Notes under the pieces: generated by a model
Databases searched by the model: none
What the model saw: only the letters and a program-made list of their open reading frames with translations
What the model was told of the DNA's origin: nothing
Shown here: one piece after another, positions 1 to 48,153 of the stretch
Numbering within the stretch: position 1 is the stretch's first letter
Layout of the letters: the number at the start of each line of letters is the position of its first letter
Program-made: the position numbers and the translations under genes
Source of the DNA: Thermomicrobia bacterium
GTDB taxonomy: Bacteria > Chloroflexota > Chloroflexia > Thermomicrobiales > UBA6265
Assembly: GCA_044464585.1 (NCBI GenBank)
Contig: JBIQLF010000007.1
Location: forward strand, 10,304 to 58,456
Length of the DNA stretch: 48,153 bases
Direction: 5' to 3'

Positions 1-1294
1 ATCCGCACCCAGGATTCCAGAAGACGAGCAGCGTTTGCTTGCCCTTGTAATCGGAGAGCTTGACCGTCTTGCCTTCCAGATTGGGAAGCTCCATGTCCGG
101 GGCATCCTTGCCGACCAGATTGGGTCGCTGGGGCGCTGGGGCTGGCTTCGGAGCAGGAGCAGGTGCGGGAGCGCCGCCATTGGCCGCCGCGGGTGCGGGT
201 GCGGCGGGCCGGGCCGCCGCCAGACCGGCGGTGCTGCCGAGGAGCTGGCGGATCGATTCACCGCCGCCGGAAACCGGGCTGGCGATACGGCCATTCCGGT
301 CGATCAATACAGCCGAGGGGGTGCCATGCGCTTTGTACTGCGACGAAACCGCGCGGTTTTCTTGGAGCAGGACATTCGAAATACCATGTTCGGCGGCCTT
401 CGCGCGATTCTCCTCGGCGCTTCCCCCGCTGACGACGGCGATATTGAGCTTGCCGGCATTGTCTCGCTGCCAGCGACCCACGTCCGGCAGCAGCGCGTTG
501 CATGGACCGCAGGTTGGATCGGTGAAGAGGAGCATGGTCGGCAGACCATTGGAACGAATGGCGTCGAGGGTCAGCACCTCGCCATGCAGCCCTTCCAGCT
601 TGAAGCTGGGCGCCATCTCGCCGACGGGCAGCCCAGGGGCGGGCGCCGACGGCCCGGTCGCCGCGGGCACGGGCGCAGACCCGGCGCCCGCATTTTGCTG
701 AGCGGCCTCGATCGCGTCGAGCCGGAGCAATACCCGACCATTTTGTCCAAGCAAGTGGACCAGTATATAAGCCATCGCGGCCACCGCCGCGATGAGCGCA
801 ATGATGAGAATCGTTGCGATGATTTCCCAGGTGCCCAAATCACCCATCCATCCCAGCAGGCTGACACCTGCATTACCGTGCGAAAACGACCATCGATCCG
901 TTCCGAAGAGCAAAATGAAGAGTGCGATCGCGCCGAATAGACCGTTGCGAACGAGCGTACGCGATCCGGCGGGTTCGGAGTGGATCTGTCCGAAACAATG
1001 GCAATCTGGCGCTCGTCCCTTTTTCATGTTGTAGGCAATGCCGGCAACGAACGCCGCCAGCAGGAGGAATGCCAACAACGCGCCCCACCAGGCAGTGCGA
1101 ACCGGCAGCAGGAGGACGGCGATGACCAGCTCGGCGATTGGCAGCGCCACTGCCGCGGGGGCGGCCAGCGATTCCGGCAACCCGAATCCCAACATGGCGC
1201 CGCGGGAACCTTTCAGATCGAGCAGCTTGCCGATGCCGGCTACGAGAAAAATGACGGCCAGTACGATTCGTGCAAGAAGGAGAACGTATTCCAT
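1..1294 (-). CDS. MauE/DoxX-family membrane domain fused to two TlpA/MauD-like thioredoxin domains (3' end runs off window)
   Basis: Not in the ORF track; translated by hand from ATG at 1294. MEYVLLLARIVLAVIFLVAGIGKL...APDCHCFG (MauE-type CxCFG), several TM helices, then GEMAPSFKL...LLFTDPTCGPC...GTPSAVLID, an Ala/Pro linker, and GKDAPDMELPNLEGKTVKLSDYKGKQTLLVFWNPGCG at the window edge. Confidence 0.85.
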   Translation of the reverse strand, partial: MEYVLLLARIVLAVIFLVAGIGKLLDLKGSRGAMLGFGLPESLAAPAAVALPIAELVIAVLLLPVRTAWWGALLAFLLLAAFVAGIAYNMKKGRAPDCHCFGQIHSEPAGSRTLVRNGLFGAIALFILLFGTDRWSFSHGNAGVSLLGWMGDLGTWEIIATILIIALIAAVAAMAYILVHLLGQNGRVLLRLDAIEAAQQNAGAGSAPVPAATGPSAPAPGLPVGEMAPSFKLEGLHGEVLTLDAIRSNGLPTMLLFTDPTCGPCNALLPDVGRWQRDNAGKLNIAVVSGGSAEENRAKAAEHGISNVLLQENRAVSSQYKAHGTPSAVLIDRNGRIASPVSGGGESIRQLLGSTAGLAAARPAAPAPAAANGGAPAPAPAPKPAPAPQRPNLVGKDAPDMELPNLEGKTVKLSDYKGKQTLLVFWNPGCG

Positions 1295-1445
1295 CAACTG
1301 CCCCGGTGGGATCGCGAGGGAAATCTCGCAGGCTCATTCGAAACGGGTACGGAGTTACAAGAGTCTAGCATCTTATGAATCGTACACTCCTCTCGCATGG
1401 ACGAAAAGAGGGGCAGTTCACTTCGGCCCCGGAGTATAGAACGGT

Positions 1446-2387
1446 ATGATGAATTCGAGTACGGCGAAGGACGAGCTGATGGAGGGCGTCGTCGTTCGCG
1501 CGCATGGGAAATGGTTCACGGTCGAGGTTCCCGGTTCCGAGACGATTTGGCTGGCGACCCCCAAAGGCACGCTCAAGCGGGGACGGCAAAGCTCGGACCC
1601 GGTGGTGGTGGGCGATCGGGTATCGATTTCCGACGTGGGGGATGGTGAAGCGCGTATCGAGCAGGTGGCCGAACGCCGGTCTGTGCTTGCCAGGCCGCAA
1701 CGCGGCTCGACCACCAGCGAACAAATCCTGCTGGCCAATCTCGATCAGGCGTTGTTCGTTTTTGCCGTACGTGACCCAGAACCGCACCGCCGAATGCTCG
1801 ATCGGTTTCTGGTTCTGGCGGAGGACCGGGGCATTCCAGCGCTGGTGGGCGTCAACAAGATCGACCTGGACGAAACACTCCCCGATGGCATTTTGCGTTC
1901 GCGTTCGATCTTCGGTGATTACGAGCACATCTATCCCGTTTTCTATTTCAGCACCCGCAGTGGTGAGGGGCTTCCCGCGTTACGTGCGGTGCTGCAGGGC
2001 AAGACGACGGCGATCACCGGTCCTTCGGGTGTGGGCAAGTCGAGCATTCTCAACGCACTGGGCGCGGAACGGTTCCGCGACGTCGGGCCGATCTCGGCGG
2101 CGACCGGTAAGGGGAGGCACACGACCACATCGGCCGAGCTGATCCGGCTCGACGCGGAAACGTTCGTGGCGGATACGCCGGGTATCCGCTCGCTGGCCAT
2201 GCACGGGGTTGCGCCGGAGATGCTCGACCGGCGCTTCCGCGAATTCCAGCCGTATCTGGGCTTGTGCTTCTATCCAGACTGCAAACACCTCACCGAACCG
2301 GGATGCGCCGTGTTGGAAGCGGTCTCCGAAGGCAAGATCGCGCCAGAACGATACGAGAGCTACGCGGCGCTCCGGCGCGGCGAGTGA
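1446..2387 (+). CDS. rsgA: Ribosome small subunit-dependent GTPase A
   Basis: OB-fold N-terminus (VVGDRV), circularly permuted GTPase motifs NKID, GPSGVGKSS, GRHTT, DTPG, and a C-terminal Zn finger CFYPDCKHLTEPGC. Confidence 0.97.
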   Translation: MMNSSTAKDELMEGVVVRAHGKWFTVEVPGSETIWLATPKGTLKRGRQSSDPVVVGDRVSISDVGDGEARIEQVAERRSVLARPQRGSTTSEQILLANLDQALFVFAVRDPEPHRRMLDRFLVLAEDRGIPALVGVNKIDLDETLPDGILRSRSIFGDYEHIYPVFYFSTRSGEGLPALRAVLQGKTTAITGPSGVGKSSILNALGAERFRDVGPISAATGKGRHTTTSAELIRLDAETFVADTPGIRSLAMHGVAPEMLDRRFREFQPYLGLCFYPDCKHLTEPGCAVLEAVSEGKIAPERYESYAALRRGE

Positions 2388-2388
2388 C

Positions 2389-2636
2389 GCTGGACGGGGC
2401 TCGAGTCTTGGGTCGTGAGTCTTAAGTCTACGGTCCGGGGGCCGGGGGCCGGAGACTGTCGGATCGGGAGCCAGAGGGTGGAGCGAAATCGATGGTACGT
2501 ATCGACTGCGTGTGATGCCGCCGATCAGGTGAACGACTCGACGCACGTAGCCAGAAGTACGCTCTCCAGCCTCCGGACTCAAAACCCAGGACTCACGACT
2601 CAAGACTCACGACCCACGACTCGAGCCCCGTCCAGC
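2389..2636. repeat. Foldback element with 40-bp terminal inverted repeats built from 7-bp tandem units
   Basis: 2389-2428 GCTGGACGGGGCTCGAGTCTTGGGTCGTGAGTCTTAAGTC matches the reverse complement of 2597-2636 at 38/40 positions. Units are G[A/G]GTC[G/T]T. Lies between convergent genes. Confidence 0.9.
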
Positions 2637-2647
2637 CTCACGACCCG

Positions 2648-3871
2648 CTATCGCACGATCGACTCTTCCGGCGATTCGCCGTATTGGAATTCGTCGACCC
2701 ACGGTTTGCCCTCGGCGAACCGCGAGGCACGGAATGGGGTCATGTCCATCAGCTGCGGTCCGCCGTCGGCAATCCATTCCGCCAGGATCTGGCCGATGGC
2801 CGGTGACGTTTTGAAGGATGTGCCACTGTCGCCGGTCATGACGAACAGTCCATCGAATTGGCCGAGCTTGTCGATGATCGGGTGTCCGTCCGGACTTTGC
2901 ATATAGACCCCAGTCCAGCCGCCGCGCATGGTCGAATGGGCGAAGACCGGAAATCGACGAGCCAATGTGGCGCGGGCCGTGTCGATATACCACTGTTCGA
3001 CCGATTCCTCGAAATCGGCTGGATCGGAACCATCGCGGTCACCGATGGTGACGCCGATGAGGGTGGTGGTCGGTGTGACGGGCGCTATCCAGGCGCTGTT
3101 GAGCGAGTCGATCACCACCCGATGCCGGCGCGTGGCCGGCATCTCGAAGGGATGACGGAAGAGGACCACCCGCGAACGGCGCGGAAATGTGCCCAGATCG
3201 ATGCCCAGCGGGATCAGGAGCGTATTTGCATACGCTCCAGCGGCCACCAGCACGGTGGGGGTCGAGATCGAACCCGCTGGCGTCTTGACGCCGGTGACCG
3301 TTCCATCTTCGGTGAGGATCCGAGTGACCTCGACGCCGGTGTGAATGGATGCACCCCGTTTGGTCGCGGCGTGCGCGAACCCGAATGCGGTCGCATTCGA
3401 ATCGGCAAACCCGGAATGTGGTTCGTAGGCCGCGAGACTGATGTCGTCGGTGCGGATGAACGGTTCGATGAAGGCGATTTCGTCCGGTGTGACTAGCATG
3501 GTGTCGCTGCCCAGATCGCGCTGCATGGCGACATTCTTGCGGAGCGCGTCTTCGTCGTCCGGGGCAACCAGGCGCAGGAACCCGACTTGTTCCAAACCCG
3601 GATCGCCCGCGCCGACCTGTTCGGCCCAACTCCGGAAGATCCGCATACTGGCAAGCGCAAGTTTGGTTTCCTGGGGATTGGTGTAGTGGGCGCGCACCAG
3701 CGCGCCCGATTTGCCGGTTGCGCCGGCCCCGATATGACTGCGTTCCAGCACCACCGGGCGAATCCCTTTGCGGGTAAGCTGGTACGCGGCGGAGAGTCCA
3801 TTGACCCCCGCGCCGATGATGACGACTTCGGCGGTGGCAGGGAATGCGGCCGGATTGGCATCGAACGTCAT
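2648..3871 (-). CDS. FAD-dependent oxidoreductase, DAO / sarcosine oxidase beta-subunit-like
   Basis: Rossmann VVIIGAGVNG..., GATGKSGALVR, SPDGHPII, GDSGTSFKTSPAIG. Confidence 0.9.
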   Translation of the reverse strand: MTFDANPAAFPATAEVVIIGAGVNGLSAAYQLTRKGIRPVVLERSHIGAGATGKSGALVRAHYTNPQETKLALASMRIFRSWAEQVGAGDPGLEQVGFLRLVAPDDEDALRKNVAMQRDLGSDTMLVTPDEIAFIEPFIRTDDISLAAYEPHSGFADSNATAFGFAHAATKRGASIHTGVEVTRILTEDGTVTGVKTPAGSISTPTVLVAAGAYANTLLIPLGIDLGTFPRRSRVVLFRHPFEMPATRRHRVVIDSLNSAWIAPVTPTTTLIGVTIGDRDGSDPADFEESVEQWYIDTARATLARRFPVFAHSTMRGGWTGVYMQSPDGHPIIDKLGQFDGLFVMTGDSGTSFKTSPAIGQILAEWIADGGPQLMDMTPFRASRFAEGKPWVDEFQYGESPEESIVR

Positions 3872-3936
3872 GGTGTCACCTCCGAGATGGATACTCCGCT
3901 TTCGAATTCGATTCTCGACACAGGATACGTGCGCCC

Positions 3937-4272
3937 ATGCGTGGTCACCAACAGATTTCCAACGACAAGGTCGATGAGCTGATCGTGTTTCTGACGCCGT
4001 ATGTGCGCTCCTTGCTGCAGCGCGTCGATGCCGATGAATTCACCACCACCCAGTTCATCGAGGTGATGCACCAGGACCCCGTGACCGAGCAGGCGTACCA
4101 GCAGGCGCTGACCGACTGGGGTGAAACATCGCACCAGGCAAAGATGGTGATTCATGGGCAGGTGATTCCGGCGGCCATGCGGGCATCGGACATGGTGGAA
4201 TGGATCGGGTTCGCGCATGGGGAGGATGATCCCTATGCGGTGCCGGCCTGGTGGAAATTGAAAGCGGAATAA
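3937..4272 (+). CDS. Hypothetical protein (~111 aa)
   Basis: GC3-rich codon usage and protein-like composition (MRGHQQISNDKVDELIVFL...PAWWKLKAE). Start chosen at ATG 3937 to avoid overlap with the divergent gene. Confidence 0.75.
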   Translation: MRGHQQISNDKVDELIVFLTPYVRSLLQRVDADEFTTTQFIEVMHQDPVTEQAYQQALTDWGETSHQAKMVIHGQVIPAAMRASDMVEWIGFAHGEDDPYAVPAWWKLKAE

Positions 4273-4664
4273 CATGCTTTCGGGAGGGGCGCCGGTGGAT
4301 GCGGCAGCGCCGCTGGTAAAGCGGTGCGCATCCCGGATGCTGGCCAGGAGGCGGCCTGCTGGCGGCCGTTCGCACCGCAACATCGCACGCGGAGCGGTGA
4401 TGCCGGCCAGCGCCACCGCCGGGCATCGGGCTTTTTGACCGGCTAGAACGCCTGCATTCATTCCCGCCTAGGTTTGCCGGACAGTGCCCGTATATACTTC
4501 CATTTCTGAAAGATGACGTCTTCCGAACTGAAGCCGGCATCGCAGAACGAACCCGGCGCCCGGTTCGACCGTTTGCCGGTGCGAAGTGCTCGATCCTGGC
4601 TGGCCCGGGCTGGGCATTTCGCTCTTTCTCCCCCATTCGAAGACACACCAGATGGAATCATTCG

Positions 4665-6740
4665 ATGCAAGACAATTCAGGGAAAAATCCTAAAGATCAG
4701 AAGAACTGGATCGACCGGGTCTGGAACCGAAATGGCGAAAAGGAGGGCCAGAACGGCGAGCCGGGACAGTCGCGCCCGCGGGTGCCGAGCTGGCTGATCG
4801 GCATTCTCATCCTGGCGCTGATCGGTTGGTATCTCTATCAGAACTTCGTGCCACGAGCGGACAGCGACATCACGATGGTGCCGTATTCGGTCGTGACCGC
4901 CCAGATCGACGCCGGCAATGTCAAGGAAGCAACGATCACCGATTCGACAATCCGGGTCGATCTGGCCAAGAGCGTCAACTGGAACAAGACGGATCAGGCG
5001 ATCGAGACCGCCAGTGGGTCGGGAACAGTCGAAACCGACCAGCTCAAGGCGACGATTCCCCCGGTCGTCCAGACCAACAATCAGCAGCTCATGGACCAGC
5101 TGGCGGCGCACAATGTGGTGGTCAACGGCGAGCAACCATCGAGCTCGCTCTGGACGGGACTCCTCATCAGCTTCCTGCCGATCCTGCTCTTCCTGGGGTT
5201 GATCCTCTTCATGGGCCGGCAAATGACCCGGGGGCAGCAGAATGTCTTCGGCTTCGGGCGTAGCCGCGCGCGACAACACGATCCCGAACGCCCCCAGGTG
5301 ACCTTTGCCGATGTGGCCGGGGAAGAAGAAGCGAAACGGGAACTGACCGAGGTGGTCGATTTTCTGCGCAATCCGGCCAAATATCACCAGCTTGGCGCGC
5401 GGTTGCCGCGTGGCGTGCTGCTGGTCGGTCCTCCAGGAACCGGCAAGACATTGATGGCGCGCGCCGTGGCCGGTGAGGCCGGAGTTCCCTTCTTCAGCAT
5501 TTCCGCCTCCGAGTTCGTGGAGATGTTCGTCGGTGTCGGCGCTAGTCGCGTGCGCGATCTTTTCGAAAAGGCGAAGGCGAATTCGCCGGCCATCATCTTC
5601 ATCGATGAGCTCGATGCGGTCGGCCGCCAGCGATTCGCCGGTCTCGGCGGATCGAACGACGAGCGCGAGCAGACCCTGAACCAGCTCCTGGTGGAGATGG
5701 ATGGATTCGATACCAATCAGGAAGTCATCATCATGGCGGCGACCAACCGCCCGGATGTGCTCGATCCGGCGCTCCTGCGGCCGGGCCGGTTCGACCGGCA
5801 GGTCACCATTGGGTTGCCCGACCGGGCGGGCCGCGAATCGATCCTCAAGATCCATAGCCGGGGTATTCCCCTGGCCGCCGATGTCGATGTTTCCAGTCTG
5901 GCCAAGGGAACGACCGGATTCTCCGGCGCGGATCTTTCGAATCTGGTCAACGAGGCCGCGCTGACCGCGGCCCGGCGCAACAAGAAGCTGATCGACAAGA
6001 GCGATTTCGAAGACGCGCTGGACAAGGTGCTGCTCGGCACGGTCCGCGCGGGCATCATGAACGATGAGGAACGCAAGGTGGTCGCCTATCACGAGGGCGG
6101 TCATGCGCTGGTGGCGCACCTGACCCCCGGCACCGACCCGCTGCGCAAGGTCAGCATCGTTCCGCGCGGGCGGGCGCTCGGTGTGGCCATTCAGTCGCCG
6201 GAAGAAGACCGCTACAACGTTTCCAAGACCTATCTACTCGGCCGGCTCGATACCGCGTTGGGCGGTCGCGCGGCGGAGATGGTGATCTTCGACGAGATCA
6301 CCACCGGCGCCGAGAGCGACCTCAAGCAGGCGACCGCGCTGGCCCGCCGGATGGTCGGGTTATGGGGGATGAGCGACGAGGTCGGACCGGTCTATCTTGG
6401 CACCGGTGAGGAACACGTGTTCCTCGGTCGCGAAATCGTGCAGGAAAAGGCATTTTCCGATTCGACGGCCACCCGGCTGGACAAGGCTGTGCGCGACATC
6501 GTCGAAGACGCCTTGGGCCGGGCGGTCGGTATGGTCGAGACTAATCGCGACAAGCTCGAATTGCTGGTCAAGGCGCTTCTGGAAAAAGAAACGCTCGATG
6601 CCACCGAGGTTACGGCTATTCTCGGGCCGCGCCCCGGTGGTGGCAGCGACGAACCGATTTCGCTCGACAGCGCCATCGAAGAACAGCGAACCTCTGTCGA
6701 TTCGAATGGCCTGCCGATCGGCGTGGCCGAGCAAGCCTGA
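4665..6740 (+). CDS. ftsH: ATP-dependent zinc metalloprotease FtsH
   Basis: Two TM segments, Walker A GPPGTGKT, Walker B IIFIDELD, pore loop [33 protein letters not shown] zinc motif. Confidence 0.98.
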
Positions 6741-6747
6741 TCGCAGT

Positions 6748-7554
6748 ATGGTCCGTTTCCGCGCCGTCGTCGTTCTTCTCGTTTTGCTGGCGGGACTTGG
6801 CACTGGAGTTGGGAGGGCGCAGTCGCCAACGATGACGCTGGTGGCTCCATTCCGGCACTTCGAGGTGGTCGCGCGGCATCCGCACGATACGGACGCGTTT
6901 ACCGAGGGTCTGATCTGGTACGACGGGCGGCTGTACGAAGGCACCGGGATCGCGGGTAGATCCCAGCTTCGCCTTGTCGATCTGGAGACGGGCGCTGTTC
7001 TGCAATCGCGCAAGCTGAGTCCGGATGAGTTCGGGGAAGGCGTGACCATTCTCGACGATGTGATCTACCAGTTGACCTGGAGATCCAATATCGCCTACGC
7101 CTACGATCTCGATTCCTTCGATGAAATCGGCACATTTGCATTCGATGGCGAGGGCTGGGGTCTGACGACCGATGGAACATCGCTCATCATGAGCAATGGA
7201 TCGGACCAGATCGTCTACCGCGATCCGGAGACCTTCGAGATCACCCGAACCATCTCGGTGCGCGACGGCGACGATCCGATCTTCCAGTTGAACGAGCTCG
7301 AATACATCGATGGGGTCATTTGGGCCAACGTCTGGCACACCAACCTGATTGCCCGGATCGATCCCGAGACCGGGTCGGTCCTCGACTGGCTCGATCTGTC
7401 GTCGCTCGCTGCCGAAATGGCCGCCTCCGCAGCGGATGGCAATGTGCTGAATGGCATCGCGTGGAATCCGGAATCCGAAACCGTGTTGGTGACCGGCAAA
7501 TACTGGCCGGTGCTGTTCGAGATTCAGCTGACCGGTTCCCAATCCACCTCGTAA
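6748..7554 (+). CDS. Secreted glutaminyl-peptide cyclotransferase (type II, beta-propeller)
   Basis: Signal peptide MVRFRAVVVLL...GRAQ. Motifs HDxxAFTEGL, FGEG, QLTW, GEGWGL, LNELE, ANVW, VLNGIA, TGKYWP. Confidence 0.93.
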   Translation: MVRFRAVVVLLVLLAGLGTGVGRAQSPTMTLVAPFRHFEVVARHPHDTDAFTEGLIWYDGRLYEGTGIAGRSQLRLVDLETGAVLQSRKLSPDEFGEGVTILDDVIYQLTWRSNIAYAYDLDSFDEIGTFAFDGEGWGLTTDGTSLIMSNGSDQIVYRDPETFEITRTISVRDGDDPIFQLNELEYIDGVIWANVWHTNLIARIDPETGSVLDWLDLSSLAAEMAASAADGNVLNGIAWNPESETVLVTGKYWPVLFEIQLTGSQSTS

Positions 7555-7703
7555 CCGCCGGCCCGCTGCTGGATTGGCGACTCCAACGAGCGAGCCAGCG
7601 CGCGGGTTCGCTTCGCGTTGCCGGTCGTTCTGTGCGCGTTTCCGGTAGGGCATACTACCGGGAGCGATGGGTGTTCGAATGCCCCGGGGAAAGGATCAAA
7701 CCG

Positions 7704-10121
7704 TTGGCCGACGCAGACGTCAAGATTCCGAGTGATAGTCCGTCCTTCGATCCCGAGGAGCTCGAGGCACTGAAAGCCATCGAGCGGCGCATGCTCTGGC
7801 TTTCGACGCAGATGGTGCATCATGCCAACAATGTGCGCCCGAATCCGGAAAAGACCAAAGTCGGCGGTCACCAGGCATCGTCCGCGTCGGTCATTACGAT
7901 CCTGACGGCACTCTATTTCAATTACCTGCGCGCCGGGGACCGGGTTTCGATCAAACCGCATGCCTCGCCGGGGTTTCATGCCGCGCAATATCTGCTCGGT
8001 CATCTCGATAAGTCGTATCTGCCGACCCTGCGCGAATACAAGGGGCTGCAGGCCTATCCGAGTCGCACCAAGGATCCGGACCCGGTCGATTTTTCCACCG
8101 GTTCGGTCGGGCTCGGCGCCGTTGCCCCGGTCTATGCCGCACTCGCCAGCCGCTATGCGCAATTGCACTACGGTGAGGATGCGGTCAATTCTGGCCGGTT
8201 CATCGCGCTGATGGGCGATGCAGAGCTGGACGAAGGAAATGTCTGGGAAACGGTGGCCGAGGAGGCGATCCGCGGTCTGGGCAATGTGATCTGGATCGTC
8301 GATCTCAATCGCCAGAGTCTCGATCGGATCATCCCGGGTGTGCGGGCGGACCGGCTGAAAGCCCTTTTCGCCGGAGCCGGTTGGCGAGTTTTCGAGGCGA
8401 AATATGGCACCCAGCTCGGAGCGGCGATGGCCGGACCGGGGGGAAGCGCCTTGCGTCGCCGTATCGACGAGATGAGCAACGAGGAATACCAGTCGCTCAT
8501 TCGATTGAAAGACGGCGCTGAATTGCGCGCTCGCATGGGCGCGGTAGCTGATGCGAAATATCGCGCCGATATTCTGCTTTCCCTGAAATCGACACCCGAC
8601 GATGAATTGCGCGACCTGATCGCCAATCTCGGTGGGCACGATATGCCGCGGCTGCTGGATGTGCTGCATCAGGCCGATGCGGTGACCGATGCGCCCTCGG
8701 TCGTGTTTGCCTATACCGTCAAGGGGTGGGGATTGCCGATGGCCGGCGATCCGCTCAATCATTCGCTCCTGCTGACCGATTCGCAAATGGAAGAGCTGCA
8801 GGCAACACTCGGCGAGGGAATCGAGGACGTTTGGGCGGGCTTGCCGGAGGGGTCGCCCGCGTGGCAACTGGCTCGCAAAGCCGCCGATCGGCTGGTGGAG
8901 AACCACGAGGCCGATACGTTATTCGATCCGGCGAACCTGCCGGCCGATCTTGCGATCCGGCATCCGAATTCGACCTCGACCCAGGAAGCGTTGGGCCGGG
9001 CGCTGGTGCGGCTGGCCGATGTCGAATCGGTGCGCGAGCGGCTGGTGACGATGTCGCCCGACGTGGCGACTTCGACTCATCTGTCTGGCTGGATCAACAA
9101 GGTCGGCGTGTTCGCCTTCGAGGAGGGGCCGGAATACGAGATCGCCGGGCAGAAGATGCTCAAATGGCATCCGACTCCGCAAGGCCGCCATATCGAGCTC
9201 GGTATTTCCGAGATGAACCTGTTCATGTGCCTGGGGCAGTTCGGGCTGTCGTATGAGCTGACCGGGCAGCATCTGATCCCGATCGGAACGGTCTACGATC
9301 CATTCGTTTGCCGGGGGCTCGATGCGCTGATCTACAGTCTCTATGTCGGATCGAAGATGATCTTCGCGGGCACCCCGGCGGGCGTCTCGTTGAGCCCGGA
9401 AGGCGGAGCGCATCAGAGTTCCATCACGCCGTCGATCGGCATCGAATTGCCAGGCGTCGTCTTCTTCGAACCTGCCTTCGCTCTGGAAACCGAATGGATC
9501 CTGCTGGAAGCGATGCGCCAGGTGTGCGACCGGGTCGATGGCAAGTCGACCTATTTGCGGCTGTCGACCAAACCGGTCGATCAAACCCTGATGCGTGAAC
9601 CGCTGGAACGATTCGGCGAAACCGAGCTGCGGCGGCAGGTGCTGGCCGGTGGGTACCGTCTGGTCGACCGCACGGTGCATGCGCCCGAGCTGCTCGCGTC
9701 CGACGCGGTCAATATCTTCGTGGGCGGCATCATGGCGCCGGAAGCGATCGAAGCGGCCGGGCGGCTCCACGCGGAAGGGGTCGCGGCCAATGTCATCGTG
9801 GCGACCAGCACCGACCGGCTCTTCGCGCAACTGCGTGATTCGCGCCGGCGGCTACTGCGCAATGCCAGCGAACCCCTCGATCTCGGTCATCTGGAAACGT
9901 TGATTCCCGCGAGCGAGCGGCGCGCCCCGATCGTGACCATTCAGGATGGCGCATCCCACGCCATGAGCTTCCTCGGATCGGTCTTCGGGGTGCCGGTGGT
10001 GCCGCTCGGAGTCGATGCCTTCGGGCAATCCGGTTCGCGGGCCGATCTCTACCACGAGACCGGGATCGATGCCGATCAGATCGTCAATGCGGCCATGCTA
10101 GCGCTGGAATTGGGCGCGTGA
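7704..10121 (+). CDS. Homodimeric-type 2-oxoacid (pyruvate) dehydrogenase E1 / transketolase-like ThDP enzyme
   Basis: KVGGHQASSAS, FSTGSVGLG, ThDP motif GDAELDEG...N, ELGISEMN, EGGAHQS, LGVDAFGQSG. Start placed at TTG 7704 behind GAAAGGA. Confidence 0.88.
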   Translation: MADADVKIPSDSPSFDPEELEALKAIERRMLWLSTQMVHHANNVRPNPEKTKVGGHQASSASVITILTALYFNYLRAGDRVSIKPHASPGFHAAQYLLGHLDKSYLPTLREYKGLQAYPSRTKDPDPVDFSTGSVGLGAVAPVYAALASRYAQLHYGEDAVNSGRFIALMGDAELDEGNVWETVAEEAIRGLGNVIWIVDLNRQSLDRIIPGVRADRLKALFAGAGWRVFEAKYGTQLGAAMAGPGGSALRRRIDEMSNEEYQSLIRLKDGAELRARMGAVADAKYRADILLSLKSTPDDELRDLIANLGGHDMPRLLDVLHQADAVTDAPSVVFAYTVKGWGLPMAGDPLNHSLLLTDSQMEELQATLGEGIEDVWAGLPEGSPAWQLARKAADRLVENHEADTLFDPANLPADLAIRHPNSTSTQEALGRALVRLADVESVRERLVTMSPDVATSTHLSGWINKVGVFAFEEGPEYEIAGQKMLKWHPTPQGRHIELGISEMNLFMCLGQFGLSYELTGQHLIPIGTVYDPFVCRGLDALIYSLYVGSKMIFAGTPAGVSLSPEGGAHQSSITPSIGIELPGVVFFEPAFALETEWILLEAMRQVCDRVDGKSTYLRLSTKPVDQTLMREPLERFGETELRRQVLAGGYRLVDRTVHAPELLASDAVNIFVGGIMAPEAIEAAGRLHAEGVAANVIVATSTDRLFAQLRDSRRRLLRNASEPLDLGHLETLIPASERRAPIVTIQDGASHAMSFLGSVFGVPVVPLGVDAFGQSGSRADLYHETGIDADQIVNAAMLALELGA

Positions 10122-10606
10122 TGCTCGATCCCGATGCGCGAAAGAAATTGCTGCGATCGTTTACCTATGGCCTCTTCTGGGCCACGGCGGAGCACGCGGG
10201 GGAGCGCGGCGCTTTCACAGTCAACTGGGTGAGCCAGGCGTCGTTCGATCCGCCCGTGATCATGATGTCGGTCGAGAAGATCAGCTCGACATTGCCGCTC
10301 ATCCGGGAGAGTGGCCGTTTCGTGATCGGGCCGTTTCGCTCCGACCAGCGCGAGCTGGCCGGCGATCTGGGCCGCCCCAAAGCGCGCGCTGGAGACAAGA
10401 TCGAGGTCTACGGTCTGGAGACCGTGCCAATGGAGTCTGGCGGATTCGCCTTGCAGGATTCGCTCGGTGGCCTCGCCTGCGAGGTTTGGTCGGAATCGGA
10501 CGCCGGGGATTCGGTCGTGCTGATCGCCGAGGTCGTCGAGGCGAAGGTGCTCGGCGACGGTGAGCCGCTGACGATGTCCGCCGCCGGATTTCGGCATTTC
10601 GGCTAG
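10118..10606 (+). CDS. Flavin reductase-like (split-barrel FMN-binding) protein
   Basis: FTVNWVSQASFDPP and AGDSVVLIAEV. Overlaps the E1 stop (GTGA). The usual GDH His is replaced by Ser. Confidence 0.88.
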   Translation: MMLDPDARKKLLRSFTYGLFWATAEHAGERGAFTVNWVSQASFDPPVIMMSVEKISSTLPLIRESGRFVIGPFRSDQRELAGDLGRPKARAGDKIEVYGLETVPMESGGFALQDSLGGLACEVWSESDAGDSVVLIAEVVEAKVLGDGEPLTMSAAGFRHFG

Positions 10607-10617
10607 CGGTGTGCCTG

Positions 10618-10674
10618 GTCGCGGGTCCGGTGTCCAGGATTCAGCGCGCATTCGCCGAACCCTGGACCCGCGGC
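10618..10674. terminator. Hairpin between convergent genes (probable terminator)
   Basis: GTCGCGGGTCCGG (10618-10630) pairs with CTGGACCCGCGGC (10662-10674) using two G-U pairs. Confidence 0.5.
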
Positions 10675-11892
10675 TCAAAGCTGATATGCCGTTTCCCCGT
10701 GAAGGGAGAGATCGAGCCCTTCGATCTCGGCGGCTTCCGGGGCGCGCAGCCGGAACAGAGCGTCGACTACTTTCAGCAGAACGAAACTGACGATAGCGAC
10801 GTAGACGATCACGGCGCAGATCGCGACGAACTGTTTCACCAGTTGCTCGGGATTACCGGCCAGCAGTCCGTCCGATCCGATGCCGTTCAGGGACCGGTCC
10901 GCGAAGACTCCAGTTGCCAGTGCGCCCCAGATACCGCCGACTCCATGCACGGCGAAGACATCCAGGGCATCATCGACTTGCCGGCCGGACCGCATCCATT
11001 CGGTGGCAACGAAACAGACGACTCCCGCCACCAGCCCGATCACGATCGACGCCATGGGACCGACGAATCCCGCCGCGGGGGTGATCGCCACCAGTCCGAC
11101 CACCGCGCCGATACCCGTGCCCAGCACCGACGGTTTGCCGGTGCGCCGCCAGCCCATCGCGACCCACGTGAGACCACCGGCGGCCGCCGAGAGCGTGGTG
11201 GCGATGAAGGCGCTGGCCGCGAGGGCGTCGGCCGCGAGCGCGCTGCCGGCATTGAAGCCATACCAGCCGAACCAGAGCAGACCGGCTCCGATCAGCGTCA
11301 TGGGAATATCGTGCGGGGTGTGATCTTCGATGTCGAGATCGACCCTGCGGCCGATCACGCTGGCGGCGATGAGGGCGGTCACCCCCGATGCGATATGCAC
11401 GACGGTTCCACCGGCGAAATCCATGGCGCCATAATTCAGCAGCCACCCGCCGGGCGCCCAGACCCAATGGCAGACGACCGAATAGACCAGGGTCGACCAG
11501 AGAATGGCGAAGACGATGAAGGCCCTGAAGTTCTTGCGTTCGGCAAAGGCTCCGGAAATGAGCGCAACCGAGATGATGGCGAACATCATCTGGAAGAACA
11601 TAAAGACATTTGCCGGGACGCCCGTTGCACCGGGAGACACGTCGACGCCGCGTAAGAAGACGTGATCGAGATTGCCGATGAGTGATTGGCTGCCGCTGAA
11701 CGCCAGCGAGTAGCCCCACAACGCCCAGACGATCGCGACCAGGCACAGGATGAAATAGCTGTGCATCAGGGTCGAAAGCACGTTCTTCTTCCGCACCAGA
11801 CCGCCATAGAACAGACCCAGCCCTGGCGTCATCAACATGACCAGGGCCGATGACACCAGAACCCAGGCGGTGTTGCCAGTGTCGAGCTGCAT
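10675..11892 (-). CDS. amt: Ammonium transporter (Amt family)
   Basis: MTPGLGLFYGG, FQMMFA, DFAGGTVVH, LWFGWYGFNAGS, DDALDVFAVHG, EIEGLD. Confidence 0.97.
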   Translation of the reverse strand: MQLDTGNTAWVLVSSALVMLMTPGLGLFYGGLVRKKNVLSTLMHSYFILCLVAIVWALWGYSLAFSGSQSLIGNLDHVFLRGVDVSPGATGVPANVFMFFQMMFAIISVALISGAFAERKNFRAFIVFAILWSTLVYSVVCHWVWAPGGWLLNYGAMDFAGGTVVHIASGVTALIAASVIGRRVDLDIEDHTPHDIPMTLIGAGLLWFGWYGFNAGSALAADALAASAFIATTLSAAAGGLTWVAMGWRRTGKPSVLGTGIGAVVGLVAITPAAGFVGPMASIVIGLVAGVVCFVATEWMRSGRQVDDALDVFAVHGVGGIWGALATGVFADRSLNGIGSDGLLAGNPEQLVKQFVAICAVIVYVAIVSFVLLKVVDALFRLRAPEAAEIEGLDLSLHGETAYQL

Positions 11893-12310
11893 GATCTCTC
11901 ACCTCCACGGCAAAGCGAACGAACAACTGGCAGTCTAGAGAGGGGTTTGGGTCATGCCTACGGGTCCGATGCATGAGTCGGGCGTTGAATACTGTTCGAA
12001 TTGCACTAATACTGATTGGTCTCGGTAATGAGCTCTTTGCTCGCCGGTTGGTACATCCAACCCAGGAGGCGATATTTTGTTCGCCGGGAACAAGGATCGA
12101 GGTTCGGTCGGCTCCGCCTATTCCGCGAGCCCGCCCCGGACGCCGGAGCCTATCGAACGCCGCCATGACCGACCTCGGTCGCTTCGCCTCGATATTGGCC
12201 CGGGCACGCCAGAGGCTCCTTATCATCTGACCGGCAAGGACATCGTATACTCGCCCGGAGCCTTGGACAGTGTGGTTAGGGTGTTGCTCGCTTCAAGTGG
12301 CTATCGAGGC

Positions 12311-14935
12311 ATGCCGGTGTCCCACGAACCGATGAACGGAGATCCGGGCAAGGAACCCGTTCTCGTGAGCACAACCGATATGGACGACGAAACGGGAGTA
12401 AAGCGCCAGCGACGCCTCGTGCCGCGTCGCCGCCGGATCGCCGCACCGCCACCCGCGGTCGAACCGGTGGACGGTCTCGTCGAGCCGGTCATCGAAACTG
12501 CGCCGGTGCGCGCGCTGCCCGAGACCGCGGTTTCGCGGGGCGGAACGTTGCCGCCGTCGATCAGCTGGGAAACGGTCGCGTATGGGGTGATGGTCCTGCT
12601 GGCGATCTTCACCCGATTCTGGGATTTGGGTCAAAAAGCGCTCCATCATGACGAGTCGCTGCATGCCTATTACTCGTGGGTGTATTCGATCGGCAATGGC
12701 TACCGCCACGATCCGCTCATGCACGGGCCGTTTCTTTTCCATTTCAATGCGCTGATCTATCTGCTGTTCGGTGATTCGGATGCCACCTCCCGCTATGGAC
12801 CGGCCTTCTTCGGGGTGCTGATGGTGGCGATGCCGTGGTTGCTGCGCGGGCCGAGATTCCTGGGCAAATATGGGGCGCTGGCCGCGAGCTTCTTCATTCT
12901 CGTTTCTCCGTCGATTCTGTATCAGAGTCGCTATATCCGGCATGACATCTATACGATCGGCGGCACCCTCTTCCTCTTCATCTGCATCTTCCGCTATCTG
13001 GAAACCCCGCGGCGCGCCTGGTTGATTGCCGGGTCCGCAACGCTGGCTTTCCTCTTCACCAATCACGAAATCGTCTTCGCCATCGCCGCCATCTTCTTCC
13101 TTTTCCTCTATGGCGCGGCGATGATCGAGCAGTTCACCGCCTTCCGGCGCACCGGCGACCGCCGGGCATGGGAGCTGGTGGGGGTGCATGCCGGATACCT
13201 GATCGGTATGCTGTTGCTGCTCGTGGCGGTGCCGTCCTCGCATCGACACGACCTGCTCGATATCCCCTGGGAAAATCCGACGCCGGCCCAGGAAAACGCC
13301 TATTACAAGATGTTCGTCACCAACCCGCTCGTGATCGGCGCGACCATTCTGACGATCGCGTTCCTGGTGGGACTCTGGTGGGTGCTGGGCCGAAATCGAC
13401 CCACGGTCGCGAGCGCGCCGTCCGAGAATGCCGAACCAGCGGAGCTACCGGCGGCGCCCGCGGGTGGGCGCGTCTACATGACCCCGGCCGATGGCTTCTC
13501 GGTGACGAGCGCGCTCAAGACCGCGTGGATGGACAAGACTGGCCTGCTGCTGACCGCTGGCGCCTTCCTGCTGGTGTTCGTGCCGCTCTATACGAGTATG
13601 TTCACCAACATGGCTGGGCTCCGGTCCTCGACCATCGACACCGACGGGACCTTGCTCTATTGGCTGGGGCAGCACGATTACCGCCGCGGCGATCAGCCCT
13701 GGTTCTATTTCATCGTCCTGCTGCCGCAATACGAATTCATCGTGGCGACATTGGGCGCGGTGCTGATGACGGTCACATTCGTCCGGGCGGGAGCCGCGTT
13801 GCTCGGCTGGCGGGCTGGCCGGCAGCTCTTCTTCCGGTTCTTCCTTTCCGTCTGGTTCGTCTTGATCTTCGCCGGGCTGTCCTATGCCGGAGAGAAGATG
13901 CCGTGGCTGCTGGTGCATATCTCCCTGCCTGGTTGCCTGCTGGCTGCCGCGATGGTCGGGGCGCTCGTCGATATGGCGATCGCGAAGCGGTCTCGCGGTG
14001 TCGAGGCGATCCGGGAACCGGAATGGTTTGGGCTTGCCCCGCGTGATTGGGGTTTGGCCGGGATGATCGTCCTGTTGGGAGCGGCGTTCGTATGGATCGC
14101 TGGACCGCTCACATTCGGGCAATTCATCGGAACACCCGATGGATCGCATGCTGGCATCCGCCGCGCTGTTACCGAGGCAGCCGCGGATAACTGGTGGTGG
14201 CTGGCGATTCCATTCCTGCTGACCGCCGCGCTCATCATTGGCTGGATCGTCTGGCGTGGAATTCAGCGCACGTCGTTTGCTGTGATGTCCGCGTTGATTC
14301 TTGGATTGACATTGCTCCAGGTACACGCCGGTTGGCGGATGAGCATGTACGAGGCCGATGTGCCCAAGGACATGCTGATCTATACGCAGACATCGCCGGA
14401 TGTGACCCGGGTGATGAGCGAGATTACAGCGCTTTCCGATGAGTTGACCGGTGGCCAGCATCTCGAAGTCTGGTACGACAGTGATGTTTCCTGGCCGTTC
14501 CAATGGTATCTGCGTGATTTCGATCGCGCCCGGTTCATCGGCGCGTCGCTTTCGCAAGATCCCGGCACTGCCTCCGTGTTGCTGCTCGGCGGCAATGCCG
14601 ATATGAACGGTCAGTTTTTGCAGAACTACACGGCCACCAATTATGTGCTGCGCTGGTGGTTCCCGGAAGAAACCTACCGCGGATTCGCGATTGCGCCGGA
14701 AATCCCGGTGGGGCGAAGTGCCTGGCGTTCCACGGATCAGCCACACGGTCCAATCGACATTCTGCGCTCGATTTTCGACACGGTCGAGGGCGAGCAGAAT
14801 ATGGACAATCAACTGCGGCTCTACCGGCTGCTGATGTACCGCGATCTCGACTGGGAAATCGGTCAGACCCCATTCCGTCTCTATGTACGCAACGATCTGC
14901 TTCCGCTCTTCAACTCGATCCGGTATTCGCAATAG
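12311..14935 (+). CDS. TIGR03663/Agl23-type GT-C (PMT-like) membrane glycosyltransferase
   Basis: ALHHDESLHAYYSW, YRHDPLMHGP, SRYIRHD, EKMPW; more than 12 hydrophobic segments and a soluble C-terminal region. Start uncertain (12311 chosen). Confidence 0.85.
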   Translation: MPVSHEPMNGDPGKEPVLVSTTDMDDETGVKRQRRLVPRRRRIAAPPPAVEPVDGLVEPVIETAPVRALPETAVSRGGTLPPSISWETVAYGVMVLLAIFTRFWDLGQKALHHDESLHAYYSWVYSIGNGYRHDPLMHGPFLFHFNALIYLLFGDSDATSRYGPAFFGVLMVAMPWLLRGPRFLGKYGALAASFFILVSPSILYQSRYIRHDIYTIGGTLFLFICIFRYLETPRRAWLIAGSATLAFLFTNHEIVFAIAAIFFLFLYGAAMIEQFTAFRRTGDRRAWELVGVHAGYLIGMLLLLVAVPSSHRHDLLDIPWENPTPAQENAYYKMFVTNPLVIGATILTIAFLVGLWWVLGRNRPTVASAPSENAEPAELPAAPAGGRVYMTPADGFSVTSALKTAWMDKTGLLLTAGAFLLVFVPLYTSMFTNMAGLRSSTIDTDGTLLYWLGQHDYRRGDQPWFYFIVLLPQYEFIVATLGAVLMTVTFVRAGAALLGWRAGRQLFFRFFLSVWFVLIFAGLSYAGEKMPWLLVHISLPGCLLAAAMVGALVDMAIAKRSRGVEAIREPEWFGLAPRDWGLAGMIVLLGAAFVWIAGPLTFGQFIGTPDGSHAGIRRAVTEAAADNWWWLAIPFLLTAALIIGWIVWRGIQRTSFAVMSALILGLTLLQVHAGWRMSMYEADVPKDMLIYTQTSPDVTRVMSEITALSDELTGGQHLEVWYDSDVSWPFQWYLRDFDRARFIGASLSQDPGTASVLLLGGNADMNGQFLQNYTATNYVLRWWFPEETYRGFAIAPEIPVGRSAWRSTDQPHGPIDILRSIFDTVEGEQNMDNQLRLYRLLMYRDLDWEIGQTPFRLYVRNDLLPLFNSIRYSQ

Positions 14936-14959
14936 CGCATCCGCCTGGAAAGGTTTCGC

Positions 14960-17890
14960 GTGGCCGAGGCAACCGCTGATATGACATTCGAACGAGACCA
15001 GGGACGATCGATCGATCTGACCCGGGTCTCCTGGTGGACGGCCGGCGCCATCGTGCTGATCGCGCTCAGCCTGGGTATCCGCCTGGCGAAGCTTGGGTGG
15101 CTGCCGCTGTCGGTTTCCGAGGCGAACCGCGCCTTCCAGGCGCTGGCGTTGTTCGATGGGCGGGCGCTGGCCCCGGGCGAGCATATCGCCCGGCTCGAAC
15201 CCGCGATGCTACTGGGGCAAAGCGGCAGCTTCTTCTTGTTCGGAGCGACCGACAATGCCGCCCGATTGATTTCCGCGTTGGCCGGCACGTGCATCGTGCT
15301 GCTGGCGCTGGCGCTGAGTCCGTTCATCGGCCGGGCTGCCTCGATGGCCATGGCGGTCCTGGTGGCATTTTCGCCGACCATGCTCTTTGCCTCCCGTACG
15401 GCCGAACCGCAAATCCTGATCGCCTTTTTCGCGCTGTTGCTGCTGGTCGGCTTTCTCTTCAACGGCCGGTCGCCGTCGCGCCGGTGGACCGCCGGGATGG
15501 GGCTGGCGCTGGGCGGCATGCTGGCCTCGGGACCGGCGTCGATCTCCGTGCTGCTCTGTATGATCGTCGGGGTCGTCGCGGCCGGACTCGTCGATTCAGA
15601 CGGGGAGGGCGCCATTCGGCGGGCGTTCGGTGGATTGCGATCCGGAATGGACGGTCTGCTGGTGCTCGGGCTGACCTTTCTCGGAACGGTCGTGGTGCTC
15701 TTCAGCCATGGGCTGAGCTCGGTGAGCGCGTTGCGTGGCGCTCCGGAAACGGTCGCGAACTGGGGGCGTCTGATCGTCACCACCCCGAGCACGACCCCAA
15801 CCCAGTTCTTCCTGCTCGTGATCCTGCTCTATGAGATTCTGGCGTTGTTCTGCGCGCTGGTCGGATTCGCGGTCGAAGGGACCGAACGCAAGGGCCGGCT
15901 GAGCTCGCTCTTCTTTCTCGGCTGGTTCGTTGCCTCGCTCGTGCTCTTCAGCTTCTCTTCTGGTCGAGCGCCCCAGCAAGCGGTTCTCGTGATCCTGCCG
16001 CTGGTGCTTTGGGCGGGCATGGGAGCCGGGGCGCTGCTGGAAGCGGTCGACTGGTCGCGGGTGGCGGGGCGACAGGCGCTTCTGCTGGTGTCGACCGTAT
16101 TCGGATTGCTGCTCGCTGTGATTGCCTCGATCGCGGCGCTCGGGCGCATTCGGGATTCGCACGATCAAACCCGCATGGTGATCGAGGCGCTGATGATCGC
16201 GGTGATTGCGGTGGCGCCGCTGGGCTACCTGACGTTCATCCAGTTGCCGCGCACCGCGGTCGACGACGCGGACCGGCCTGCACGTGCCTGGCGAACGCCA
16301 TTGCTTGCGATCGCGACCGCGATCATCCTGCTCTTTGCGCTCTACACCATGCGCTCGACGGTGATGCTGAATTATTTCCGGGCCGATGGCAGTCAGGAGC
16401 TGTTGGCTCAGCGCACCTCGACGCCGGCGATCACCGCGTTCGCCAGCCGAATCACCAATGTCTCCCGCGATCTCGCGGTGGCGGGCGCATCGCCGCAAGA
16501 TCCGGAGGGCGGCCATTCGATCACCATCGATATCGAGCAACGGGTGAAATCGCCCTTCCGCTGGTATCTACGCGACTTTCCGCATGTCACCATCGTTCCC
16601 AATGGCGAAGCGGGCAAAACCGGCGCCGATCTGGTGATCGTGCAGGATCAGGCGGGAATCGATCAAGCGGCCTATACCCCGCAGACCTTGCCCTATCGCA
16701 ACCGGATTCCACCGCAATATGTGACCCCCTCGATCGGTACGGTGCTGAAGTCGATCGTTTTCCCGAGCCATTGGGAACAGGGCGTGCGATTCCTGCTCTA
16801 TCGCACGGGCATTACCGCTCCCGATCCGGAAACGGTCATCGCGGGCTATGGCAAGCGTATCGCCAACCAGCTCCAACCGAGCTCGGGTCCGTATAGCTTG
16901 AACGACCGGCCCGGTCCGGGCGCCGGTCGTGGCCAGTTCGACCAGCCGCGCGGTATCGCCGCGGATATCACCACGGGCAATACCTATGTGGTCGATATGG
17001 GCAACCACCGGGTCGAAAGCTTCGGCGCCGACGGATCGTTCGCCGGAAGTTGGGGCGGCGCCGATGGCAGCGTTGCCTTCGGGTCGACCGATGCCGGTCT
17101 CGGACCCACCGGTATCGCTGTCGGATTCGATGGGCTCATCTATGTGGCCGATACCTGGAATCACCGGGTGGTCGTGCTGAACGGCAATGGCGATGTGGTG
17201 CGGATCTTCGGGTCCTTCGGCGACACCCAGGATGCGCCGGACGCATCCCCGGAACCCGGTCTCTTCTTTGGTCCGCGGGATGTTGCCGTAACCGGAGACG
17301 AAATCTTCGTGGTGGATACCGGTAACGAGCGGGTTCAGGTCTTTTCGCCAGATGGCACATTCTTGCGGTCCTGGGGTGGCCGGGGTGATGGACCCGCGCA
17401 GTTCGTCGAACCGGTTGGTATCACCATCGGACCGGATGGCCGCGTGTATGTGGCCGATTCGGGTAATGCCCGGATCAGCGTATTCCAGCGGGACGGTACA
17501 CCGATCGCCCAGTGGCCCATCGAAATCTGGACCGGCCAGCAGTATTTCGAACCCTATCTGGCGATCGACAACAATGGCGTGCTCTACGCTACCTCGTCCG
17601 CGACTGGCACGATCGAGGTCTACGATCTGGACGGCCGTTTCATCACCAGTCTCGATGGTAGCGGTCTGGAGCAATTCCAGCGGCCGTTCGGGATCACGCA
17701 GGGCGCCAATTTGCAAATGATGGTGACCGATGGCGGACTGAACGCGGTCCTGCAATTCGCGCCGATCGAAGCGCCGGAGGAAGAACCGGCCTCGCCCGAG
17801 GCATCGCCGGACGCGTCTCCGGTGGCGAGCGAGGCGAGTCCAGCGGCCTCCGGAATCGAAGTGGAACCGACGGCGACCGCGGCTGGTTAG
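14960..17890 (+). CDS. Divergent GT-C-like membrane protein fused to a C-terminal NHL-repeat beta-propeller
   Basis: Collinear similarity to the upstream gene (LFGATDNAAR vs LFGDSDATSR; PFRWYLRDF vs PFQWYLRDF). NHL repeats (GQFDQPRGIA, IYVADTWNHRV, YVADSGNARI) and an ASPEASP tail. Confidence 0.85.
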   Translation: MAEATADMTFERDQGRSIDLTRVSWWTAGAIVLIALSLGIRLAKLGWLPLSVSEANRAFQALALFDGRALAPGEHIARLEPAMLLGQSGSFFLFGATDNAARLISALAGTCIVLLALALSPFIGRAASMAMAVLVAFSPTMLFASRTAEPQILIAFFALLLLVGFLFNGRSPSRRWTAGMGLALGGMLASGPASISVLLCMIVGVVAAGLVDSDGEGAIRRAFGGLRSGMDGLLVLGLTFLGTVVVLFSHGLSSVSALRGAPETVANWGRLIVTTPSTTPTQFFLLVILLYEILALFCALVGFAVEGTERKGRLSSLFFLGWFVASLVLFSFSSGRAPQQAVLVILPLVLWAGMGAGALLEAVDWSRVAGRQALLLVSTVFGLLLAVIASIAALGRIRDSHDQTRMVIEALMIAVIAVAPLGYLTFIQLPRTAVDDADRPARAWRTPLLAIATAIILLFALYTMRSTVMLNYFRADGSQELLAQRTSTPAITAFASRITNVSRDLAVAGASPQDPEGGHSITIDIEQRVKSPFRWYLRDFPHVTIVPNGEAGKTGADLVIVQDQAGIDQAAYTPQTLPYRNRIPPQYVTPSIGTVLKSIVFPSHWEQGVRFLLYRTGITAPDPETVIAGYGKRIANQLQPSSGPYSLNDRPGPGAGRGQFDQPRGIAADITTGNTYVVDMGNHRVESFGADGSFAGSWGGADGSVAFGSTDAGLGPTGIAVGFDGLIYVADTWNHRVVVLNGNGDVVRIFGSFGDTQDAPDASPEPGLFFGPRDVAVTGDEIFVVDTGNERVQVFSPDGTFLRSWGGRGDGPAQFVEPVGITIGPDGRVYVADSGNARISVFQRDGTPIAQWPIEIWTGQQYFEPYLAIDNNGVLYATSSATGTIEVYDLDGRFITSLDGSGLEQFQRPFGITQGANLQMMVTDGGLNAVLQFAPIEAPEEEPASPEASPDASPVASEASPAASGIEVEPTATAAG

Positions 17891-17898
17891 CGTTGCAG

Positions 17899-17947
17899 AT
17901 GGCGACGGGCCGGACCCTGCCAAGGGTTTCCGGCCCGTCATCGTTTT
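17899..17947 (+). terminator. Intrinsic terminator
   Basis: Stem GACGGGCCGGA/TCCGGCCCGTC followed by ATCGTTTT, directly after the 17890 stop. Confidence 0.7.
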
Positions 17948-18006
17948 CGGGCGGAGAATGCCGAGACGGGCCTCCTCGATCACTCCCTGGTCACCCGGGT
18001 CCGGGA

Positions 18007-19209
18007 TTATTCGCTTTCCGGCTCCGGGGTGCCGCTGGGGGAGAGCAGCCAGTCCTCGAACCGTTCGGTGAGCTTGACCTCGTATTCGGCCCAGTAGCTC
18101 CAGTTCTCCACGAACTGCAACGGTTTGTTGCCGGGAGCCGATGGCAGGATGGCGACCCGGTCGTTTCGGATCAACGGGAAAGCATCGATATTGACCGGCC
18201 CATAGGGGACGAGCAAGGCGAAGTTCGCTTGCGGAATCGCCCGGGTGGCGAAATTGATGAAATCGAATGCCATATCGGCATTTGGCGCACCGCGCGGCAC
18301 CACCCAGGCATCGGCCGAGAGCATTCCCTGATACCAGTTGATGCGAACCGTATCGGTGAGATCCAATTGCGGGATGCGCACATTCCAGCTGCTGGCGATC
18401 CCCACGGCATCGGACGCTATCAGCTCGACCGGCTCCTTGCTTTCCTGCCACCAGACGAGCACATGGTCGCGAATCTTGTCCAGGGAGGCGAAGGCGCGGT
18501 CGGCGTCGAGCGGATAGAGCTCGTCCAGCGGAACGCCATCGGCGAGCAGGGCGAATTCGAGGGTGCCGATGGGATAGCGGCGCAGACACCGGAGATCCTT
18601 TTCTTCGATCTCGCCCTCTTCGGGGATCGGACCGACATCCCAAAAACTGGACCAGTCCTGGGGGATCCTGGGCGAGTTGGCGCCATAGATCATCGTGGCC
18701 GAGAAATACGCCACGCCGACTCCGTATTCGAGCGCGATGTCGGGGTAGAGCGGGGTGCGATCGACGACATCGTAGTTCATGGGCGCGATGACATGATCGC
18801 GCGCGAGCCGCACCATCTGCTCCATTGGCACGGTGAGCACATCCCAGACGACGTCTTCCGATTCGACCTGGTTGCGCAGGCTGCGAATATCGGCCACTTT
18901 TTGCTGGATGGTCGCGCCGGTGGCCGTGCTGAATGGCTCGAAGAATGCCGCGTCCTGCGCTTCCTGATAGTCGCCACCCCAGGCCGCCACGGTCAATGTG
19001 CGCCCCTCCCAACGGGTGGGATCGTTATAGGCCGGGATTGGCGAAGCGATCGGCGGTTGGGTCGGGGTCGGCGACGGCGCCTCGGTCGGCGATGGTTCCG
19101 GGGTCGAGGTCGGTTGGGTGGGATTCTCACGTTGCAATGTGCAACCGGAAACGCCGGCAACGAGCCCCAGCGCCCCAAGAGAGAGAACCGAACGTCGCGT
19201 ACGCTTCAC
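18007..19209 (-). CDS. Polyamine-type (PotD/PotF-like) ABC substrate-binding Tat lipoprotein
   Basis: TRRSVL twin-Arg signal with lipobox VSGC, Pro/Thr linker, LTVAAWGG, TLEFALLADGV, YGPVN. Confidence 0.9.
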   Translation of the reverse strand: MKRTRRSVLSLGALGLVAGVSGCTLQRENPTQPTSTPEPSPTEAPSPTPTQPPIASPIPAYNDPTRWEGRTLTVAAWGGDYQEAQDAAFFEPFSTATGATIQQKVADIRSLRNQVESEDVVWDVLTVPMEQMVRLARDHVIAPMNYDVVDRTPLYPDIALEYGVGVAYFSATMIYGANSPRIPQDWSSFWDVGPIPEEGEIEEKDLRCLRRYPIGTLEFALLADGVPLDELYPLDADRAFASLDKIRDHVLVWWQESKEPVELIASDAVGIASSWNVRIPQLDLTDTVRINWYQGMLSADAWVVPRGAPNADMAFDFINFATRAIPQANFALLVPYGPVNIDAFPLIRNDRVAILPSAPGNKPLQFVENWSYWAEYEVKLTERFEDWLLSPSGTPEPESE

Positions 19210-19419
19210 GTGTCGCCCGCCGTATCCATTCGAATGCCGGGCGATCCAGGACGCCCGGACTCATCTGCCAGCGATGCCGTCTGGCGCTGCCCGCGATCAT
19301 AGCGGAAGTCGGAATGATACGTGGCGGATCGACGCATACCCTGGAACGAATCAGGCTGGTAGGATGCTGCAGCCGGAGAACGACGGCCGGCGTCAGGATC
19401 GATGAGGACCATTCCGACC

Positions 19420-20895
19420 ATGCGCATATTGCTCGCGGGAATCGTGCACGAAACCAATACATTCGCCGGCAAGCTGACCGATCTCGATGAGTTCGAAGCG
19501 AGTGGTTTCTTCCGCGGGGAAGAACTGTTCACGCTCGCCGGTACGAATACGATCATCGGGGGCGCTGTCGAAGCGGCCCGGGCGCTCGAGGTCGACCTGA
19601 TCCCCGTGGTCGCGACCAGCGCCATCCCCGGTGGGCTGGTGACCGACCGCGTTTTCGAACTGGTGGTTGGCGCCATCGAAGCGGCATTGCAGACCGACAC
19701 CCCCGATGCGATCGTGCTCGATCTCCATGGGGCGATGGTGACCGAATCGCATGACGATGGTGACGGGGCGGTGCTGGAGCGGGTGCGCGCGGCTGCCGGA
19801 CCGGACATGCCCATCATCGCAACCCTCGATCTCCATGCAAATGTCGGACCGCAGATGCTGGCCAATGCCACCGCGCTGATCCCGTTCGATACCTATCCGC
19901 ATATCGACAATGCCGAACGGGGCGATGAGGCGGTGCGACTGGCGGTTCGGACCGCGGCTGGCGAGGTTCATCCAGTGATGAAATCGCGCAAGCTGCCCCT
20001 GCTGCCCGATGGCCCACGCCAATTCTCCGGTGTCGAACCGACTCGCTCGATCATGGAGCTGGTGCACGAGATCGAGCAACGACCGGGTGTGCTCACCGCC
20101 GGTGTCTGTTTTGCCTTTCCCTGGGCGGATTGCCCATTTCCGGGGATGACCGTGACGGTGGTGACGGACAACGATCCCGATCTCGCCGCAACCTCTGCCA
20201 ATGAAATCGGTGACTTCATCTGGAGTCGCCGGGCGGAATTCGAGACCGACCTCTGGACTGTCGAAGCGGCGATCCACGAAGCGATGTCGACGGCCGAGGG
20301 GCCGGTCGTTCTGGCCGACCTGGGTGACAATCCCGGAGGAGGAACCGCGGCCGATGGCACCTCGATTCTTTGGGGGCTGATCGATCTCGGAGCCGAAGGC
20401 GCGGTCGTTTCGACGATTCGCGATCCGGAGGTGGTCGAGCTGGCATTTTCCGCGGGCGAGGGCGGGCACGTCGCAACGCTGCTGGGCGCCAAAACCGACG
20501 ATCGGCATGGATACCCGATTCCCATCGAGGCAACGGTCGAGCGGCTCAGCAATGGCGAGTTCGTCTATGACGGGCCGATGGACCGGGGCGTGCGCGATAC
20601 GCTGGGACGAACCGCGGTCCTGGCCGTACAGGGACGCTACGGTCATATCGTCCGCGTCATCGTCTGTGAAAGACGCGTGCAATCGCTCGATACCGCTATT
20701 CTTCGTTCACAGGGAATCGAGCCGTCCGAATGCAAGATCATCGCGCTGAAATCGGCGGTTCATTTCCGGGGAGCGTTCATGCCAATCGCAACCAAGATCC
20801 TGGAAGTCGATACACCGGGATTGACCTCACTGGATTACCGTCGATTTCCCTACGAGCGTCTTCCGCGGCCGATCTGGCCCATGGACGAAATCTAG
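19420..20895 (+). CDS. M81 family (MlrC-like) metallopeptidase/deacylase
   Basis: HETNTF, LDLHGAMV, TLDLHAN, TYPHID, DNPGGG, LKSAVHFR, RPIWPMD. Confidence 0.93.
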   Translation: MRILLAGIVHETNTFAGKLTDLDEFEASGFFRGEELFTLAGTNTIIGGAVEAARALEVDLIPVVATSAIPGGLVTDRVFELVVGAIEAALQTDTPDAIVLDLHGAMVTESHDDGDGAVLERVRAAAGPDMPIIATLDLHANVGPQMLANATALIPFDTYPHIDNAERGDEAVRLAVRTAAGEVHPVMKSRKLPLLPDGPRQFSGVEPTRSIMELVHEIEQRPGVLTAGVCFAFPWADCPFPGMTVTVVTDNDPDLAATSANEIGDFIWSRRAEFETDLWTVEAAIHEAMSTAEGPVVLADLGDNPGGGTAADGTSILWGLIDLGAEGAVVSTIRDPEVVELAFSAGEGGHVATLLGAKTDDRHGYPIPIEATVERLSNGEFVYDGPMDRGVRDTLGRTAVLAVQGRYGHIVRVIVCERRVQSLDTAILRSQGIEPSECKIIALKSAVHFRGAFMPIATKILEVDTPGLTSLDYRRFPYERLPRPIWPMDEI

Positions 20896-20921
20896 TCTCC
20901 GAGCACAGAAAGGCCCTGCCC

Positions 20922-21164
20922 GTGGAAACGTTCAATCTCTATATGGACGAACTGGCGACCGGCTCCAATGACGATGCCGATCAGTTCGTCGAGGTGCAAT
21001 TCCGGATCGCCCCGGCGAGCGCCGACGACGGCGATCCCGAAACCAATGCGGTGCTGGCCGGTCTGGACATCTTCGACTTGATCGATCTGCGCGATGAGAT
21101 TCAGGCGGTGATCGATGCGCTCGCCACCAGCGGGTTCGAGGCTGGCGAGAACGGGGACGAATAG
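20922..21164 (+). CDS. Small acidic hypothetical protein (~80 aa)
   Basis: GTG start after GAAAGG, GC3-rich codons, fills the gap between the M81 gene and ppk1. Confidence 0.7.
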   Translation: METFNLYMDELATGSNDDADQFVEVQFRIAPASADDGDPETNAVLAGLDIFDLIDLRDEIQAVIDALATSGFEAGENGDE

Positions 21165-21185
21165 AATCGGTCCGGGGTCCGGGGC

Positions 21186-23399
21186 TCAGGGGTCGAAGAC
21201 CGATAGCGGCTGCGGCGTTTTCGCGTAGTGATGCATGAGCTCGGTTTGGACATCGTGCTCCGACCGGACGCCGGGCGTGCGCAACATCGTCCAACGACCC
21301 TGCCGGTCGAGTGTCCAGGAGTCTTCCCCATCGCTCAGGTAGAGCGGCAGAATCGTATCGCGCAGATAGGCGACGAGGTTGCGGTCTTCCACCGGGAAGA
21401 CGACCTCGATACGCCGGTCGAGATTGCGTTCCATCAGATCGGCGCTGCCAAGGTAGATCTCGTCATTGCCGCCATTGTGAAAATAGTAGATGCGGCTGTG
21501 TTCGAGGAACCGGCCGATGACACTCCGGACCCGGATATTCTCGCTCCATTCTGGAACGCCGGGCCGCAGGCAGCATGCGCCGCGGACGATGAGATCGATC
21601 TGCACTCCCTCGCGTGATGCCGCATAGAGCGCGCGAATCAGTTCACGATCGACCAGCGAATTCATCTTGAAGATCAGGCGGCCGTTGCCATGCTGGCGAT
21701 GCGCGGCGATTTCCCGGGCGATGGCACGGAGGAAATGCCCGCGCAGGGAGCGGGGGGCGACCCAGATCTTGCGGTAGTGTTCCTGCTCCGAATAGCCCGT
21801 GAGCACGTTGAAGAGTTCGGAGACATCGCTGGTGATTTCCGGATCCGAGGTGAAGACGCCCAAATCCTCATACAGCCGGGCGGTTGCGGCGTTGTAATTG
21901 CCCGTGCCCAGATGCGCGTAGCGACGCAAGCCATCCGCCTCGCGCCGAACCACCAGGGTCACCTTGCAGTGCGTTTTGAGTCCGGCGATGCCATAGGCGA
22001 CATGCACACCGTGATGTTCCAGTTGCTCGGCCCAACTGATGTTGTTTTCTTCGTCGAACCGCGCTTTCAGCTCCACCAGCACCGCAACCTGGGTATCGTC
22101 GTCGCGCGCTTCGATCAGGGCCGGGATGAGCGGGGAATCCTTGCCGATCCGATAGAGTGTCTGTTTGATCGCGACCACCTCGGAATCGGTCGAAGCGGCT
22201 TTGAGGAAATCGGTGAAGATCGAAAAGCTCTGGTAGGGATGGTGCACCAGCACATCGCGTTCGCGAATCGCGGCAAAGATATCCGGTGTTCCCCAGGCGC
22301 CGTCCTCGGGGAGGACGCCAAATGCGGAGGGCACGTAGGGGGCATCCTTGAGATCGGGCCGGTCGAGTCGCAGCAGCTCCATCATGTCTTCGAGCGCCAG
22401 CGGCCCGTTGGTGATATAGAGCTCGCGTTCGGTTGCGCCGAGCTGCGCCAGCAACCAGTCCACGACGCTTTGCGGCATGCGCGTATCGACCATCAAGCGC
22501 ACGACCGAACCGAAGGTTCGTTCCGACAGGAGCTCGCGCATGGTGGCCAGGAGATCGTGCGCCTCGTCATCATCGTCGATCTCGATATCGGAATCGCGCG
22601 TCACATGAAACGGATATGCCTCGATCGCCTGATGACCGGGAAAGAGATCGTGCAGATTCGCCCGGATCAGGTCCTCCAGCCAGACGAACCGGTGAATGGG
22701 CGATTCGATTGGCTCCGGCACCCGAACCAGACGAGGCAGGATGCGCGGCAGTTTCACCCGAGCCAGCTTGTCGACGCCGGATGAGCGCAGGAGCACGATC
22801 AGACTGATGCTGTCGTTCGAGATATGCGGAAACCGGCGGGCGTGGTCGATTGCCTGGGGCGTCAATACCGGAAAGACTTCCCGCCGGAAAAAGTCGGCCA
22901 AGGCAGACTGCTCGGCGCCAGCCAGGTCGGCCACCCGCGTAATGACGATCCCCTGCCGTTCCAGCTCGGGCAGCAGCTCCGATTCCAGAATCTGGCTTTG
23001 TTCGAACTGGAGGCGCCGGGTGCGTTCGCGGATGGCGAGGTAGAGGGCGGTTGGTGTGCGGCCATCGACGGATGGTTCGGTGAGGCCCGCATTGATCTTG
23101 CGCAGCACACCGGCGACCCGGATCATGAAGAACTCGTCGAGATTGGAAGAGAAGATCGCAAGGAATTTCGCTCGTTCCAGAAGCGGAACCAGGGGATCGC
23201 GGGCTTCGGCGAGCACCCGCGCATTGAAATCGAGCCAGCTCAATTCGCGGTTGATGAACAGCTCAGCCGAGAGTGACGGCAGCTCGTCCGGAAAGAACTG
23301 GGCGGGATCGACGGCCAGGACGGCGCCTGCTGGTCCAGCGATCGCTGAATCCGGGGAGACCGGGGGGGATGGGCTTGGAGACACGCGCTGGGCGCTCAC
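21186..23399 (-). CDS. ppk1: Polyphosphate kinase 1
   Basis: NRELSWLDFNARVL, SNLDEFFMIRV, HHPYQSF, VELKARFDE, KTHCK, GRFLEHSR, SADLMERNLDRRIE. GTG start at 23399 with GGAG upstream. Confidence 0.97.
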   Translation of the reverse strand: MSAQRVSPSPSPPVSPDSAIAGPAGAVLAVDPAQFFPDELPSLSAELFINRELSWLDFNARVLAEARDPLVPLLERAKFLAIFSSNLDEFFMIRVAGVLRKINAGLTEPSVDGRTPTALYLAIRERTRRLQFEQSQILESELLPELERQGIVITRVADLAGAEQSALADFFRREVFPVLTPQAIDHARRFPHISNDSISLIVLLRSSGVDKLARVKLPRILPRLVRVPEPIESPIHRFVWLEDLIRANLHDLFPGHQAIEAYPFHVTRDSDIEIDDDDEAHDLLATMRELLSERTFGSVVRLMVDTRMPQSVVDWLLAQLGATERELYITNGPLALEDMMELLRLDRPDLKDAPYVPSAFGVLPEDGAWGTPDIFAAIRERDVLVHHPYQSFSIFTDFLKAASTDSEVVAIKQTLYRIGKDSPLIPALIEARDDDTQVAVLVELKARFDEENNISWAEQLEHHGVHVAYGIAGLKTHCKVTLVVRREADGLRRYAHLGTGNYNAATARLYEDLGVFTSDPEITSDVSELFNVLTGYSEQEHYRKIWVAPRSLRGHFLRAIAREIAAHRQHGNGRLIFKMNSLVDRELIRALYAASREGVQIDLIVRGACCLRPGVPEWSENIRVRSVIGRFLEHSRIYYFHNGGNDEIYLGSADLMERNLDRRIEVVFPVEDRNLVAYLRDTILPLYLSDGEDSWTLDRQGRWTMLRTPGVRSEHDVQTELMHHYAKTPQPLSVFDP

Positions 23400-23440
23400 G
23401 GTCGATGCACTCCGATCGAGCGGAGCACCGGATCCAGCGG

Positions 23441-23680
23441 TCAGGCGCTCCCGGAAATGTACTGATTGGCGCGTTCGCGAATATCGCGCATCGCCAGGAC
23501 GGGAACGAACTGGGTGACTCGCGTTCGTTCGTCGAGCAAGGAGCTCACGACCGAGGTGACCCACAATTCCAGGGTCGTGTCATCGATCGTCGATCCATAG
23601 GTTTTGCGGCATTCGGCCAGCACGCGCGCCGAGATCATTTGGGCGGTTTTCGAGCTTACAGCCGGGGGCTGTTCCGACAT
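23441..23680 (-). CDS. Small three-helix-bundle (DUF3562-like) protein
   Basis: ATG 23680 with AGGAG RBS. C-terminal RVTQFVPVLAMRDIRE resembles the family motif. Confidence 0.65.
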   Translation of the reverse strand: MSEQPPAVSSKTAQMISARVLAECRKTYGSTIDDTTLELWVTSVVSSLLDERTRVTQFVPVLAMRDIRERANQYISGSA

Positions 23681-23802
23681 GCGGACGACTCCTGTTCCAG
23701 TTCGAATGAGCGCATCGGAGCGCATACGCTCGCTGGGGCCCGCCGCTGGTTCCAGCCTCTGCCGGAAGTGTGCATCAGCTCCGGCAAATCGACCACCTGT
23801 TT

Positions 23803-23971
23803 CGGGTCGTGAGTCGTGGGTCTTGAGTCGTGAGTCTTGAGTCGTGAGTCTTGAGAACGGGGGGGCGTGTGCGCCAGATCGTTTCCAAGGGTCGAGAGAA
23901 GTCCGTGGCCGCCCAGGACTCACGACCCACGACTCACGACCCAAGACTCACGACTCAAGACCCACGACCCG
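23803..23971. repeat. Second inverted pair of 7-bp tandem repeat tracts
   Basis: About 7 units of G[A/G]GTC[G/T]T at 23803-23855 and about 8 reverse-complement units at 23913-23971, separated by ~57 bp. Lies between divergent genes. Confidence 0.9.
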
Positions 23972-23987
23972 TTGTAACGCGGGAACG

Positions 23988-24016
23988 TTGACAGGTTCGG
24001 GGTTTTCACGTAGAAA
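23988..24016 (+). promoter_or_regulatory. Candidate sigma70 promoter of the ABC/catabolic operon
   Basis: TTGACA-N17-TAGAAA; the -10 lacks the final T. An imperfect TGTAA-N11-TGACA inverted repeat overlaps the -35. Confidence 0.4.
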
Positions 24017-24061
24017 GACGCATCGTACCGATCCAGAACCTTCATCGACGAGGAGGGGTAT

Positions 24062-25252
24062 ATGCGGCACTCTCGGCATTTCGCGATTTTGGCGGCGTTC
24101 CTGCTCATGCTGGCGCCGGCATTGCTGGCGGGACAAGCCCGCGCGCAGGACGACGATCCGATCATCCTTGGCGCCCCGGTGAATCTGACTGGCTGGATGG
24201 CGGCCTATGATGTGCCGCCCCTCGAAGGAGCCAAGCTGGCCGTCGAGCAGATCAACGCGGCTGGCGGTGTGATGGGCCGCCCGTTGAAGATTGTCGAAGT
24301 CGATGGCAAGACCGATCCGGCGACGGTCGGCAATGCGGCGCTGCAAGTGATCGACAAGGGAGCCGAGGTCGTTCTCGCCCCCTGCGATTTCGACTACGGG
24401 GCGCCAGCGTCGCAGGCGGCGCAGGAAGCCGGGATGGTCGGCGTTTCCTTCTGCGCGTCCTCTCCCCTGTTCGGATCGCTGACGCTCGGTGACAAGCAGT
24501 TCACCGTTTCGATGTGGAATCAGACCATGGCCGCGGCTGCCGCCGACTTCGCCTACAACGTCAAGGGATGGCGGACCGCCGCGACGATCGTCGATCACGC
24601 CACCGAATATACCCAGTCGCTGGGCGAGTATTTCGTCGACACCTGGGAGCATTTGGGCGGTGAGATCGTCAGCGAGGACACGTACCAGCAGAACGACATG
24701 CAGGCATCGGCCCAAGCGCAGCGCATCATGTCGCTCGATACGCCACCGGACGTGCTCTTCATTTCATCCAATATGCCGGATTATTCGGCGATCATCCGTG
24801 ATATCCGCTCCGCTGGCATCACCGCTCCGATCATCGGTGGCGATTCGATGGATACGGCTGACTTCTATACGGCGCTCGGAAGCGACCTGGGTCACGATAT
24901 CTATATCTCCACCCATTCCTTCGTTGGTCCCGCCGCCGGTCCGGCCATGGAGCAGTTCATCGCGGATTTCACCACCGAATATGGCCGCCCGCCCGAAGTC
25001 TCCTTCAATGTGATGGGCTGGGACACGATCCAGGTTCTGGCGGACGCGATCACCCGGGCGGGCACGACCGATGGTGAAGCGCTGGCCCAGGCCATGGTCG
25101 GCCATGAGTACGATCTGCTCAGTGGCAAGCTGACCTGGTCGGATGCCGAATCGGGCCATATTCCGGAAAAGGAAGCGTTCATCATCGAAATCGTCGATGG
25201 CGAACCGACCTTCGTCCAGACGCTCAAGCCGTCCTGGACGCCGGACCTCTAG
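24062..25252 (+). CDS. Branched-chain amino acid-type (HAAT, LivK-like) ABC substrate-binding protein
   Basis: Signal peptide (ARA-Q), LAVEQINAAGGVMGRPLK, strong AGGAGG RBS. Confidence 0.92.
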   Translation: MRHSRHFAILAAFLLMLAPALLAGQARAQDDDPIILGAPVNLTGWMAAYDVPPLEGAKLAVEQINAAGGVMGRPLKIVEVDGKTDPATVGNAALQVIDKGAEVVLAPCDFDYGAPASQAAQEAGMVGVSFCASSPLFGSLTLGDKQFTVSMWNQTMAAAAADFAYNVKGWRTAATIVDHATEYTQSLGEYFVDTWEHLGGEIVSEDTYQQNDMQASAQAQRIMSLDTPPDVLFISSNMPDYSAIIRDIRSAGITAPIIGGDSMDTADFYTALGSDLGHDIYISTHSFVGPAAGPAMEQFIADFTTEYGRPPEVSFNVMGWDTIQVLADAITRAGTTDGEALAQAMVGHEYDLLSGKLTWSDAESGHIPEKEAFIIEIVDGEPTFVQTLKPSWTPDL

Positions 25253-25267
25253 GCAAGAGTAGGGCGG

Positions 25268-25289
25268 GGCGCTGGACTAGTCCAGCGCC
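25268..25289. other. Perfect 22-bp palindrome after the SBP gene (likely mRNA-stabilising stem-loop)
   Basis: GGCGCTGGACTAGTCCAGCGCC. Confidence 0.6.
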
Positions 25290-25332
25290 TTGCTTCGATC
25301 GCGCGGAAACGTCGACGTATGGCAGGAACTCG

Positions 25333-26085
25333 ATGACCAGCCAGAGCAGTTCCCACGGCGGAGCGTTGATCGTTCGCGGCCTGACAAAGGATTTCGCCGG
25401 TTTGCGAGCGGTCGAGGATGTCAGTTTTTCCGTCGAACCGGCGGAGATCCTCGGGCTGATCGGCCCGAACGGTTCTGGCAAGACCACCACGATCAATGTG
25501 ATCACCGGGCTGCTGGCGATCACCGCCGGTACGGTGCATCTCGGCGCGCTGGACATGACCGGCTGGCCTCCGCACAAGATCGCCCGGGCCGGATTGGCTC
25601 GGACCTTCCAAATCGTGCGACTCTTCGATGACTTCACGGTCCGGGAGAATGTCGAGGTCGCGGTCGTTGCGTCGGGCCGCGCCAAGGGCGGGGCGGTGGC
25701 CGAGCGGGCAACGCGCGCACTCCGGCAACTGGGCATCCTGCATCTGGCGAATGTGCCCGCCCGGGTGCTTCCTCAAGGGGAAGAACGGTTGGTCGAGATT
25801 GCGCGGGCGATCGCGACCGAGCCATCGTTTCTGCTGCTCGACGAACCGGGTGCCGGGCTGAACGATGCCGAAATCGAAACATTTCTGCCGACGCTTCAGC
25901 GACTGCGAAACGATATCGGTTGCGGAATCCTGATCGTCGATCACGATATGCGGCTGATCATGAATCTGTGCGACCGCATTCACGTGCTCAATTACGGCAA
26001 GACGATCGCCGAGGGCCCACCGGAAGCGGTGCGTGTCGATACGGCAGTCATCGAGGCCTATCTCGGCGCCGAGGACGCGGCATGA
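25333..26085 (+). CDS. HAAT ABC ATP-binding protein (LivG-like)
   Basis: GPNGSGKT, ARTFQ, LLLDEP, VDHDM, VIEAYLG. Confidence 0.93.
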   Translation: MTSQSSSHGGALIVRGLTKDFAGLRAVEDVSFSVEPAEILGLIGPNGSGKTTTINVITGLLAITAGTVHLGALDMTGWPPHKIARAGLARTFQIVRLFDDFTVRENVEVAVVASGRAKGGAVAERATRALRQLGILHLANVPARVLPQGEERLVEIARAIATEPSFLLLDEPGAGLNDAEIETFLPTLQRLRNDIGCGILIVDHDMRLIMNLCDRIHVLNYGKTIAEGPPEAVRVDTAVIEAYLGAEDAA

Positions 26086-26852
26086 GCTTGCTGACCATCT
26101 CGGGGCTGAATGTCTTTTACGGCGCCAATCATGCGGTGCGCAATCTCGATCTGCACGTCGATCAGGGCGAGATCATCGGGTTGATCGGCGCCAATGGTGC
26201 TGGCAAATCGACCACGATGATGAGTGTCATGGGCGCGGTCAAACCGCGCTCGGGCACGATTATCTTCGATGGGCAGTCGATTTCTGGATTGTCGCCGGAG
26301 GAAATCTTGCGGCGTGGTATCGCGCCCGTCATGGAGGGGCGCCGGATCTTCCCGTCGCTGACGGTCGGCGAGAACCTGCGCATGGGCGCGGCGACGGTCA
26401 AGGACAAGGCGCAGGTGGCGGCCGATATCGATCGCTGGTGCGAGTTCTTCCCCATTCTGCGCGAGCGTTTCGATCGGCCGGCCGGCAATCTCTCGGGGGG
26501 ACAGCAACAGATGGTGGCGGTTGCCCGGGCATTGATGTCCCGGCCGCGCCTGTTGCTGATGGACGAGCCGTCGCTCGGACTGGCGCCCTTGTTGGTGAGT
26601 GAGATCTTCAAGCTGACCGCCGAGCTGCGATCGTTCGGGATGACGATCCTGATCGTCGAACAGAATGTGAGGATGACGCTGAACATCGCGGACCGCGCCT
26701 ATCTGCTCAATCTCGGGCACGTCGAATTCTCCGGCACGCCCGATCAGATTCGAGCGGAAGCCGATATCGAACGGACCTATCTCGGGGGCGGGCAGGCTGC
26801 CAAGACACCCATCGCGCCGCCGGCGGTCCCGCCCGCTCACCCGGGGAGCTGA
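26082..26852 (+). CDS. HAAT ABC ATP-binding protein (LivF-like)
   Basis: ATGA overlap; GANGAGKS, LSGGQQQM, MDEPSLGLAP, VEQN. Confidence 0.93.
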   Translation: MSLLTISGLNVFYGANHAVRNLDLHVDQGEIIGLIGANGAGKSTTMMSVMGAVKPRSGTIIFDGQSISGLSPEEILRRGIAPVMEGRRIFPSLTVGENLRMGAATVKDKAQVAADIDRWCEFFPILRERFDRPAGNLSGGQQQMVAVARALMSRPRLLLMDEPSLGLAPLLVSEIFKLTAELRSFGMTILIVEQNVRMTLNIADRAYLLNLGHVEFSGTPDQIRAEADIERTYLGGGQAAKTPIAPPAVPPAHPGS

Positions 26853-26854
26853 CC

Positions 26855-27754
26855 GTGGGATCGTTCAGCGACTTCGTGCAGTATCTGGTCAGCTCGCTTT
26901 CGGTCGGCGGACTCTATGCGCTGATGGCGCTCGGGTTGGTGATCGTCTATGGCATTTCGAAACTGATCAACTTCGCGTATGGCGAATTGATCATGGTGGC
27001 GGGCTATGGTCTGCTGATCTTCGGCCGGAGCTGGTTGCCCTGGCTGATCGTCGCGGCGATGAGCGTGTTCTGCGCGGTGATCGTCGCGCTTGGCATGGAC
27101 CAGATCGCATTCCGGCCGGTGCGTAACGCCAGCCCGACCACGATGCTCATTACATCCTTCGCGGTCAGCACGCTTCTGCAGAATATCGCGCTGCTCTTCA
27201 TCTCTCCGCGCCCGCGCGCTCCCCGGCTCCCCTCGATCTTCGTCCAGAGTGTTCACGTGGGGGGCATCCGGATGAAGGTGGTCGATATCATCGCCCTCGT
27301 GGTCAGTATCGTGGCCTTGCTGGCGCTGCAAGTCTTCCTGCGCAAAACGGTGGTGGGACTCTCCTTGCGAGCCGCCGCCGACGATTTCACCATGACCCGC
27401 CTGGTCGGGGTGAACGCCAATCAGGTGATCGCCACGGCGTTTGCCATCAGCGGTCTGGTGGCCGGGATCGTGGCGCTCTTCTGGATCGGCCGCATCGGCC
27501 AGGTGCTGCCGACCGTGGGCTTCCAGCCGGTGTTGATCGCGTTCATCGCGTCGGTGGTCGGCGGTTTGTCGTCCATCAAGGGAGCGGTGCTCGGCGGGTA
27601 CGTGCTCGGATTCCTGACCATCGGTCTGCAGACGTGGCTGCCGCAGGATGTCAATGTCTACCGTGACGCGATCATGTTTGCGATCGTGATCGTCATGTTG
27701 CTGGTGCGTCCCGATGGGCTGATCAAGCCAGCCTTTTCGCGGGAGACCCGCTGA
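26855..27754 (+). CDS. HAAT ABC permease (LivH-like)
   Basis: YALMALGL..YG...LINFAYGE, G.SLRAAADD, VVGGLSSIKGA, RPDGL. Confidence 0.93.
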   Translation: MGSFSDFVQYLVSSLSVGGLYALMALGLVIVYGISKLINFAYGELIMVAGYGLLIFGRSWLPWLIVAAMSVFCAVIVALGMDQIAFRPVRNASPTTMLITSFAVSTLLQNIALLFISPRPRAPRLPSIFVQSVHVGGIRMKVVDIIALVVSIVALLALQVFLRKTVVGLSLRAAADDFTMTRLVGVNANQVIATAFAISGLVAGIVALFWIGRIGQVLPTVGFQPVLIAFIASVVGGLSSIKGAVLGGYVLGFLTIGLQTWLPQDVNVYRDAIMFAIVIVMLLVRPDGLIKPAFSRETR

Positions 27755-28854
27755 TGGGCAACGCGTCCACTCGCACGCTCGTCTCCAAATGGTCCACCCC
27801 GGTCATCCTGATCGGGATTTGTCTGGCCGTCGCGCTGATCGCGGTCGTACGGGACGACGCGGTCTTCTTGCGGGTCGTCACGGTGATGTTCATCAGTGTG
27901 CTGCTGACCGTCGCTCTGCAGTCGTTCATGGGCAATTCCGGTCTGGGGAGCTTCGGGCAATATGCGTTCGTGGCGATCGGCGCGTATTCATCGCTCTGGT
28001 TCGGGTTGACCGAAAAGCAGAAGCGGGTCACGTTTCCAGATATGCCCCAAAGCTGGTGGATTTACAAGCAGCATTATCCGTTCGAGCTGGCCATACTGGC
28101 CGCGGTGATCGTGACGGGGCTGATCGGCGCGTTGATCGGTATCGCCTTCGTGCGCTTGCGCGGGGCATCGTTCACCATCGCCACATTTGCATTCCTCATC
28201 GTGATCAATCGAGTCGCGCTGCAATGGGAACAGGTGACGCGCGGTTCCCGGGTGGTCATCGGCATTCCCAAGCAAACGACCCTCTGGATCGCGTTCGGCT
28301 GGGCGTGTATCGCGATCGTCATCACGTTCGTTTTCAAGGAATCGTCGCTGGGGCTCAAGCTGCGCGCCAGTCGCGAAGACGAGGATGCCGCGGAAAGCAT
28401 CGGTATCGATGTCAAGCGCATGCGTTGGGTTGCCTGGACGCTTAGTTGCGCCATGTCGGCCATCGGCGGCGCGCTCTGGGCCTATTTCATCGTGCAATTC
28501 ACCCCGAATAATTTCTATGTGCACGAGACGTTTCTGATCGTTGCCATGCTGGTGATCGGCGGAGCCGGGAGTGTCAGTGGCGCCGTGGTCGGCGCGATCG
28601 CGGTCGCCATATCGTCCGAATTCCTGCGCCAAACCGAAACCTGGCTCAATACCCAGCGCAACGATGGCACCACGATCGGCCATCTGATCCCGATCCAGCT
28701 GAACGGATTCACCGAGATCGTGCTGGCCGTTGTCATGATCTTGGTTCTGATTTTGCGCCCCTCGGGCTTGCTGGCCGGCCGCGAGCTGCGCTGGCCCCGG
28801 GGGATTGCGCAACCAGGTGTGACCGACCTGGCGGAGGGCATCGATGACATCTGA
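27754..28854 (+). CDS. HAAT ABC permease (LivM-like)
   Basis: G..SFGQYAF.AIGAY, RLRG..F.IAT, LRASREDE.AAESIGI, RPSGL. Confidence 0.93.
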   Translation: MGNASTRTLVSKWSTPVILIGICLAVALIAVVRDDAVFLRVVTVMFISVLLTVALQSFMGNSGLGSFGQYAFVAIGAYSSLWFGLTEKQKRVTFPDMPQSWWIYKQHYPFELAILAAVIVTGLIGALIGIAFVRLRGASFTIATFAFLIVINRVALQWEQVTRGSRVVIGIPKQTTLWIAFGWACIAIVITFVFKESSLGLKLRASREDEDAAESIGIDVKRMRWVAWTLSCAMSAIGGALWAYFIVQFTPNNFYVHETFLIVAMLVIGGAGSVSGAVVGAIAVAISSEFLRQTETWLNTQRNDGTTIGHLIPIQLNGFTEIVLAVVMILVLILRPSGLLAGRELRWPRGIAQPGVTDLAEGIDDI

Positions 28855-30175
28855 TCTGGCCCAGCGCGATGCTCGCTTCGTCGCCGACGCGCTCAAGATT
28901 CGCTACACGCCATTCGTGGCGGCTGCCGGCGACGGCGCGTATCTGATCGACGATGCCGGCAAACGCTACATCGACTTCGGCGCCGGTTGGGCCGCGGCCG
29001 GGTTGGGCTATTCGAACGAGCATGTGAAACGTTCGGTGGCCGCGCAGCTCGACCGCACGACCATGGCCGGAATCCTGTCCAGCATCAACGAACCAGCAGT
29101 CGAGCTGGCCGAGCGTCTGGCCAGTCTCGTTGGCGGAGCGACCGACAAGAAGGTGTGGTTCGGATTATCGGGTTCGGACAGCGCCGAAGCCGCCCAGCGC
29201 ATGATCCTGCGGGCGACCGGCAAACCGCGCATCGTCTCGTTCGTGGGCGGCTGGCATGGCACGACCGATGCAACCATGTCGCTCAGCGGCCACCCCTCCT
29301 TGACCGGAGTGCTCGGTGGGGCACATGTGACCAAGATTCCTTACCCGAATCCATATCGTGATCCGTTCGGCGGCGATGGGACGAATCTGACCGATCGTTG
29401 TCTGGGCTATCTGGAGAACTATCTCTTTCCCACCATCTGTCCACCGGAGCAGGTTGCCGCGATCTTCGTCGAGGCGGTCCAGAGCGATGGCGGCGATATC
29501 GTGCCGCCAGACGATTTCATGCCGAAGCTGCGCGCGCTTTGCGACCGGCACGGGATCTTTCTGGTCGTGGATGAGATCAAGGTCGGGATGGGTCGCACCG
29601 GCAAGTGGTTCGCCTATCAACATGGCGGAATCGACCCCGATTTCGTGTTGCTGGGCAAATCGCTCGGCGGCGGTTTGCCACTGAGCGCGGTGGTGGGAAG
29701 CGCCGACGTGCTCGATTTTCGAGCAGGCAGCGCGCTTTTCACCATGGGAGGCAATGCGACCAGTTGCGCCGCCGGGCTGGCGGTGATCGATGAGATCGAC
29801 CGAATGGGGCTCGTCGAACAGTCGGCCAGAAACGGGGCGTTGCTCGAACGATTGCTGACCGACCGGCTCATGGAATACGACATCGTTGGCGATGTGCGCG
29901 GCAAGGGCATGATCGCCGGGGTCGAGCTCGTGACCGACCGGGAGAGCACGAATCCCAATACGACATTGCCCGCCAAGATCGTCTATCGTGCCTGGGAATT
30001 GGGCATGATCGTCTATTACGCCGGCAACTGGGGGAACGTACTCGAAATCACGCCACCGCTCGTCATCGAGCCGGAGGCGATCGAACAGGGAGTCGAGCTG
30101 CTCGACCGGGCGATCGCCGATGTGCTCGATGGCGCGGTGCCGGACGAAACCGTGGCCCAGTATGCTGGCTGGTAA
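28844..30175 (+). CDS. Class III PLP aminotransferase (GABA/diamine/omega-amine type)
   Basis: GKRYIDF, SGSDS, WHGTT, DEIKVGMGRTG, GKSLGGGLPLS. Confidence 0.93.
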   Translation: MTSDLAQRDARFVADALKIRYTPFVAAAGDGAYLIDDAGKRYIDFGAGWAAAGLGYSNEHVKRSVAAQLDRTTMAGILSSINEPAVELAERLASLVGGATDKKVWFGLSGSDSAEAAQRMILRATGKPRIVSFVGGWHGTTDATMSLSGHPSLTGVLGGAHVTKIPYPNPYRDPFGGDGTNLTDRCLGYLENYLFPTICPPEQVAAIFVEAVQSDGGDIVPPDDFMPKLRALCDRHGIFLVVDEIKVGMGRTGKWFAYQHGGIDPDFVLLGKSLGGGLPLSAVVGSADVLDFRAGSALFTMGGNATSCAAGLAVIDEIDRMGLVEQSARNGALLERLLTDRLMEYDIVGDVRGKGMIAGVELVTDRESTNPNTTLPAKIVYRAWELGMIVYYAGNWGNVLEITPPLVIEPEAIEQGVELLDRAIADVLDGAVPDETVAQYAGW

Positions 30176-30191
30176 GTAAAGGAATCGATTG

Positions 30192-31376
30192 GTGAGTGAA
30201 CCTGTGACGCTCTGGCTGGAATCCCAGCTCGGCCAATACATCGAAGATTTGCGGTATCTCTCGGGTATCGACTCGGGCAGCTACGACAAGGCTGGCATCG
30301 ACCGGGTGCAAGACTGGTTCCAGCAGCAATTCGACGATTTGGGCTTCGAGGTGCGCCGCCTGCGTCAGGAAACATGCGGTGATGATCTGCTGGCGGTCCG
30401 CACAGGAACCGGAACGCGCAAGGTCATGCTGCTGGGACATGCCGACACGGTGTTTCCCCTCGGTACCGCGGCGGAACGCCCGGTGACGATCGACGGCGAC
30501 ACGCTGCTCGGTCCCGGTACCTGCGATATGAAAGCCGGGTTGTTGACCGGACTCTATGCGATTCGCGCGCTCGACCGATTGGGCTGGAACGGACTCGGGG
30601 AGTTGAGCTTCTTCATCGTTTCGGCCGAAGAGATCGACGACCGGCATTCGAATCCCCTGCTGGAAGAACTCGGTCCGCGTATGGATGCGGTATTGACCCT
30701 GGAGGCCGCGCGGGAAAACGGCGATATCGTCACGTCCCGTAAGGCCAGCAAATGGCTGACCATCGAGGTCTTTGGCAAGGCGGCGCATGCCGGGGTCGAA
30801 CCCGAAAAAGGCGCGAGTGCGACATTGGCGCTGGCGCACATCATCACGAACATCTTTGCGCTGAATGCGATGAAACCGGGGATCACGGTCAATCCGGGCG
30901 AGATTTCCGGTGGCGGTCGCCCGAATGTGGTGGCCGACTACGCCAGGGCCGAACTCGATGTCCGCGCCCGCTCGAATGCCGATCTGGACGAGATCATCGC
31001 CGCGATCGATCGGGTCGCCAGGCAGGACTATGTGCCTGGGACACGTGTGGACATCACCATCATTCCCGATTCCGGGTGTCCGGCAATGGAATACACAGAA
31101 GGAACGAAACGATTGGAGGCCGCTTCGATCGAGATCGCTGGAGAGCTCGGTTTTTCGCTGAAGGGCGCTTCGACGGGTGGTGGCTCGGACGTGAGTTTCG
31201 CGTGCTACGCCGGTACCCCCGGACTGGACGGTCTCGGTCCGATCGGCGGACTCGATCACAGTCCGGACGAGTACATTCTGGTCAGCAGCATCGTGCCACG
31301 AACGGCTTTGCTGGCCAAGCTCTTGCAGCGGATCGGAGAGGGAGAGGAATTCGACTATGCCGGACGCGCCAGCTGA
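30192..31376 (+). CDS. M20 family metallopeptidase (glutamate carboxypeptidase G2-like)
   Basis: GHADTVF, GPGTCDMKAG, EE, GKAAHAG, GGGSD, GLGPIGG.DHS.DEY. Confidence 0.92.
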   Translation: MSEPVTLWLESQLGQYIEDLRYLSGIDSGSYDKAGIDRVQDWFQQQFDDLGFEVRRLRQETCGDDLLAVRTGTGTRKVMLLGHADTVFPLGTAAERPVTIDGDTLLGPGTCDMKAGLLTGLYAIRALDRLGWNGLGELSFFIVSAEEIDDRHSNPLLEELGPRMDAVLTLEAARENGDIVTSRKASKWLTIEVFGKAAHAGVEPEKGASATLALAHIITNIFALNAMKPGITVNPGEISGGGRPNVVADYARAELDVRARSNADLDEIIAAIDRVARQDYVPGTRVDITIIPDSGCPAMEYTEGTKRLEAASIEIAGELGFSLKGASTGGGSDVSFACYAGTPGLDGLGPIGGLDHSPDEYILVSSIVPRTALLAKLLQRIGEGEEFDYAGRAS

Positions 31377-32712
31377 CGCTTCGGAGCTCCTGCTCCGCCT
31401 CCGCGATGACGGGATCGAGAACTTCTGGATCGCCTATTACGACTACAGCGGGATCGGCGCCGCCAAGACGCTCCCACCCGGGAGCTTCGAGAGTGCGGTT
31501 CGCGATGGCGTCGTGTTTGCGACCGCCAATCTCGATATGGATATTCTCGACCACCAACCGGAATCGGCCACGTGGCGAGCCGACTCCGGGGATGTCCTGC
31601 TGGTTCCAGATCCACGCAGCTATGCGGTGCTTCCGAGATTCCCGAATACCGCAATCGCCAATGGCTGGATGCGCTCGACCGATGGTTCCATTTGGGAGGG
31701 CTGCCCGCGCACCCGCTTGCAGACGATGGTCGATGCCCTGGCGGATGAGGGCTATTCCATCATGGCCGCCCTCGAACCCGAGTTCTACCTGCTCCGCCCT
31801 GGTGAGAGCGGCGGTGTGGAACCGATCAACCGGACACGCATGTTCACCGTCGATGGTCTGGCCGAAGCGCAGCAGTTCTGTTCGGATGTCGTGGCGGAGC
31901 TGGAGACGATGGGCGTGCCGGTCGGTCAGCTCGGCAAGGAATACGGCCCCGGCCAGTACGAAATGTCGGTCAAGCATGGAACGCCGATCGAGGCCATCGA
32001 CCGCTATCTTGCGCTCAAGGGGGCCGTGCGCGATCTGGCCAGACGCAACGGTTGGATTGCAAGCTTCATGCCCAAGATCTTTTCCAGTTGGGCCGGAAAC
32101 AGCCTGCATGTGCACCTGAGTGTTTGGGATTTGCCAGGCACGACCCATCTGACCCCCGATGCCAGCGCCAATGAAGGGCTTTCCGAACTGGGGCGCTGGT
32201 TCCTGGGCGGTCTGCTGGCGCATGCTCCGGCGCTGACCGGTCTCGGTTCACCGACGGTCAATAGCTACAAGCGGTTGTTGCCCGGTTCCTGGGCGCCGGC
32301 CAATATCTATTGGGGGTATGGCAACCGATCGGGGGTCGCCCGGGTTCCGGGGGTGGGCGACCGGCGGCACATCGAATATCGCTCCGGCGACAATTCGTGC
32401 AACCCAACGCTCTTCCTCACGGGCCTGCTCGCGGCCGGACTCGACGGGATTCGCAATCGGATCGATCCGGGCGAGCCATTTCAGGGCGACGTTGGCATCA
32501 TGTCCACCGAGGAAATGCTCGATGCGGGGCTGACCTTCCTGCCCCGCACGTTGCCGGAGGCGCTGGCTGCCCTCGAAGCCGATGAGGTGGTGGCGAGCGC
32601 AGTCGGCGAAACGATCCTGCCCCATTTTCTTTCAGTCAAGCGGAGTGAGCTGGCGGCGTACGAGCTCGAAGTTCACCCCTGGGAACGCGCAACATATCTG
32701 GAGGTCATCTAG
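31357..32712 (+). CDS. Glutamine synthetase-like gamma-glutamyl ligase (GlnA3/PuuA-like)
   Basis: EPEFY, EYGPGQYE, FMPK, GNSLHVH, NSYKRL, NRS..ARVP, IEYR. N-terminus diverges from true GSI (no FDGSS). Confidence 0.9.
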   Translation: MPDAPADASELLLRLRDDGIENFWIAYYDYSGIGAAKTLPPGSFESAVRDGVVFATANLDMDILDHQPESATWRADSGDVLLVPDPRSYAVLPRFPNTAIANGWMRSTDGSIWEGCPRTRLQTMVDALADEGYSIMAALEPEFYLLRPGESGGVEPINRTRMFTVDGLAEAQQFCSDVVAELETMGVPVGQLGKEYGPGQYEMSVKHGTPIEAIDRYLALKGAVRDLARRNGWIASFMPKIFSSWAGNSLHVHLSVWDLPGTTHLTPDASANEGLSELGRWFLGGLLAHAPALTGLGSPTVNSYKRLLPGSWAPANIYWGYGNRSGVARVPGVGDRRHIEYRSGDNSCNPTLFLTGLLAAGLDGIRNRIDPGEPFQGDVGIMSTEEMLDAGLTFLPRTLPEALAALEADEVVASAVGETILPHFLSVKRSELAAYELEVHPWERATYLEVI

Positions 32713-32715
32713 AAC

Positions 32716-33894
32716 ATGGTCGATGTCAGCGGATTGCCGGTGCTGGATGTTCACGCGCACCCGTTCCTGAACAAGGGCGCGGTCTCGGCCGAGCAGTTCA
32801 CCAACTACACCGCGTTCGGGGGCGGTTCGCGTGCGTACATGGAGCAGGGGGGTATCGAATTCACCCCGGCTGTATCCGATGAGCTTCAACGAATCAAACG
32901 CTCGACCCTCTATTTCACCCGTATGGTCAATGATCTGGCGGAGTTTTTGGGCACCTCGGCTGATATCGACTCGGTGCTCAACGAACGGAATGCGCAGGTC
33001 GCGGTCGATTATCGGGATTATGTGCGCCGGCTCTATGCCGATGCCGGACTCGACACCGTGATCTTCGATTTCGGGGTTCCGCTGCCGATGCTGGACATCG
33101 ATGAGGTCAGCGCCGAATTGCCGATCGAGGTGGTCCCGATCTACCGGATCGAACCGCTGATCGCCGATCTGCTGAAACAGGATCTGAGCTGGTCGGAGTT
33201 CAAGGACACCTTCGATACGTCGATTGCCGAGGGATTGAGCTCGGGCCGGTACAAAGGGGTGAAGTCGATCATCGCGTATCGGACCGGCCTCGATGTTTCG
33301 CCGCTTTCCCGAACCCCGGATCAAGGTTTCCAGGCGCTCGATGCGATCAAGCGCGGTCTGGGGGGTGGCAGCATGAAAAAGCTGCGCGACCATTTGCTTT
33401 GCCGAGCGCTCGAGCTCTGCATGGACCACGACGTGCCGATGCAAATCCACACCGGCATGGGCGATTTCGAAGTCAATCTGGTAATGTGCCGGCCCTCGTA
33501 TTTGATGGAGCTGCTGCGCTTTCCAGTCTATCGCTCCTGCCGGACCATTCTCGTCCATACCGGCTATCCGTATCACCGCGAGGCTGCCTATATGGCCAAT
33601 GTGCTGCCCCGGGTTTATCTGGATATCAGCGAGGGGATTCCGTTTGCATCGTCCGCGGCCTGGGAGATCATCGAGGGTGTGGTTGCGATGGCGCCGCTGA
33701 ACAAGATCTGCTACGGCTCGGACGGGTATGAGCTGCCGGAAATCATGTATACCAGCGCCAAACTGGGGAAACAGGCATTGCAGGATGTGATGAACGGGTT
33801 GGTGGCCAAGCGAATGCTGGGCGAGGCCGATGCGCAGAGAGCCGCGGCCGGGATCCTTTCGGACAACGCTCGGGAGCTCTACCAACTTGACTGA
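32716..33894 (+). CDS. Amidohydrolase_2 family protein (FluG N-terminal domain-like)
   Basis: DVHAHP, KSIIAYRTGL, QIHTGMGD, LVH.GYPY, VYLDIS, YGSDG. Confidence 0.9.
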   Translation: MVDVSGLPVLDVHAHPFLNKGAVSAEQFTNYTAFGGGSRAYMEQGGIEFTPAVSDELQRIKRSTLYFTRMVNDLAEFLGTSADIDSVLNERNAQVAVDYRDYVRRLYADAGLDTVIFDFGVPLPMLDIDEVSAELPIEVVPIYRIEPLIADLLKQDLSWSEFKDTFDTSIAEGLSSGRYKGVKSIIAYRTGLDVSPLSRTPDQGFQALDAIKRGLGGGSMKKLRDHLLCRALELCMDHDVPMQIHTGMGDFEVNLVMCRPSYLMELLRFPVYRSCRTILVHTGYPYHREAAYMANVLPRVYLDISEGIPFASSAAWEIIEGVVAMAPLNKICYGSDGYELPEIMYTSAKLGKQALQDVMNGLVAKRMLGEADAQRAAAGILSDNARELYQLD

Positions 33895-34324
33895 TACGTT
33901 GTTGCTCGAAGGTTTGCGGTTTTTCGGATACCACGGGGTATATCCCGAGGAGACCGCGCTCGGCCAACGTTTCACGGTCGATATAACGATGGAGCTCGAT
34001 CTGCGCTCTGCCGCCGCTCGCGATGACCTCCAAGCGACCGTCGATTATTTTGCTGTTTACGAGGTCGTGCGAGTGATCGTCGAAGGCGAACCCCGCAAAC
34101 TGGTCGAAACCGTCGTCGATGAATGCGCGCGCGCCATCCTGAACGACTTTCCCATGATCGATGCGGTCGAAGTCACCATGCGCAAACCGGGCGCGCCGAT
34201 CAAGACCGCGGCCATCGATGCCGTGGGCGCGAAGGTGCGGCGCGTGCGCGCGCAGGTCGATGGGCCGAGTCAGCCGGTTTCGGTCGCAAAACCACCTCAC
34301 CTCGGTCCCATGCATCGAGGCTGA
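33887..34324 (+). CDS. folB: Dihydroneopterin aldolase
   Basis: FFGYHGVYPEE..LGQRF.VD, DDL..TVDY, KLVE, RKP.AP. TTG start overlaps the upstream stop. Confidence 0.93.
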   Translation: MTDTLLLEGLRFFGYHGVYPEETALGQRFTVDITMELDLRSAAARDDLQATVDYFAVYEVVRVIVEGEPRKLVETVVDECARAILNDFPMIDAVEVTMRKPGAPIKTAAIDAVGAKVRRVRAQVDGPSQPVSVAKPPHLGPMHRG

Positions 34325-34355
34325 ATCCGTTCAGGAATGTCAGCAAGAACACACC

Positions 34356-34381
34356 CAGGCTGTGCCGCGAGGTACAGCCTG
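34356..34381 (+). terminator. Stem-loop ending the ABC/catabolic operon
   Basis: CAGGCTGTGCC-GCGA-GGTACAGCCTG (GNRA loop) with only a weak U-tract. Confidence 0.6.
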
Positions 34382-34474
34382 CGGTCGTTTCCCTCCCTAA
34401 TGTGAAAGGCGTCGATCGAGACACCGGTGAGCGCGCATCGCGCCCGAAGCGCTCTCAGATAGGAGGGAATCTCA

Positions 34475-35533
34475 ATGAAACGACGGTCATTGCTCAAAGG
34501 TGCGGCAGCGAGCGCCGCGGCACGCTCGCTCGGACCCCGATGGACGGGTTCGACATCCGCACAAACCCCGCTCTATGACGTCGTGGATGTGTATACCTTC
34601 ACGGCAGACCCGAGCGGAAACCTCGGGGGATTTTCTGGACTGAGCGATTCCGGCATCATCGCTGGATATGACTACGTCGACGACCTGCCCGTACCCGCGA
34701 TTTGGGACGCGGACGGCAATCGCATCGTGTTGGATACCCTGGGAGTTCCGTATACCGAATGCTCCTGGGTCCACATCAATGGTGCGGGGGTGATGTCCGC
34801 GGTCTTGATCGACGGCAGCGTTTCCGCTCGTCCCTTCGAGACGATCGTTTGGGAGGACCCGCGCAAGGATGGCGTGGTTTTCGGCAGTCACGCATTCGTG
34901 GAGTGTATTTCTCCACGTGGAAATATGAGTGGCCAGGTCAAGCATGTTCCCGCGCGCTGGATCGATGGTGAGCAGACGTTTCTCGATATTCCGGACGGCC
35001 AGCATTCTGGAATCGTCAGCAATATCAACGATGCTGGAGACTCCATCGTTCTGTTCGAGAACGAGGCGGATGTCGTGTCTCATCCACCAGTCGTCTGGTT
35101 GGCGGACGGAGCAGTACAGCAACTCGAATGGCCGGACGAGGTGGCCGAATTCGGCAATGTGGAATCGTTCGGACCATCGGTTCCAGCGATCTTCGACAAT
35201 GGCGATTTCGTGCTCGATCTGCGCGTCGAGGGAACCGGTGCTTCGGGGCGATATGCCTGGATCTATCGTGCCGGAATACCGGAATTGCTCCCCGGGACAT
35301 CTCAAGCCTCTGTGACGACGGTCAGGGGAGCGATCGACGACCGGTTCATGGTCGGTGGACCTGATATTTGGATCGGCGGAACCGTCTATCCCTTCAAGAC
35401 ACTGCTGTCCGATTCGGCTGGTTTTTCCACGGTCCTCGCGGCCGCGGTCAATACCGAGCGCGAAATCGCCGGTATAGGACTCCATGAGGAGAGCGGAGCC
35501 TATCATGGTCTGCTCTTCCGGCCGATGAGTTGA
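34475..35533 (+). CDS. Tat-exported protein with degenerate HAF-like beta repeats
   Basis: MKRRSLLKG signal, AGGAGG RBS, repeated (I/V)N..G and 'W..G' units. Confidence 0.8.
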   Translation: MKRRSLLKGAAASAAARSLGPRWTGSTSAQTPLYDVVDVYTFTADPSGNLGGFSGLSDSGIIAGYDYVDDLPVPAIWDADGNRIVLDTLGVPYTECSWVHINGAGVMSAVLIDGSVSARPFETIVWEDPRKDGVVFGSHAFVECISPRGNMSGQVKHVPARWIDGEQTFLDIPDGQHSGIVSNINDAGDSIVLFENEADVVSHPPVVWLADGAVQQLEWPDEVAEFGNVESFGPSVPAIFDNGDFVLDLRVEGTGASGRYAWIYRAGIPELLPGTSQASVTTVRGAIDDRFMVGGPDIWIGGTVYPFKTLLSDSAGFSTVLAAAVNTEREIAGIGLHEESGAYHGLLFRPMS

Positions 35534-35772
35534 CGGCTATCGGGCTGCCGTGGGCTGGACTTGCCGGAATTGGAACCCTGATCCCGCAAGCCACGCACTG
35601 AGTCGATGGTGCTACTGACCGCGTGGAACAGCGGGGCGCATCGCTTCTTGGGTGGTCGTAGCCTTCAACCACGACCGCGGGCCATTGAACGCTGCACCAA
35701 ATCGATACGTCGAAAGCGCCGGCATGGCGATCGCATGCAGGGCGGCTGGAACGAAACAAGGAGAGATTCCCG

Positions 35773-36897
35773 ATGAACCGACGGATGTTGTTCAAGGGCG
35801 CCGCGGCAGTCAGTTCTGGATTGCTGCTCGCCGATCGAGTCAGGTCCAATGGGGCGCTGGCGCAGGCGCCTTCGTACACCGCGAAGGTGATCTACGAATT
35901 CACCGAGTTCGCGGGCGAGCGTTACAAGGTCCAGGCGGATGGAGGGTTTCAGGCAGTGTCGCCCGATGGAGTGATCGCCGGGTGGGACTGGGTCGACGGG
36001 ATGCTCGCTCCGGTGACCTGGGATTTGTCCGGCACGCGCACCGCACTGGATATCGGGGATATTCGATTCGCTCGTTGCTGGCCGCTCGTCGCCGGAGCGA
36101 ATGGATATCTCGCCGGTAATCTGGCCGAAACCGAGGCGCAAGACGCACCGTCCATTGGCGTTCTCTGGTCCAATGGTCGTCCGACCCGTTTGGACGCTGG
36201 CGGCGGGATCAGTGTCAGCGCGAAAGCTGTCAACGGGAACGGCGTCGTCGGCGGCCATGTCGACGGAGTTGCAACACGATGGGTCGATGGCACGCCGGAG
36301 CAATTCCCAGTCCCGGACGGAGCCGAGGGCGCACTCGTTCTTGCGCTTGCGGAAAATGGCGACGGATATGGGTGTGCTTACGATGCGGAAGGGTATGCAG
36401 GGTCGCTTTTCCATTGGGAGGCAGAGGGGTCCGTCGAGCAAATCGCGTTACCCGCAGAGGTGACCGCGAACGGTCTGGAAAAACTCTATCCGCCGGTCTT
36501 CGCTGGATTGTTTGGGGACGGCGGCGCCGTGCTTTCGCTGTCCTGGATCGATGCGACGGGTTTCGCTTCCGGTTCCTGGATCTATGGGCAAGGCGAACCG
36601 CAAGCCGTCGCATCCAGTGCAGAAGACACCTATGCCAACGTGGGGATCGCACTGAGCACGGCCGAAATGTTCGGGTCGATGGATCAGGCGTCCGGCGAGC
36701 CAACTGGCTTCACCGGACCCGCCCGTTGGATCGATGGTGTGCCGTATTCTCTACAAGACGGCACGGCGCTTCCAGCGGATGTGACGTATTTCAGGGTGCA
36801 AGGTGTGACCACCGATGGAGTGATTGTGGCATCGACCTTCGTCACCAGCAATACGCCATATCCTGCCTACATTCTGGTGTTGGGACCATCAGCGTAG
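35773..36897 (+). CDS. Tat-exported paralogue with degenerate HAF-like beta repeats
   Basis: MNRRMLFKG signal, AKAVNGNGVVGG, collinear with the upstream gene. Confidence 0.82.
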   Translation: MNRRMLFKGAAAVSSGLLLADRVRSNGALAQAPSYTAKVIYEFTEFAGERYKVQADGGFQAVSPDGVIAGWDWVDGMLAPVTWDLSGTRTALDIGDIRFARCWPLVAGANGYLAGNLAETEAQDAPSIGVLWSNGRPTRLDAGGGISVSAKAVNGNGVVGGHVDGVATRWVDGTPEQFPVPDGAEGALVLALAENGDGYGCAYDAEGYAGSLFHWEAEGSVEQIALPAEVTANGLEKLYPPVFAGLFGDGGAVLSLSWIDATGFASGSWIYGQGEPQAVASSAEDTYANVGIALSTAEMFGSMDQASGEPTGFTGPARWIDGVPYSLQDGTALPADVTYFRVQGVTTDGVIVASTFVTSNTPYPAYILVLGPSA

Positions 36898-36971
36898 CAC
36901 GGTCGATTCCGCCCGTGCGGTCGAGTCGGATTCTCGATTGCACGGGCGGACGCAGCGATGCACGGTCGCAA

Positions 36972-37895
36972 TCATCCGATCTTGCGCAGATACTCCTTGC
37001 CCACCTTGGCCACCATGGAATAGGTCGTATCGACCATATTGCCGACATAGCATTTGCCGAGCTGGGTCAGGAGTTGATAGGCATCGATTGGGTCGAATCC
37101 GTAATCGCGCACGATCCAGTCGATGAGATCGGCATAGGCGATGCGGGCGGCGTCCTCCATCGGGCGGGCGCTGCCGACCGACATCAGCTCGGTGGGCGAT
37201 TCGATGCGGGGCCAGGCGATTGCCTGGTGCTTGATCACATCGAAGCGGAAGGTGCCCTTGGCCGCGATCTCCAGCGCCACACCACACAGCTCGCCTTGTC
37301 CTTGCGCCGCGTGCGCGTCACCAACATAGAAGAGCGCGCCCGGATGATGCACCGGAAAATAGAGGGTATTGCCCTCGGTGACATCGGGCACATCCATATT
37401 GCCGCCATGGTCGCCCGGCGAAAGGGAGGAGATCGATTCGATATCCGGGGCCGTTCCCATGGTGCCAAAGAACGGCGCCCAAGGAACTTCCCAGCGGTCG
37501 TTCCAGGCGAAGGTGTTCCGTTCCGTGCGGCGATAGATCCAGACGCGTTCTTGGAGCGGGGGCTGCAAGGTGCGAGTCCAGCGCGTCGAGGTCAGTCCGC
37601 CGAAGTAGGGCACCAGGGCGGAAAATGCCCAATCGCGGGTTGCCTCGATCTTGTCGATATGCACGACAAGCGTATCGCCCGGTTCGGCGCCATCGATAGA
37701 GAAGGGACCGGTCTGGGGATTGATATAGCGCCCCATGACCTCGCTCGGCATCCGATCCTCAGAGGTCACCATATTGCCGGAAGAATCGATCGTGTGAATG
37801 ACGACCGGTTCGCCGGGTTTCACATGCGCGATCGGTTCCGCGTTCGGTCCGAACACATAATGATAGGTATCGTCCGGTTGATGAAACTCGCGCAT
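36972..37895 (-). CDS. Acetamidase/formamidase family protein
   Basis: NPQTGP..I.GAEPGD.L, PFFGTMG.AP, HGGNMD, VGDAHAAQGQGE. Confidence 0.93.
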   Translation of the reverse strand: MREFHQPDDTYHYVFGPNAEPIAHVKPGEPVVIHTIDSSGNMVTSEDRMPSEVMGRYINPQTGPFSIDGAEPGDTLVVHIDKIEATRDWAFSALVPYFGGLTSTRWTRTLQPPLQERVWIYRRTERNTFAWNDRWEVPWAPFFGTMGTAPDIESISSLSPGDHGGNMDVPDVTEGNTLYFPVHHPGALFYVGDAHAAQGQGELCGVALEIAAKGTFRFDVIKHQAIAWPRIESPTELMSVGSARPMEDAARIAYADLIDWIVRDYGFDPIDAYQLLTQLGKCYVGNMVDTTYSMVAKVGKEYLRKIG

Positions 37896-37966
37896 CCGTT
37901 CCTCCGTTATTCAGCAACACAAAGAAGAATCGCAACTCTACCTTGAATCGATTTCGTTCGTATCCC

Positions 37967-39454
37967 TCACCAGTCCGCTTCCGGATCGAGTGGCCAGATC
38001 GGACGGGAAAGATGCCGGAAGGGAAGCCGGGAAAGATCGGCTCCGGTGATACCCGGTCCCTCGACGAGCATGACTCGGGAAGCGATCGGCTCGAATGCGG
38101 CCCGGAAATGTCCTTTGCCTTTGAGCGCGATCACCCTCAACGCGGTTGGTTCGATCCCGAACGCGCGAAAGACGTTGAGATCGATCGGGGTTTCCGCCCG
38201 GCTGGAAACGAGGACGTCGATTCCGCCGATACGCACGATGGCGCTTGGACCGAGATCGACCGTTACCCCGGCCATCATCGGACCCGCGTTGACGTAATGC
38301 CCGTCGGTCAGTCTCCGGACCAACGCATCGACCGGGATCGGGGGGCCATGCAACCGGTCGGTTTTCGCGCCCAGCGACAGCCGGACGGTCGTCCCCGGAC
38401 CAGCCTGCTGACAGATGGCGACCGCCTCGGGATCGGCAACCAGCGCCAGCGCGGTATGTTGCGCTCGCTGTTCGAGCAGGAAGCGCAGGAGCTCGACACT
38501 ATCGCCGGGACCGCCGGTCCAGGGGTTGTCCCCGATATCGACCAGCACGAGCGGTTTGTTGTCCGATGCCAGTTCCCCGAGTGCGATCGCCGCGTCCTCG
38601 AAGGTCGAAACGCCGCCCAGAAACTGCTCGCGGATGTCCCATGCCCGATCCGCGATCGCTTCGGCGGTGTCCAGCGCGGGAGTGACATCGCCATCGGCAT
38701 AGGCGAGCACGCTGAGTCCGGCTTCCTCGACATCGGCGGGAGGAAACCCTCCCGCAATCGTGACGGCCAGTATCTCCGGTTTCGCTTCCCATTCATGAGC
38801 GCGGGTGATCAGGTCGCGCATGGGCAAACGATCGGTGATCATGCGCTGGGAGGTCGGCACCATGGGCGGTTTGACCAGCGCCGCCGCTGGTGTGATTTCG
38901 CCGCGCGCCAATTGCACGATCCGCCCACAGGCTTCCTCGGCGCGGGCGGCCATATCGACATGGGGATACGTGTCGTAGCCGATCAACATGGTGGCTGCAT
39001 CGACCATGCGGGGCGAGATATTGGCATGCAGATCGAGGGTCGCGACGAGCGGTCGTTCGTTGCCGATGAGCTCGCGCACCGATTCGAGGATCAGGGCGTC
39101 GGCATCACGATCGAGCTCGGAAACCATCGCGCCATGGAGTCCGAGCAGAACCCCGTCGATCGGTCCGGCGGTTCGAATACCGTCCTGGATCTCTTCGATC
39201 AGGGCGTGGAGGGTTGGACCATCCACCATTCCAGAGGGGGTCGCCCACACCGAGAGAATCGGAATCAGCTCGAATCCGAAACGTTCCGCTCCGGCGATGA
39301 ATCCTCCGAAGGTCGAATTGGTGGTTCGTTCTTGCCGGGTGATCTGTTCGCCGCGCCGGATCGTGGAGGCCATAAAGGCAGCCAGATCGGTTCGGACAGC
39401 GCTGAAGGCGTTGGTTTCGTGCGAAAGCTGAGCGGCAGCGAAGCGAAGCGTCAT
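37967..39454 (-). CDS. M81 family (MlrC-like) metallopeptidase/deacylase, second paralogue
   Basis: HETNAF, LHGAMV, LDLHAN, TYPHVD, DNP, HFR, RPIWPLD. Confidence 0.93.
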   Translation of the reverse strand: MTLRFAAAQLSHETNAFSAVRTDLAAFMASTIRRGEQITRQERTTNSTFGGFIAGAERFGFELIPILSVWATPSGMVDGPTLHALIEEIQDGIRTAGPIDGVLLGLHGAMVSELDRDADALILESVRELIGNERPLVATLDLHANISPRMVDAATMLIGYDTYPHVDMAARAEEACGRIVQLARGEITPAAALVKPPMVPTSQRMITDRLPMRDLITRAHEWEAKPEILAVTIAGGFPPADVEEAGLSVLAYADGDVTPALDTAEAIADRAWDIREQFLGGVSTFEDAAIALGELASDNKPLVLVDIGDNPWTGGPGDSVELLRFLLEQRAQHTALALVADPEAVAICQQAGPGTTVRLSLGAKTDRLHGPPIPVDALVRRLTDGHYVNAGPMMAGVTVDLGPSAIVRIGGIDVLVSSRAETPIDLNVFRAFGIEPTALRVIALKGKGHFRAAFEPIASRVMLVEGPGITGADLSRLPFRHLSRPIWPLDPEADW

Positions 39455-40309
39455 GCCAGCGGCGGAATCCCCAGCAGCTCGCGGGCTTGCGCGGGCGATG
39501 CAACCGGCCGGCCGATCTCACCGGCGATGCGGACCAGGCGTGCCACCAGCTGGGCATTGCTCTGGGCCAGCTCACCCTTGTGATACCAGAGGTTGTCCTC
39601 CAATCCGGTGCGCACATGCCCGCCCATGGTCATTGCCGCGACTCCAAGCGGCAATTGCGCCCGGCCGATTCCGCAGGCCGACCAGAGCGCGCCGGGTGGC
39701 AGCATCTGCACCATATGGACGAGCTGCTGGATGGTTCCGGGCGCGCCGCCGCGAACTCCGAGCACCATCTGGAACCAATAGGGCGGTTCGATGGCGCCGT
39801 CCTGAATGAATCGAAGACCGTTGGCGACATGTCCCGGTTCGAAGCATTCGATTTCGGGTCGTACGCCATATGTCCTCATGGATGCGGCCAGCTCGGTCAG
39901 GAACGACGGCGAATTCACGAAGACTCCGGCGCCGAAATTCAGCGAACCGCAATCGAACGAGGCGATTTCGGGCGCGAGTGTTACCGGTTCGGCGCGTTGC
40001 CGATCGGTCGTCTGTCCGGCGCCGCCTCCGGTGCTCATGTTGATGATGACATCACACCCGGCCGCGCGGATCAGGTCGCGTGCTTTGGCGTAGCGCGCGG
40101 GATCGCAGGTGACTTTCCCCTGCGCGTTGCGCACATGCAAATGGACGATGGCTGCGCCCGCCGCGGCGGCGTCCACCGCGGCTCCAGCGATCTCCTCTTC
40201 GGTGACCGGCAGCGCCGGATTCTGCTCCTTGGTCGGCCACGAACCGGTGAGCGCGGCCGAGATGATCAGCGGCTGGTGCAATGCGGGAGGATCGAGCGGT
40301 TCGAGCATC

Positions 40310-40317
<8 letters not shown>
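39451..40317 (-). CDS. Beta-keto acid cleavage enzyme (BKACE/DUF849, Kce-like)
   Basis: IISAALTG, NPALPVT.EEI, HLHVR, PEIECF, HVRTGLEDN, SNAQLV. Confidence 0.93.
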
Positions 40318-42467
<2,150 letters not shown>

Positions 42468-42471
42468 TCAT

Positions 42472-42548
42472 GGCGCGTTCGTCTAGCGGCCCAGGACACC
42501 GCCCTCTCAAGGCGGAGATCACGGGTTCGAATCCCGTACGCGCTACCA
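42472..42548 (+). tRNA. tRNA-Glu (anticodon CTC)
   Basis: Acceptor stem GGCGCGT/ACGCGCT, anticodon arm CCGCC-CTCTCAA-GGCGG, T-loop GGTTCGAATCC, encoded CCA. Confidence 0.97.
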
Positions 42549-42553
42549 GATAG

Positions 42554-42590
42554 AATCGCCCGCGTTCTCGATGGAGAGCGCGGGCGATTT
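42554..42590 (+). terminator. Intrinsic terminator after the tRNA
   Basis: AATCGCCCGCGTTCTC-GATG-GAGAGCGCGGGCGATT followed by T. Confidence 0.75.
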
Positions 42591-42643
42591 CCGTTCTGTG
42601 CGTTTCGAGGGACTGGTACGTTGATCGAGAGAGGGCCGAACAG

Positions 42644-43516
42644 ATGACGAAGATCTCCCGTAATGCCGAGCTCCTGGGATACCCAGCGGATGCCCGTTTG
42701 CTGATCGTCAACGCCGACGATTTCGGGATGTGCCATTCGATCAATGTCGCCACAGTCGAGGCGATGCGAAGCGGCATCGTGACGACCACCAGCCTGATGG
42801 CGTGTTGTCCGTGGGCCTGGGAGGCCATGAGCATATTGAAGGACGATTCATCTCTTTCGTTCGGTGTCCATCTCACCCTCGTCAACGAGATGCCGGGCTA
42901 TCGGTGGGGACCGGTGGCTTCGAGGGATACGGTTGCCTCGTTGGTGAATCCGGCTGGTTTCTTTGGCGCGCACGCCGAGATTCCGGCACTCTATGCGAAC
43001 GCGGTACTGGACGAAGTCGAAATCGAGTTTCGGGCGCAGATCGAGCGCGTGCTCGATTTCGGACTCGCGCCGACTCACCTCGATTGGCATTGCGTGCTCG
43101 ATGGAGGGCGTCCCGATATTCTCGATCTGACCCTCCGACTCTGCGATGAATTCGGGCTGGCGATGCGGGTGAATGGTGACGCGACGCGTGTGCGCCTCCT
43201 GGCCCAGGGAAAGCCCGCCAACGACTTCCCGATCGTGGACAGCTACAGTCTCCCGGTCGAGGGGAAATCCGGTATCTGGGTCCAGATGCTGCGCGAGCTG
43301 CCGGTGGGGTTGAGTCAATGGGCCGTGCATGTGAGCACTGGCGACGCCGAGGCGCAGGCGATGGAACCAGGCGGGTGGCGGGTGCGCAAGACCGATTTCG
43401 ACTTCTTTTGCTCGCCGGAAGCCCGTGCCGTGGTCGAATCCGAAGGAATCATTCTCATCGACTATCGGGAGATTCAGCGGCTCTGGGGATGCGCCGGTGA
43501 TGCCGGGCGTGCATAA
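42644..43516 (+). CDS. ChbG/YdjC/HpnK family carbohydrate deacetylase
   Basis: LIVNADDFG, TTTSLM, GVHLTL, E.RAQIE, PTHLDWH. Confidence 0.92.
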   Translation: MTKISRNAELLGYPADARLLIVNADDFGMCHSINVATVEAMRSGIVTTTSLMACCPWAWEAMSILKDDSSLSFGVHLTLVNEMPGYRWGPVASRDTVASLVNPAGFFGAHAEIPALYANAVLDEVEIEFRAQIERVLDFGLAPTHLDWHCVLDGGRPDILDLTLRLCDEFGLAMRVNGDATRVRLLAQGKPANDFPIVDSYSLPVEGKSGIWVQMLRELPVGLSQWAVHVSTGDAEAQAMEPGGWRVRKTDFDFFCSPEARAVVESEGIILIDYREIQRLWGCAGDAGRA

Positions 43517-43569
43517 TGCGCCGATTCGGGACCGAATGGCGGTTCCAGCACTATTCGAGGGGAAATAAG

Positions 43570-44136
43570 ATGGAGAGGATTCGCTGGTTATTCGCGTCTC
43601 TGATGATTGCATCCGCGATGATGACCGTGGGCGCCGGGGCGGTGGCCGCGCAGACGGGTACACCGATTACGGTGCCAACGGCCACCGCGAATGGTTGTGA
43701 CAAGGTCCCGGCGTATGCCGAGATGCGACAGAAGATCATGGATGAATTGATTGCCAATATCGGAATGGTCTTTCCGGGGGTGGCGACGCCTATTACCGAG
43801 CATGGCGATCAACTGGCCGTCGCAATGATGATTATGACGCCGGAACAATTGGGTCGACTGGCCCAACTCTATGACGACACGAGCAAGAAGATCGGAGAGC
43901 TTGCGGTTCCGGAGATTGCGTTCTTCTACAACCAGCAAGTCGAAGAACTCTACCGGGTGTCGGCCCTGGCTTTTGCCGAAGCGAAAACCTCCGATCTCGC
44001 GACAGCCGGTCAGCGCTTCGGGGCGCAATTGGGCGCGCTCGGCGCGGCTATCGGTGAGTACGGGGCGTCGGCCACCGCGGTTTGCCCGGCATTCGCGGAG
44101 GTCGTACAGGTCGATCAGACCCGGGTCGGTATGTAA
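43570..44136 (+). CDS. Secreted helical hypothetical protein with two Cys
   Basis: Signal peptide MERIRW...AVAA-Q, Thr/Pro linker, amphipathic helices, host-like codon usage. Confidence 0.75.
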   Translation: MERIRWLFASLMIASAMMTVGAGAVAAQTGTPITVPTATANGCDKVPAYAEMRQKIMDELIANIGMVFPGVATPITEHGDQLAVAMMIMTPEQLGRLAQLYDDTSKKIGELAVPEIAFFYNQQVEELYRVSALAFAEAKTSDLATAGQRFGAQLGALGAAIGEYGASATAVCPAFAEVVQVDQTRVGM

Positions 44137-44153
44137 CGTTCGAGCACCGAAGA

Positions 44154-44197
44154 CAATGCCAAAGCCCCCGGCCAGATGGCCGGGGGCTTTGGCATTG
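44154..44197. terminator. Bidirectional terminator hairpin between convergent genes
   Basis: Perfect 21-bp inverted repeat CAATGCCAAAGCCCCCGGCCA-GA-TGGCCGGGGGCTTTGGCATTG. Confidence 0.85.
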
Positions 44198-44203
44198 CAA
44201 TGA

Positions 44204-44542
44204 TCAGAAGTTGAAGGGGCTGCCGCTGTTCGGCGCACCGTAGCGATTGTTGCCCTCGGTGCCTTTCCAGACGATCAGGTAGATCGCGAAGAAGATATTC
44301 ACGATCGGGACAAAACCCAGCAGATAGAGCCACCCGGTCTTGTCGAGATCGTGCAGGCGCTTGATGCCCATGAAGATACCGGCGATCCCGGCAATGATCG
44401 AAAGAATTGCCTGAACGGTTGTGCCCCGATCTCCGAGAATATAGCCAATGATGCCGAAGATGATGGCGATACCGACGATCCAGATGATCCAGTCCTTACG
44501 CCCGATCCGCCCGTCGGCGGTGAAAATCTTCCCAAAATCCAT
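44204..44542 (-). CDS. DUF805 (YhaH-like) membrane protein
   Basis: F...GRIGRKDW, KRLHDLDKTGW, G..G.NRYGAP. Confidence 0.92.
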   Translation of the reverse strand: MDFGKIFTADGRIGRKDWIIWIVGIAIIFGIIGYILGDRGTTVQAILSIIAGIAGIFMGIKRLHDLDKTGWLYLLGFVPIVNIFFAIYLIVWKGTEGNNRYGAPNSGSPFNF

Positions 44543-44645
44543 GCGAAGGTCCCCTCTCTCCCGAATTTCTCCCGATGTGACGTTGCAGAAACCGCCGGAG
44601 AACCGTTGCGGCGCCGGGTACGGGAAACCAGCGGCACGGTTCGGT

Positions 44646-44830
44646 CTAGTCTGTCAGCTTCGGCACGCCTCGGCTTTCTAGCGCTTCCCGCATATCGCAC
44701 ATTGCCTTCGGTCCCACACCGTGAAGCGCAAAGAACTGGAGGGAACTGGCGCTGGCAATCGATTCGAGCGAACGACAGCCATGCGCCGACTTGCCGATCT
44801 CCCATGGCAACGGAGCCACGGCGGTTCGAG
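44646..44830 (-). pseudogene. Probable decayed small helix-hairpin-helix (RNAP alpha-CTD-like) DNA-binding protein gene
   Basis: Frame reads PLPWEIGKSA-HGCRSLESIA...FALHGVGPKAMCDMREALESRG, resembling LP.IG.PA.RAL...G...L..L...LHG.GPKA...L.EAL but missing the RAL segment. No clear RBS or start. Confidence 0.45.
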
Positions 44831-44870
44831 CGTTCACCCTTGGGCCGTCTTTCGATTCGTAAAATAACAT

Positions 44871-45059
44871 AGTCCCGACGAACCTCTGAACCTCTGCCAC
44901 CGCCCCCTGGTATCGAACCGAAACGCGCCCCGCAACGCTCCCGGTTCTCCGCCCTGGATTTTGCCATTTCGCCAGTTGCGATTCGGGCCGGTTTTGACGC
45001 CGGTGAAAGGCCATATGTCGAAACGTGGTGGCCGCCTCAGGTGCTCCTCGGGACCATGT
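44871..45059 (-). ncRNA. Candidate ~185-nt rod-shaped non-coding RNA (6S RNA-like)
   Basis: Ends pair (GGUCCCGA.GAGC / GUUC.UCGGGACU), with nested helices CUGA/UCAG, GCCACC/GGUGGC, AACCG/CGGUU and UCGCAAC/GUUGCGG. Dedicated promoter upstream and U-rich tail (UGUUAUUUU) downstream. Confidence 0.5.
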
Positions 45060-45065
45060 ACGTAC

Positions 45066-45094
45066 ACGATACGGAATCGTGGGCCGATTGTCAA
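45066..45094 (-). promoter_or_regulatory. sigma70 promoter pointing into the ncRNA candidate
   Basis: TTGACA (45094-45089)-N17-TATCGT (45071-45066); expected +1 near 45059. Confidence 0.65.
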
Positions 45095-45232
45095 GGGGGC
45101 CGTGACGTGAATTTCATAATCTCCGCGTAGGTACGCGGGTTTATTGACGTAACGGCCTAGTCTCTTCGTTCGAGAAGGGAACCGATCGATATCGATCCGG
45201 TGGCAAGAGCACTCGAGCGCTGAGCGCGCAGA

Positions 45233-45877
45233 TCAGGAGATATCGCCGACCGTGGTTTCGACTGTGATGGTGGCGCTGTACTCGGTGGGATAGACGCCGG
45301 CGGGGACGGTTAGGGTGAGCCCGATCGTTTGGGTTGCGCTTCCCGTGCCGCAGCCCGCGGCAACCTCGGCGATCTTCAGATTGCCGCCTCCATCGAATGA
45401 ATGACCTTCGGCACCGGTCGAGGCAATAATGGCGCCCAGCTCCGGGTCCTGGCAACTCTGACCCGACGTATCCAAGTCGATCTCACCGATCGTGGTGAGC
45501 TCGAGATAGCGATCCGGGATTTGGAATTCCACTTGATCGGAACCGGCGAAAGGAGGAACCGGTGAAACTGGCAAGAAACTGGTGGCGGAAACCGAGATAG
45601 CTCCGCTTCCACGCTCGGTTTGGGTGTCGGTATAGGTCAGTTGGAGGTTCAGCGTGACCGGAACATCGTCCAGCGCATCCAGCGACACGGTTCCAAATGT
45701 TGGGTCCGCCGGTTGGCCACCGTCATCGATTGCCTGCAGCAAAACCGAGAACTCGCCGGCATCGCTAAAGATGACCTGCACGTCCTGCGTTGCCGGTCCC
45801 TGAGCGAATACGGTTCCCATGGTGAGCATCAGCACGATCAGGATGCAGACCGGTCCGGAGATGGCGTATCGAAGCAC
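45233..45877 (-). CDS. Secreted WxL-like / pilin-like beta-sandwich protein
   Basis: Signal peptide (VFA-Q), GAGGAG RBS, FQIPDRYL, C-terminal LTLTVPAGVYPTEYSATITVE. Confidence 0.75.
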   Translation of the reverse strand: MLRYAISGPVCILIVLMLTMGTVFAQGPATQDVQVIFSDAGEFSVLLQAIDDGGQPADPTFGTVSLDALDDVPVTLNLQLTYTDTQTERGSGAISVSATSFLPVSPVPPFAGSDQVEFQIPDRYLELTTIGEIDLDTSGQSCQDPELGAIIASTGAEGHSFDGGGNLKIAEVAAGCGTGSATQTIGLTLTVPAGVYPTEYSATITVETTVGDIS

Positions 45878-45919
45878 CGTGGCTCCTCTCGTGGTGTCGG
45901 CGCGTGACCCGGGATGGTC

Positions 45920-47191
45920 TTACGGAATAACGACCGGCTCTCCGAGACTGGTGCTGCTCAGGATGGTGGAAACACCGGTTTGGCGGTCTTTCGCTTGTAC
46001 GCTCAAGGTGAACGCCCACGTTCCGGAAGACCAGCCATCCAACGGGATATACCGGTTCGTCACATTGGTTTCGCCCTGCGGCAGCGACAGGGGCGAAACG
46101 ACGACATAGTTTTCGACCAGCTCGCCGTCGCGGGTCACCTTCAGGCTCAACTCGGCATCCTCGAGTGGATCGCTGGTGTTTTCGAGGGTGGCATCGATCA
46201 GCAGGAATTGTGGCGACTCGGCATCTGGTTTCAGCGTGCCCGTTGCCTCGGTGAAGGAAACCGGGGGCGCGGCCTCGGCGTCGAGCGCGGCCTGGGTGGT
46301 GGTGGTGATGCGCTGGTTTTCGACGATCGCGGTCGCGCCGGTCTCCGGGTCGCGCAGCTCGATGGTGACCTCGTACTCGCCAGCGGGCAGCAAATCGCCG
46401 AATCCGTATTGGATGCGGCCGGTGTGACCAGCATAGAACGAATCATACGCCAGTTCACTAGTCAGGATCGGCTGACCGTCAGCGTTGTTAATGGTCAACC
46501 GCCCTTCGGGGCGCACACGGACATTGCCGCTATTGACGATATCGGCTTCGAGTCCCGACCAGGTTTTATCGATCACCATGTGGACGTTTTCGATGGAGAA
46601 TTCCGGATGTTTCTCTCCGGGAACGGTCAGATAGAACGCAATGGTTTTGCGCAGATTCTGCTTCATGTTAGGCACACCGGGAATAGGGAGTGGCTCCGCT
46701 GTTTCGAAGCAAAGCGCGGTGACATATTCACCCGGTGGAGTGTCGTTTGGTACCGATACGGTGAACGTGCGTTCAATTCCCTTTCCGGGTTCGAGGGTGA
46801 CGATATCGTTCGGAAATTCGAGCCAAGTGGTGGGAGGCATCTTTTCTTCGTCCGGGCCACCGGTTTCAAATCCGCCATTGAGCGCGGTGCGGACATCGAC
46901 CGCGAAAACGCGTCCAGTGAAATCGGCCTCACCAGTATTGGCCAGTACGACGGTATATCTCTTGTCGGTGCCTGCTTTCTGACTGACATCGAAAAAGGTC
47001 GAAGGACCACTGACCTTGGGGTAGATTCCGAATGACGGCAACGGAGCAGAGGCAATACTGCCGGTCGCGGGGGATGCGTTTGCCTCTGGGGTGGCTTCCT
47101 GAATTGCCAAGGTTGGCATCCTGCTTGGCATCAGGAGTAATGCCAGTAACAGTATCCCTGTGCTAGAAATATAGATTCGTCTTTTCCGCAC
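45920..47191 (-). CDS. Secreted DUF916/DUF3324-like (WxL-interacting, PapD-like Ig fold) protein
   Basis: Signal peptide. SFGIYP..FF...G...V.N...DV.T..NG...W....LEPG...FTV.VP...PGEY, then NSGNV.V.PEG.L.I. No C-terminal TM helix. GTG start 47191 after AGAGGA. Confidence 0.75.
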   Translation of the reverse strand: MRKRRIYISSTGILLLALLLMPSRMPTLAIQEATPEANASPATGSIASAPLPSFGIYPKVSGPSTFFDVSQKAGTDKRYTVVLANTGEADFTGRVFAVDVRTALNGGFETGGPDEEKMPPTTWLEFPNDIVTLEPGKGIERTFTVSVPNDTPPGEYVTALCFETAEPLPIPGVPNMKQNLRKTIAFYLTVPGEKHPEFSIENVHMVIDKTWSGLEADIVNSGNVRVRPEGRLTINNADGQPILTSELAYDSFYAGHTGRIQYGFGDLLPAGEYEVTIELRDPETGATAIVENQRITTTTQAALDAEAAPPVSFTEATGTLKPDAESPQFLLIDATLENTSDPLEDAELSLKVTRDGELVENYVVVSPLSLPQGETNVTNRYIPLDGWSSGTWAFTLSVQAKDRQTGVSTILSSTSLGEPVVIP

Positions 47192-47245
47192 GTTGGTCCG
47201 TCCTCTTTGCGAGCGAAGCAGATCGTTGCAGGATGTTGGTGAGTC

Positions 47246-47301
47246 GAGCCGGCGCGGTTCGAAACTGCCACGCCGGCTCACTGCACGGTCGCGAAGCGAC
47301 C
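47246..47301 (-). other. Two stem-loops after the first WxL-like gene
   Basis: On the minus strand GGUCGC-UUC-GCGACC and GAGCCGGCG...UUCG...GCCGGCUC. Confidence 0.55.
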
Positions 47302-47311
47302 CGGAACTCGG

Positions 47312-48118
47312 CTAGTTGAAGACTTGCTCGACGGTTAGTGTGCCCTCGTATGTGCCAGGGTAGACACCAGCGGGGACCTGTAAAGCAAGTTGGACCGTAT
47401 GAGTAGCCGAAACGAAACCGGAACCCTCATAGATCCAGGCGATCATGTGCGACCCGTTGCCTTCACCAAAGTTGTTGGCTCCACAGACTTCGGGCCAGAG
47501 GACCAATGTGTTGTCGGTGGTAACACGGCATGCAGAGGGGGCTGTCGCTCCGAATGCGCCACCGATATCGCCGACTTTATAGATTGCCTTTCCTGAATCT
47601 GCACTACCGGCAACGCGGGGGGCTCGCCCCGTGCTGCCGTTCCAAATTTGGCCGCTGGACCCCGTGCCGCCCGTGTATTTCACCTGCTGCGGGTTATACA
47701 TTCCGCTGATCGACAAATAGCGGCCGGGGATTTGAAGATTCACGTTCCCTGGAACGATATAGCCTGGAACTGAATCCTTGAACTCCATATATGCGCCGGC
47801 GGAAGTCCCATCTCCCAACTTCAAGTAGATGTTGCTACCGCTACGGTGCAAGGAGACGTCATTACCATATTCGACAACGAACTCGGCCGTACCTGCATTA
47901 ACGAGACCGTTGCCCTCCCCAACCGCATCGACCGGGACGTTGCCAAACTTCGCGCTGCTTCCAGATGCCAGGCCTGCAGACATCTGAATGGTGCTGCTGT
48001 CACTTACGTCGACCGACACTGGCATTGATCCGATATCGTCTGCTGTTGCCGGGCCGATCATCCCGAAACTCAGCATCAGCGCCGAGCCGATTCCCAAAAC
48101 CTTGCGTTTCCAGTTCAT
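47312..48118 (-). CDS. Secreted WxL-like / pilin-like protein (putative major subunit)
   Basis: AAGGAGG RBS, signal peptide MNWKRK...ATA-D, LQIPGRYL, C-terminal LALQVPAGVYPGTYEGTLTVE. Confidence 0.78.
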   Translation of the reverse strand: MNWKRKVLGIGSALMLSFGMIGPATADDIGSMPVSVDVSDSSTIQMSAGLASGSSAKFGNVPVDAVGEGNGLVNAGTAEFVVEYGNDVSLHRSGSNIYLKLGDGTSAGAYMEFKDSVPGYIVPGNVNLQIPGRYLSISGMYNPQQVKYTGGTGSSGQIWNGSTGRAPRVAGSADSGKAIYKVGDIGGAFGATAPSACRVTTDNTLVLWPEVCGANNFGEGNGSHMIAWIYEGSGFVSATHTVQLALQVPAGVYPGTYEGTLTVEQVFN

Positions 48119-48153
48119 CCTTGCCCTCCTTCGAGCATCGACCATGAACGAAT

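Follow-up and report, generated by a model that had tools for sequence, protein, structure and literature searches.

Our analysis of a 48,153-nucleotide stretch of DNA from a Thermomicrobia bacterium (the window) points to three neighbouring genes, A, B and C, which probably encode, in a monoderm, Thermomicrobiales-like host, a strongly diverged usher-less chaperone-pilin system of the WxL/WxLIP (Elr) type. The support comes from the homology and fold of protein B, the relatedness of A and C to each other, as paralogues, and to WxL proteins, the model of the B-A complex and the conserved synteny of the genes. What is new here is the Thermomicrobiales/Chloroflexota host, a chaperone with three domains but no anchor, and subunits without the Trp of the WxL motifs. 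To our knowledge, the surface structures of Thermomicrobiales are almost unstudied.

Gene organization and host

The ORF list places the three genes co-oriented on the minus strand (45233-48118), with secreted, beta-rich products, as an earlier note on this DNA had described them. The features referred to below are, in window positions:

47312-48118, minus strand: gene A, candidate secreted WxL-like pilin, 268 aa
47996..48040, minus strand: candidate N-terminal donor strand of A, residues 1-15 of the mature protein, given the likely signal-peptide cut between ATA and DD
47315..47353, minus strand: C-terminal strand of A, residues 265-277 (...YEGTLTVEQVFN), predicted acceptor edge facing the chaperone strand
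47192..47311, minus strand: A-B spacer, 120 nt, with GC-rich hairpins of 6 bp and about 12 bp
45920-47191, minus strand: gene B, candidate WxLIP-fold chaperone of 423 aa with a signal peptide and three beta domains
46622..47032, minus strand: domain 1 of B, residues 54-190, DUF916/PGBD-like (PF06030 below cut-off; structural alignment)
46637..46663, minus strand: predicted donor strand of B, KQNLRKTIA (residues 177-185), on the second arm of the hairpin in domain 1
46301..46597, minus strand: domain 2 of B, residues 199-297, DUF3324/HBD-like by fold only
45923..46261, minus strand: domain 3 of B, residues 311-423, additional Ig-like domain in the position of the canonical WxLIP membrane helix
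45233-45877, minus strand: gene C, second candidate secreted WxL-like pilin, 214 aa
45758..45802, minus strand: candidate donor strand of C, residues 1-15 of the mature protein, given the likely cut between VFA and QG, with V8, V10 and F12

The ORF of gene A is listed as 47312-48145, but its likely start is the ATG at 48118, which is preceded by AGGAGG (48125-48130) and yields the 268 aa found in several homologues; from this start the contig end lies 35 bp upstream. Gene B, listed as 45920-47281, likely starts at the GTG at 47191 behind AAGAGGA, giving 423 aa, near the size of most homologues (about 406-449 aa), and gene C starts with GTG, with GAGGAG ahead of it. The ribosome-binding site of gene A, put forward earlier as the strongest, exceeds the others by a small difference only, good Shine-Dalgarno sequences being present in all three genes. 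The stem-loops said to follow gene A exist as the two hairpins of the A-B spacer, but this spacer is only mildly more stable than its shuffles (z -1.68, 12 of 200 shuffles equally good), and it received no intrinsic-terminator score. At the same position the A-B spacer of one relative, L041, holds a much stronger hairpin (z -3.90, 0 of 200 shuffles). It is tempting to speculate on a role of these hairpins in differential expression.

The genome, 97.6% complete, contains no match to Omp85 and three to sortases, and the host is therefore probably monoderm; the loci of relatives come from Thermomicrobiales, Chloroflexia and Sphaerobacteraceae, which agrees with the non-Firmicute host anticipated in the earlier note. 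No usher (PF00577) was matched in this genome at E <= 0.01. The locus itself holds no sortase, the three matches lying on contigs C163, C51 and C5 and not on C7, and neither an LPxTG base subunit nor a tip adhesin is in view there. Five ORFs with sorting-signal-like sequences were retrieved by our own pattern scan, two of them reading LPSTG and LPTTG, all on other contigs. The earlier remark that no LPxTG, sortase or usher was in view is thus borne out, and a fibre could be anchored via unlinked genes.

Protein B has a WxLIP fold with an additional domain

The model of B (pLDDT 88.9) consists of three beta domains. Its residues 51-299 superpose on the E. faecium WxLIP structure 9i25_C (236 residues, Z 19.5, rmsd 3.4 A), and on a further E. 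faecium WxLIP structure, 9i1y_B, with Z 18.7; Foldseek likewise retrieved solved WxLIP proteins at E 4e-9 to 9e-9 (TM 0.73-0.78 by target length). The next unrelated structures score Z 12.9 or less, and the classical pilus chaperones CsuC, CfaA and Caf1M score 11.0, 10.7 and 10.6. As modelled, domains 1 and 2 of B are a WxLIP fold. At the sequence level B reaches 22.6 bits (E 1e-4) against PF06030 (WxLIP_PGBD, DUF916), or 25 bits in the genome search, below the cut-off of 27.3 bits, and 27.5 bits against NPCBM_assoc, above the cut-off of 24.4; PF11797 (DUF3324/HBD) gave no match in B at E <= 1. We collected 43 homologues of B; in the Chloroflexota loci scanned, the B homologues are above the PF06030 cut-off in 7 of 13. 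Two residues of the predicted donor strand, Q178 and R181, show at least 90% conservation in a set of 38 sequences.

Domain 3 resembles domain 2 weakly (hhalign 74.8%, E 2.6e-5), and among solved folds it comes nearest to a GH2 Ig-like domain (Z 12.9), followed by the carbohydrate-binding domain of Wzt (Z 10.8). A crude Kyte-Doolittle scan of our own (19-residue window, last 60 residues), on which all membrane-helix calls for B and its relatives are based, detected no hydrophobic membrane helix at the C-terminus of B (largest mean 0.86) and gave at most 1.44 in 37 of 37 homologues (P0017-P0053, among which P0027, with 353 aa, and P0038, with 340 aa, are shorter), as against 2.06-3.98 in the shorter relatives P0055-P0059, L015, L025, L026, L028, L030, L034, L036 and L037. 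Together with the model, the scan sustains the previous description of the middle protein as one with Ig domains, a third beta domain and no C-terminal anchor.

A and C are divergent WxL-like paralogues

A and C align in BLASTP with 27% identity (E 2e-10) and have in common the motifs V.V..SD, FG.V..DA, QIP.RYL and L.L.VPAGVYP..Y..T.TVE, all of which had been quoted in the earlier note; the profiles of their families match at 99.8% in hhalign (E 5e-30, 202 columns). Judged from these sequence comparisons, A and C are paralogues. As had also been noticed, the mature part of each protein contains two Cys (in A, C206 and C221, which all 16 members of its family possess), and both proteins lack the W-x-L motif: the two Trp of the dual Trp-x-Leu motif of the WxL domain are missing in A and C, and C is devoid of any Trp. 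PF13731 (WxL; cut-off 25 bits) found nothing at E <= 1 in A, in C or in the whole genome, the NCBIfam models had no match at E <= 1 in A, B or C, and A belongs to no Pfam or NCBIfam family. The Pfam matches of A and C at E <= 1 were weak ones to Ntox37, Glyco_hydro_123_N_2, PKD and InlK_D3. The 16 homologues of A (44-100% identity; 268-294 aa when full-length) also carry no Pfam domain.

The link to WxL proteins was revealed by the relatives, in which 6 of 15 tested small ORFs adjoining B homologues pass PF13731; in the scanned Chloroflexota loci the passing ORFs number six, in 3 of 13 loci. The eight sequences of the C family aligned with ten WxL-passing Chloroflexota proteins over 154 columns (hhalign 97.7%, E 1.7e-12), the G-W-N-V of the latter falling on G-A-I-S of C, while the A family aligned with the WxL-passing set over only 64 columns at the N-terminus, signal peptide included. 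On these alignments C is homologous to the WxL-passing proteins over the whole domain, and A is tied in through its paralogy with C. The WxL and DUF916 resemblance claimed earlier is hence confirmed by profile for the subunits and by fold for B. Among 1.84 billion representatives C matched 15 clusters at E <= 0.001, several of the lower-ranked matches being proteins of 1216-4188 residues with many matched stretches each.

The monomer model of A is mediocre (pLDDT 71.7), with residues 27-44 below pLDDT 50, and it resembles known structures weakly (Z up to 6.7; Foldseek E >= 3.5e-3); therefore, the proposal of an incomplete fold for A draws on the complex model described below and not on the monomer. 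The candidate N-terminal donor strand of A shows alternating hydrophobics (M6, V8, V10 and V12 of the mature protein) and an Asp at position 14, V43 and V47 of A being at least 90% conserved. By likeness to ElrD of E. faecalis (bioRxiv 10.64898/2026.10.17.759780), this strand may act as donor strand. The BLASTP alignment sets the candidate donor strand of C against it, and the N-terminal strand of C may serve in the same manner. At the other end of A, the C-terminal strand motif is kept in 16 of 16 family members.

B is predicted to complement A by a parallel strand

Complex models of B(46-423) with A(36-277) reached ipSAE 0.88, 0.88 and 0.89, against 0.00 for the best of three controls; of 157 solved complexes 116 attain the mark applied, as do 2 of 215 mismatched pairs, a calibration that is rough here, our own alignments having been used. 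The runs agreed in at least 78% of contacts, with a partner pLDDT of at least 67. The contacts of lowest error join B 177-184 to A 269-276 in parallel register, B 170-185 lies within the interface and domain 3 of B outside it. In the model, strand 177-185 of B thus runs alongside the C-terminal strand of A in the chaperone geometry of ElrE-ElrD, for which a parallel arrangement of chaperone strand and subunit C-terminal strand is reported, and which is described as the primed state seen in pilus systems (bioRxiv 10.64898/2026.10.17.759780). A WxLIP-WxL complex has been solved (9i25); as B matches its sequence marginally (E 0.19), it seems unlikely that the prediction simply reproduces that structure. 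The usher-less donor-strand complementation of a subunit by its chaperone, which the earlier note had envisaged, thereby gains in-silico support for the pair of B and A.

Proposed mechanism and alternative explanations

The following route would account for these data. A and C would leave the cell by Sec, each as an Ig-like WxL-type domain lacking its last strand and bearing a free amphipathic N-terminal strand. B would act as the chaperone, its residues 177-185 filling the groove beside the subunit C-terminal strand in parallel (donor-strand complementation), until the N-terminal strand of one subunit takes the place of the chaperone strand in its neighbour (donor-strand exchange), joining subunits head to tail into a thin surface or matrix fibre. 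Domain 3, perhaps a duplicate of domain 2, may hold B at the envelope by other means. Polymerisation, the identity of the major subunit, the site of fibre anchoring and the role of domain 3 are the presumptive parts of this scheme. A monoderm cell would lose a chaperone that is freely soluble, unless it were somehow retained. More tentatively, the locus could represent the first donor-strand pilus of Chloroflexota, with a chaperone free of a C-terminal helix tether, in which either domain 3 holds B at the wall through glycans or the B-subunit complex is released and a matrix polymer grows outside the cell.

In the older Csc/WxLIP view, A and C would be wall-bound monomers and B, which binds and stabilises them, their permanent scaffold to wall or substrate, with no fibre formed. 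Such a WxLIP role was proposed by Hassan et al. 2023 from a comparable AlphaFold strand insertion (PMC10599100), and it would suit a B+A model that captures binding and not hand-over, a domain 3 resembling carbohydrate-binding beta sandwiches such as that of Wzt, and a locus with no base or tip subunits in view. We nevertheless regard it as rather unlikely, given that the homologous Bacillota system is reported to polymerise, on the evidence of cryo-EM and SDS-stable ladders (bioRxiv 10.64898/2026.10.17.759780), that A and C retain a free, conserved, alternating N-terminal strand, and that a chaperone strand placed in parallel, as here, characterises the primed state of pilus systems.

The resemblance of domain 3 to the GH2 Ig-like and Wzt carbohydrate-binding domains could also speak for a surface complex for carbohydrate capture or degradation, in which the WxL-like proteins and B present glycan-active partners and no adhesive fibre is made. 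This role was first proposed for the csc clusters of Lactobacillus (PMC1534035), and in the Actinomycetota loci L029, L030 and L036 a GH43/Laminin_G_3 protein of 1457-1583 aa and a small ORF precede the WxLIP-like gene. However, no glycoside hydrolase adjoins our locus in the window or occurs in the Chloroflexota loci scanned, and an enzyme-tipped fibre would fit the same observations, so that this explanation, improbable in our judgement, competes with the preferred one on function more than on the mode of assembly. Finally, A and C might form a TasA/TLP-type donor-strand matrix fibre that needs no chaperone, B being an unrelated secreted Ig-domain protein. The top Foldseek rows for A do include TLP-1b, at E 3.5e-3, as well as the TasA fibre (8aur_A, E 1e-2), but these matches are weak (TM 0.28-0.36; Z 5.5 for 8aur_A), the Pfam matches of A and C being likewise weak and to four unrelated families; B, in addition, has the WxLIP fold, a predicted interaction with A and conserved synteny with A and C, which makes such an arrangement very improbable.

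Comparison with known systems

The mechanism proposed for A, B and C in the earlier note is therefore plausible, but it is no longer undescribed. The same mechanism has been demonstrated by experiment for E. faecalis WxL/DUF916 clusters in a preprint of 2026, the first description of an Elr-type system, which reports it as confined to Bacillota (bioRxiv 10.64898/2026.10.17.759780). According to this source, the Elr (WxL) pilus comprises the pilins ElrC and ElrD, the chaperone ElrE (DUF916-DUF3324-TM), the tip ElrA and the LPxTG base ElrB. Our locus resembles it in the small secreted WxL-type subunits flanking a WxLIP-fold protein, the lack of an usher, the monoderm host and the domain-1 hairpin strand predicted parallel to the subunit C-terminal strand. 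It differs in its host (Chloroflexota/Thermomicrobiales instead of Bacillota), in a B protein with a third Ig-like domain and without the C-terminal membrane helix that the preprint gives for 96.7% of Elr-type chaperones, in the failure of A and C, lacking both Trp-x-Leu motifs, to match PF13731 and of B to match PF11797, and in having neither LPxTG base nor sortase in the locus. The donor strand of A (hydrophobics at 6/8/10/12, Asp at 14) also misfits the enterococcal pattern [S/T]8-x-[G/A]10-x-[V/I]12-x-F14. The screen described in the same preprint counts loci with PGBD and HBD both above threshold and a WxL protein within 10 kb; neither B nor A/C would be retrieved by this rule, and PF11797 was found in 0 of 13 Chloroflexota loci (no match at E <= 0.001 in their B homologues), which would explain why such loci were left uncounted there.

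With the Firmicute WxLIP/CscA proteins (E. faecium 9i1y and 9i25) B has the two-domain Ig fold in common (Z 18.7-19.5), whereas its sequence identity to them is about 12-14% and it has the extra domain 3 in place of a membrane helix. One WxLIP gene with two WxL-type genes is also the make-up of Firmicute WxL (csc) clusters, and it is reported as their commonest type (98 of 179 clusters; PMC10599100). A related mechanism has been described in CPR bacteria, where the Pam pilus has PamA/B pilins, reported as exclusive to CPR, and anchored PamC/D chaperones (bioRxiv 10.64898/2026.03.03.709456). Our locus would share with it the make-up of an usher-less donor-strand fibre with PapD-like chaperones in a cell without an outer membrane; by their published description, Pam chaperones have a C-terminal membrane helix, which B lacks. 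In the classical and archaic chaperone-usher pili (Caf1M/Caf1, CsuC/CsuA/B, CfaA/CfaB) a soluble chaperone also complements an incomplete Ig-like subunit, and B, like CsuC, CfaA and Caf1M (Z 10.6-11.0) and unlike ElrE, is not membrane-anchored at its C-terminus. On the other hand, no usher, Omp85 or outer membrane accompanies it here, and B belongs to the WxLIP and not to the PapD_N sequence family, with a third domain added to the two of those chaperones.

Relatives and distribution

The locus and its relatives suggest that the range of WxL chaperone-pilin systems is wider than Bacillota. If this is true, the family would be much older and more widespread, in forms missed by Pfam profiles. 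On the more tentative reading given above, and with the anchored relatives scattered in Chloroflexota, Actinomycetota and CPR, the WxLIP-type usher-less pathway might be an ancient, Terrabacteria-wide pilus machinery and no speciality of Bacillota. The anchorless, three-domain B poses the question of how a monoderm cell keeps a soluble pilus chaperone at its surface, and would offer a natural test of whether usher-less donor-strand exchange needs membrane tethering.

The co-occurrence of the three genes elsewhere, on which the earlier note had made its proposal depend, was encountered in L041, whose A protein is 45% identical, and in L005/L016, all with the order A-B-C; five cases in which A and B homologues lie on contigs of equal length, presumably identical ones, seem to add to this. 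Upstream in relatives lie ORFs of 449-781 aa (7 loci) or 255-274 aa (2 loci) ending in a WxL-like terminal strand, for which tblastn found no counterpart in this genome. A homologue of B is present in 13 of 41 related genomes and, out of 401 genomes sampled from the phylum, in 30, and the 24 loci from named genome records belong to Chloroflexota, Actinomycetota, one Berkelbacteria and one Aminicenantes.

Organisation of the locus

An earlier note on this DNA reported three adjacent genes for secreted proteins, and our analysis confirms that observation; they lie at the end of the contig (C7), of which the window is 10304-58456. The outer genes, A and C, encode WxL-like pilin candidates, and the middle gene, B, encodes a candidate chaperone with the fold of WxLIP, the protein that combines DUF916 (PF06030, WxLIP_PGBD) and DUF3324 (PF11797, WxLIP_HBD). 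The features of the region are as follows.

47312-48118, minus strand: gene A; ATG start with AGGAGG ahead of it; 35 bases of contig remain upstream
45920-47191, minus strand: gene B, 423 aa; GTG start with AAGAGGA ahead of it
45923-46261, minus strand: third domain of B, an extra Ig-like domain in place of the membrane helix
45233-45877, minus strand: gene C; GTG start with GAGGAG ahead of it
44543-45232: spacer of about 690 bp between C and the DUF805 gene, with no convincing ORF
44204-44542, minus strand: DUF805 membrane protein gene (Pfam E 2.4e-19), downstream of C
43516-44136, plus strand: 206-aa secreted protein with no family at a meaningful E-value
42472-42548, plus strand: tRNA-Glu(CTC), on the downstream side of the locus

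The three genes are tightly spaced on a common strand, each product carries a signal-peptide-like N-terminal segment, and the length of B is close to that of most of its homologues (about 406-449 aa). Chance ORFs are ruled out by conserved homologues for each of the three. The stem-loops that the earlier note placed after the first gene correspond to two hairpins in the A-B spacer (shuffle z -1.68). A scan for terminators gave 5 against 3.8 expected, none of them in this spacer. The equivalent spacer of L041, a metagenome contig with the same genes, holds a far stronger hairpin, unlike in sequence (z -3.90; 0 of 200 shuffles as good). Hairpins at this position would fit a first subunit that is expressed more highly. 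Downstream of C, the 690-bp spacer has a 7-bp GC-rich hairpin at 45122-45139, and at 45094-45066 its minus strand carries a promoter-like site.

The middle protein has a WxLIP fold

B stays below the thresholds of the WxLIP sequence profiles: it scores 22.6 bits against the Pfam DUF916 model, under the 27.3-bit cut-off, has no Pfam match to WxLIP_HBD, and its family reaches a single entry among PDB sequences, EfmWxLIP1, at a marginal E of 0.19. The predicted structure (pLDDT 88.9) consists of three beta domains (residues 54-190, 199-297 and 311-422), the first two of which superpose on the solved Enterococcus faecium WxLIP proteins 9i25_C (Z 19.5, rmsd 3.4 Å, 236 residues) and 9i1y_B (Z 18.7). 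Both stand well above every other row of the search, classical pilus chaperones included (CsuC Z 11.0, CfaA 10.7, Caf1M 10.6), and Foldseek against solved structures gave E-values of 4e-9 to 9e-9.

The third domain shows weak similarity to domain 2 (hhalign 74.8%, E 2.6e-5) and, judged from sequence, looks like a tandem duplicate of it. Among solved folds it comes nearest to GH2 Ig-like domains, at Z 12.9, and to the carbohydrate-binding domain of Wzt, at Z 10.8; in the ESM Atlas the best score, 0.90, belongs to an unnamed cluster, with a WxLIP_HBD cluster at 0.86 as a lead only. All homologues that have this domain keep a conserved short terminal strand, often ending ...[IV]-x-[IV]-P. A crude hydropathy scan found no C-terminal hydrophobic helix in B or in any of 37 homologues (P0017-P0053), and the same scan detected such a helix followed by a basic tail in shorter, more distant relatives, among them the one at locus L015. 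The description of the middle protein as DUF916-like, with a third beta domain and no C-terminal anchor, holds. At residues 30-53 of B (47105-47032 region), the hydrophobic N-terminus is joined to domain 1 by some 25 residues rich in Pro, Thr, Ala and Ser, and the homologues share such a linker. If the signal peptide of B were left uncleaved it would act as an N-terminal tether, the inverse of the arrangement in ElrE, the chaperone of the E. faecalis Elr pilus.

The outer proteins are divergent WxL-like paralogues

The proposed paralogy of A and C is borne out by BLASTP (27% identity, E 2e-10), whose alignment displays the motifs quoted for the pair, and by comparison of the two family profiles (hhalign 99.8%, E 5e-30, 202 columns). 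Each of the two families is small. A word-indexed search of 5.8 billion proteins yields 16 members for A at E <= 0.001; for C, a search through the full sequences of 1.84 billion representatives gives 15 clusters at the same threshold, several of the lower-ranked ones being proteins of great length that match in many places. At E <= 1, A and C both lack a match to Pfam WxL (PF13731), a profile search with PF13731 finds nothing anywhere in the genome, and no NCBIfam family is hit by A, B or C. The relationship to WxL proteins emerges when families are compared, as the C family aligns along the entire domain with ten proteins from Chloroflexota that score above the PF13731 cut-off (hhalign 97.7%, E 1.7e-12, 154 columns), the first WxL motif of the latter, G-W-x-V, corresponding to G-A-I-S in C. 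Against the same set the A family aligns over 64 N-terminal columns only, and the link from A to WxL therefore runs through C. Considering this together with the fold of B, we regard the locus as very probably homologous to WxL/WxLIP clusters.

The monomer model of A is of modest quality, with a pLDDT of 71.7 overall and values under 50 for residues 27-44. Its best Foldseek match is TLP-1b (E 3.5e-3), followed by CfaB, TasA, FimA and PapA, and a wider structure search yielded a mixture of cohesins, Ig domains and pilins at a best Z of 6.7. These matches are weak; donor-strand fibre subunits (TLP-1b, CfaB, TasA, FimA, PapA, Csu) recur among them, and the WxL chain of 9i25 is absent from both lists. 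At the level of sequence, the A family has no match in the PDB at E <= 10, and the WxL-passing set none at E <= 1.

Predicted complex of B with A

In a complex modelled from the mature sequences of B (46-423) and A (36-277), each entered as an alignment, a strand of B is predicted to lie beside the C-terminal strand of A. The modelling check proposed for the chaperone/subunit pair came out in its favour, with ipSAE values of 0.88, 0.88 and 0.89; the three controls scored 0.00 at best. Agreement between runs covered 78% of contacts or more, and the pLDDT of the partner was 67 or higher. Of solved complexes, 116 of 157 attain the mark applied, as do 2 of 215 mismatched pairs, a calibration that is rough here as our own alignments were used. 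The best-defined contacts in the model pair B 177-184 (KQNLRKTI) with A 269-276, and Q178 and R181 of the B strand are at least 90% conserved. Since the residue numbers of both strands rise together, the pairing is parallel. The first strands of A (51-65) also enter the predicted interface, and domain 3 of B lies outside it. A comparable complex is already solved (9i25), to which the sequence similarity of B is marginal. The model supports binding of B to A, and its predicted geometry is the chaperone-complemented form described for ElrE and ElrD, an Elr pilin; we consider chaperone-type binding likely.

Relatives, upstream genes and host

B homologues were found in 13 of 41 related genomes, a count that includes the present genome and one genome flagged as unpublished (G036), which adds a single weak match; without the present genome, they occur in 10 of 24 members of the same family. 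Phylum-wide they occur in 30 of 401 sampled genomes, most matches covering domains 1-2 only. Relatives fall in 24 loci whose named records are Thermomicrobiales, Chloroflexia and Sphaerobacteraceae MAGs; weaker matches come from Actinomycetota and from single MAGs of Berkelbacteria and Aminicenantes. By match coordinates or contig position, the first rows of this set are the same contigs as rows of the 41-genome set, all of the same GTDB family as the window. Among 13 Chloroflexota loci scanned, the B homologue passes PF06030 in seven, falls below its cut-off in three and has no match in three, and none matches PF11797. Small upstream ORFs pass PF13731 in three of these loci (two ORFs each) and lie just under its cut-off in four further ones; in an earlier set, 6 of 15 pass.

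The three genes do co-occur elsewhere. L041 repeats the order A-B-C, and L005/L016 reads large ORF, A-like, B, C-like, the latter synteny resting on one genome (G011) that is flagged unpublished. L041 continues with a fourth small secreted WxL-like gene (3765-4340, plus strand), more canonical in carrying a G-W-E-L motif and in matching an ORF of locus L011 that passes the WxL profile (phmmer E 3e-12), for which no counterpart was found in the window's genome.

The last base of the window is also the end of the contig. Larger upstream ORFs in relatives, of 449-781 aa in seven loci and 255-274 aa in two, end in the same WxL-like terminal strand, as "large WxL" tip proteins do. In the present genome, nine upstream ORFs of relatives returned only short repeat-like tblastn matches (contigs C60, C115 and C12). 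The final 200 bases of C7 are found on none of the other contigs, and a metagenome scan retrieved a single locus, with 489 bp only upstream of A.

The genome, 97.6% complete, has no Omp85 or usher match and encodes three sortases (on contigs C163, C51 and C5), which fits a monoderm host. At least two proteins carry LP[ST]TG sorting signals (C24:29483-31501 and C75:13673-15043); these, like the sortases, are unlinked to A-B-C.

Comparison with known surface fibres

The stated lack of usher, sortase and LPxTG in the locus is correct, and it separates the locus from two familiar routes to a pilus. Classical chaperone-usher pili are ruled out by a genome devoid of usher and Omp85 matches, and sortase-polymerised pili by the absence of sortase and LPxTG from the locus. 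Usher-less assembly is described for the Pam pili of CPR bacteria, with anchored PapD-like chaperones (bioRxiv 10.64898/2026.03.03.709456). For WxL clusters, Hassan et al. 2023 proposed that WxLIP is a wall scaffold, and found one WxLIP with two WxL genes to be the most frequent arrangement, in 98 of 179 clusters (PMC10599100). The closest precedent is a preprint of 17 October 2026 (bioRxiv 10.64898/2026.10.17.759780), which shows that the WxL proteins of the E. faecalis elr locus build a pilus by donor-strand exchange, with the DUF916/DUF3324 membrane protein ElrE as a chaperone that places a strand in parallel with the subunit's C-terminal strand. That text calls the system Bacillota-confined (48 of 4,698 genera), plus "a small Actinomycetota satellite", gives a C-terminal helix for 96.7% of chaperones, and states a screen demanding both PF06030 and PF11797 over threshold, a combination that none of the Chloroflexota proteins we scanned displays.

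The mechanism put forward in the earlier note, in which a chaperone would assemble the two subunits without an usher, remains the best-supported reading, but it is of an already known kind according to the Elr preprint rather than undescribed; that the locus makes an actual fibre we judge slightly favoured. In contrast to the Elr pilus of Bacillota, whose chaperone has a C-terminal helix, this locus belongs to Chloroflexota and its chaperone candidate lacks a C-terminal anchor but carries one domain more, the third. New here are the host phylum, this form of candidate chaperone, and subunits too divergent for family profiles. The literature searched, preprint supplements excepted and judged in part by titles and abstract openings, gave nothing on WxL/DUF916 systems in Chloroflexota or Thermomicrobia.

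Among the Actinomycetota relatives (Rathayibacter, Naasia), L029:437-7028, L030:312-6888 and L036:250-6789 have a secreted GH43/Laminin_G_3/aBig_2 protein of 1457-1583 aa followed by a small ORF with no Pfam match; next comes a membrane-helix WxLIP-like protein in L030 and L036 (PF06030 31.3 and 29.6 bits), and the ORF chosen at the corresponding place in L029 has no Pfam match. Such loci may encode a variant of this assembly system that is tipped with an enzyme. WxLIP-like genes just under the PF06030 cut-off also occur in the Berkelbacteria MAG, a CPR member (L034:333-1271, 26.6 bits), and in the Aminicenantes MAG (L035:5713-6555, 23.6 bits), in the latter amid small secreted ORFs and a SdrD_B/SpaA-domain protein.
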